In this document: in pieces, positions 1 through 13,704 of the stretch
How positions within the stretch are numbered: the stretch's first letter is position 1
Layout: every line of letters starts with the position of its first letter
Source of the DNA: a virus
Lineage: Duplodnaviria; Heunggongvirae; Uroviricota; Caudoviricetes
IMG/VR virus record: IMGVR_UViG_2740892422_000001
Coordinates: 1-13,704 of that record
DNA length: 13,704 nucleotides
Direction: 5' to 3' (one strand)
Program-made: the position numbers and the translations under genes
The notes under the pieces: model-generated
The model's database searches: none
What the model was told of the DNA's origin: nothing
Seen by the model: only the letters and a program-made list of their open reading frames with translations

Positions 1-20
1 CGAAGGTGAGTTGATGGCTC

Positions 21-332
21 ATGATGTCCCTCTGGGATGCGCTCCGGATGAATATGATGATCTCATATCAGGAACTTGTTCGCACCTTCCTTAACAAAAT
101 CGCAATGCTTGGAACTGAGAAGACAGCGGAAGCTGTGGGCGTTGATAAGTCGCAGATCAGCAGGTGGAAGAGGGACTGGATTCCAAAGTTCTCAATGCTG
201 CTTGCTGTTCTTGAATGGGGTGTCGTTGACGACGACATGGCTCGATTGGCACGACAAGTTGCTTCGATTCTCACCAATAAAAAACGCCCGGCGGCAACCG
301 AGCGTTCTGAACAAATCCAGATGGAATTCTGA
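21..332 (+). CDS. cII: cII-like transcriptional activator; C-terminal ~80 aa match lambda CII as I recall it, N-terminal ~23 aa unrelated
   Basis: ORF translation from LNKIAMLGTEKTAEAVGVDKSQISRWKRDWIPKFSMLLAVLEWGVVDDDMARLARQV...KKRPAATERSEQIQMEF matches lambda CII from memory, including the helix-turn-helix region. Upstream of ~nt 87 the DNA and the N-terminus MMSLWDALRMNMMISYQELVRTF do not match lambda. AGGTGA lies ~11 nt upstream of ATG 21. The true start is uncertain; in-frame ATGs also occur at 24, 48, 54 and 57. Confidence 0.7.
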   Translation: MMSLWDALRMNMMISYQELVRTFLNKIAMLGTEKTAEAVGVDKSQISRWKRDWIPKFSMLLAVLEWGVVDDDMARLARQVASILTNKKRPAATERSEQIQMEF

Positions 333-354
333 GGTCATTACTGGATCTATCAAC
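278..354 (-). ncRNA. oop: oop antisense RNA (lambda OOP), overlapping the 3' end of cII, with its intrinsic terminator
   Basis: Established lambda organisation: the 77-nt oop RNA is transcribed leftward from pO and overlaps the cII 3' end. On the - strand the GC-rich hairpin (RC of ~285-300, cggttgccgccgggcg) followed by a T-run (RC of 279-284) matches the known oop terminator. Coordinates are placed by offset from lambda and are approximate (+/- a few nt). Confidence 0.5.
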
Positions 355-359
355 AGGAG

Positions 360-392
360 TCATTATGACAAATACAGCAAAAATACTCAACT
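360..392 (-). promoter_or_regulatory. pO promoter for oop (-10 CATAAT, -35 TTGAGT on the - strand)
   Basis: Reverse complement of 355-395 reads ccgaagTTGAGTatttttgctgtatttgtCATAATgactcct: 17-nt spacer and -10 ending ~7 nt before the predicted oop 5' end. Consistent with the known lambda pO location at the start of O. Confidence 0.4.
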
Positions 393-1264
393 TCGGCCGA
401 GGTAACTTTGCCGGACAGGAGCGTAATGTGGCAGATCTCGATGATGGTTACGCCAGACTATCAAATATGCTGCTTGAGGCTTATTCAGGCGCAGATCTGA
501 CCAAGCGACAGTTTAAAGTGCTGCTTGCCATTCTGCGTAAAACCTATGGGTGGAATAAACCAATGGACAGAATCACCGATTCTCAACTTAGCGAGATTAC
601 AAAGTTACCTGTCAAACGGTGCAATGAAGCTAAGTTAGAACTCGTCAGAATGAATATTATCAAGCAGCAAGGCGGCATGTTTGGACCAAACAAAAACATC
701 TCAGAATGGTGCATCCCTCAAAACGAGGGAAAATCCCCTAAAACGAGGGATAAAACATCCCTCAAATTGGGGGATTGCTATCCCTCAAAACAGGGGGACA
801 CAAAAGACACTATTACAAAAGAAAAAAGAAAAGATTATTCGTCAGAGAATTCTGGCGAATCCTCTGACCAGCCAGAAAACGACCTTTCTGTGGTGAAACC
901 GGATGCTGCAATTCAGAGCGGCAGCAAGTGGGGGACAGCAGAAGACCTGACCGCCGCAGAGTGGATGTTTGACATGGTGAAGACCATCGCGCCATCAGCC
1001 AGAAAACCGAATTTTGCAGGGTGGGCTAACGATATCCGCCTGATGCGTGAACGTGACGGACGTAACCACCGCGACATGTGCGTGCTGTTCCGCTGGGCAT
1101 GCCAGGACAACTTCTGGTCCGGTAACGTGCTTAGCCCGGCCAAACTCCGCGACAAGTGGACCCAGCTCGAAATCAACCGTAACAAGCAACAGGCAGTCGT
1201 GACAGCCAGCAAACCAAAACTCGACCTGACAAACACAGACTGGATTTACGGGGTGGATCTATGA
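365..1264 (+). CDS. O: Replication initiation protein O (lambda gpO)
   Basis: 299-aa ORF matching lambda O from memory ([40 protein letters not shown]...TDWIYGVDL). RBS AGGAG upstream. Stop overlaps the next ATG (ATGA at 1261-1264) as in lambda O/P. Contains the ori iterons. Confidence 0.97.
713..840. repeat. ori-lambda: four ~19-bp iterons (each an internal inverted repeat tccctc...gaggga) followed by an AT-rich unwinding region
   Basis: Seen directly: catccctcaaaacgaggga (712-730), aatcccctaaaacgaggga (732-750), acatccctcaaattggggga (~754-773), tatccctcaaaacaggggga (~780-799), then A/T-rich caaaagacactattacaaaagaaaaaagaaaagattattc (800-840). This is the classical O-binding origin inside the O coding sequence. 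Confidence 0.9.
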
Positions 1265-2079
1265 AAAACATCGCCGCACAGATGGTTAACTTTGACCGTG
1301 AGCAGATGCGTAGGATCGCCAACAACATGCCGGAACAGTACGACGAAAAGCCGCAGGTAAGCCGTATTCTGGCGATTACGACAAGCGATGAGAAATGCCT
1401 GCAGACTGCATCCAGAGATGATTTGGCATCAAAACTGAAAACCGCCGGATATTCACGCAGTTTTATTCAGTATTCATCGGGTAATAAATACGCTGCGTTA
1501 TCTGCATTTGGCCGGGCATTCACGGTTAATTTCAATGGCAGTAATACCGCGATTACGCTCAAGTTTAAGCATGAGCCGGGGGTCGGGTATGAAACACTGA
1601 CAGTCAGCCAGGCATCGGCACTTGATGCAAAAAACTGCAATGTGTTCGTGTACTACCAGAATGATACAGCTATCCTCCAGCAGGGAGTGATGGCTAACGG
1701 CGATTTCTTTGATGAACGCCACGGCCTGGACTGGTTACAGAATTATGTGCAGACCAGCCTCTATAACCTGCTTTATACCAGCACCACGAAAGTTCCCCAG
1801 ACTGAAGCCGGTATTACCCGACTGTTATCAAATGTTGAAAAATCACTGGATCAGGCCGTTCAGAATGGACTGATTGCTCCGGGCGTATGGAACGGGGGCG
1901 ACCTTGGTCAGTTGTCATCAGGTGACACACTGCCCAAAGGTTATTACGTATACGCTCAGCCGCTGGATGAACAGGCTCAATCAGAACGTGAAGCCCGTAA
2001 GGCTCCGGTGATTCAGGCTGCAATAAAACTTGCAGGCGCGGTTCATTACGCTGACGTACAGATTAACGTTGTTCGCTAA
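1261..2079 (+). CDS. In-frame fusion ORF: lambda P N-terminal ~32 aa joined to the C-terminal ~240 aa of a tail-sheath-like protein
   Basis: First 32 aa ([33 protein letters not shown]) match lambda P; at nt ~1359 the sequence diverges and the remainder ([12 protein letters not shown]...[45 protein letters not shown]) resembles a C-terminal sheath domain by composition and by its position immediately upstream of a tube gene. Sheath proteins of this type are about twice this length, so the N-terminal half appears to be missing. The sheath assignment is from memory, not an alignment. Confidence 0.55.
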
Positions 2080-2089
2080 GGGGAAGTGA

Positions 2090-2530
2090 ATGTCTACCTA
2101 TTCTTTTATGGATGTCACTGCGACGCTGACCGGGCCGACAGGTTCGATTGACCTCGGGTACGGTTCGGCAAGTTCTGAAGAGGGGATTGTGGTTGCGATG
2201 GGCGGTCCTAAAAACACCATGACCATCGGTGCTGATGGCGAAGTGATGCACAGTCTCCATGCAGATAAAAGCGGGACGATTACCGTTAACCTTCTGAAGA
2301 CATCACCGACAAATAAAAAATTGTCGCTGGCGTATAACGCACAGAGCCAGTCTTCTGCCACATGGGGGAATAACGTTATCGTGATCCGCAACAAGATCAG
2401 CGGTGACATCATCACGGCACGCAGTGTTGCGTTCCAGAAACAACCGGATAACGCCAACGCTAAAACCGGTAATACGATGCCGTGGGTGTTTGACTGCGGC
2501 AAGATTGACCAGGTTCTCGGGGAGTTTTAA
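2090..2530 (+). CDS. Tail tube protein (Mu gpM-like)
   Basis: 146-aa ORF directly after the sheath-like ORF and before the chaperone and tape measure genes. RBS AGGGGAAG upstream of ATG 2090. Size and position are typical of a myophage tube protein. Confidence 0.6.
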   Translation: MSTYSFMDVTATLTGPTGSIDLGYGSASSEEGIVVAMGGPKNTMTIGADGEVMHSLHADKSGTITVNLLKTSPTNKKLSLAYNAQSQSSATWGNNVIVIRNKISGDIITARSVAFQKQPDNANAKTGNTMPWVFDCGKIDQVLGEF

Positions 2531-2533
2531 TGC

Positions 2534-2986
2534 ATGGAATTCGAAATTAAAGGCGTGAAATATCGCACGGCAAAACTCAGCGTTTTTGACCAGCTGAAAG
2601 TGACCCGCAAACTTCTGCCGGTGCTGGCAGGAATGATGTCAGATTTCGGGAGTATTCGCTCCCGTTTGCCTGCTGACGGCAAAATCGACACCGTGAAATT
2701 CGAACAGTTAAAACCGGTGTTTGAAACCATGCTCCCGCGTATCGCTGAGGAACTGTCTTCCCTGACCGAAGATGACACCGATGCGATTATTCATCCCTGT
2801 CTTGCGGTGGTATCGCGGCGTCATATGGACGGATGGGTGCCGGTATTTACCCAGGGTGAACTGATGTTTGATGATATTGACCTGCTGGTCATGCTGCAAC
2901 TGGTGGCGCGGGTGGTCGCCGATTCGCTGGGAAATTTTTTGCCTACACCCCTTACCAGCACGACGCAGAGCCTGCAACAGGGCTGA
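2534..2986 (+). CDS. Tail assembly chaperone (lambda G-like, upstream frame)
   Basis: 150-aa ORF between the tube and tape measure genes, RBS GGGGAG ~10 nt upstream. A slippery heptamer near its 3' end and an open -1 frame downstream (next feature) fit the conserved chaperone arrangement. Confidence 0.6.
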   Translation: MEFEIKGVKYRTAKLSVFDQLKVTRKLLPVLAGMMSDFGSIRSRLPADGKIDTVKFEQLKPVFETMLPRIAEELSSLTEDDTDAIIHPCLAVVSRRHMDGWVPVFTQGELMFDDIDLLVMLQLVARVVADSLGNFLPTPLTSTTQSLQQG

Positions 2987-3174
2987 CGTTTAACAGCCTG
3001 CCGGACGGGCTGTCCTACCTTCTCAATCCGGTTGACGCCGGGTTAATTCCTTATACAGCACTTAAAGATGGCTCTGTCGATTTGTATGACATTGCTCTCT
3101 TGAATGACCATCTGGCGGTAAAAGCGGATAACCAGCGACGCATTGAGAAATGGAGAGAGGATAATGAACGCTGA
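2534..3174 (+). CDS. Tail assembly chaperone -1 frameshift product (G-T-like): frame 0 from 2534 to the slip site 2929-2935, then the -1 frame to TGA at 3172-3174
   Basis: Seen directly: G_GGA_AAT heptamer at 2929-2935 (lambda G/GT uses G_GGA_AAG) followed by a T-run. The -1 frame is open from at least 2881 to 3174 and encodes a protein-like extension (...FNSLPDGLSYLLNPVDAGLIPYTALKDGSVDLYDIALLNDHLAVKADNQRRIEKWREDNER). The extension ends just inside the tape measure gene start, as expected. Confidence 0.5.
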
Positions 3175-5152
3175 AACTATTAAAGATTTCCTCGTCTCGC
3201 TTGGCTTCAGTGTGGATGATGCAGGAGCGAAAAAGTTCGGTTCTGTCCTCGCCGGTACAACTGCAAATGTCATCAAAATGGGGCTGGCTGTTGAAGGAGC
3301 TGCGCTGTCCGTGGTGGCCTTCACGGCTAAGATCGCCTCCGGCCTGGATAATCTTTACTGGGCGTCACAGCGCACCGGCGCGACAGTCCAGGGAATTCAG
3401 TCTATTGGCTATGCGGTTTCGCAGGTTGGCGGCAGCGTGGACGCTGCGCGATCTTCTCTGGAAAGCCTCTCCCGGTTTATTCGTAACAATCCCGGTGCAG
3501 AAGGCTTTCTGAATCGCCTGGGCGTACAGACCCGTGATGCCAGCGGTAACATGCGTGACATGGCCGCTATTTTTACGGGCGTTGGACAGAAACTCAGCAG
3601 CATGCCGTATTACCGGGCTAACCAGTATGCGCAGATGCTGGGCATTGACGAAAATACCCTTATGGCGATGCGCCGGGGTGTGGGTGGCTTCTCCGGGCAG
3701 TACAGCGCAATGGCGAAAGCTATCGGCTTCAATGCTGACGAGGCGGCCAGAAGCTCCAACAAATTTATGACCTCCCTGCGTGAGTTTGGCGCGATGGCAG
3801 GCATGGCCCGTGACAAAATCGGCTCTAATCTTGCGGGGGGGCTTGCGGGTTCGCTGGACACCCTGCGCCGCCATATCCTGGACAACTTCCCTCGTATCGA
3901 GCAGACCCTGACGAAAGCCATAAAAGGCATTCTGGCGCTCGGGGATATTATCGGGCGGCTGTTCTTCAGACTGATTGAGGGGACATCAGGCCTTATCACC
4001 TGGTGGCAATCGCTGGATAAGCAAACGCGGGAGTTGATCTCGCTGTTTGGCGCACTGACGATTGCGCTGCGCATTCTGAACAGTACGTTCTGGATGTCGC
4101 CGATTGGCCTCATTACCGCGCTGGCGGCGGGTATTGCCCTCCTGTGGGAGGACTATCAGACCTGGAAGGAAGGCGGCGACAGCCTGATTGACTGGGGCAA
4201 GTGGAAACCGGAGGTCGATGCCGCGCTGAAGATGGTTCGTGACCTTAAAACGACCGTTAACGACCTGGTGAAAGCGCTGGCGAAACTGCTCAATATTGAC
4301 CCCAAATCATGGTCCCTGAAGTGGGATTTCAGCAACTTCATCGACCAGATGGGCGAATTCAGCAAAATGCTGAACATGATCGCTGACCTGCTCAACGCTA
4401 TCAAAGATGGCCGCTGGGCTGATGCCGTCAGCATCGGCAAACAGATACTTAATCAGGGCAGCGAAAATCCGTCAGCGATGCCGATGGTTACAGACAGCGC
4501 TAACAGTACTGCCGACTGGATTAAAGAGCACTGGGGATTAGATCCCCGCAGTGTGGGCCGGACGGTACGCGGCTGGTTTGGTGATGATGAGCCGGAACAA
4601 CATGCACAGGCTACGAAACGAGGAGAACGGAATAACAATCCGGGAAACCTTAATTTTGCTGGTCAGGCAGGGGCTTCTCTTGAACGCCCGGGCGGGCGAT
4701 TTGCCAGATTTGAAACTGCCTTTGATGGATTACGGGCTCTTGCTCGTCAGTTAATGCTGTACGCCGGACGGGGAATAAACAGTGTGGAGAAAATTATCTC
4801 TACCTGGGCACCTGCGTCTGATAATAACAACACAACTGCGTATATCAGGGCTGTATCGCAACGACTGGGAGTGGATCCCCGGGCTGCCCTGAATATGAGC
4901 GATCCGCAAACCATGTCAGCATTGATGAGCAGCATTATCCAGCATGAGAATGGAAGAAATATCTATTCTCGGGAGCTGATTAATAAGGCTGCCGTGGCGG
5001 GAATTAGTGGCAAAGTGACAGAGGTTAACCAGCAGAATACCTACCACATTTACGGTGGCGGAGATCCGCACGCTGTCGGTAATGAGGTTGCACGTCGGCA
5101 ACAGTCTGCAAATGCTCAGGTCATGCGAAGTAATCAGGTGAGGGTGGGTTAG
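3164..5152 (+). CDS. Tail tape measure protein
   Basis: Long ORF (662 aa from ATG 3164; an alternative ATG at 3143 lacks an RBS) directly downstream of the chaperone pair. GGAGAGAGG RBS. Alanine/glycine-rich helical N-terminal part, a hydrophobic segment (LISLFGALTIALRILNSTFWMSPIGLITALAAGIALLW) and a distinct C-terminal globular region. Position and composition are typical of a tape measure protein. Confidence 0.85.
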   Translation: MNAETIKDFLVSLGFSVDDAGAKKFGSVLAGTTANVIKMGLAVEGAALSVVAFTAKIASGLDNLYWASQRTGATVQGIQSIGYAVSQVGGSVDAARSSLESLSRFIRNNPGAEGFLNRLGVQTRDASGNMRDMAAIFTGVGQKLSSMPYYRANQYAQMLGIDENTLMAMRRGVGGFSGQYSAMAKAIGFNADEAARSSNKFMTSLREFGAMAGMARDKIGSNLAGGLAGSLDTLRRHILDNFPRIEQTLTKAIKGILALGDIIGRLFFRLIEGTSGLITWWQSLDKQTRELISLFGALTIALRILNSTFWMSPIGLITALAAGIALLWEDYQTWKEGGDSLIDWGKWKPEVDAALKMVRDLKTTVNDLVKALAKLLNIDPKSWSLKWDFSNFIDQMGEFSKMLNMIADLLNAIKDGRWADAVSIGKQILNQGSENPSAMPMVTDSANSTADWIKEHWGLDPRSVGRTVRGWFGDDEPEQHAQATKRGERNNNPGNLNFAGQAGASLERPGGRFARFETAFDGLRALARQLMLYAGRGINSVEKIISTWAPASDNNNTTAYIRAVSQRLGVDPRAALNMSDPQTMSALMSSIIQHENGRNIYSRELINKAAVAGISGKVTEVNQQNTYHIYGGGDPHAVGNEVARRQQSANAQVMRSNQVRVG

Positions 5153-5739
5153 TGGATATTCTCTCTACACTTTTTCATCAGCAGAGCAGAAAAATAGGAA
5201 TGATTGTTCCCAGTGTTGTTATTTCAGAGAAGCATACAGATATGCTTGAAATAACCGAGCATCCGGTAGAGGTCGGGGCCGCTGTCGCTGATCATGCCTA
5301 TAAAAAACCGTCAGAAGTGGTGATGGAGGTTGGTTTCGCCGGTGGCGGCGCATTGCTGGATTTTGCCAGTAACCTGACGGCTACCAGCCTGCTCGGCCTG
5401 AGTCCTCAGCAGACGTATCAGGAGCTACTGGATCTGCAGGAAAGCCGTATCCCCTTCGATGTGGTAACCGGTAAACGGCTGTACAGCAACATGTTGATCC
5501 GGGCGCTGGAAGTGACGACGGACAAGACAACCGAAAACGTCCTGTCCGCCGTCCTCACCCTGAGGGAGGTCATTATCTCCCGGACACAGCAGATTACCGT
5601 CGCGGATAAAACCAACATGAAGGAAGGGGCCAGCACGTCGGCGGTACAGAACAGCGGCAACAAAACCACAAAACCTCCAGATACTTCACTGCTGAAAAGC
5701 ATCACGGGTAACGTGGCGTCATTACTGGGGGGCGGCTAA
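5152..5739 (+). CDS. Tail/baseplate protein, family not resolved
   Basis: 195-aa ORF with GTG start overlapping the tape measure stop (TAGTG), RBS GGTGAGGGTGG. It sits between tape measure and hub genes where Mu-like modules carry distal tail proteins. Assignment by synteny only. Confidence 0.45.
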   Translation: MDILSTLFHQQSRKIGMIVPSVVISEKHTDMLEITEHPVEVGAAVADHAYKKPSEVVMEVGFAGGGALLDFASNLTATSLLGLSPQQTYQELLDLQESRIPFDVVTGKRLYSNMLIRALEVTTDKTTENVLSAVLTLREVIISRTQQITVADKTNMKEGASTSAVQNSGNKTTKPPDTSLLKSITGNVASLLGGG

Positions 5740-6041
5740 TGACAATTCAGGAAATTCCGCTGACAGCGGACAACCAGCAGTTCAGCATCGTCCTGGGTGG
5801 TGTCACCTGGCGGATTAGCATCATATGGCGCGATCTGTACTGGATTATGGACCTGCAGAACGACAGAGGGGAGCCGGTAATCTCCGGTATTCCTCTCGTC
5901 ACTGGTGCTGACCTGCTGGCGCAGTACGCCTGTATGGGGCTTGGTTTTAAGCTGGTGGTGGTCTGTGATGACAACACACAGGATTACCCCACAAAAACTG
6001 ACCTGGGCGGTCGCAGCCATTTACTGGTATCAACGGAGTAA
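5739..6041 (+). CDS. Small tail/baseplate protein, family not resolved
   Basis: 100-aa ORF with ATG overlapping the upstream stop (TAATG), translationally coupled within the tail operon. Assignment by synteny only. Confidence 0.4.
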   Translation: MTIQEIPLTADNQQFSIVLGGVTWRISIIWRDLYWIMDLQNDRGEPVISGIPLVTGADLLAQYACMGLGFKLVVVCDDNTQDYPTKTDLGGRSHLLVSTE

Positions 6042-6043
6042 GC

Positions 6044-7105
6044 ATGTCACAGAACTGGATGAGACATTTCGAGCTGCAGCTTGTGGACGGGAACGGTCAG
6101 GGAATTGAGCTAAGTGATTTTAAAGTCACCTTTACGATCGACTGGTTCAACATCAGCAGCGCGTCCCGGGTAGGGACTATCAAAATTTATAACCTCTCGG
6201 CAGATACTGTGAACCGAATCACCGGGCAGGAGTTTTCGAAAGTGCGTCTGATTGCCGGTTACGACGGTATCGCGCCGGAGGTGTCGGCAAGCGACGTCGG
6301 GACCGTGCGGGAAGTTGACGCGGCGGACGTGGGTCAGAGTGATGGCCGCAACTACGGACTGATTTTCAGCGGTGAAATTCGCTACTCGGTCACAGGAAAA
6401 GACAGTCCGGTTGATTCCTACGTCCTGATTCAGGCAGCAGATACTGATCTGGCTTTTGCCACCAGTATAACCTCACAGACGCTGGCTGCCGGTTACACGG
6501 TCGCTGATGTAAACCGTGCGCTGATGAAAGACTTCGAAGCCAAAGGCGCGACCGAAGGCCTGACGCCTGAAATGCCTGCTACTGTATTCCCCCGGGGGCG
6601 GGTACTCTTTGGCATGACGCGGCATCTAATGGATAACGTAGCCGGGCAATGTGGCGCAACATGGCAATTCGTGGACGGTCAGCGCCAGATGGTGGCGAAT
6701 AACGAATATGTTCATGAAGCGATTGTGCTCAACAGCGCTACCGGGCTTATTGGCATGCCGCAGCAGACTATCGGTAACGGCGTAAACGTCCGCGCGCTTA
6801 TTAATCCGAACATCCGGGTTAACGGACTTATTCAGCTGGATCAGGCTTCCGTGTATCGTACCGCCTTGTCGAACAACGATATTGCGATGGCTGGTGGTCA
6901 GATCACCGACCAGAACACGGATGGAAATATCACGCTAAGCGGCACCACATCGCAGCCTGCCAGCATCGCAACGGATGGCGTTTATATTGTGCGCGGGATT
7001 ATGTACACTGGCGACACAAGGGGCCAGGCGTGGTACATGGATATGATGTGCGAAGCGCGTGGCGCGGCGGATCTGTATACGCGATCGGCTTTGCAAAGGG
7101 GATGA
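6044..7105 (+). CDS. Baseplate hub-like protein (Mu gpP / P2 gpD-like by position and size)
   Basis: 353-aa ORF, RBS ACGGAG, located after the tape measure and distal tail proteins and before the spike and wedge genes. Family assignment is inferred from synteny and size. Confidence 0.5.
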   Translation: MSQNWMRHFELQLVDGNGQGIELSDFKVTFTIDWFNISSASRVGTIKIYNLSADTVNRITGQEFSKVRLIAGYDGIAPEVSASDVGTVREVDAADVGQSDGRNYGLIFSGEIRYSVTGKDSPVDSYVLIQAADTDLAFATSITSQTLAAGYTVADVNRALMKDFEAKGATEGLTPEMPATVFPRGRVLFGMTRHLMDNVAGQCGATWQFVDGQRQMVANNEYVHEAIVLNSATGLIGMPQQTIGNGVNVRALINPNIRVNGLIQLDQASVYRTALSNNDIAMAGGQITDQNTDGNITLSGTTSQPASIATDGVYIVRGIMYTGDTRGQAWYMDMMCEARGAADLYTRSALQRG

Positions 7106-7108
7106 GCA

Positions 7109-7450
7109 ATGAGGGGTATTATTTTTCTGTTAGCTGTCTTTTCTGCGTGCAGCGCGTGGGCGGATGGCTTCACGGTTAAATGCGGTGGCTACACTATGGT
7201 TGCAAACCAGGGCGAGTTATCGACTATCAACGGTGAAAGAGTTACCTCTCAAAAAATCACCGAACTGGGTACCAATGGTTTGAAAGTAGACATGGGGCTT
7301 ATGCCTGCCAAAGACGGTAACAACTACGGCTTTGAATACATTCGTCGCCCTGGTACCGAAACGCGATTCCTGAATGTCCAGCTTCTGCAGAACAGCATGG
7401 ATGCGCCGAAAATCATCGGATCTTTCCCTTGTAAAAAAGTGGCTGGGTGA
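7109..7450 (+). CDS. Small secreted protein or lipoprotein (113 aa) with N-terminal signal peptide; accessory (moron-like) gene
   Basis: N-terminus MRGIIFLLAVFSACSAWADG has a positive n-region, a hydrophobic core and an AWA-like signal peptidase I site; an alternative lipobox-like FSAC is present. The start is coupled to the hub gene stop (RBS GGGGATGAG). GC content looks lower than in the flanking tail genes. No structural-protein counterpart is expected at this position. Confidence 0.6.
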   Translation: MRGIIFLLAVFSACSAWADGFTVKCGGYTMVANQGELSTINGERVTSQKITELGTNGLKVDMGLMPAKDGNNYGFEYIRRPGTETRFLNVQLLQNSMDAPKIIGSFPCKKVAG

Positions 7451-7476
7451 AGGTAACCTGAAATTCGTAACGCCTG

Positions 7477-7515
7477 AAAAACAACAAAATGTGCTCTAAA
7501 AACTGTTGTTTTTTG
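7477..7515 (+). terminator. AT-rich hairpin followed by a T-run (weak intrinsic-terminator-like element or regulatory inverted repeat)
   Basis: Perfect 10-bp inverted repeat aaaaacaaca (7477-7486) / tgttgttttt (7504-7513) with a 17-nt loop and trailing T-run, 27 nt after the signal-peptide gene stop. The stem is A/T-only, so terminator strength is doubtful. Confidence 0.3.
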
Positions 7516-7543
7516 AGACGAGCGATTACACTGCACTGACTTT

Positions 7544-7572
7544 TTGATGGTGGATTGCCATCGATATGCTAC
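7544..7572 (+). promoter_or_regulatory. Candidate sigma70-like promoter for the two-gene cassette
   Basis: TTGATG (7544-7549), 15-nt spacer, TATGCT (7565-7570) in the 150-bp intergenic region; AGGA RBS ~12 nt before ATG 7600. This is a weak match to consensus and is a prediction only. Confidence 0.25.
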
Positions 7573-7599
7573 TTCATTAAAGCCAGGAATAACTAAAAC

Positions 7600-8331
7600 A
7601 TGAGTTTAGCGCAGCCAAAATCAGGAGAACTGTTAGATCTTCTGACTCCTTCATTAACTAAGGGTGAAAACCTTCTGAGTGAGTTTGAAATCCATCGAAT
7701 CATTCGTGAAGCGAAGAAACTACCTGAACGTTATCAGGGGCTATCAATTGAAGGCTTAGCTAAGCTTGTTCTTGGTGAAATAGATGAAGGATGTTCACTC
7801 TGTGAGCGGGGGTTGAGAATAGCGCCTAACGATCCAGTTTCTTTTTGTAACTATACGATTGCGCTGCGTAACTTAGGTTTGCATGCTCGCCAGTATGTGA
7901 TGATTCAGAAAGCATCTGATTCACTTAATCCAACGATATTGGCTGAGGTTGCTACAATTTCTGCATACTGGGTTGATATCGATTTGCTTGAAAAGGTGAT
8001 GCCGATGCTAACTGCAATGGAAGTACCGCGCCCTGAAGATATGGGCAAATGGTATGACACGCTCAATTATCTGCATACCCAAAAAGATCATGCTCAGGAG
8101 CTAAAAACTATTGGGCGGCTCATGATGAACGTTGCAGAAAAGTACCGCGCTCGTCTTGCTGGCGCTCATGCTTTTTATGTAATGTCAGAACTTGATACGC
8201 TGTTCGTTGAAGTCAAAACAGACGATCCAGTGCTTCTTTCGCAGATGAATAATGCCTTGGCTGATGAGATTATTATTGCGGGGCTTGCGGATTCAGAATG
8301 CGTCGGATGCTTTGAAGCCGGGGAACTCTAA
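7600..8331 (+). CDS. Hypothetical protein A of the accessory two-gene cassette (243 aa); TPR-like helical repeat signature and two CxxC pairs
   Basis: ORF with AT-richer codon usage than the flanking tail genes. ERGLRIAPNDPVSFCNYTIALRNLGLHARQYVMIQKA fits a TPR-like consensus. CSLC near residue 65 and CVGC near the C-terminus could form a Zn site. No recognisable phage structural family. Confidence 0.7.
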   Translation: MSLAQPKSGELLDLLTPSLTKGENLLSEFEIHRIIREAKKLPERYQGLSIEGLAKLVLGEIDEGCSLCERGLRIAPNDPVSFCNYTIALRNLGLHARQYVMIQKASDSLNPTILAEVATISAYWVDIDLLEKVMPMLTAMEVPRPEDMGKWYDTLNYLHTQKDHAQELKTIGRLMMNVAEKYRARLAGAHAFYVMSELDTLFVEVKTDDPVLLSQMNNALADEIIIAGLADSECVGCFEAGEL

Positions 8332-8759
8332 TGTCGGTTGAGCATACCTGTTTTCTTGAATTGGCTAAGCATTCCCTGGCTCTAAACGGTGAGATGTGGA
8401 CGAGAAATGCTATTAGCCGAGCATACTATGGTATGTACCATTCCGCCTTACGGATCACCAACAATCTGGTACCGACCGCTACACAAGATGGTGAAAAACT
8501 AAAAGGTGGAGTTCACATGCGAGTCTATACGGCCTTTTGTAGTGGTGAGGCAGCTGCACTTAACGATGTTGATGTTAACGCAGTAAAGAAAATCGGCGTT
8601 AAACTGAAAATGACGCATGCCCAACGTGTTAATTCTGATTACAAGCTTGAGCGGAAAATCAACCGGATTACCGCGAGAAGTGTAATTCTGGATGCGGAAG
8701 AGGTCGATGCAATCGTTAATCAATTACTGAAGATTGGTGATGACTCGTTAACTGCATAA
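8331..8759 (+). CDS. Hypothetical protein B of the accessory two-gene cassette (142 aa); small helical protein with an R-x6-H segment (HEPN-like possibility, unverified)
   Basis: ATG overlaps the stop of protein A (TAATG), RBS GGGGAA, so the two are translationally coupled. Segment NAISRAYYGMYHSALRI contains R-x6-H and resembles the first helices of HEPN-type domains, but the canonical motif placement is not confirmed. Followed by a strong terminator. Confidence 0.7.
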   Translation: MSVEHTCFLELAKHSLALNGEMWTRNAISRAYYGMYHSALRITNNLVPTATQDGEKLKGGVHMRVYTAFCSGEAAALNDVDVNAVKKIGVKLKMTHAQRVNSDYKLERKINRITARSVILDAEEVDAIVNQLLKIGDDSLTA

Positions 8760-8779
8760 GCTGAAATTTCTCAAAATTC

Positions 8780-8808
8780 AAACCCGCCACTTGGCGGGTT
8801 TTTTGCTT
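8780..8808 (+). terminator. Rho-independent terminator closing the accessory cassette
   Basis: GC-rich stem aaacccgcc (8780-8788) / ggcgggttt (8793-8801) with a 4-nt loop, followed by tttttgctttc. It lies 21 nt after the protein B stop and immediately before the RBS (GGAG) of the spike gene. Confidence 0.75.
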
Positions 8809-8823
8809 TCTGGAGCCTACTAA

Positions 8824-9576
8824 ATGGCAGTATCTGACCAGACCCGCAGCGGCGACCTTGCCGAAACATTTAAATCTGAACGGGAAACAACAAAGAACCA
8901 GATCCGTGTCGCCTTGCCTGGCATTGTTCAGTCATTCGCTCCTGATGCGGTGACGGCGGTTGTACAGCCTGCTATCCGTTACGTTGAAATTGATAACGAC
9001 GGCAACCGCATTACCAAAAATTACCCATTGCTGGTGGATGTGCCAGTGGTATTCCCGCGTGGCGGAGGCTGTACGCTAACGTTTCCAGTTAAAGCCGGTG
9101 ATGAATGTTTGGTGATTTTTGCCGATCGTTGTATTGATTTCTGGTGGCAGAGTGGCGGGATACAGGAGCCGGTCGATGACAGAATGCATGATTTATCGGA
9201 TGCGTTTTGTATTGTCGGTCCCCAGTCGCAGGCAAGGAAGATTAGCGGTATTAATACCAGTGCCACACAGTTGCGTAGTGATGACGGCAGCACCTATTTT
9301 GAGCTTAATCCTGATACCAGGAAAATTAAAATTGTCGCTCCGGGTGGTCTTGATGTGGTTGCCCCTCTGGCTGATTTTTCTGAGAAAGTAACCATTCATG
9401 GCCTGTTAACCTGGATGGGGGGCATGGTGGGGTCTGTTGTTTCTGGTGTGGCTTCAAAAATCACTGGTGTTGTTGAGTTTTTGGGTAGCGTGAAGGCTAA
9501 CGGCAAGCCAATCGATAATACGCACACTCATGGTGGTGTTCAGCGCGGTGGAAGCAGTACCGACGGGGTAAACTGA
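8824..9576 (+). CDS. Baseplate spike protein (gpV / Mu gp45-like)
   Basis: 250-aa ORF. The C-terminal region contains HTHGG (an HxH motif typical of the metal-binding spike apex of gpV/gp5-type proteins). Position is immediately upstream of gp25/W-like and baseplate J genes. Confidence 0.75.
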   Translation: MAVSDQTRSGDLAETFKSERETTKNQIRVALPGIVQSFAPDAVTAVVQPAIRYVEIDNDGNRITKNYPLLVDVPVVFPRGGGCTLTFPVKAGDECLVIFADRCIDFWWQSGGIQEPVDDRMHDLSDAFCIVGPQSQARKISGINTSATQLRSDDGSTYFELNPDTRKIKIVAPGGLDVVAPLADFSEKVTIHGLLTWMGGMVGSVVSGVASKITGVVEFLGSVKANGKPIDNTHTHGGVQRGGSSTDGVN

Positions 9577-9929
9577 TGCGATACAGACGTGAAGACGCCG
9601 ATGGCGATTACACCTTTGGCAGCGGTGATGACACCTGGCTGATTAACTCACCGGATGCCGTGGCACAGGCGGTAAAAACGCGATTCGAATTGTGGTATGG
9701 GCAATGGTTTCTCGACACCACCGAAGGGACTCCGTGGATCCAGTCCGTACTCGGTAAGCAGAAGCCGGAAACCTACAACCTGGCGATCCGTAAGCGCATC
9801 CTCGAAACGCGGGGCGTTAAATCAATCCTCTCTTTCAATACGACGGTGGATACCACGACCCGACGTGTCATGTTTTCCGCTGAAATCGACACTCTTTATG
9901 GAATAACGACTGTTACATCGGAGGCGTAA
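9576..9929 (+). CDS. Baseplate wedge protein (GPW/gp25-like, Mu gp46-like)
   Basis: 117-aa ORF, start overlapping the spike stop (TGATG). Size and position between the spike and baseplate J genes are typical of the gp25/W family. Confidence 0.65.
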   Translation: MRYRREDADGDYTFGSGDDTWLINSPDAVAQAVKTRFELWYGQWFLDTTEGTPWIQSVLGKQKPETYNLAIRKRILETRGVKSILSFNTTVDTTTRRVMFSAEIDTLYGITTVTSEA

Positions 9930-11128
9930 TGGCTCTGAACCTTGATTCTCTCGGTTTATCTGCAAAGGTAACCGCGGAGGGGATCAGTGCGCCTGATTAT
10001 CAGACGATACTCAGCACCCTGATTAGCTATTTTCAGCAGATTTATGGCAGTGATGCCTACCTCGAACCGGACAGCAAAGACGGCCAGATGGTGGCTCTGA
10101 TGGCGCTGGCGATTCATGATGCCAATAATACTGCGATAACTGTCTACAACTGTTTTTCACCGGCAACCGGCTATGGGGCTGCACTGACCAGTAACGTGAA
10201 AATAAATGGTATTTCACGTAAAGGTGCGACGAACTCTACGGTTGATTTGCTTCTTACAGGAACTGCCGGAACAACCATCATTAATGGCAGCGTGAAAGAC
10301 AGTAATAATGTGATATGGCGTTTGCCTGCTTCAGTGGTGGTCGGCGTGGATGGTACAGTGATGGCGACCGCAACATGTTCTGTCAGTGGTGCAGTGGCGG
10401 CGCTGGATGGAACTATCACTGAAATTAATACGCCAACCCGTGGCTGGGTTTCGGTAACCAATCCTGCTGCGGCTACTGTGGGCACTCCGGCAGAAACTGA
10501 TGCGGAGTTACGTATCCGACAGTCGCAAAGTGTTGCGTTGCCATCAATAACCCCATTTGAAGCACTGGATGGTGCTGTTTCTAATGTTACCGGTGTAACC
10601 CGCCACAAACTCTATGAAAACGATAATGGTTCGGAGGACGGTAACGGGTTACCGCCACACTCTGTTGCTGTAATTGTGGATGGCGGTGATGTGACGGATA
10701 TTGCTCAGGCTATCAGAGGGAATAAAGGCCAGGGGACAGCCACTCACGGTACAACATTCGTTACGGTTCCGGATAAATACGGCAATCCCCATGTAATCAA
10801 ATTCTCGCGTTCCAGTGATGTGCCTGTTTATGCCCGGATTAAATTAAAAGTTTTTACGGGTTATACCTCACAGATAGGGCAGCAGATCCAGCAGGCTATT
10901 TCCGACTATATCAATAGTCTGATGATTGGTGATTCGGTCCTTTTAAGTCGCATTTACTCACCGGCGAATCTTGGCGTGGTGAGTGGCGGGAATGCACGCT
11001 ATTACGATATTCAGGAACTGACGATTGGGAAATCCCCGGGGGCTTTGTCGTCATCAAACATTGATATCAGATACAACGAATCCGCGTCCTGTACCCCGGA
11101 AAATATCGTTATAACGGTGGAGTCATGA
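9929..11128 (+). CDS. Baseplate J-like protein (Mu gp47 / P2 gpJ family)
   Basis: 399-aa ORF, ATG overlapping the upstream stop (TAATG). Size and synteny (after the gp25-like gene, before the gp48-like and tail fiber genes) fit the baseplate J family. The intact length contrasts with the split J remnants I recall in E. coli e14. Confidence 0.8.
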   Translation: MALNLDSLGLSAKVTAEGISAPDYQTILSTLISYFQQIYGSDAYLEPDSKDGQMVALMALAIHDANNTAITVYNCFSPATGYGAALTSNVKINGISRKGATNSTVDLLLTGTAGTTIINGSVKDSNNVIWRLPASVVVGVDGTVMATATCSVSGAVAALDGTITEINTPTRGWVSVTNPAAATVGTPAETDAELRIRQSQSVALPSITPFEALDGAVSNVTGVTRHKLYENDNGSEDGNGLPPHSVAVIVDGGDVTDIAQAIRGNKGQGTATHGTTFVTVPDKYGNPHVIKFSRSSDVPVYARIKLKVFTGYTSQIGQQIQQAISDYINSLMIGDSVLLSRIYSPANLGVVSGGNARYYDIQELTIGKSPGALSSSNIDIRYNESASCTPENIVITVES

Positions 11129-11805
11129 GCAAATACACCGAACTAATCACGAACTACCACGCCACCAAACCTAAATTTCTTGCACATGTTGATCTGATGA
11201 CCCGGCCGCTTATTGATGTTGCGGCTGCCACCAGAGGGCTGATTACTGCATTTGATATTGACTCTGCGGTTGGTGTGCAACTTGACATTCTGGGATTGTG
11301 GATCGGACGTAGCCGTGTTGTCAGCCAGCCTATTTCAGGTGTCTATTTCAGCTGGGATACCGACGGGCTTGGATATGATCAGGGTGTATGGCAGGGGCCA
11401 TACGATCCTGATTCCGGATACATGTACCTCAGCGATGAAACTTATCGTGTCATCCTTAAAGCGAAGATTGCGATTAATAACTGGGACGGACGGAATGATT
11501 CGCTTCCGGCAATTCTTGACGCGGCAACAGCAGGATCCGGACTGCGAATGCAGATAGTCGATAACCAGGACATGACGATATCGGTCTGGGTCTTTCCTGA
11601 TACTGATATTTCAGATGTATCGCGTGAGTTAATTGCGGCAATTAAACAGGGGTATCTCACAGTAAAAGCCGCCGGGGTATGGGCGGGTGGCATTGAAACA
11701 CCTTCGGTGGAAACCCCATCGGAAGGCTCAAAATTTTTTGGTTTTGATATGGATAACGAATTCATCAGTGGTTTTGATGTAGGAGCATGGGGAGTATTAC
11801 TCTGA
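11125..11805 (+). CDS. Baseplate/tail-fiber-proximal protein (Mu gp48-like; the family I recall as DUF2313/YmfQ)
   Basis: 226-aa ORF coupled by ATGA overlap to baseplate J. It occupies the position of Mu gp48 between baseplate J and the tail fiber. Confidence 0.65.
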
Positions 11806-12599
11806 TGGCGAAAAATGACTTTAAAGCGTTTGCAACGGATCGAAATGCCAATGTTATATCGCAGGAGGAATGGGAAGCGTTGCCCGCGCTTTTATCTGGA
11901 TTTACAGCAGGGAAAGCCTCCAGTGCGCAAGTCAATAAGGTTATTCGGCAGGCCAGCTTTATTGCTGCAGCTCTGGCCCAGTTTGTAAGTGACAAAACGC
12001 AACGGGATGTACTTGATAATGGTGATCTGCCCGGTTTTGTTGAATTGCTGGGATCGGGGTTTGCTGTTGAATACCTGAGCCGCAAGAATCCGTTTGGCGA
12101 TATCAAATCGGACGGCACGGTGAAAACGGCTCTCGAAAACCTTGGTTTGGGAGAAGGTGCTCCAGCTATTGGCGTTCCGTTCTTCTGGCCCTCCGCGGCA
12201 ATGCCAAATACTGTAATCGACAGCTGGTCCGGTATGGTGTTTTTGAAGTTCAACGGGGCGAAATTTTCTGCCTCTGATTACCCTGTGCTGGCGAAAGTGT
12301 TTCCTTCGCTGGTATTACCTGAAGCCCGCGGTGATTTCATTCGTATCTGGGATGATGGGCGAGGGGCGGACAGTGGGCGAGCATTATTAAGCTGGCAGGC
12401 AGCAACAGCTTTATCGCAATTTGGCGGTAATTATCCAGAAGGGTCCGGCCATGCGATTGCTGATTACGATGGAATATCAGCACACCAACCAGGTTTCTCT
12501 CGATTTCAGTACACCAGTAACTCAGTAGGAGATGGTGTTAATTTTATTGCCGTCAGACCACGTAACATTGCATTTAACTTTCTGGTGAGGGCTAAATAA
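11805..12599 (+). CDS. Tail fiber protein (constant N-terminal part plus variable C-terminal part)
   Basis: ATG at 11805 overlaps the upstream stop (TGATG) and has GGGGAG ~10 nt upstream; the ORF track's 11787 start lacks RBS spacing. It is followed immediately by a tail fiber assembly gene coupled by TAATG. A hix/gix-like site lies at codons ~109-117. Confidence 0.75.
12131..12156. other. Candidate Gin/Hin/Pin-family invertase crossover site inside the tail fiber gene
   Basis: Sequence ctctcGAAAACCttGGTTTggGAgAA is an imperfect palindrome closely resembling hixL (TTCTTGAAAACCAAGGTTTTTGATAA) and gix as recalled; about 19 of 24 half-site positions match hixL. Its placement inside the fiber gene upstream of the fiber-assembly pair matches Mu G and P1 C segment architecture. 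Confidence 0.4.
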
Positions 12600-13192
12600 T
12601 GAAACCTGTTTTTGATGAAAATGGACTGGCTACAGTGCCGGGTGATATGCGTTGTTTTTATTATGATGCAGTAACGTATGAATATACGGGCTGGTCTGAT
12701 GAATATATTAATACTGGTGTAAGTATGCCCGCCTGTTCCACTGGTATTGACCCTGGCGAAAACATTCCGGGAAAAGTGGCTGTATTTACAGGTAAGGGAT
12801 GGAGCCATGAAGAGGACCATCGCAATGAGACTGTTTACTCAATCGAAAATGGCGCAGCTGTTACAGTGGATTATATCGGTGCCATCAAAAACGGTTATGT
12901 CACGCTTTCACCGTTAACGCCATATGATAAATGGGATGGTGAGAAATGGGTGACAGATACTGAGGCACAACACAGTGCCGCAGTAGAAGCGGCAGAAGCA
13001 CAGCGCCAGTCACTGATTGATGCAGCAATGGCTTCCATTAGTCTGATTCAGCTGAAATTACAGGCCGGGCGGAAACTGACGCAGGCAGAAACAACCCGGC
13101 TTAACGCTGTGCTGGATTACATTGACGCGGTGACGGCAACAGATACCAGCACCGCGCCGGATGTCATCTGGCCTGAACTGCCGGAGGCGTAG
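12599..13192 (+). CDS. Tail fiber assembly protein (Tfa / Mu U-like)
   Basis: 197-aa ORF. The C-terminus LNAVLDYIDAVTATDTSTAPDVIWPELPEA carries the conserved C-terminal motif of the tail-fiber-assembly family. Start coupled to the tail fiber stop. Confidence 0.8.
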   Translation: MKPVFDENGLATVPGDMRCFYYDAVTYEYTGWSDEYINTGVSMPACSTGIDPGENIPGKVAVFTGKGWSHEEDHRNETVYSIENGAAVTVDYIGAIKNGYVTLSPLTPYDKWDGEKWVTDTEAQHSAAVEAAEAQRQSLIDAAMASISLIQLKLQAGRKLTQAETTRLNAVLDYIDAVTATDTSTAPDVIWPELPEA

Positions 13193-13604
13193 GCCATTCA
13201 ATATCTGGCGCACCGGAAGTATCGACCAGCTCCAGTGCGTCCAGATAATCCAGCCACAAATTATATTGCGCCAGTTCCTCACCTTTCAGGCGACCAATCG
13301 CCGCTTTACCAGGCCATTGTTTACTGTTCATATAATCGTTGGCCTGATTAATCAGTTGCTGCTTTTCCAGTTCGGCTGCAGCAATCTGTTCCTCATGTGT
13401 TGGTGGTGGAATTTCAGACCATGCAGGAAAACCATTTTCTCCAGCGATACGGATTTTTCCTTTCGGCGGTAATCCGGAAAACTCAATATACACCTGCTCA
13501 TCAACTTCGACAGCATCATCTGGCCATGAGTCAGCTTGAATGTAATCCTCTTTCATCTCCAGCGGATAGAAAGAGTTTGTAGTCGCGGAATATATGTAAT
13601 TCAT
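13164..13604 (-). CDS. Alternative tail fiber assembly protein (Tfa', Mu U'-like) on the opposite strand
   Basis: 146-aa - strand ORF whose C-terminus (NLWLDYLDALELVDTSGAPDIEWPTPPAVQAR) carries the same family motif as the + strand Tfa. Its 3' end overlaps the + strand tfa 3' end by 29 bp (convergent). Confidence 0.8.
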   Translation of the reverse strand: MNYIYSATTNSFYPLEMKEDYIQADSWPDDAVEVDEQVYIEFSGLPPKGKIRIAGENGFPAWSEIPPPTHEEQIAAAELEKQQLINQANDYMNSKQWPGKAAIGRLKGEELAQYNLWLDYLDALELVDTSGAPDIEWPTPPAVQAR

Positions 13605-13625
13605 TTTTCAGGTGATGCTGCCAAC

Positions 13626-13704
13626 TTACTGATTTAGTGTATGATGGTGTTTTTGAGGTGCTCCAGTGGCTTCTGTTTCTATCAGCTGTCCCTCCTGTTC
13701 AGCT
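13626..13704 (-). CDS. 3' end of a - strand ORF entering from beyond the window (probable alternative tail fiber variable domain)
   Basis: The - strand frame is open from the window edge to TAA (RC of 13626-13628), encoding ...AEQEGQLIETEATGAPQKHHHTLNQ*, and ends 22 nt upstream of the Tfa' start. Only 25 codons are visible, so identity is inferred from position. Confidence 0.3.
   Translation of the reverse strand, partial: AEQEGQLIETEATGAPQKHHHTLNQ

Follow-up and report, generated by a model that had tools for sequence, protein, structure and literature searches.

The DNA analyzed here, a 13,704-bp stretch that we call the window and that constitutes the entire contig JRGC01000269.1 of draft assembly GCA_000754855.1, opens with a cII gene that carries a foreign N terminus. 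Insertion of ISKpn26 into the cII gene of a prophage, together with a contig break inside the insertion sequence (IS), almost certainly explains this N terminus. The preliminary description had read the same arrangement as a mosaic breakpoint, with phage recombination giving rise to a chimeric cII. The foreign DNA is instead the terminal 90 bp of ISKpn26, and although no natural cII allele identical over positions 21 to 90 was found, it is this identity of the foreign DNA on which the mosaic reading fails.

BLAST alignments begin at window position 87 against lambda and 334 phage records and at position 87 or 90 against Escherichia coli prophages. Comparing individual bases with those of lambda and of an intact E. 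coli prophage places the onset of homology at position 91 and the true junction between positions 90 and 91, with bases 87, 88, and 90 matching cII by chance (three scattered matches within 87 to 90 at the ISKpn26/cII joint) and bases 1 to 90 being unrelated to lambda. Past the IS terminus, the window reads TTAA-CAAAATCGC..., which is cII from nucleotide (nt) 53. These comparisons confirm the earlier proposals that lambda homology starts inside cII and that roughly the first 86 nt are foreign. They also bear out the ~1.27-kb lambda-like stretch that had been delimited together with a breakpoint in P, which measures 1,269 bp (window 91 to 1359) and aligns without gaps to lambda 38412 to 39680 with 17 mismatches (98.7% identity). 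The cII 3' fragment (91 to 332, plus strand) starts at the second base of codon 18 and extends through the stop codon; it is 100% identical to the cII of several E. coli prophages and 98% identical to that of lambda. The DNA is 98 to 100% identical to E. coli prophages. No exact match to the ISKpn26/cII junction was found in the GTDB representative genomes. One candidate carrier of the junction, H99 (strain OkiPb01696), was rejected, since its apparent coverage from base 1 consisted of separate pieces joined by BLAST; the ISKpn26 copy in H99 adjoins yfhH at the distal end of the tail module.

When bases 1 to 91 were searched alone, they matched ISKpn26 copies at 100% identity in thousands of database records, so the breakpoint is not a chance pattern. 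Matches at ≥99% identity were found in at least 2,150 E. coli records and at least 3,862 plasmid records, the latter from Klebsiella, Escherichia, Enterobacter, and others, and the feature underlying the matches is annotated as "IS5-like element ISKpn26 family transposase." A complete annotated ISKpn26 copy at locus L001 (1395 to 2590, 1,196 bp) is identical to the window through the last base of the element. Window positions 1 to 90 (minus strand) therefore represent the transposase-proximal end of ISKpn26, an element of the IS5 family and IS5 group whose complete length is 1,196 bp, and the contig begins inside it. The terminal inverted repeat of 16 bp occupies positions 75 to 90, where CTTGTTCGCACCTTCC is the reverse complement of GGAAGGTGCGAACAAG. 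The expected boundary repeat, GGAAGGTGCGAA(C/T)AAG, is thus present as an exact reverse complement at the one end of the element that the contig contains, and the two ends of the L001 copy agree at 15 of their first 16 bases. The first 22 nt of the DDE transposase gene (MSHQLTF...; 1 to 22, minus strand) are also present before the gene runs off the contig. In L001, the ISKpn26 transposase is encoded by the minus-strand coding sequence at 1542 to 2522, and L001 position 2501 corresponds to window base 1, which places the ATG at window position 22; read from 22 to 1 on the minus strand, the window is identical to the annotated start of this gene. The transposase has 326 amino acids (aa), and its gene begins 69 nt from the window-side end of the element.

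Directly beyond the inverted repeat lies the TTAA target (91 to 94), which corresponds to cII nt 53 to 56 (codons Leu18/Asn19) and to lambda 38412 to 38415. Among 114 distinct right-end ISKpn26 flanks collected from IMG/VR contigs (loci L007 to L126), YTAR was found in 100 and TTAA in 4, and a 4-bp CTAG duplication is reported for the ISKpn26 insertion in acrR (PMC8023600). Based on these flank counts and the acrR precedent, TTAA in cII is a legitimate, though minority, target. The acrR::ISKpn26 allele of sequence type 11 (ST11) Klebsiella pneumoniae involves the same element, with 100% identity over the 90 bases present in the window, and it resembles the cII insertion in that the IS terminus abuts a 4-bp YTAR inside a coding sequence and leaves two gene fragments (PMC8023600). 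It differs in that the target in the window is a prophage regulator rather than a chromosomal resistance-related gene and in that the window displays a single junction. In the mechanism that we propose, ISKpn26 would have transposed into TTAA at cII nt 53 to 56 and split cII between codons 18 and 19, with its transposase gene directed back toward cro. Provided that a simple insertion happened, the TTAA at 91 to 94 would be one copy of the 4-bp duplication.

The event most likely took the form of a simple insertion (probability of about two in three), in which case the far side of the IS would carry the 5' piece of cII and a second TTAA. Given that 25 of the 37 complete copies of ISKpn26 found on phage or prophage contigs carry a 4-bp duplication (TTAA/TTAA in 2 cases) and that matching 4-bp flanks are absent from the other 12, we weighed simple insertion against IS-mediated deletion or rearrangement in the same proportion, at two-thirds to one-third. 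The 12 copies without matching flanks suggest that IS-mediated rearrangement is frequent after insertion. The main alternative, which we regard as possible but clearly less probable than simple insertion, is thus that an IS-mediated adjacent deletion, an inversion, or recombination between two ISKpn26 copies followed the insertion and eliminated the 5' piece of cII or moved it elsewhere. Such an event would have done the same to the upstream cro, cI, N, and int genes, leaving unrelated DNA beyond the IS and an unduplicated TTAA. Besides the 12 copies, this alternative is favored by the L001 reference copy, which lies between truncated rcsA and fliR and has unequal flanks (TTAG and TTAA), and by the fact that the prophage is clearly rearranged in other respects. 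It is also consistent with our search for the reciprocal junction, i.e., cII nt 1 to 56 followed by the left end of the IS (...GAGAGTGCGTTGCTTAA/GGAAGGTGCGAATAAGCAGG). This junction was not found as DNA in the GTDB representative genomes, and no CII N terminus was present among the matches listed when it was sought as a called protein, although neither search reliably covers the other contigs of the same draft assembly. Against this alternative stand the duplications observed in 25 of the 37 complete copies, and simple insertion into TTAA remains our preferred form of the event.

Both ends of the contig lie within an IS, 90 nt inside ISKpn26 on the left and 94 nt inside IS1 on the right, which is the usual way in which short-read assemblies break at multicopy repeats. 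ISKpn26 would have defeated the short-read assembler in this manner, such that the contig starts 90 nt inside the element, and 43 of the 114 ISKpn26 right ends in IMG/VR (~38%) similarly lie less than 130 nt from the start of a contig. The left end of IS1 (13611 to 13704, plus strand) is 100% identical over its 94 nt to IS1A copies in 4,963 of 5,426 E. coli genomes, and homology with the intact prophage ends at position 13610. The IS1 insertion lies 6 bp upstream of the ATG (13604) of a minus-strand tail-fiber-assembly gene (13164 to 13604), within what appears to be an invertible tail-fiber segment.

Since the window is a draft short-read contig with the junction 90 nt from one end, we also asked whether the IS end and cII had been wrongly joined by the assembler and are not adjacent in the genome. 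This explanation is very improbable, given that no long repeat at the joint is common to the two sequences (the three scattered matches at 87 to 90 notwithstanding) and that the same contig is present in two samples. Moreover, a random mis-join would not be expected to fall exactly on the last base of the IS repeat and on a YTAR site, so the ISKpn26/cII junction is most likely genuine.

The open reading frame (ORF) annotated as CII (21 to 332, plus strand) encodes 103 aa, MMSLWDALRMNMMISYQELVRTF-LNKIAMLG...; its first 23 codons derive from the IS end and lead in frame into CII residues 18 to 97. As had been noted before, the ORF carries a non-CII N terminus and matches lambda from about codon 24, with ORF residue 24 onward corresponding to CII residue 18 onward. 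Its start codon is an ATG located 70 nt inside ISKpn26, where the sequence is antisense to the leader and start codon of the transposase, and the reading frame of cII extends no more than 76 nt into the element before it is closed. The ORF covers only positions 16 to 91 of the Pfam family Phage_CII (PF05269), whereas the intact CII of locus L005 covers 1 to 91; it therefore does not comprise a full-length CII domain, CII residues 1 to 18 having been replaced. IS DNA precedes the remnant, in contrast with the placement downstream of cro and nutR that would allow a CII to be expressed from pR, and the flank does not consist of phage DNA that recurs at this map position in other lambdoid phages, as would be expected of a natural hybrid allele. 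Among ~15 billion proteins, the 103-aa product forms a singleton cluster from one contig. The 103-aa "CII" is thus an accidental read-out ORF and an annotation artifact, which would have arisen when the gene caller took an ATG in the IS that by chance shares the frame of the cII remnant.

It is nevertheless conceivable that the 103-aa chimera is expressed, by read-through from pR across the IS or from an unrecognized outward promoter, and that it keeps some CII activity or behaves as a dominant-negative subunit. The ORF does retain the helix-turn-helix and the C-terminal part of Phage_CII (profile positions 16 to 91), and AAGGTG is located 12 nt upstream of its ATG. An expressed ISKpn26-CII fusion with a helix-turn-helix and an oligomerization helix could in principle disturb the CII of superinfecting phages or take over part of its role, and such a fusion, if real, would alter the lysis-lysogeny decision of superinfecting lambdoid phages. 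We consider both expression of an active chimera and this effect on superinfecting phages highly unlikely. No forward-strand promoter-like site was found in window positions 1 to 420, and the singleton protein gives no sign of selection. Furthermore, the 18 N-terminal residues of CII, and with them most of helix 1, have given way to antisense IS sequence that is not under selection. The lost residues belong to the crystallized core, since PDB entry 1ZS4 covers CII residues 4 to 82 (full-length CII is found in 1XWR, 1ZPQ, and 8IGR).

A second open stretch crosses the junction in a different frame. The preliminary description had reported an ORF that runs in from upstream and stops at 89 to 91. 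The open stretch does exist, as the tail of a frame 2 reading (...ELMAHDVPLGCAPDEYDDLISGTCSHLP*; 2 to 94, plus strand), but its TAA stop lies at 92 to 94 and is provided by the target site. It does not represent a separate phage ORF but is antisense to the IS transposase gene (ATG at window position 22, minus strand); in total it is 348 nt long and extends to the terminus of the element. Whichever of the four canonical YTAR sequences is the target, it places TAA or TAG directly past the ISKpn26 terminus in the frame of this 348-nt stretch, so the antisense frame is always closed by the target site.

Searching with the predicted reciprocal-junction peptide retrieved at least 1,512 public protein clusters in which the N termini of host genes are fused to the left-end peptide of ISKpn26, ...(K/R)EGANKQVISSQADSLIKISRIWADFFPANTSNQPI. 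The name "ABC transporter" has been propagated to many of these clusters, which represents a systematic annotation error. The 103-aa ORF is the mirror image of these read-through artifacts at the other end of the IS. In contrast with those clusters, this ORF takes its start codon from the IS and its C terminus from the host gene, and the product consequently still scores as a member of the CII family.

A mosaic joint inside cII between lambda and another phage, which would have produced a hybrid CII allele, has a negligible probability even though lambdoid phages have mosaic genomes and the ORF reads through the junction without a frame break, since the foreign part is IS DNA at 100% identity that ends at the IS terminus, the junction (window 1 to 400) is spanned in 0 of 50,697 phage records and 0 of 5,426 complete E. 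coli genomes, and the 103-aa protein is a singleton whose 23 foreign residues are antisense to the transposase leader.

The lambda-like stretch that follows the junction belongs to the prophage itself. An intact related prophage is found in E. coli 09A19CPO009 between torS and torT, with a left part arranged as int-xis-...exo-bet-gam-kil-cIII-...N-cI-cro-cII-O-P-ren-nin-Q, followed by tRNAs, lysis, terminase, head, and neck genes, a DUF3383 sheath, tube, baseplate, and fibers. Window positions 87 to 1362 match the cII-O-P region of this prophage at 99.7% identity, and positions 1357 to 4473 match its sheath-tube region at 97.1% identity. Prophages of this type thus naturally pair lambda-like early genes with a contractile-tail module. 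Given the 99.7% match, the stretch is the native cII-O-P replication module of the prophage, rather than imported lambda DNA as its earlier designation as a lambda-derived block had implied, and it is cut by ISKpn26 on the left and by an internal deletion of 15.9 kb on the right. The tail module is of the kind found in temperate myophages, for example vB_EcoM-689R2 and the Salmonella phage SEN34.

Within this module, the O replication initiator gene (365 to 1264, plus strand; Pfam Phage_rep_O) encodes a protein that is identical to lambda O except at one residue, and each of the four ori iterons (713 to 797) has the lambda sequence. The lambda-type module of O with four iterons, pO/oop, and P is accordingly present, with P reduced to 33 codons. 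On the minus strand, a promoter-like site (390 to 362) and a terminator-like hairpin (308 to 281) occupy the position of the lambda cII/O intergenic region. Based on this position and on the promoter and terminator predictions, the pO promoter, oop antisense RNA, and terminator (273 to 390, minus strand) appear to be of the lambda type and intact. The name oop follows that of the lambda counterpart; an Rfam scan of the whole window returned no family at gathering score, oop included.

The first 33 codons of P (1261 to 1359, plus strand) end at a deletion junction marked by a shared GTA (1357 to 1359), beyond which the 3' two-thirds of the DUF3383 tail-sheath gene (1360 to 2079, plus strand; Pfam positions 239 to 493 of 493) is fused in frame to the truncated P. 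The intact DUF3383 protein has 381 aa and is annotated as the tail sheath in Salmonella phage SEN34. Relative to the 09A19CPO009 prophage, the fusion of P codon 33 to the sheath gene at this 3-bp GTA microhomology reflects a deletion of 15,927 bp (alignment with P and DUF3383 of L005), which removed the 3' part of P, ren, nin, Q, and the lysis, terminase, head, and neck genes as well as the 5' third of the sheath gene. The resulting P-DUF3383 fusion protein (1261 to 2079) was found on JRGC01000269.1 only. A related prophage in E. coli HCM-22C-2 (L006, 5620 to 7158) carries an independent deletion that extends from just after ren to the neck genes; Q and the lysis, terminase, and head genes are gone, and the whole tail module is kept. 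The decay of such prophages may repeatedly retain tail genes.

Since CII residues 1 to 18 are lost and ~1.2 kb of IS lies between the remnant and pR, we infer that cII is inactivated. Rightward transcription into O-P is probably impeded as well. The prophage must be defective regardless of cII because of the separate 15.9-kb deletion. Lysogeny depends on CII for its establishment but not for its maintenance, and losing CII should therefore cost the host nothing.

Insertions in this region have precedents in lambda itself. The polar mutants r14 and r32, described in the early 1970s, carry IS1 and IS2 insertions in the cII-O region of laboratory lambda. The ISKpn26 insertion resembles them in that an IS lies in or beside cII, with the loss of CII and polarity on O-P as the expected consequences; it differs in that the element belongs to the IS5 family and the recipient is a natural, already defective prophage. 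The Rac prophage of E. coli K-12, which carries IS5, is an example of an IS-riddled cryptic lambdoid prophage. As in cryptic prophages such as Rac, the prophage in the window has decayed by IS insertion and deletion (ISKpn26 in cII, IS1 near the tail-fiber genes, and the 15.9-kb loss). Unlike Rac-like cryptic prophages, it combines a lambda-like early region with a DUF3383-sheath contractile tail, and its IS sites are different.

Taken together, these results identify the disruption of cII by ISKpn26 as a known, ordinary gene disruption and not as the origin of a new hybrid regulator. Near the end of a contig, insertion sequences should be checked before a homology breakpoint or a foreign protein terminus is read as mosaicism, and the 103-aa "CII family" ORF should be kept out of CII alignments and counts of cII alleles. 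The region as a whole represents routine prophage decay, in which an IS in a lysogeny-establishment gene is combined with a large internal deletion and a second IS.

Follow-up and report, generated by a model that had tools for sequence, protein, structure and literature searches.

Apparent microhomology deletion in a defective Escherichia coli-type prophage, joining a lambda-type P gene in frame to the 3′ part of a tail sheath gene

The window analysed here, a stretch of 13,704 nucleotides that makes up the whole of contig JRGC01000269.1 (draft assembly GCA_000754855.1), carries an in-frame fusion of the 5′ end of a lambda-type helicase loader gene, P, to the C-terminal part of a contractile tail sheath gene. 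We consider it highly probable (roughly 85%) that the fusion arose by a recent illegitimate-recombination deletion within one defective prophage, and that the deletion is real. The fusion open reading frame (ORF) runs through 272 codons with no interruption, and its start codon overlaps the stop codon of the replication initiator gene O in the motif ATGA (1261-1264). Residues 1-33 of the product are those of P, and residues 33-272, read in the same frame, are those of a tail sheath protein. The features that meet at the join are as follows.

365-1264, plus strand: replication initiator gene O, lambda-type, full length
1261-2079, plus strand: fusion ORF, 272 codons
1261-1359, plus strand: helicase loader gene P, codons 1-33
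1357-1359, plus strand: deletion junction, GTA at both parental breakpoints
1357-2079, plus strand: tail sheath gene (DUF3383; E217 gp31/Pam3 gp13-type), codons 142-381 and stop codon

We located the breakpoints by a three-way alignment of the window with an intact P gene and an intact sheath gene. The join is seamless. The lambda-type side reads through ...CCGCAGGTA, the sheath side begins GTAAGCCGT..., and the only bases they have in common are GTA, the Val codon at 1357-1359, which is shared by both parental breakpoints as a 3-bp microhomology. The DNA match to P-bearing genomes ends at 1359 and the match to sheath genes begins at 1357; a BLAST match on the left side reached 1362 rather than 1359 because a one-base gap was opened in the alignment. 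The in-frame junction of P to the sheath, and a breakpoint of the lambda-type sequence at about 1359, had been proposed in an initial annotation made from the window, and both are confirmed by the uninterrupted ORF and by the matches on its two sides. The 32 codons attributed there to P do originate from P, though their number becomes 33 if the shared Val codon is included. By our estimate, a 3-bp microhomology would be expected in about 5% of random joins, which places it weakly above a blunt random join, and one-third of random events would be expected to keep the frame. Neither the microhomology nor the in-frame join, thus, needs a special explanation.

The P portion of the fusion is short. 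Residues 1-33 are identical to lambda P in PDB entry 6bbm_V and to P of the intact relative MEI1A-0323. In phmmer, the fusion product aligns with 6bbm_V (233 aa) over positions 1-40 and is identical to it up to residue 33; identity to P of MEI1A-0323 in BLASTP ends at the same point. The fusion ORF gave no Pfam match to the P family at E≤0.01. The helicase loader is thus incomplete, with residues 1-33 only, as compared with the full-length protein of about 233 aa that includes the DnaB-binding C-terminal part. The O gene, in front of it, matches PF04492 (E=5.6e-36), has 99.5-99.8% DNA identity to O of the intact relatives and contains the four origin iterons, which are four 20-nt direct repeats at 713-799. 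Between cII and O (281-353, minus strand), at the position of the lambda oop RNA, there is a promoter-like site and a strong terminator-like hairpin. Searched against Rfam over its full length, this oop-like position included, the window matched no family at the gathering score.

The relation of residues 33-272 to tail sheaths, which the initial annotation had put forward, was checked against several resources. Their alignment to residues 142-381 of the 381-aa DUF3383 sheath protein WP_000046915.1 is ungapped, with 98% identity. The Pfam match (PF11863, E=2.4e-74) covers model positions 239-493 of 493 only, and the match to PHROG 205 ‘tail sheath’ (E=1.8e-89) covers positions 203-433 of 455. 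Of the solved sheaths, 7kh1 gp6 (E=3.5e-33) and that of Pam3 (8hdr, E=2.9e-12) match over their C-terminal parts. On these matches, the sheath part of the fusion is a member of the DUF3383 family, of the E217 gp31/Pam3 gp13 type (the E217/Pam3/XM1-type sheaths). It is not a complete subunit, as it begins at residue 142 of 381 and has lost the N-terminal strand together with most of the N-terminal domain. The loss amounts to 141 residues (the first 423 nt of the gene), not the approximately 250 estimated earlier, because the native sheath has 381 aa whereas the Pfam model has 493 positions. In the Pam3 sheath (384 aa), the N-terminal strand of a subunit, the C-terminus of its neighbour and two strands of the next ring form an interlaced four-stranded sheet (PMC9942802). 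The truncated sheath would probably be unable to polymerise, since its first 141 residues, including the inter-subunit strand, are gone. The earlier proposal that such a truncation precludes a contractile tail is, thus, supported by the loss of the strand used in the Pam3-type inter-subunit β-sheet (PMC9942802).

To which element did the two halves belong? All close relatives of the window are from E. coli, with identities to E. coli prophages of 99.5-99.8% for the left flank and 98-99.7% for the right flank. In two intact relatives both flanks lie in one prophage, in the same order and on the same strand.

09A19CPO009 (L007, NZ_CM148343.1): left flank 99.8%, right flank 98.0-98.2%, 15,927 bp between the breakpoints
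MEI1A-0323 (L002, NZ_CM149601.1): left flank 99.5%, right flank 99.4% near the junction and 96.6-97.0% over the tail module, 16,199 bp between the breakpoints

These two prophages and the induced phage vB_EcoM-606R2 (ON470579) share their gene order with the window, from cII through O to the truncated P and from the truncated sheath to the tail fibre, at 96.6-99.8% DNA identity. They differ from it in two respects: their cII is uninterrupted, and P codon 33 is separated from sheath codon 142 by 15.9-16.2 kb of further DNA. As the intact relatives carry both flanks colinearly with about 16 kb between them, the window is most probably a deletion derivative, in line with the large deletion in a defective prophage that was among the initial suggestions. 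The parent is not lambda itself but a temperate myovirus of mosaic make-up, in which immunity and replication genes of lambda type are combined with a contractile tail of the E217/Pam3/XM1 type.

Since lambda-type O and P genes are present in 3,000-4,400 of 5,426 E. coli genomes, frequently as multiple copies, and some relatives of the tail module (L001) have a different replication module, the two flanks might have come from separate prophages, one lambda-like and the other an unrelated myovirus, brought together by recombination with deletion or rearrangement of the chromosome between them. In 09A19CPO009 and in MEI1A-0323, however, one prophage supplies the best matches to both flanks, with exactly the order and orientation found in the window, and a single deletion within a prophage requires fewer assumptions. 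We consider an origin from two prophages very unlikely.

The deleted interval accounts for everything that the window lacks. In MEI1A-0323 it comprises the rest of P, 26 coding sequences, two tRNA genes and the first 423 nt of the sheath gene. The first genes are ren, ninB, a DNA methyltransferase, ninE, ninF, ninG, a Ser/Thr phosphatase and the antiterminator Q; Q is followed by tRNA-Asn, tRNA-Thr, holin, endolysin, Rz/Rz1-type genes, the small and large terminase and portal; and the last are head morphogenesis, scaffold-like, cement, major capsid (DUF2184), head-tail and neck terminator genes. We found no Q, holin, endolysin, terminase, portal or capsid genes between O and the tail genes of the window, and all of these lie within the interval deleted from the relatives' arrangement. 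The list of absent genes drawn up initially (the rest of P, the late regulator, lysis, terminase and head genes, and the 5′ part of the sheath gene) is thus borne out in full by the 15.9-16.2 kb interval.

Downstream of the junction, the tail genes from tube to hub-like protein (2090-7105) are colinear with those of relatives L001, L004, L006 and L007 at 98-99%. The genes of the whole tail module, from gene calls and Pfam matches, with PHROG matches for the fibre genes and the cargo slot, are listed below.

2090-2530, plus strand: tube
2534-2986, plus strand: assembly chaperone
3010-3174, plus strand: DUF6889 protein
3164-5152, plus strand: tape measure/lytic transglycosylase
5152-5739, plus strand: baseplate protein
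5739-6041, plus strand: plug
6044-7105, plus strand: hub-like protein
7109-8759, plus strand: variable cargo slot between the hub-like and spike genes, three genes (113, 243 and 142 aa) in PHROGs of unknown function
8824-9576: spike
9576-9929: sheath initiator
9929-11128: baseplate J
11125-11805: wedge
11805-12599: tail fibre
12599-13192, plus strand: tail fibre assembly gene
13164-13604, minus strand: second tail fibre assembly gene, convergent with the first and overlapping it

The 16 genes that follow the junction all have the same lengths as in the annotation of the relatives, and those from the tube to the tail fibre assembly gene are 96.6-98.8% identical to their counterparts there. Because of these unchanged lengths, and because the flanks are nearly identical to those of the intact relatives, the event looks recent on the sequence.

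We asked how often the junction occurs. An exact look-up among about 15 billion proteins found the 272-aa protein, and the junction with it, in this one contig only. None of 5,426 complete E. coli genomes matched at least 80% of positions 1100-1700, while each flank separately is found in thousands of E. coli genomes. Searches of GTDB representative genomes with a 28-mer and a 22-mer did not find the junction, and no match spanned it among metagenome contigs, IMG/VR, GenBank phages and PLSDB plasmids.

Although the junction is confined to one contig in these collections, prophages of the same type have lost the same region elsewhere. In the closed genome of HCM-22C-2 (L005, NZ_AP038228.1; 7620-8244), ren runs straight into a truncated head-tail gene, and the sheath gene is intact. 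In that of LR-46 (L006, NZ_AP027537.1; 10057-10720 and 12584-13082), a truncated ninB is joined to a truncated portal gene, and a second deletion lies between cement and capsid. Like the window, both have lost Q, the lysis and terminase genes and some or all of the head genes, and have kept the early and tail modules. Unlike the window, they have other breakpoints and a full-length sheath gene. From these end points, the two deletions are independent of that in the window. Deletions at other end points in two closed genomes mean, therefore, that such deletions really occur in this prophage type, and suggest that its late-regulator, lysis and packaging block has been lost repeatedly. That the repeated loss of Q, lysis and packaging genes with retention of the tail genes reflects selection rather than neutral decay is a reading of very low probability.

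These observations bear on whether the junction could be an artefact, in which case the prophage of the sequenced genome would be intact and the 5′ end of P would have been joined to the middle of the sheath gene by the assembler or through a chimeric read. That the junction and its protein are confined, in all collections searched, to one short contig of a draft assembly would fit such an error. Three shared bases, however, cannot mislead an overlap or k-mer assembler, and a chimeric read would form a low-coverage branch against two true paths of high coverage. Moreover, by our estimate, the probability that a random join would fall in the same prophage of about 45 kb, colinear, downstream and in the same orientation, would be less than about 1%. 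Together with the real deletions of the same region in HCM-22C-2 and LR-46, this makes an assembly chimera unlikely.

An engineered junction, which had been considered at first, or a fusion selected for a function, might be suggested by the in-frame join, by the retained translational coupling of O to P, by the intact state of all the downstream tail genes and by the recurrence of late-region deletions in this prophage type. A sheath fragment could, for example, block the tails of superinfecting relatives, or the tail genes could have come under early control. However, one-third of random joins would be in frame anyway, and the fusion is present on one contig only, with no sign of spread or conservation. 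The deletions of HCM-22C-2 and LR-46, with their other end points, keep the sheath at full length, and an insertion sequence (IS) cuts the operon upstream (see below). At the join itself we saw no linker, restriction site, scar, IS remnant, vector or other foreign sequence; we rejected engineering on the absence of scar or vector sequence, and nothing else points to it. Taken as one reading, an engineered or selected fusion is very improbable. The same holds for the more specific idea that the fusion is expressed and benefits the host, for instance as a defective sheath subunit that interferes with the assembly of tails by superinfecting phages of its type, or that the retained tail module is under selection, to which we attach very little probability.

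The upstream lesion is an insertion of ISKpn26 in cII, which is also the reason why the contig has its left end at this point.

1-90, minus strand: terminal 90 bp of ISKpn26 (IS5 family), with which the contig begins on its left side; the inverted repeat runs up to position 90
91-332, plus strand: 3′ part of lambda-type cII, from alignment with the intact cII of MEI1A-0323, with a Pfam Phage_CII match over residues 22-97

Positions 1-90 are 100% identical to positions 20203-20292 of relative L004, beside an annotated ISKpn26 transposase, and to plasmid copies of ISKpn26; 3865 records contain this sequence at an identity of at least 99%. The boundary between the IS and cII lies at 90|91 and is flanked by TTAA, with the first 52 nt of cII removed. 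IS5 elements prefer YTAR as a target. The assignment to ISKpn26 comes from the identical terminal sequence and the adjoining YTAR-type target TTAA, with one IS end on the contig. An ORF of 103 aa at 21-332 begins within the IS sequence, and is an artefact of the IS::cII join rather than a native protein. The insertion is a second, independent lesion of the element. Because ISKpn26 separates O and the truncated P from everything upstream, transcription of the fusion and tail genes from the early promoter should not be assumed. The proposal that the tail genes were placed directly downstream of the early replication operon, therefore, stands as far as the order of the sequence is concerned, as they follow O, but does not extend to early-promoter control. 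The same IS explains one match that seemed to put the left flank near the sheath gene: what is shared there is the end of ISKpn26, and we rejected it as a related deletion.

We propose that the DNA from P codon 34 through sheath codon 141, about 16 kb, was lost when two GTA triplets underwent a single illegitimate recombination. The frame would have been kept by chance, giving the P(1-33)::sheath(142-381) ORF, which would still be translationally coupled to O. From what is established for lambda, the origin within O would be unable to load the host helicase, as the helicase loader is missing. With Q, holin and endolysin, terminase, portal and capsid gone, there would be no late transcription, lysis, packaging or heads. 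Polymerisation of the sheath, from what is known of contractile tails, would be impossible for a subunit that lacks its N-terminal strand and the greater part of its N-terminal domain. The product of the fusion ORF is, thus, most likely that of a pseudogene and without function.

Deletion and IS insertion are the general pattern by which cryptic E. coli prophages decay (review PMC6379469), and the window is a case of this ordinary decay rather than a new system. It resembles the internally deleted lambdoid prophages DLP12, Rac and Qin, in which some modules are kept, genes for lytic growth are deleted, breakpoints fall within genes and additional IS elements are present. In contrast to these, the late region of its parent encodes a contractile tail and not a lambda-type siphovirus tail; the end points of the deletion and the P::sheath ORF are unique to this contig. 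R-type tailocins, such as the R-pyocins, which are domesticated headless contractile tails, likewise keep tail and baseplate genes without capsid and packaging genes. However, a tailocin has an intact sheath and its own regulator and lysis genes, whereas the element in the window has a shortened sheath, retains neither a lysis cassette nor a late regulator, and gives no sign of being conserved. The truncated sheath and the absent lysis genes rule out a tailocin.

In practice, the 272-aa ORF calls for annotation as a fusion pseudogene, neither as a DUF3383 protein nor as a replication protein, and the element is best counted among non-inducible prophage remnants. It provides a base-resolved example of a temperate phage disabled by one microhomology deletion and an IS insertion; its importance beyond annotation is small.

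Two regions of the tail module vary or rearrange among the relatives. The three genes of the cargo slot (7109-8759) gave nothing significant in Pfam, PADLOC and PDB sequence searches; the 142-aa protein has a weak match to HEPN_IX (E=0.009). The same cargo genes are present in relatives L004-L007, and L001 and L002 hold others; DUF2335 is an example from the slot of the relatives. At the other end of the module, the contig stops inside a segment that is invertible in the relatives, and its last 94 bases have no match to the closest relative. The convergent fibre assembly genes (region 12599-13704) have the arrangement seen in relatives, whose invertible tail-fibre segments are under the control of pinE.

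What the first reader, a model, noticed from the sequence alone, without database searches (positions are those of the whole stretch)
7109..7515. Signal-peptide (possibly lipoprotein) gene embedded in the tail operon
A 113-aa ORF with a clear N-terminal signal peptide (MRGIIFLLAVFSACSAWA) is coupled to the hub gene and followed by an A/T-only hairpin with a T-run. Secreted or lipoprotein morons in prophage tail regions often act in superinfection exclusion by blocking an outer-membrane receptor (as with Cor/Llp-type proteins), or serve as host-fitness factors. Together with the cassette it forms a ~1.7 kb accessory island.
Basis: partly seen in the sequence, partly recalled or inferred. Interest (0 to 1): 0.5.

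Follow-up and report, generated by a model that had tools for sequence, protein, structure and literature searches.

The report
Exported small protein gene after tail hub
This is a real prophage gene for a small protein exported to the space between the two bacterial membranes; it is not a lipoprotein or a free-standing add-on gene but a widely conserved, fast-evolving, uncharacterised passenger of one type of contractile phage tail operon, and it probably acts against incoming phages.

Summary
ORF 7109-7450 is real. It encodes a 113-aa precursor with a signal peptide (cleavage AWA|DG) and a 95-aa mature protein with two invariant cysteines, modelled with high confidence as a small eight-stranded beta-barrel.

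It belongs to an uncharacterised family restricted to Enterobacterales prophages (phrog_3443; PGAP name "STY1065/STY2022 family phage-derived protein"). The lipoprotein idea fails: Cys14 is not conserved, and only 7 of 182 relatives have a lipobox-like motif.

It is not a classic moron. There is no promoter or convincing terminator. Its start lies within -11 to +7 nt of the hub stop in 58 of 63 loci. It follows the hub in 60 of 73 species-level loci.

It is not structural either. Five related tail modules join hub directly to spike, seven carry unrelated exported proteins or lipoproteins in its place, and the solved phiTE baseplate has no such component. It is under purifying selection (dN/dS 0.15) but changes about four times faster than the hub, and one locus holds five tandem copies.

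The hairpin belongs to the downstream 243+142-aa cassette, which is separate, swappable cargo.

My best inference, untested, is periplasmic superinfection exclusion aimed at the tail tip of incoming phages, not Cor/Llp-type receptor masking.

The parts
6044..7105 (+). Baseplate hub gene (353 aa); upstream partner to which the target is translationally coupled
   Evidence: phrog_196 baseplate hub 1.2e-88; weak Pfam E217_GP41 match, 6.2e-05; stop codon at 7103-7105.
7096..7102 (+). Shine-Dalgarno-like AAGGGGA, ending 6 nt before the ATG, inside the last codons of the hub gene
   Evidence: Read directly from the sequence.
7109..7162 (+). Signal peptide MRGIIFLLAVFSACSAWA, predicted signal peptidase I cleavage after A18
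   Evidence: The n/h/c layout and a small-x-small site are conserved by property in 179-181 of 182 relatives. Cys14 is not conserved.
7163..7450 (+). Mature 95-aa protein (10.3 kDa, pI 8.7) plus stop codon; eight-stranded beta-barrel with two invariant Cys (mature C7 and C90)
   Evidence: AlphaFold2 pLDDT 90.5, pTM 0.80. Invariant columns C7 G8 N23 Q30 G56 L70 N71 V72 M79 C90 across 58 sequences. phrog_3443 8.4e-48. Median dN/dS 0.15.
7474..7517 (+). Weak A/U-rich hairpin with a 17-nt loop; part of the cassette's upstream spacer, not a demonstrated terminator of the target gene
   Evidence: z-score -1.39. Missed by the terminator scan. Co-inherited with the cassette, with an uncompensated mismatch in L009/L010, and absent in L008.
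7600..8759 (+). Separate cargo module in slot 2: overlapping 243-aa and 142-aa genes, GC 0.44
   Evidence: phrog_22649 and phrog_5176. Weak TPR and weak HEPN_IX matches. Replaced elsewhere by DUF4282, YafO, Phd/Fic, membrane proteins or other secreted proteins.
8780..8811 (+). Terminator-like site closing the island (9-bp stem, 6 GC pairs, T-run)
8824..9576 (+). Membrane-puncturing central spike gene; downstream border of the island
   Evidence: Spike N-terminal Pfam domain 3.6e-43 and GpV Apex motif; annotation.

Best explanation
Shown:
- ORF 7109-7450 is a functional gene of an uncharacterised, Enterobacterales-prophage-restricted family (phrog_3443; PGAP 'STY1065/STY2022 family phage-derived protein').
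- The product has a Sec-type signal peptide cut by signal peptidase I. It matures to a ~10 kDa all-beta barrel with two invariant cysteines lying in the first and last barrel strands.
- The gene occupies the first position of an accessory slot between the hub and spike genes of the phiTE/SEN34-type contractile tail operon. Its start is tightly coupled to the hub stop, so it is made with the late tail proteins.
- It is not part of the virion architecture.

Inferred:
- The two cysteines probably form a disulfide that closes the barrel.
- The protein most likely works in the periplasm against incoming phages. It would bind or neutralise the tail-tip complex (hub, spike, tape-measure C-terminus) that enters the periplasm after sheath contraction. 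This would block penetration or DNA delivery and protect an already infected or lysogenic cell from superinfection and lysis from without.
- This is the logic of T4 Spackle or TP-J34 Ltp, achieved with an unrelated fold. It is not receptor masking by a Cor/Llp lipoprotein.
For: Export:
- Signal-peptide properties are conserved without sequence conservation.
- Two Cys are invariant across two clades only ~30% identical.
- Some relatives are lipoprotein fusions carrying the same C-terminal domain (L033, L051).

Real gene: median dN/dS is 0.15, and the model is confident.

Conserved coupling: the start lies -11 to +7 nt from the hub stop in 58 of 63 loci.

Distribution (with L058 corrected):
- The family is in slot 1 in 60 of 73 species-level loci.
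- 7 further loci carry unrelated exported proteins or lipoproteins in that position.
- So 67 of 68 occupied slots begin with an exported protein.

Not structural:
- Five loci join hub directly to spike.
- The phiTE baseplate comprises nine proteins, and the hub binds the puncture apparatus 1:1 (PMC11972413).

Conflict-type evolution:
- dN is about four times that of the hub in matched pairs, and identity is 53-77% where hubs are 92-99% identical.
- There are recombination breakpoints inside the gene.
- Five tandem paralogues occur in L057.
- Protein type tracks hub type best (Spearman 0.63, versus 0.10 for the plug).

Neighbourhood: the same island elsewhere carries a secreted protein matching 'superinfection exclusion Sie-like' phrog_8545 (2.8e-15) and toxin-antitoxin or HEPN-like cargo.
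Against: - No functional homologue exists. Pfam, NCBIfam, PADLOC and a PDB profile search are empty.
- Coupling to a late gene and the absence of a promoter-like site mean a repressed lysogen may not express it. That is atypical for prophage exclusion genes.
- The tape-measure C-terminal NNPGN domain is present in 70 of 74 loci whatever occupies slot 1. There is therefore no specific pairing with that putative hydrolase.
- The hub correlation may simply reflect physical linkage.
- No paper mentions the family.
Confidence: 0.4

Rival explanations
1. It is a specific periplasmic inhibitor of a peptidoglycan hydrolase (PliC/MliC- or Spackle-like). It would neutralise the tape-measure protein's C-terminal muramidase/transglycosylase-like domain of incoming phages. 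This is a narrower version of the best explanation.
For: - The tape-measure protein is annotated as a lytic transglycosylase in relatives.
Against: - There is no PF09864 hit.
- I do not see the PliC/MliC loop motifs, as I recall them, in the sequence.
- The tape-measure C-terminal domain is present in 70 of 74 loci regardless of slot-1 content, including 13 loci without the family.
Confidence: 0.15
2. It is a late lytic-cycle helper for egress. This periplasmic protein would tune lysis timing or stop progeny from wasting themselves on infected cells and debris.
For: - Obligatory co-expression with late tail genes through a coupled start, and no promoter-like site.
- Conserved across hosts with very different lifestyles.
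Against: - It lies far from any lysis cassette.
- A soluble periplasmic protein cannot easily mask a surface receptor.
- Replacement by unrelated exported families and a five-copy tandem array fit an arms race better than housekeeping lysis control.
Confidence: 0.15
3. It is a receptor-masking outer-membrane lipoprotein of the Cor/Llp kind.
For: - This allele has an FSAC motif at residues 11-14.
- Rare relatives are true lipoprotein fusions (L033, L051).
Against: - Cys14 is not conserved, and only 7 of 182 relatives have a lipobox-like motif.
- An A-x-A-type site is conserved instead.
- There is no similarity to any known exclusion family.
- The gene sits by the hub and spike, not by the fibre or receptor-binding genes.
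Confidence: 0.08
4. It is a host-fitness or lysogenic-conversion factor, such as a Bor/Lom-style envelope protein that benefits the bacterium.
For: - The protein is exported, sits in an accessory region, and is retained in a defective prophage.
Against: - No promoter is seen.
- The family spans enteric, plant-associated and insect-pathogenic genera while keeping the same position. That argues for a phage-centred role.
Confidence: 0.1
5. It is a tail structural or assembly component.
For: - Strong synteny and coupling with the hub gene.
- Its type co-varies with hub type.
Against: - A cleavable signal peptide removes it from the cytoplasm, where tails assemble.
- Five related modules lack any gene here, and seven have unrelated proteins.
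- The solved phiTE baseplate has no such subunit.
Confidence: 0.04

Closest known systems
phrog_3443 / NCBI 'STY1065/STY2022 family phage-derived protein' (uncharacterised)
   Same: Full-length profile match (8.4e-48). A near-identical, syntenic CDS carries the PGAP name in NZ_CM148343 (the locus matches the window at 99.8% DNA identity). Same position after the hub in phages SEN34, Mulock, vB_EcoM-683R1 and ST340-VIM1phi10.1.
   Different: Nothing differs; this is the family it belongs to. The family has no assigned function or literature.
T4 Spackle (periplasmic superinfection-exclusion protein that inhibits the gp5 tail lysozyme)
   Same: Both are small, signal-peptide-bearing, phage-encoded periplasmic proteins made during the lytic programme. 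The proposed logic is the same: neutralise the tail tip of an incoming phage.
   Different: There is no sequence or fold relationship. From my own knowledge Spackle is helical, whereas this model is all-beta. No inhibitory activity has been shown here.
Cor (phi80/N15/T1) and Llp (T5) receptor-blocking lipoproteins
   Same: They are phage-encoded envelope proteins located in or near tail gene regions and used for exclusion.
   Different: Those are lipoproteins that block FhuA and sit beside receptor-binding genes. This family lacks a conserved lipobox, sits beside the hub and spike, and shows no homology.
PliC/MliC periplasmic lysozyme inhibitors
Morons of lambdoid phages (lom, bor)
   Same: Accessory, non-structural genes embedded among late genes, with GC lower than the flanks (0.48 versus 0.545).
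   Different: No promoter or terminator of its own. Its start is coupled to the hub stop, and it is conserved across a whole phage lineage.

Membership tests
phrog_3443 / STY1065-STY2022 family | Full-length profile match | tested here: met
   phrog_3443 E 8.4e-48 over residues 2-112. The second clade (L007) also matches at 3.5e-42. The PGAP name sits on the near-identical, syntenic CDS in a locus 99.8% identical to the window. The NCBIfam release searched here gave no hit.
phrog_3443 / STY1065-STY2022 family | Position immediately downstream of the baseplate hub gene | tested here: met
   60 of 73 species-level loci and four sequenced phages.
Sec/signal peptidase I secreted protein | n/h/c signal peptide with small residues at -3 and -1, conserved by property | tested here: met
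   The hydrophobic core reaches KD 2.0 or more in 181 of 182 relatives, and a small-x-small site is present in 179 of 182. These come from my own heuristic script. SignalP was not available.
Bacterial lipoprotein (Cor/Llp type) | Conserved lipobox with invariant +1 Cys | tested here: not met
   Cys14 is replaced in close relatives. A lipobox-like motif occurs in 7 of 182.
Bacterial lipoprotein (Cor/Llp type) | Homology to Cor or Llp, or to any annotated exclusion family | tested here: not met
   No hit in Pfam, NCBIfam or PADLOC, and the only PHROG hit has unknown function.
Bacterial lipoprotein (Cor/Llp type) | Blocks an outer-membrane receptor (adsorption defect) | not testable with these tools
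   Needs adsorption and plaque assays.
Moron | Own promoter and terminator flanking the gene | tested here: not met
   No + strand promoter-like site in 6800-9000. The hairpin is not significant and belongs to the cassette. Hub stop to start spacing is 3 nt here and -11 to +7 nt in 58 of 63 loci.
Moron | Presence/absence polymorphism among otherwise related phages, and deviant base composition | tested here: inconclusive
   Absent from 5 distant modules and replaced in 7, but present in 60 of 73. GC is 0.482 versus 0.545 for the hub.
PliC/MliC lysozyme inhibitors | PF09864 profile match and conserved inhibitory loop motifs | tested here: not met
T4 Spackle | Sequence or fold homology to Spackle | tested here: not met
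   No profile hit. The model is all-beta.
Baseplate structural protein | Present in virions or solved baseplates of the same architecture, and indispensable | tested here: not met
   The phiTE baseplate's nine proteins do not include such a subunit. Hub abuts spike in L062, L078, L082, L083 and L084. Virion proteomics for this lineage was not available.

The most novel reading that the evidence does not exclude
The position right after the hub gene may be a dedicated 'exported-protein slot' in this tail lineage. 67 of 68 occupied slots begin with a secreted protein or lipoprotein drawn from at least four unrelated families. Its occupants would be a previously unrecognised class of periplasmic factors keyed to the hub/spike/tape-measure tip complex. 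They would intercept contracted tails inside the periplasm, giving self and kin exclusion or protection from lysis-from-without during the late phase. Their specificity would evolve together with hub type.
Probability: 0.2. Interest if true: 0.65.

Novelty: new variant of a known kind. Interest (0 to 1): 0.4.

Why it matters
Hundreds of E. coli, Klebsiella, Salmonella, Pantoea and Photorhabdus prophages carry this gene, yet it has no known function. If it blocks infection from inside the periplasm, it would be a new protein family for superinfection exclusion. It would also be a new determinant of phage susceptibility in clinically relevant Enterobacterales. The hub-spike junction would then be a predictable place to mine further envelope-acting anti-phage proteins and defence cargo. 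If not, the finding is still a clean reannotation: secreted, not a lipoprotein, not a moron, not structural.

Tried and rejected
- Searches of Pfam, NCBIfam, PADLOC and a PDB sequence profile returned nothing for the target.
- Literature searches for STY1065/STY2022, SEN34/ST64B and periplasmic exclusion found nothing on this family.
- I tested whether slot-1 type pairs with the tape-measure C-terminal domain type. The domain is near-universal (70 of 74 loci), so the test is uninformative or negative. The identity-matrix version failed for lack of shared hits.
- An apparent hub-target fusion in L058 turned out to be a run of masked N bases.
- The window's hub and target are in the same reading frame, separated by TGA-GCA. 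I considered stop-codon readthrough and rejected it, because most relatives overlap in a different frame.
- I considered a hub+target co-fold.

Full report
**The observation**

The window is an E. coli prophage tail region. The 2 kb around the finding is 100% identical to several complete E. coli chromosomes.

ORF 7109-7450 (+, ATG, 113 aa) is present as described. The hub gene (6044-7105; phrog_196 'baseplate hub' 1.2e-88) stops at 7103-7105. AAGGGGA lies at 7096-7102 and the ATG follows at 7109.

The N-terminus MRGIIFLLAVFSACSAWA has a basic n-region, a 10-residue hydrophobic core and A-W-A before D19. The distance from hub stop to spike start (8824) is 1,718 nt.

**Secreted protein or lipoprotein**

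I collected 238 relatives and read their N-termini.

- Every full-length member has a signal peptide whose residues differ but whose properties are kept.
- In 182 anchored sequences, the hydrophobic core reaches Kyte-Doolittle 2.0 or more in 181.
- A small-x-small site precedes the mature start in 179.
- Only 7 contain any lipobox-like motif.
- The would-be lipobox Cys14 of the window protein becomes Y, S, F or G in relatives 72-83% identical.

The family trait is therefore signal peptidase I cleavage and periplasmic release. SignalP and LipoP were not available, so this rests on comparative evidence and a heuristic script.

The mature protein is 95 aa, 10.3 kDa, pI 8.7. Two clades only ~30% identical share the invariant columns C7, G8, N23, Q30, G56, L70-N71-V72, M79 and C90.

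**Structure**

AlphaFold2 on a 58-sequence alignment gives pLDDT 90.5 and pTM 0.80. The model is an all-beta up-and-down barrel. The two invariant cysteines lie in the first and last strands. A barrel-closing disulfide is my inference.

- Foldseek against PDB and BFVD finds nothing significant.
- Pfam, NCBIfam, PADLOC and a PDB profile search are empty.
- The only family match is phrog_3443, of unknown function (8.4e-48).
- PGAP names the near-identical, syntenic CDS in NZ_CM148343 'STY1065/STY2022 family phage-derived protein'.
- No paper mentions these names.

**Genomic context**

Homologues sit directly after the hub gene in these phages:

| Phage | Identity to the window protein |
|---|---|
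| SEN34 | 70% |
| Mulock | 72% |
| vB_EcoM-683R1 | 55% |
| ST340-VIM1phi10.1 | 28% |

I then fetched 78 species-level loci across Enterobacterales using a hub alignment (hub identity 39-97%) and scored what follows the hub. Of the 73 evaluable loci:

| Content after the hub | Loci |
|---|---|
| Family member first | 60 |
| Unrelated exported protein or lipoprotein first (L016, L026, L037, L038, L039, L074, L076) | 7 |
| Hub joined directly to spike (L062, L078, L082, L083, L084) | 5 |
| Disrupted | 1 |

- Two of the 60 family members are 288-296-aa lipoprotein fusions (L033, L051).
- One of the 60 is L058, where the apparent fusion to the hub is only a run of masked N bases.
- PSJ-32-1 (L006) also carries an unrelated exported protein in the first position.

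So 67 of 68 occupied junctions begin with an exported protein. The gene alone is the minimal insert (L065, L066, L079). The start lies -11 to +7 nt from the hub stop in 58 of 63 loci, most often as ATGA or TAATG/TGATG overlaps. No + strand promoter-like site was found in 6800-9000. The gene is therefore a coupled member of the late tail operon, not a self-contained moron.

**Not structural**

A cleaved signal peptide removes the protein from the cytoplasm, where tails assemble. Five related modules lack any gene in this position. The solved baseplate of phiTE, which shares this tail type, consists of nine proteins, with the hub binding the puncture apparatus 1:1 and no such subunit (PMC11972413). 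The window's tube family is Phage_Tube_PhiTE in relatives.

**Evolution**

- Median pairwise dN/dS is 0.15 (hub 0.064), so the gene is under purifying selection. In matched locus pairs its dN is about four times that of the hub (0.134 versus 0.033).
- Where hubs are 92-99% identical to the window, the protein is only 53-77% identical.
- E. coli genomes show breakpoints about 30 nt before the hub's end and about 117 nt into the gene.
- The conserved 3' half of the gene is shared between different 5' halves.
- Serratia aquatilis (L057) has five tandem paralogues.
- Protein type correlates best with hub type (Spearman 0.63), then spike (0.40), and hardly at all with the plug (0.10). Physical linkage could explain part of this.

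**The hairpin and the cassette**

The stem at 7474-7517 is A/U-rich with two C-G pairs and a 17-nt loop. It folds no better than shuffles (z -1.39) and fails the terminator scan.

The 149-nt spacer that contains it is co-inherited with the 243-aa gene in L009 and L010, where the stem has an uncompensated mismatch. It is absent where the cargo is DUF4282 (L008).

The 243+142-aa pair (GC 0.44; weak TPR and HEPN_IX matches) ends with a good terminator at 8780-8801. This second slot is variable. It holds DUF4282, a 190-aa gene plus a YafO toxin, Phd/Fic, single-pass membrane proteins, a HEPN-like protein, or other secreted families. One of these is a 246-aa secreted protein matching 'superinfection exclusion Sie-like' phrog_8545 (2.8e-15).

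The same cassette pairs with different slot-1 proteins, and an identical slot-1 protein pairs with different cargo. The '1.7 kb island' is therefore two independent modules.

**Mechanism**

What is shown is a periplasmic, non-structural, late-co-expressed, fast-diversifying protein that can be replaced by other exported proteins. The best-fitting role is envelope-level interference with incoming phage.

I favour action on the tail-tip complex that enters the periplasm after contraction, following the logic of T4 Spackle or TP-J34 Ltp. I do not favour receptor masking, because the protein is soluble, is not lipidated, and sits by the hub and spike rather than the fibre genes.

Evidence against this reading:
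- No homologue has a known function.
- No promoter for prophage-state expression was found.
- There is no specific pairing with the tape-measure C-terminal NNPGN domain, which is present in 70 of 74 loci whatever fills slot 1.

I put this explanation at 0.4. Rivals are a dedicated hydrolase inhibitor (0.15), a lysis or egress helper (0.15), a host-fitness factor (0.10), a Cor/Llp-type lipoprotein (0.08) and a structural or assembly role (0.04).

**Verdict**

The gene belongs to a catalogued but uncharacterised family. Set against known exclusion proteins, it is a new variant of a known kind. Interest is moderate at 0.4. The near-universal rule that an exported protein comes first after the hub is the most noteworthy result and is directly testable.

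Noticed in passing
window 1-2079: The left end is a lambda-like replication region: an O-like gene at 365-1264 and the first 33 aa of P. At about position 1357 it is joined in frame to the middle of the DUF3383 sheath gene (ORF 1261-2079). None of 5,426 complete E. coli genomes spans this junction. The prophage is therefore a head-less remnant or a chimeric join.
   Followed up: partly
window 7600-8811: Two overlapping genes of 243 aa (weak TPR match) and 142 aa (weak HEPN_IX match, E 0.009) have GC 0.44 and their own terminator at 8780-8801. The same slot in relatives holds Phd/Fic, YafO, DUF4282 or a HEPN-like gene. This looks like toxin-antitoxin or defence cargo of unknown function.
   Followed up: partly
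L057 5092-7745 (Serratia aquatilis): Five tandem paralogues of the target family, one truncated, follow the hub gene.
   Followed up: partly
L033 5099-5989; L051 5075-5941: These are 288-296-aa lipoproteins (lipobox VTGC or VAGC). They combine an unknown N-terminal 'YKKRPGW...DDC.TW' domain with a C-terminal copy of the target domain (phrog_3443 1.6e-34). L026 has the N-terminal domain without a detectable target domain.
   Followed up: partly
L006 4568-5032; L016 4493-4957; L037 5068-5616; L038 5071-5811; L039 5068-6207; L074 and L076 (80-81 aa): Where the family is absent, the first gene after the hub is still an exported protein or lipoprotein. At least three other families are involved, none with a Pfam, NCBIfam or PHROG match.
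   Followed up: partly
L011 5419-6159; L020 5422-6159: A second-slot 246-aa secreted protein (shown for L011; L020 carries a near-identical 245-aa ORF that was not scanned) has a tRNA_anti-like OB fold (2e-16) and matches phrog_8545 'superinfection exclusion Sie-like' (2.8e-15).
   Followed up: no
L014 5376-5735; L019 5430-5798; L076 5194-5535; L077 5349-5687: A further small secreted family with a 'DFF..HPEL' motif (phrog_13007 for L014, unknown function) recurs in the second slot.
   Followed up: no
window 12599-13604: Two tail-fibre assembly genes face each other and overlap at their 3' ends: 12599-13192 on the + strand and 13164-13604 on the - strand. This is the arrangement of an invertible host-range segment, and the window ends inside it. 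In the related locus L001 a gp53-like fibre fragment follows on the minus strand.
   Followed up: no
window 4600-5152: The tape-measure C-terminus carries an 'RNNNPGNL' domain that PGAP labels lytic transglycosylase in relatives. It is present in 70 of 74 related loci. L082 and L083 have a different C-terminal domain that looks NlpC/P60-like to me; I did not test this.
   Followed up: partly
L058 about 4970-5400: A 426-base run of N masks the hub 3' end and the target 5' end in this genome record. This creates a spurious hub-target fusion ORF.
   Followed up: yes

Follow-up and report, generated by a model that had tools for sequence, protein, structure and literature searches.

Two open reading frames, here called A and B, lie between the baseplate hub and spike genes of a phage tail module, and their position in a block otherwise given over to virion structure raised the question of what they encode and how they came to be there. 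By the window we mean the whole 13,704-nucleotide stretch of the Caudoviricetes record IMGVR_UViG_2740892422_000001 that was analysed. A preliminary description of it had seen in the two genes an AT-rich, translationally coupled cassette of the moron or defence-hotspot kind, and had been unable to match either protein to a system known by name. Searches agreed with this last point, as neither A nor B was found to have a significant family in Pfam, NCBIfam or PADLOC, and both are listed in PHROGs with function unknown.

Location of the gene pair in a contractile-tail prophage

The stretch 7400-8830, used as query, was found with 100% identity in chromosomal prophages of several E. coli strains, among them WAT (NZ_CP012380, 1144433-1145863). 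The WAT element is a lambdoid-type prophage of ~40 kb adjoining torT, with NinG, Q antiterminator, lysis, terminase and head genes, and its contractile tail is of the E217/Pam3/phiTE/SEN34 kind. By PHROGs and RefSeq annotation, the gene order runs from the tape measure / lytic transglycosylase gene through a baseplate protein and a plug to the baseplate hub; after the hub come a 113-aa gene of the STY1065/STY2022 family, ORF A, ORF B and the membrane-puncturing spike, and after the spike the sheath initiator and the baseplate J and wedge proteins (Table 1). The spike gene gave a sub-threshold match to NCBIfam phage_P2_V (E 9e-8).

The gene anatomy first described was confirmed. Both ORFs have the lengths given for them, they are flanked by the hub and the 113-aa gene on the left and by the spike on the right, and they are coupled by TAATG, with stop and start overlapping by 1 nt. 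The lower GC content that had been noted by eye was also found on computation, at 0.433 for 7438-8779 compared with 0.506 for the rest of the window, and this region had the lowest GC among 248 sliding segments of the same size. The GC3 values of A and B are 0.38 and 0.41, those of the other genes in the window 0.42-0.64.

Table 1. Features of the hub-to-spike region, with positions in the window.
Feature	Position	Strand	Basis or remark
Baseplate hub	6044-7105		PHROG 196
113-aa gene, STY1065/STY2022 family (left flank)	7109-7450	+	PHROG 3443; in all slot variants
Cassette-specific leader	7438-7599	+	Alignment of 8 variants; GC 0.376; folds
Gene A, 243 aa; TPR-like repeats and C-terminal beta-beta-alpha-beta domain	7600-8331	+	
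Gene B, 142 aa; HEPN domain of AF0298/UPF0332 (HEPN-T) type	8331-8759	+	
Intrinsic terminator, hairpin and T-run (right slot border)	8780-8811	+	Scan, fold, conservation
Membrane-puncturing spike / baseplate protein V-like gene (right flank)	8824-9576	+	RefSeq annotation

A cargo hotspot between the 113-aa gene and the spike gene

We take the slot to run from the 3' end of the 113-aa gene, which is conserved, to the AACCCGCCACCCGGCGGGTTTTTT hairpin. In IMG/VR, 68 contigs with a spike identity of at least 88% held 21 clusters of cargo in it, all with a GC of 0.34-0.44, and one slot was nearly empty, with 138 bp only. Backbones in which hub, 113-aa gene and spike are 95-99% identical to those of the window were found to enclose very different cargo: membrane proteins of the DUF2335 and DUF4282 families, a YafO-family toxin encoded with a 190-aa protein, a membrane protein of 184 aa that matches PycTM weakly, a DUF4236 protein in reverse orientation, a 170-aa protein with a canonical RNNLFH motif, and lipoprotein-like proteins. 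In SEN34, a sequenced phage, the slot is taken by another gene, of 138 aa. Among 5,426 complete E. coli genomes, 353 were found to carry the flanking tail genes, and ~32 of these 353 had the allele of the window. The cargo of the slot thus includes, besides the YafO pair, one protein that may be a solo HEPN and a number of small membrane proteins.

The junctions were sharp. In an alignment of eight slot variants homology stopped at ~7437, just short of the stop codon of the 113-aa gene and within its final codons, and it restarted at 8780. The conserved left anchor of the slot is the last ~58 nt of the 113-aa gene; the gene as a whole is mosaic, its identity ranging from 27 to 100% across loci with related A-B. 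This slot is a true cargo hotspot, and the replacement polymorphism, together with the atypical GC, upholds the early reading of the pair as cargo and not as structural genes. No description of a slot inside the baseplate block of E217/Pam3/SEN34-like tails was found in the literature searched.

The border terminator and the cassette leader

The strong terminator that had been described as ending the cassette is real, but it is common to every cargo variant and so is not the cassette's own. Its stem (8780-8801), followed by a T-run, folds with -15.7 kcal/mol (z -4.7; 0 of 200 shuffles fold as well) and directly precedes the GGAG ribosome-binding site of the spike gene. The hairpin sequence at which homology resumes, AACCCGCCAC(C/T)(C/T)GGCGGGTTTTTTGCTTTCTGGAGCC, was near-invariant in 10 slot variants, including SEN34 and reverse-oriented cargo. 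As it is kept whatever the cargo or its orientation, the terminator is a backbone feature that marks the right border of the slot, and it shields the spike gene from cargo transcription. Late transcription antiterminated by Q is expected to read through such a terminator, in keeping with established lambdoid biology.

Upstream of A, the intergenic region that had been pointed out measures 149 bp (7451-7599), and all cassettes of the family have long leaders, of 95-410 bp, where tail genes are otherwise tightly packed. The candidate promoter placed in this region fared less well. A consensus scan of the + strand of 7451-7599 gave no sigma-70 match and our own scoring gave weak candidates only (TTGCCA-17-TAAAGC and TTGATG-15-TATGCT); what is present is a conserved -10-like TACACT, 67 nt before the ATG of A. 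In cassette leaders from four different phage contexts, an element cATTGAAA-N17-TACACTT is conserved, with a palindrome TTACC-N5-GGTAA inside its spacer, and this is plausibly a promoter with its operator. Of this distant-cassette element the window's clade retains only ATTACACTGCA (TACACT, 7527-7532), the -35/palindrome part being replaced by an AT-rich hairpin (computed to fold at 7474-7517), and the leader of the window also has an inverted repeat at 7544-7564. Since the window lacks a convincing promoter of its own, the cassette may be read only with the late operon; judged from its leader sequence, autonomous expression in a lysogen would be plausible. An Rfam scan of the leader and the 3' end returned sub-threshold, terminator-like matches in the leader only, and a known RNA at either place was rejected.

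Protein B has a HEPN fold without the motif histidine

The AlphaFold model of B (pLDDT 91.7) is all-helical, and it was identified with high confidence as the four-helix up-down bundle of the HEPN fold, as the suggestion of a small helical, HEPN-like protein had anticipated. At the level of sequence, B matched no Pfam family at E <= 1, including PF05168 and the HEPN models of LA2681/AbiU2 type, and a direct search against the PDB gave no match; a B profile reached AF0298 in the PDB at E 0.11 only. In PADLOC-DB v2.0.0, B matched HEPN_IX with an E of 0.0094, and a diverged B allele matched it with 1.6e-4 over the motif region alone. At E <= 1e-35 there were 29 relatives of B, down to 48% identity, all of the named ones from Enterobacterales, and some were labelled 'UPF0332 family' by one source (JGI).

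The canonical Rx4-6H motif before the last core helix is absent from B, which at that position reads R99-V-N-S-D103-Y104, without a histidine and with the same 'R...DY' as AF0298. The R-x6-H segment that had called HEPN domains to mind does exist, as R30-x6-H37, and is conserved, but it sits on helix 2 and not at the position of the canonical motif; it supplies an alternative histidine rather than that motif. Among 34 relatives, gathered with a pattern covering residues 25-33 only, E21, H62, R99, D103 and Y104 were present in all 34 and H37 in 31, and this invariant polar set spans relatives from Enterobacterales to Archaeoglobales. HEPN-T proteins of the AF0298 type have lost the motif histidine, often with D instead, and in these and in AbiV, which is grouped with them and has its histidine displaced N-terminally, a strongly conserved second histidine N-terminal to the motif has been proposed as an alternative active site, while some HEPN families are inactive binders (Anantharaman et al. 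2013, PMC3710099). As H37 and H62 match this description of an alternative histidine, an alternative active site is plausible in B, for which we propose the non-canonical set E21, H37, H62, R99, D103 and Y104; catalysis is not assured, since the canonical Rx4-6H is missing. B may therefore be regarded as a probable ribonuclease.

Protein A consists of TPR-like repeats and a small C-terminal domain

The TPR-like repeat that had been noticed in A was substantiated by its AlphaFold model (pLDDT 90.5), in which tandem helix-turn-helix TPR motifs extend over about residues 7-181 and are followed by a small beta-beta-alpha-beta domain (about residues 186-240) to which nothing matched. The whole fold is shared by two uncultured siphovirus proteins in BFVD (TM 0.65-0.68). 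Relatives of A, down to 38% identity, are ~243-260 aa long, and the named ones are from Enterobacterales. The family is small, since HMMER, run exhaustively over 1.84 billion representatives, gave 25 clusters at E <= 1e-30. Among the best 150 HMMER matches ~50 were full-length, and the others were generic TPR matches to residues ~42-112 only. A direct PDB sequence search gave a spurious TPR match only, PADLOC-DB v2.0.0 gave PDC-M71B at E 0.037, and no NTase was matched in A by Pfam. A has no recognisable DNA-binding or enzymatic domain and is larger than typical antitoxins, which counts against a toxin-antitoxin reading.

Both of the CxxC pairs described for A are present in the protein of the window, but the Zn site proposed for them was rejected as unlikely, as the cysteines are not conserved: C65, C68 and C237 are replaced in many homologues, C234 alone is invariant in the close family, and in the wider family none is conserved. 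Homology of the C-terminal domain with the small (100-160 aa) partners of distant B proteins found no support (hhalign probability 0.2%, E 0.27, in a comparison that did align the expected regions); these small partners had no relatives in Pfam or the PDB.

A and B are strictly paired, diverge together and move as a unit

Searches with local HMMs showed pairs of a TPR and a HEPN protein to be the dominant cargo of the slot, accounting for 6 of the 21 clusters and 27 of the 68 loci (40% of slots). The six alleles encode proteins of 243+142, 243+140, 257+126, 256+131, 257+131 and 266+123 aa, among which identity falls to ~15-20% for A and ~25-30% for B. Wherever A was detected by tblastn (58 loci), B came directly after it, with small overlaps or gaps. 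The identities of A and B to the proteins of the window were rank-correlated (rho 0.975), with A always the more diverged, and flank identity was tied only loosely to cassette identity, A alleles that are 31% identical to that of the window being found between flanks that are 95-99% identical.

The pair occupies the homologous slot in Ewingella and Klebsiella, and, travelling together, A and B have also entered the structural genes of phages in at least five other contexts. In Lelliottia the pair follows the tape measure gene of a lambda-like siphovirus, and in another siphovirus it separates the major tail protein gene from the chaperone/tape measure genes. It was also found between tube-region genes and antirepressor/tape measure in a different myovirus (Serratia, IMG/VR contigs), between the tape measure and DNA-circulation genes of a Mu-like tail in Aeromonas, and beside a Rap1a gene and the terminase of a podovirus-like element in Brenneria. 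In all phage contexts that were looked at, A and B are encoded on the strand that also carries the virion structural genes.

A B profile searched against 100,044 species genomes yielded 44 loci, and TPR-type partners recurred in Morganella, Proteus, Xenorhabdus, Yersinia, Shewanella, Vibrio, Alteromonadaceae, Glomeribacter and Gallionella. In Vibrio the pair is flanked by a portal-like gene and by the P2 replication gene A; this is the gpA-gpQ locus of P2, which has been shown to be a defence hotspot (Rousset et al. 2022). Other distant pairs adjoin an integrase, lie near a TrbL gene or are chromosomal, outside phages. For distant B proteins from Acidobacteria, Planctomycetes, KSB1, Metabacillus, Archaeoglobales and Burkholderiales the gene upstream encodes a different partner, of 100-270 aa and without a Pfam family, and Pfam detected no MNT among the upstream partners of the 44 B relatives (10 divergent partners scanned). 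Across the wider B family, which extends from bacteria to Archaeoglobales, the partners fall into three classes that are unannotated and unrelated to one another, which suggests a broader uncharacterised toxin-antitoxin superfamily.

Relation to known systems

The accessions WP_000110002 and WP_000050470 and this gene pair were not mentioned in the literature searched, and the two accessions were absent from the accessible part of the DefensePredictor supplements. Neither a HEPN nor a TPR system is described in the Tai paper, and where Rousset 2022 speaks of TPR or HEPN proteins it is in connection with other systems.

In the HEPN–MNT modules (type VII TA; SO_3166/SO_3165 and the Aphanizomenon HEPN/MNT) an adjacent MNT antitoxin AMPylates the toxin, whereas the partner in A-B is a 243-aa TPR protein and no such antitoxin is encoded; in the comparison with HEPN–MNT and AF0298/UPF0332 HEPN-T, it is the histidine of Rx4-6H that B is missing. 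AbiV, reported as an RNase in phage defence (bioRxiv 10.1101/2024.05.05.592566), is like B in its alternative-histidine layout, but no sequence similarity between them was detected and B had no PADLOC AbiV match at E <= 1. The antitoxin of AbiV is reported to be an RNA, unlike the TPR protein that accompanies B, and AbiV of Lactococcus has ~200 aa and no phage-tail association, where B has 142 aa and is the cargo of a tail module.

Prophage-borne HEPN nucleases that abort infection are experimentally established in HepS (Gifsy-1) and Tha (S. aureus prophages), both inactive until infection and triggered by tail proteins, and for these the avoidance of self-targeting is an issue. They are single proteins with a canonical RX4-6H and without a TPR partner, encoded near replication/antirepressor or integrase regions, whereas B is paired, lacks the motif histidine and lies in a tail block; no homology of A or B to HepS or Tha was detected. 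HEPN domains joined to repeat proteins have also been described, with LA2681 fused to TPR or in an operon with it and AbiU2 in an operon with a Sel1-repeat gene, and from genomics the combination of HEPN with TPR or Sel1 was predicted to act in conflict systems (PMC3710099). LA2681 and AbiU2 belong to different HEPN families, however, with a conserved Rx4-6H, and B matched neither model. To our knowledge, no pair of the LA2681 or AbiU2 type has been tested experimentally as a TPR-gated system. HEPN toxin systems in phage cargo hotspots are already known, then, and HEPN+TPR operons have been noted computationally in other families. As for the slot, the P2 gpA-gpQ and P4 hotspots, HK97-type morons and Tab in Pseudomonas tail modules share with it a fixed position, exchangeable low-GC cargo and a bounding terminator, but unlike those hotspots it is set among the baseplate genes of a tail of the E217/Pam3/SEN34 kind.

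Proposed function

We propose, with a probability of roughly 0.6, that the cassette (~7438-8779) is a mobile moron encoding a toxin–antitoxin-like, probably abortive-infection, two-protein system. This reading is based on the fold and residue conservation, the obligatory coupled pairing and the co-divergence with a faster A, and equally on the allelic diversification in the slot, the toxin and membrane-protein co-cargo and the validated defence hotspot. A role in defence, as opposed to anti-defence or plain addiction, we infer from this context. B would be a HEPN-T ribonuclease-type effector with a relocated catalytic histidine, R99, D103 and Y104 working with H37 and H62, and would probably act as a dimer. 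A, translated just upstream and coupled, would bind B and keep it inactive, standing in for the MNT that normally accompanies this HEPN type, and it would probably be through its TPR surface that A receives a signal from an infecting phage. Upon infection A would be lost or re-arranged, and B, so freed, would cut RNA and abort the infection; both the lysogen population and the prophage would be protected.

The same coupled two-gene anatomy could belong to a plain addiction or stabilisation module, which would retain the prophage by post-segregational killing and have no anti-phage role. A YafO-type toxin-antitoxin pair occupies the same slot of other prophages, and the promoter of distant-cassette leaders, with its internal palindrome, is like those of autoregulated toxin-antitoxin operons. 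We consider addiction unlikely nonetheless, as integrated prophages profit little from post-segregational killing, the six strongly diverged alleles in one slot and the faster A resemble an arms race more, and a distant pair is found in a validated defence hotspot. It could also be that the pair is read with the late operon and benefits the phage in its own lytic cycle, through counter-defence, host RNA shut-off or late exclusion of co-infecting phages, and both the strand shared with virion structural genes and the window's want of a consensus promoter are in keeping with this. Late expression would come too late for most counter-defence roles, however; the cargo can be dispensed with or exchanged for toxin and membrane-protein genes, distant pairs occur by an integrase, near TrbL or on the chromosome, and, as with classical morons, the slot is insulated by a terminator immediately downstream, which together make a lytic-cycle factor distinctly unlikely.

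The loss of the canonical Rx4-6H histidine raises the further question of whether B is catalytically dead, a ligand- or RNA-binding adaptor in a regulatory or chaperone-like pair without toxicity. TPR proteins are often scaffolds and inactive binders are known among HEPN families, but inactive HEPN domains lack conserved polar residues and the six of B are invariant or nearly so, and we hold an inactive B to be very unlikely. Membership of A and B in the conserved baseplate or tail-assembly machinery is hardly credible. Their position in the baseplate block on the late-gene strand would suit it, yet the allele is present in only a small part of the E. coli genomes that carry the flanks, HEPN and TPR are not structural folds, and the same pair recurs in siphovirus, Mu-like and podovirus-like modules; a structural role is essentially excluded because near-identical backbones hold unrelated cargo or almost nothing.

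Beyond the proposed abortive-infection system, a bolder and speculative view, with the odds well against it, is that TPR+HEPN pairs form a new prophage immune family in which the TPR protein replaces the NTase antitoxin, directly senses phages and gates a non-canonical (E/H/H/R/D/Y) RNase, and in which the late-strand placement in tail modules is functional. Late read-through at the prophage's own induction would then boost A and provide a built-in self-immunity, and linkage to the prophage's own tail alleles would prevent triggering by self. If the main reading, of a toxin–antitoxin-like defence module, is right, the pairs would be a two-gene defence family abundant in Enterobacterales prophages, holding 40% of one tail slot in six alleles, and HEPN-T toxins would be able to exchange the classical NTase antitoxin for a repeat-protein partner. 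The slot itself would be a new, precisely bounded cargo hotspot in a baseplate operon, delimited by a conserved terminator, which can be mined for further systems.

Leader sequences of the A-B cassettes

A conserved, promoter-like element, cATTGAAA-N17-TACACTT, was found to accompany distant cassettes of the coupled genes A (243-aa TPR protein) and B (142-aa HEPN-type protein) in four different phage contexts, and within its spacer lies the palindrome TTACC-N5-GGTAA, which is likely to be an operator. Of this element, the clade of the window retains only the -10-like ATTACACTGCA. An inverted repeat with the sequence TTGATGGT-GGATT-GCCATCGA lies between that sequence and A, and cassettes of 68-69% identity (L034 and L036) carry a similar one, TTGAAGGC...GCCATCAA; the repeat could form a structure in the 5' UTR or serve as an operator.

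Features of the window and of the compared loci (L-numbers)
Feature	Position or loci	Remark
-10-like sequence	window 7521-7535	
Inverted repeat	window 7544-7564	36-56 nt upstream of A start codon
cATTGAAA-N17-TACACTT	L040 5877-5911; L042 5907-5941; L005 7880-7914; L003 7182-7216	
RNNLFHGG-motif cargo	L048 941-1453; L168 slot ORF	L168, 173 aa
Rap1a-family gene	L054 5603-6115	Brenneria
Extra stretch, spike/sheath-initiator gap	L036 7971-8215; L043 7974-8217; L052 4387-4524	L052, phage SEN34
Reverse tail-fibre-assembly/gp53-like segment	window 13164-13604 (- strand); L001 25813-26688	
Small partners of B relatives	L088, L090, L091, L094, L096, L100	
Burkholderiales partners of B relatives	L069, L072, L073, L085, L101	

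Variable sites in the tail genes

The 113-aa STY1065/STY2022-family gene to the left of the cargo slot (window 7109-7450) is mosaic, its identity ranging from 27 to 100% across loci with identical or related A-B while the baseplate hub is constant at 96-100%, so recombination breakpoints also lie upstream of the slot. The spike and sheath-initiator genes, which abut at 9576 in the window, are separated in some relatives by about 240 bp of extra sequence (annotated in SEN34 as a 45-aa ORF), where a further variable slot of smaller size may exist.

Downstream of the genes for the tail fibre and its assembly, a second tail-fibre-assembly gene, in reverse orientation, and a gp53-like fibre C-terminus are arranged as in an invertible host-range segment, and no invertase is annotated adjoining them. 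An XF1762-family gene and a 344-aa hypothetical gene come next, at the end of the prophage, adjoining torT.

Alternative cargo and distant relatives of B

The slot can alternatively hold a single protein of 170-173 aa with a canonical RNNLFHGG motif, which had no match in Pfam or PADLOC and is possibly a solo HEPN nuclease. In a Brenneria element, the TPR+HEPN pair is immediately preceded by a gene of the Rap1a family (T6SS immunity-like), which suggests that an accessory island with more than one cargo adjoins the terminase. A 243-aa metagenomic protein (P0022) from a 2.1-kb contig combines FAD/NAD-binding Pfam domains with an 89%-identical B sequence that covers 65% of B; this is probably a chimera produced by assembly or gene calling.

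Upstream of distant B relatives, two other unannotated partner classes were found, of 100-160 aa and 160-270 aa, neither of which is a nucleotidyltransferase. The relatives with these partners range from Acidobacteria to Archaeoglobales and Burkholderiales, and together with their partners they seem to make up a HEPN-T toxin–antitoxin superfamily not yet characterised.

Follow-up and report, generated by a model that had tools for sequence, protein, structure and literature searches.

The window, the whole stretch of DNA that was analysed (13,704 bp), is the entire contig JRGC01000269.1 (assembly GCA_000754855.1), and the record contains nothing past 13704. It carries a prophage whose early region is lambdoid and whose tail is that of a myovirus (contractile and PhiTE/E217/SEN34-like, with DUF2612 and a gp47 baseplate). 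A 15.9-kb deletion joins the replication gene P to the sheath gene; the prophage has no head, lysis or late-regulation (Q) genes and half of the sheath gene is missing. The tail-fibre locus contains the following features.

11805..12599, + strand: tail-fibre gene (264 aa; Sc plus the currently expressed Sv), an ORF whose start agrees with the RefSeq annotation of relatives
11805..12143, + strand: Sc, the constant N-terminal 113 codons, outside the invertible segment; this flank is the same in both orientations of relatives
12131..12154, strand not applicable: left crossover site (pix-type), TCTCGAAAACC-TT-GGTTTGGGAGA, central dinucleotide 12142-12143
12144..13610, strand not applicable: in-window part of the invertible segment, 1467 bp, found inverted as one block when L009 is compared with L001 and L013 with L005
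12599..13192, + strand: tfa, assembly chaperone for Sv, 197 aa (PF02413, E=1e-27; phrog_105)
13164..13604, − strand: tfa', chaperone for the alternative tip Sv', 146 aa (PF02413, E=4e-38)
13611..13704, + strand: IS1 left end, nt 1-94 (terminal inverted repeat and insA start), where the contig stops

Fibre residues 1–119 and 103–264 belong to separate PHROG fibre families, and the boundary between them (∼119 aa on the N-terminal side and ∼160 aa on the C-terminal side) coincides with the crossover site. The C-terminal part, Sv, is 40% identical to StfE of e14, tfa is 63% identical to TfaE and tfa' is 60% identical to TfaP; at the conserved linker, window positions 12078–12160 are 95% identical to e14 stfP. 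The two chaperone genes are convergent and overlap by 29 nt. Sc, Sv, tfa and tfa' all lie inside the window and Sv' lies outside, its place being taken by IS1; in siblings Sv' is present (PF21882) and has a gp53-like C-terminal domain. The initial annotation had described a plus-strand fibre gene and tfa, a minus-strand tfa' and the end of a further minus-strand ORF. The first three stand, whereas the last (13611–13704) is nt 1–94 of IS1, and the short frame left open on the minus strand at the end of the window is the antisense of the IS1 terminus. A promoter and terminator scan of 11000–13704 gave no excess relative to shuffles.

Crossover site and inversion in relatives

The left site is a 24-bp imperfect palindrome within fibre codons 109–117, with its central TT in codon 113. 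It matches TCTCNNAAACCNNGGTTTNNGAGA with 0 mismatches (0.01 expected by chance), and no second crossover site was found in the window even with three mismatches allowed (single match, 12131–12154). It is 18/26 identical to Mu gixL and, far from being absent from homologous invertible segments, is identical across 32 nt to the e14 left site of E. coli K-12. The published e14 inverted repeat TTGGTTTGGGAGAAGG is included within it, and these e14 repeats, identical to those here, have been shown experimentally to be Pin inversion sites (PMC12529663). On these sequence matches, the palindrome that had been placed at ∼12131–12156, near codon ∼110, and proposed as a 26-bp Hin/Gin-type site is a true crossover site. 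Sites of this family span 26 bp and are built from two imperfect 12-bp half-sites (…AAACC / GGTTT…) inverted about a 2-bp core. Inversion at 12142–12143 would exchange a tip of about 151 aa.

Two pairs of relatives display the inversion. In the substrains BH100N and BH100 (pair L001/L009), whose prophage is 95–96% identical to the window and has an intact pinE, inversion between the two sites is the sole difference: positions 7138–8989 of L001 are reverse-complemented and the flanks are 100% identical. Within the pin-truncated lineage, L005 and L013 differ by inversion of L005 9063–10909, and their flanks are 100% identical for 5641 nt on one side and 4993 nt on the other. The breakpoints in both pairs fall inside the crossover sites. 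The whole segment in sibling L005 measures 1833 bp from central dinucleotide to central dinucleotide. The partner site of the siblings, located about 370 bp past the point where IS1 starts here (L005 10892–10915), shares its 24-bp core (TCTCCCAAACCAACGTTTATGAAA) with the right site of e14 and has a central AA versus TT. The predicted post-inversion fusion Sc–Sv' is in frame, and complete E. coli genomes contain 156 Sc–Sv and 17 Sc–Sv' junctions. Two contigs (L017 and L018) contain nothing but the segment, from site centre to site centre, which indicates mixed orientations within single cultures. The evidence for both orientations comes from relatives only; this genome was assembled in a single orientation (Sc–Sv), and the contig runs straight through the site, the sequenced culture having no visible orientation mixture. 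That inversion occurs at this site is thus proven by relatives, at the level of compared sequences, and the site, the layout and the inverted relatives support assignment of the region as a Hin/Gin/Cin/Pin-type invertible tail-fibre segment. The initial annotation had likened it to Mu G, P1 C and e14 and had proposed that inversion swaps the C-terminal ∼150 aa of the fibre together with tfa. Both proposals agree with the relatives, in which the two orientations that it had suggested looking for are found.

A different account would make the palindrome a coding coincidence within a fixed locus, the tfa/tfa' pair a leftover of cassette shuffling and the orientation differences a product of horizontal replacement. 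Cassettes 99.3–99.8% identical to this one are carried on unrelated Mu-like backbones (L003 and L012), and horizontal exchange bounded by the conserved linker therefore does occur. However, the pairs with 100% identical flanks differ solely by a precise site-to-site reverse-complement, and the two sites share an inverted repeat of only about 15 nt, a length at which RecA does not recombine efficiently. Segment-only contigs ending at site centres, with the mixed orientations that they indicate, and the experimental demonstration that identical repeats serve Pin inversion in e14 (PMC12529663) also argue against this account, which is extremely improbable.

Site-specific inversion, the reading that we prefer, would proceed as follows. 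A serine DNA invertase would pair 12131–12154 with an inverted partner about 1.84 kb downstream, both sites would be cut at the central TT/AA and strand rotation would flip the segment, so that codons 1–113 (Sc) would be joined in frame either to Sv and tfa (the state here) or to Sv' (the gp53-like tip) and tfa'. This mechanism is established for the family and has been shown for relatives of this cassette; for this genome, what is said of pin, Sv' and the partner site comes from its siblings only.

The IS1 end and the state of pin

Similarity of all relatives to the window stops at 13610. The adjoining sequence opens with GGTGATGCTGCCAACTTACTGAT, the terminal inverted repeat of IS1, and runs on into the start of insA. 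Comparison by eye shows its first 60 nt to be those of K-12 IS1A; over the full 94 nt it is identical to the IS1 of L014 (itself 99.7% identical to IS1A over 395 nt), and the final 100 nt of the window give a 100% match to annotated IS1A/IS1B copies on plasmids. A complete IS1 is 768 bp long and is flanked by a target duplication of 8–9 bp; the contig ends 94 nt into this 768-bp element. The 13610/13611 junction lies in AT-rich DNA, and the IS1 start, 6 nt upstream of the tfa' ATG, displaces a native GGAA Shine-Dalgarno-like motif that is present in L005. Exact-pattern scans of genome, viral and metagenome contig collections found neither the tfa'–IS1 junction nor the predicted reciprocal IS1–Sv' junction, and the tfa'–IS1 junction is absent from complete E. 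coli genomes. The partner site and invertase had been expected just beyond the window; instead, the window is the whole contig and IS1 cuts the segment.

IS1 may have entered by simple insertion or may have produced an adjacent deletion that removed Sv', the partner site and the pin remnant, and we regard the two as about equally probable. The closest relatives carry an IS1 1.84 kb downstream in the same orientation as that of the window, and this coincidence of position and orientation may reflect a deletion, adjacent deletions being a frequent outcome of IS activity (PMC11708052). In L014, IS1 nt 1 is joined to L005:12376, and the L006 contig stops 4 nt before that point. Two other junctions in L014 (tfa/IS1 nt 395 and Sv/pin remnant) were considered as rearrangements and rejected, as each is a join made in scaffolding, with a single N at the seam. 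After a simple insertion the segment could still flip, with an alternative state lacking tfa' expression; the IS1 right end (…AAGTTGGAGTCATTACC) would then adjoin CATTTTTCA+TTCCATATAGATAAATTAAC (CATTTTTCA + TTCCATATAGAT...), with Sv' and the partner site present. After an adjacent deletion, nothing of Sv', partner site or pin remnant would be left and the fibre would be locked as Sc–Sv; the IS1 right end would adjoin the sequence after L005:12376 (TTTTTTTAAACACTC…), with Sv' absent.

A serine invertase gene (resolvase catalytic domain and HTH_7) is absent from the window. In 99.97%-identical siblings without this IS1, only 36 codons of pin are left, fused to an XF1762/Mom-like ORF, and pin is likewise cut to 36 codons in every relative at least 98.6% identical that is readable on that side (L002, L005, L006, L007, L013 and L014). 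An intact 184-aa pinE occurs only in relatives of 95–96% identity (L001, L004 and L009), 68 bp from the partner site. The initial annotation's suggested search for a partner site and a recombinase downstream thus recovers the former in siblings, and of the latter only the remnant. The XF1762 partner ORF and the variable ORFs at 7600–8759 had no match in PADLOC, and most of them had none in Pfam; a literature search on XF1762 also gave nothing.

The remnant in siblings keeps the 5' 108 nt of pin, the stretch that is conserved at the nucleotide level. Enhancers of Hin and Gin lie within the 5' end of the invertase gene (PMC3798978), and by analogy the 108-nt stump may carry a Fis enhancer. A frozen switch in the pin-truncated lineage was rejected, since L013 and L014 show the inverted state with identical flanks. 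With pin truncated and both orientations nevertheless found in siblings, the comparison implies inversion in trans; several Pin paralogues are known to invert in trans on identical repeats (PMC12529663). In CM148343, the only member of the pin-truncated lineage with a complete genome, a query with the conserved pin 5' end matched one place only, and this genome may therefore have no helper invertase.

It is very unlikely that the locus is a complete, self-sufficient host-range switch with its partner site and an intact pin/gin/cin-type invertase directly downstream of the window. Exactly that layout exists in L001, L004 and L009 (95–96% identical, with intact 184-aa pinE), but here the segment is broken by IS1 at 13611, which already refutes contiguity, and pin is cut to 36 codons in all readable relatives of at least 98.6% identity. 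With the head, lysis and Q genes absent and the sheath gene truncated, no virion host range is left. From its gene content, the prophage is judged unable to make virions and the switch is a relic unless co-opted by the host. The loss of head, lysis and late-regulation genes and of half of the sheath gene therefore makes host-range switching historical here, not current, and the earlier description of a switch altering receptor specificity is not supported for this copy.

We conclude that 11805–13610 very probably represents the left three quarters of an e14-P-segment-type (Pin family) fibre cassette, interrupted by IS1, in a defective prophage. IS1 breaks the cassette at 13610/13611, 6 nt upstream of the tfa' start codon, and the cognate pin would already have been the 36-codon fusion to the XF1762/Mom-like ORF, judging from the 99.97% siblings. 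With pin so reduced, any inversion would therefore have to be in trans, by another resident Pin-family invertase.

Co-option by the host, in which a fibre-tip product blocks adsorption of other phages, would give the cassette a present role and account for its survival in decaying prophages without an invertase. The precedent is e14 StfE2, a fibre-tip protein from one orientation that is reported to have this effect (PMC12529663). The cassette has been kept and flips in a lineage without pin and, independently, without large parts of the prophage; Sv' shares the gp53-like C-terminal domain with StfE2 (PMC12529663); and a 130-aa ORF beside the pin remnant of L005 reads across the partner site into Sv', as does e14 stfE. 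Against this, IS1 separates or deletes precisely the Sv' side in this contig, the decay (IS1 and deletions) looks neutral and the neighbouring ORFs have no PADLOC matches, and co-option is decidedly unlikely. Also unlikely is an orphan cassette lacking its own invertase that is flipped by invertases encoded elsewhere in the genome. It would be kept in prophages that are decaying, in at least three independent ways in the clade, for a benefit that one of its products gives the host, such as an adsorption block like that of e14 StfE2, and the 108-nt stump would persist as the carrier of the cis enhancer.

Comparison with known systems

Under the preferred reading of an interrupted Pin-family cassette, the cassette and its site are real, yet the cassette is cut by IS1, has probably lost its invertase and lies in a prophage that cannot build particles; in this genome it should not be taken for a functioning host-range switch. 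The occurrence of the pin-truncated lineage in both orientations is natural-population support, of modest interest, for Pin paralogues servicing each other's segments.

The e14 P segment (stfP-tfaP-tfaE-stfE-pinE) shares with this locus the 32 nt of the left site and, through the siblings, the 24-bp core of the partner. Both have the order fibre, tfa, convergent tfa' and fibre', with a tfa/tfa' overlap of 29 nt, both contain the conserved linker (26 protein letters) and both reside in a cryptic prophage; the PinE proteins of e14 and of the relatives are 96% identical. They differ in cargo alleles (for Sv, tfa and tfa' by the identities of 40%, 63% and 60% given above, while Sv' is 31% identical to the tip of StfP) and in phage backbone, and here the cassette is IS1-interrupted in a lineage with truncated pin.

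The Mu G segment with Gin (S-U-U'-S'-gin-com-mom) has the same architecture, with the crossover within the fibre gene, about 68 bp from the outer site to the invertase start codon, an invertase 5' end that is highly conserved at the nucleotide level and a Mom-type gene downstream of the invertase position. Unlike the present cassette, it has a gixL that is 18/26 identical with a central TC rather than TT, a segment of 3 kb and a constant fibre part of 170 aa, and it belongs to a functional phage with intact gin. The Salmonella Hin/H segment resembles the locus in its 26-bp site design and, presumably, in a Fis-enhancer mechanism, the Fis-bound enhancer lying about 100 bp from one site in the invertase 5' end (PMC3798978); Hin, however, flips a promoter and not coding cassettes. 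As in known IS1 insertions and adjacent deletions, the junction has an exact IS1 terminus in AT-rich sequence, and the closest relatives have a same-orientation IS1 1.84 kb away. The cassette is a degraded member of the known Pin/e14 P-segment family.

Fibre genes and crossover site

The right-hand part of the window contains the following features.

11805–12599, + strand: tail-fibre gene (264 aa), its ATG overlapping the baseplate-wedge (DUF2612) stop codon
12131–12154: crossover site TCTCGAAAACC-TT-GGTTTGGGAGA, codons 109–117, right at the fibre module boundary
12599–13192, + strand: tfa, tail-fibre assembly (197 aa; PF02413)
13164–13604, − strand: tfa' (146 aa; PF02413), convergent with tfa
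13611–13704, + strand: IS1 nucleotides 1–94, comprising the terminal repeat GGTGATGCTGCC… and the start of insA

Two sets of fibre families among the PHROG profiles match the fibre protein, one at residues 1–119 and the other at 103–264, which places a module boundary at about codons 103–119. The palindromic pattern TCTCNNAAACCNNGGTTTNNGAGA matches at 12131–12154 with no mismatches; this is its sole match in the window, even with up to three mismatches, against 0.01 expected from shuffles. The coordinates and description of the site in the initial annotation are thus correct.

Cassette orientation in relatives with intact or truncated pin

In prophages of the same family with 95–96% identity (e.g. 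CP025703, strain BH100N), the gene order continues past tfa'.

After tfa', − strand: gene for the alternative fibre tip Sv', with a gp53-like C-terminal domain
After Sv': partner site TCTCCCAAACC-AA-CGTTTATGAAA
Starting 68 bp past the partner site: intact pinE (184 aa; Resolvase and HTH_7), 96% identical to e14 PinE

BH100 (CP025251), the sister substrain of BH100N, carries that prophage in the same chromosomal position with 100% identical flanks, and the 1.85 kb between both sites is reverse-complemented. Its fibre gene consists of the constant N-terminal part (Sc) fused to Sv' and is followed by tfa'; the breakpoints fall in the 18-nt overlaps corresponding to the sites. The pair is a natural demonstration of inversion at the sequence flagged by the initial annotation. 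The computed post-inversion fusion is in frame (229 aa; end of Sc, then AAKREVGTG…). At a query coverage of at least 80% per complete E. coli genome, a synthetic junction of Sc with the tip expressed here (Sv) was found in 156 genomes and an Sc–Sv' junction in 17.

Copies of the cassette with 99.3–99.8% identity are found on two Mu-like backbones (L003 and L012) with another fibre N-terminus and another invertase, and their similarity to the window begins at the site or at a short conserved linker before it. Such near-identical copies indicate that the cassette itself is mobile between phage backbones. The linker of ∼80 nt (window 12078–12160, encoding 26 residues) is 95% identical to e14 stfP and is where, towards the left, similarity to the cassettes on Mu-like backbones ends (L012). 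The linker seems to anchor, by homology, the horizontal exchange of entire cassettes.

The closest siblings (L005, L006 and L007) are contigs without the IS1 of the window and are 99.97–99.98% identical to it up to 13610. Beyond this point they contain, in order:

Directly after the point where IS1 starts in the window: 15-nt spacer
After the spacer: Sv', a 130-aa ORF as called
After Sv' (L005 10892–10915): partner site
After the partner site: pin stump of 36 codons, beyond which the DNA abruptly becomes AT-rich (34% GC)
In one 234-aa ORF together with the stump: XF1762/Mom-like protein (NF045478, E = 6e-50; phrog_1384)
After the 234-aa ORF: 344-aa ORF (phrog_30351), hydrophobic at its C-terminus

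The stretch from the stump to the 344-aa ORF (L005 10972–12707) gave no match in PADLOC. With pin cut to 36 codons, the cognate invertase is dead in this lineage. The retained 108 nt are a stretch near-invariant in nucleotides between pin and gin; in Hin and Gin, a Fis-dependent enhancer is located in this 5' stretch of the invertase gene (PMC3798978), and the stump, coinciding with it, may be regarded as a putative enhancer.

Compared with L005, the related locus L013 has flanks that are 100% identical over 5.6 and 5.0 kb and a cassette in the opposite orientation, and the cassette of L014 is likewise in the inverted state. In two further assemblies (L017 and L018), from strains that may have either an intact or a truncated pin, the contigs comprise nothing but the segment, each extending between the two site centres, as is typical when a culture contains both orientations. 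As the perfect inverted repeat is only ∼15 nt, site-specific inversion by an invertase in trans is the most economical explanation; the cassette of the pin-truncated lineage would be flipped by an enzyme supplied from elsewhere, and PinE, PinQ and PinR have been reported to act in trans on identical repeats (PMC12529663). No helper invertase gene was identified for this lineage.

The IS1 junction and the defective prophage

Similarity to the window ends at 13610 in all relatives. The first 60 nt of 13611–13704 are identical to K-12 IS1A (comparison by eye), all 94 nt equal the IS1 copy in L014 (6589–6983), which shares 99.7% identity with IS1A across 395 nt, and the final 100 nt of the window are 100% identical to annotated plasmid copies of IS1A/IS1B. 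What had been read as the end of another − strand ORF is just a frame that stays open antisense to the IS1 terminus. On the upstream side of the tfa' ATG, 6 nt separate it from the IS1 end, which replaces the GGAA motif preceding this ATG in uninterrupted siblings, so that tfa' has lost its upstream gene and its likely ribosome-binding site. Both window ends are contig ends, the window being the complete 13 704 bp contig JRGC01000269.1 (GCA_000754855.1), and the assembly broke in IS1, which is why the sequence stops at 13704. This break and the number of the contig (269) suggest an IS-rich, highly fragmented assembly, possibly of Shigella or of an E. coli rich in IS1.

The junction joins L005 position 10536 to IS1 nucleotide 1. 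In L014, IS1 nucleotide 1 is joined in the same orientation to L005 position 12376, which lies within the 344-aa ORF, and the L006 contig ends 4 nt before this position; L006 and L014 show no mismatch to the window over shared DNA. The junction therefore fits two histories, which we consider about equally likely: an independent IS1 insertion, or a leftward adjacent deletion from a pre-existing IS1 that removed L005 10537–12376, containing Sv', the partner site, the pin stump–XF1762 fusion and the 5' part of the 344-aa ORF. IS1 in particular makes adjacent deletions. The second history accords with adjacent deletions being a common outcome of IS activity (PMC11708052). The right-hand IS1 junction is absent from the contig and had no match in genome, viral or metagenome contig collections. 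L014 is a scaffold, and its odd joins, single N characters, only mimic rearrangements.

At the left contig end are cII and a lambda-type O gene, together with the initial 34 codons of P, which read in frame into the last 238 aa of the tail sheath protein (DUF3383; window 1261–2079, junction 1357–1362). A 15.9-kb stretch of the intact relative in CM148343 (L020 3982–19901) is absent, and the join shows 6 nt of microhomology. The loss covers ren, the nin genes, Q, two tRNAs, the lysis genes, terminase, the genes for portal, head and neck, and the N-terminal part of the sheath. The P–sheath junction occurs in no complete E. coli genome. L006 (GCA_027552465.1; L006 1–277) has a different deletion, ∼9.2 kb spanning TerL to the sheath gene's end, so the lineage is decaying independently in different strains. 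Between the baseplate genes, window 7450–8780 has a lower GC content (0.42–0.47) and two ORFs (243 and 142 aa) with no Pfam or PADLOC match; relatives carry different genes there (e.g. a 190-aa ORF and a YafO-toxin-domain protein in L008), and the region resembles a slot for morons or accessory genes.

Having lost head, lysis and late-regulation genes, the prophage cannot produce particles, which leaves a host-range switch without a target. The working switch proposed initially is thus not upheld: the cassette is cut by IS1, its own invertase is probably truncated and its partner site possibly deleted. Apart from the fourth ORF, the locus had been described accurately; its interpretation was right as to kind and wrong as to state.

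Comparison with known invertible segments

The left P-segment boundary of e14 in E. coli K-12 MG1655 is the same 32 nt, ACGGCTCTCGAAAACCTTGGTTTGGGAGAAGG, as here. These contain the 16-nt repeat TTGGTTTGGGAGAAGG, reported in a 2025 study as the place where the P segment (1797 bp) is inverted by PinQ and PinE (PMC12529663). Mu gixL, taken from the Mu genome, is identical to the crossover site at 18 of 26 positions. From these two comparisons the site is hix/gix-like in general and pix in particular and, together with inversion in relatives, the e14 identity bears out an invertible fibre segment with its crossover site at 12131–12154. The pin stump and XF1762/Mom-like ORF of L005 echo the order of Mu gin–com–mom, and, as e14 shows, the host can co-opt relics of this kind. 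The sole mildly new element is the evidence from populations that a cassette lacking its invertase still flips; the cassette is a Pin-type invertible fibre segment, a degraded new example of a thoroughly known family.
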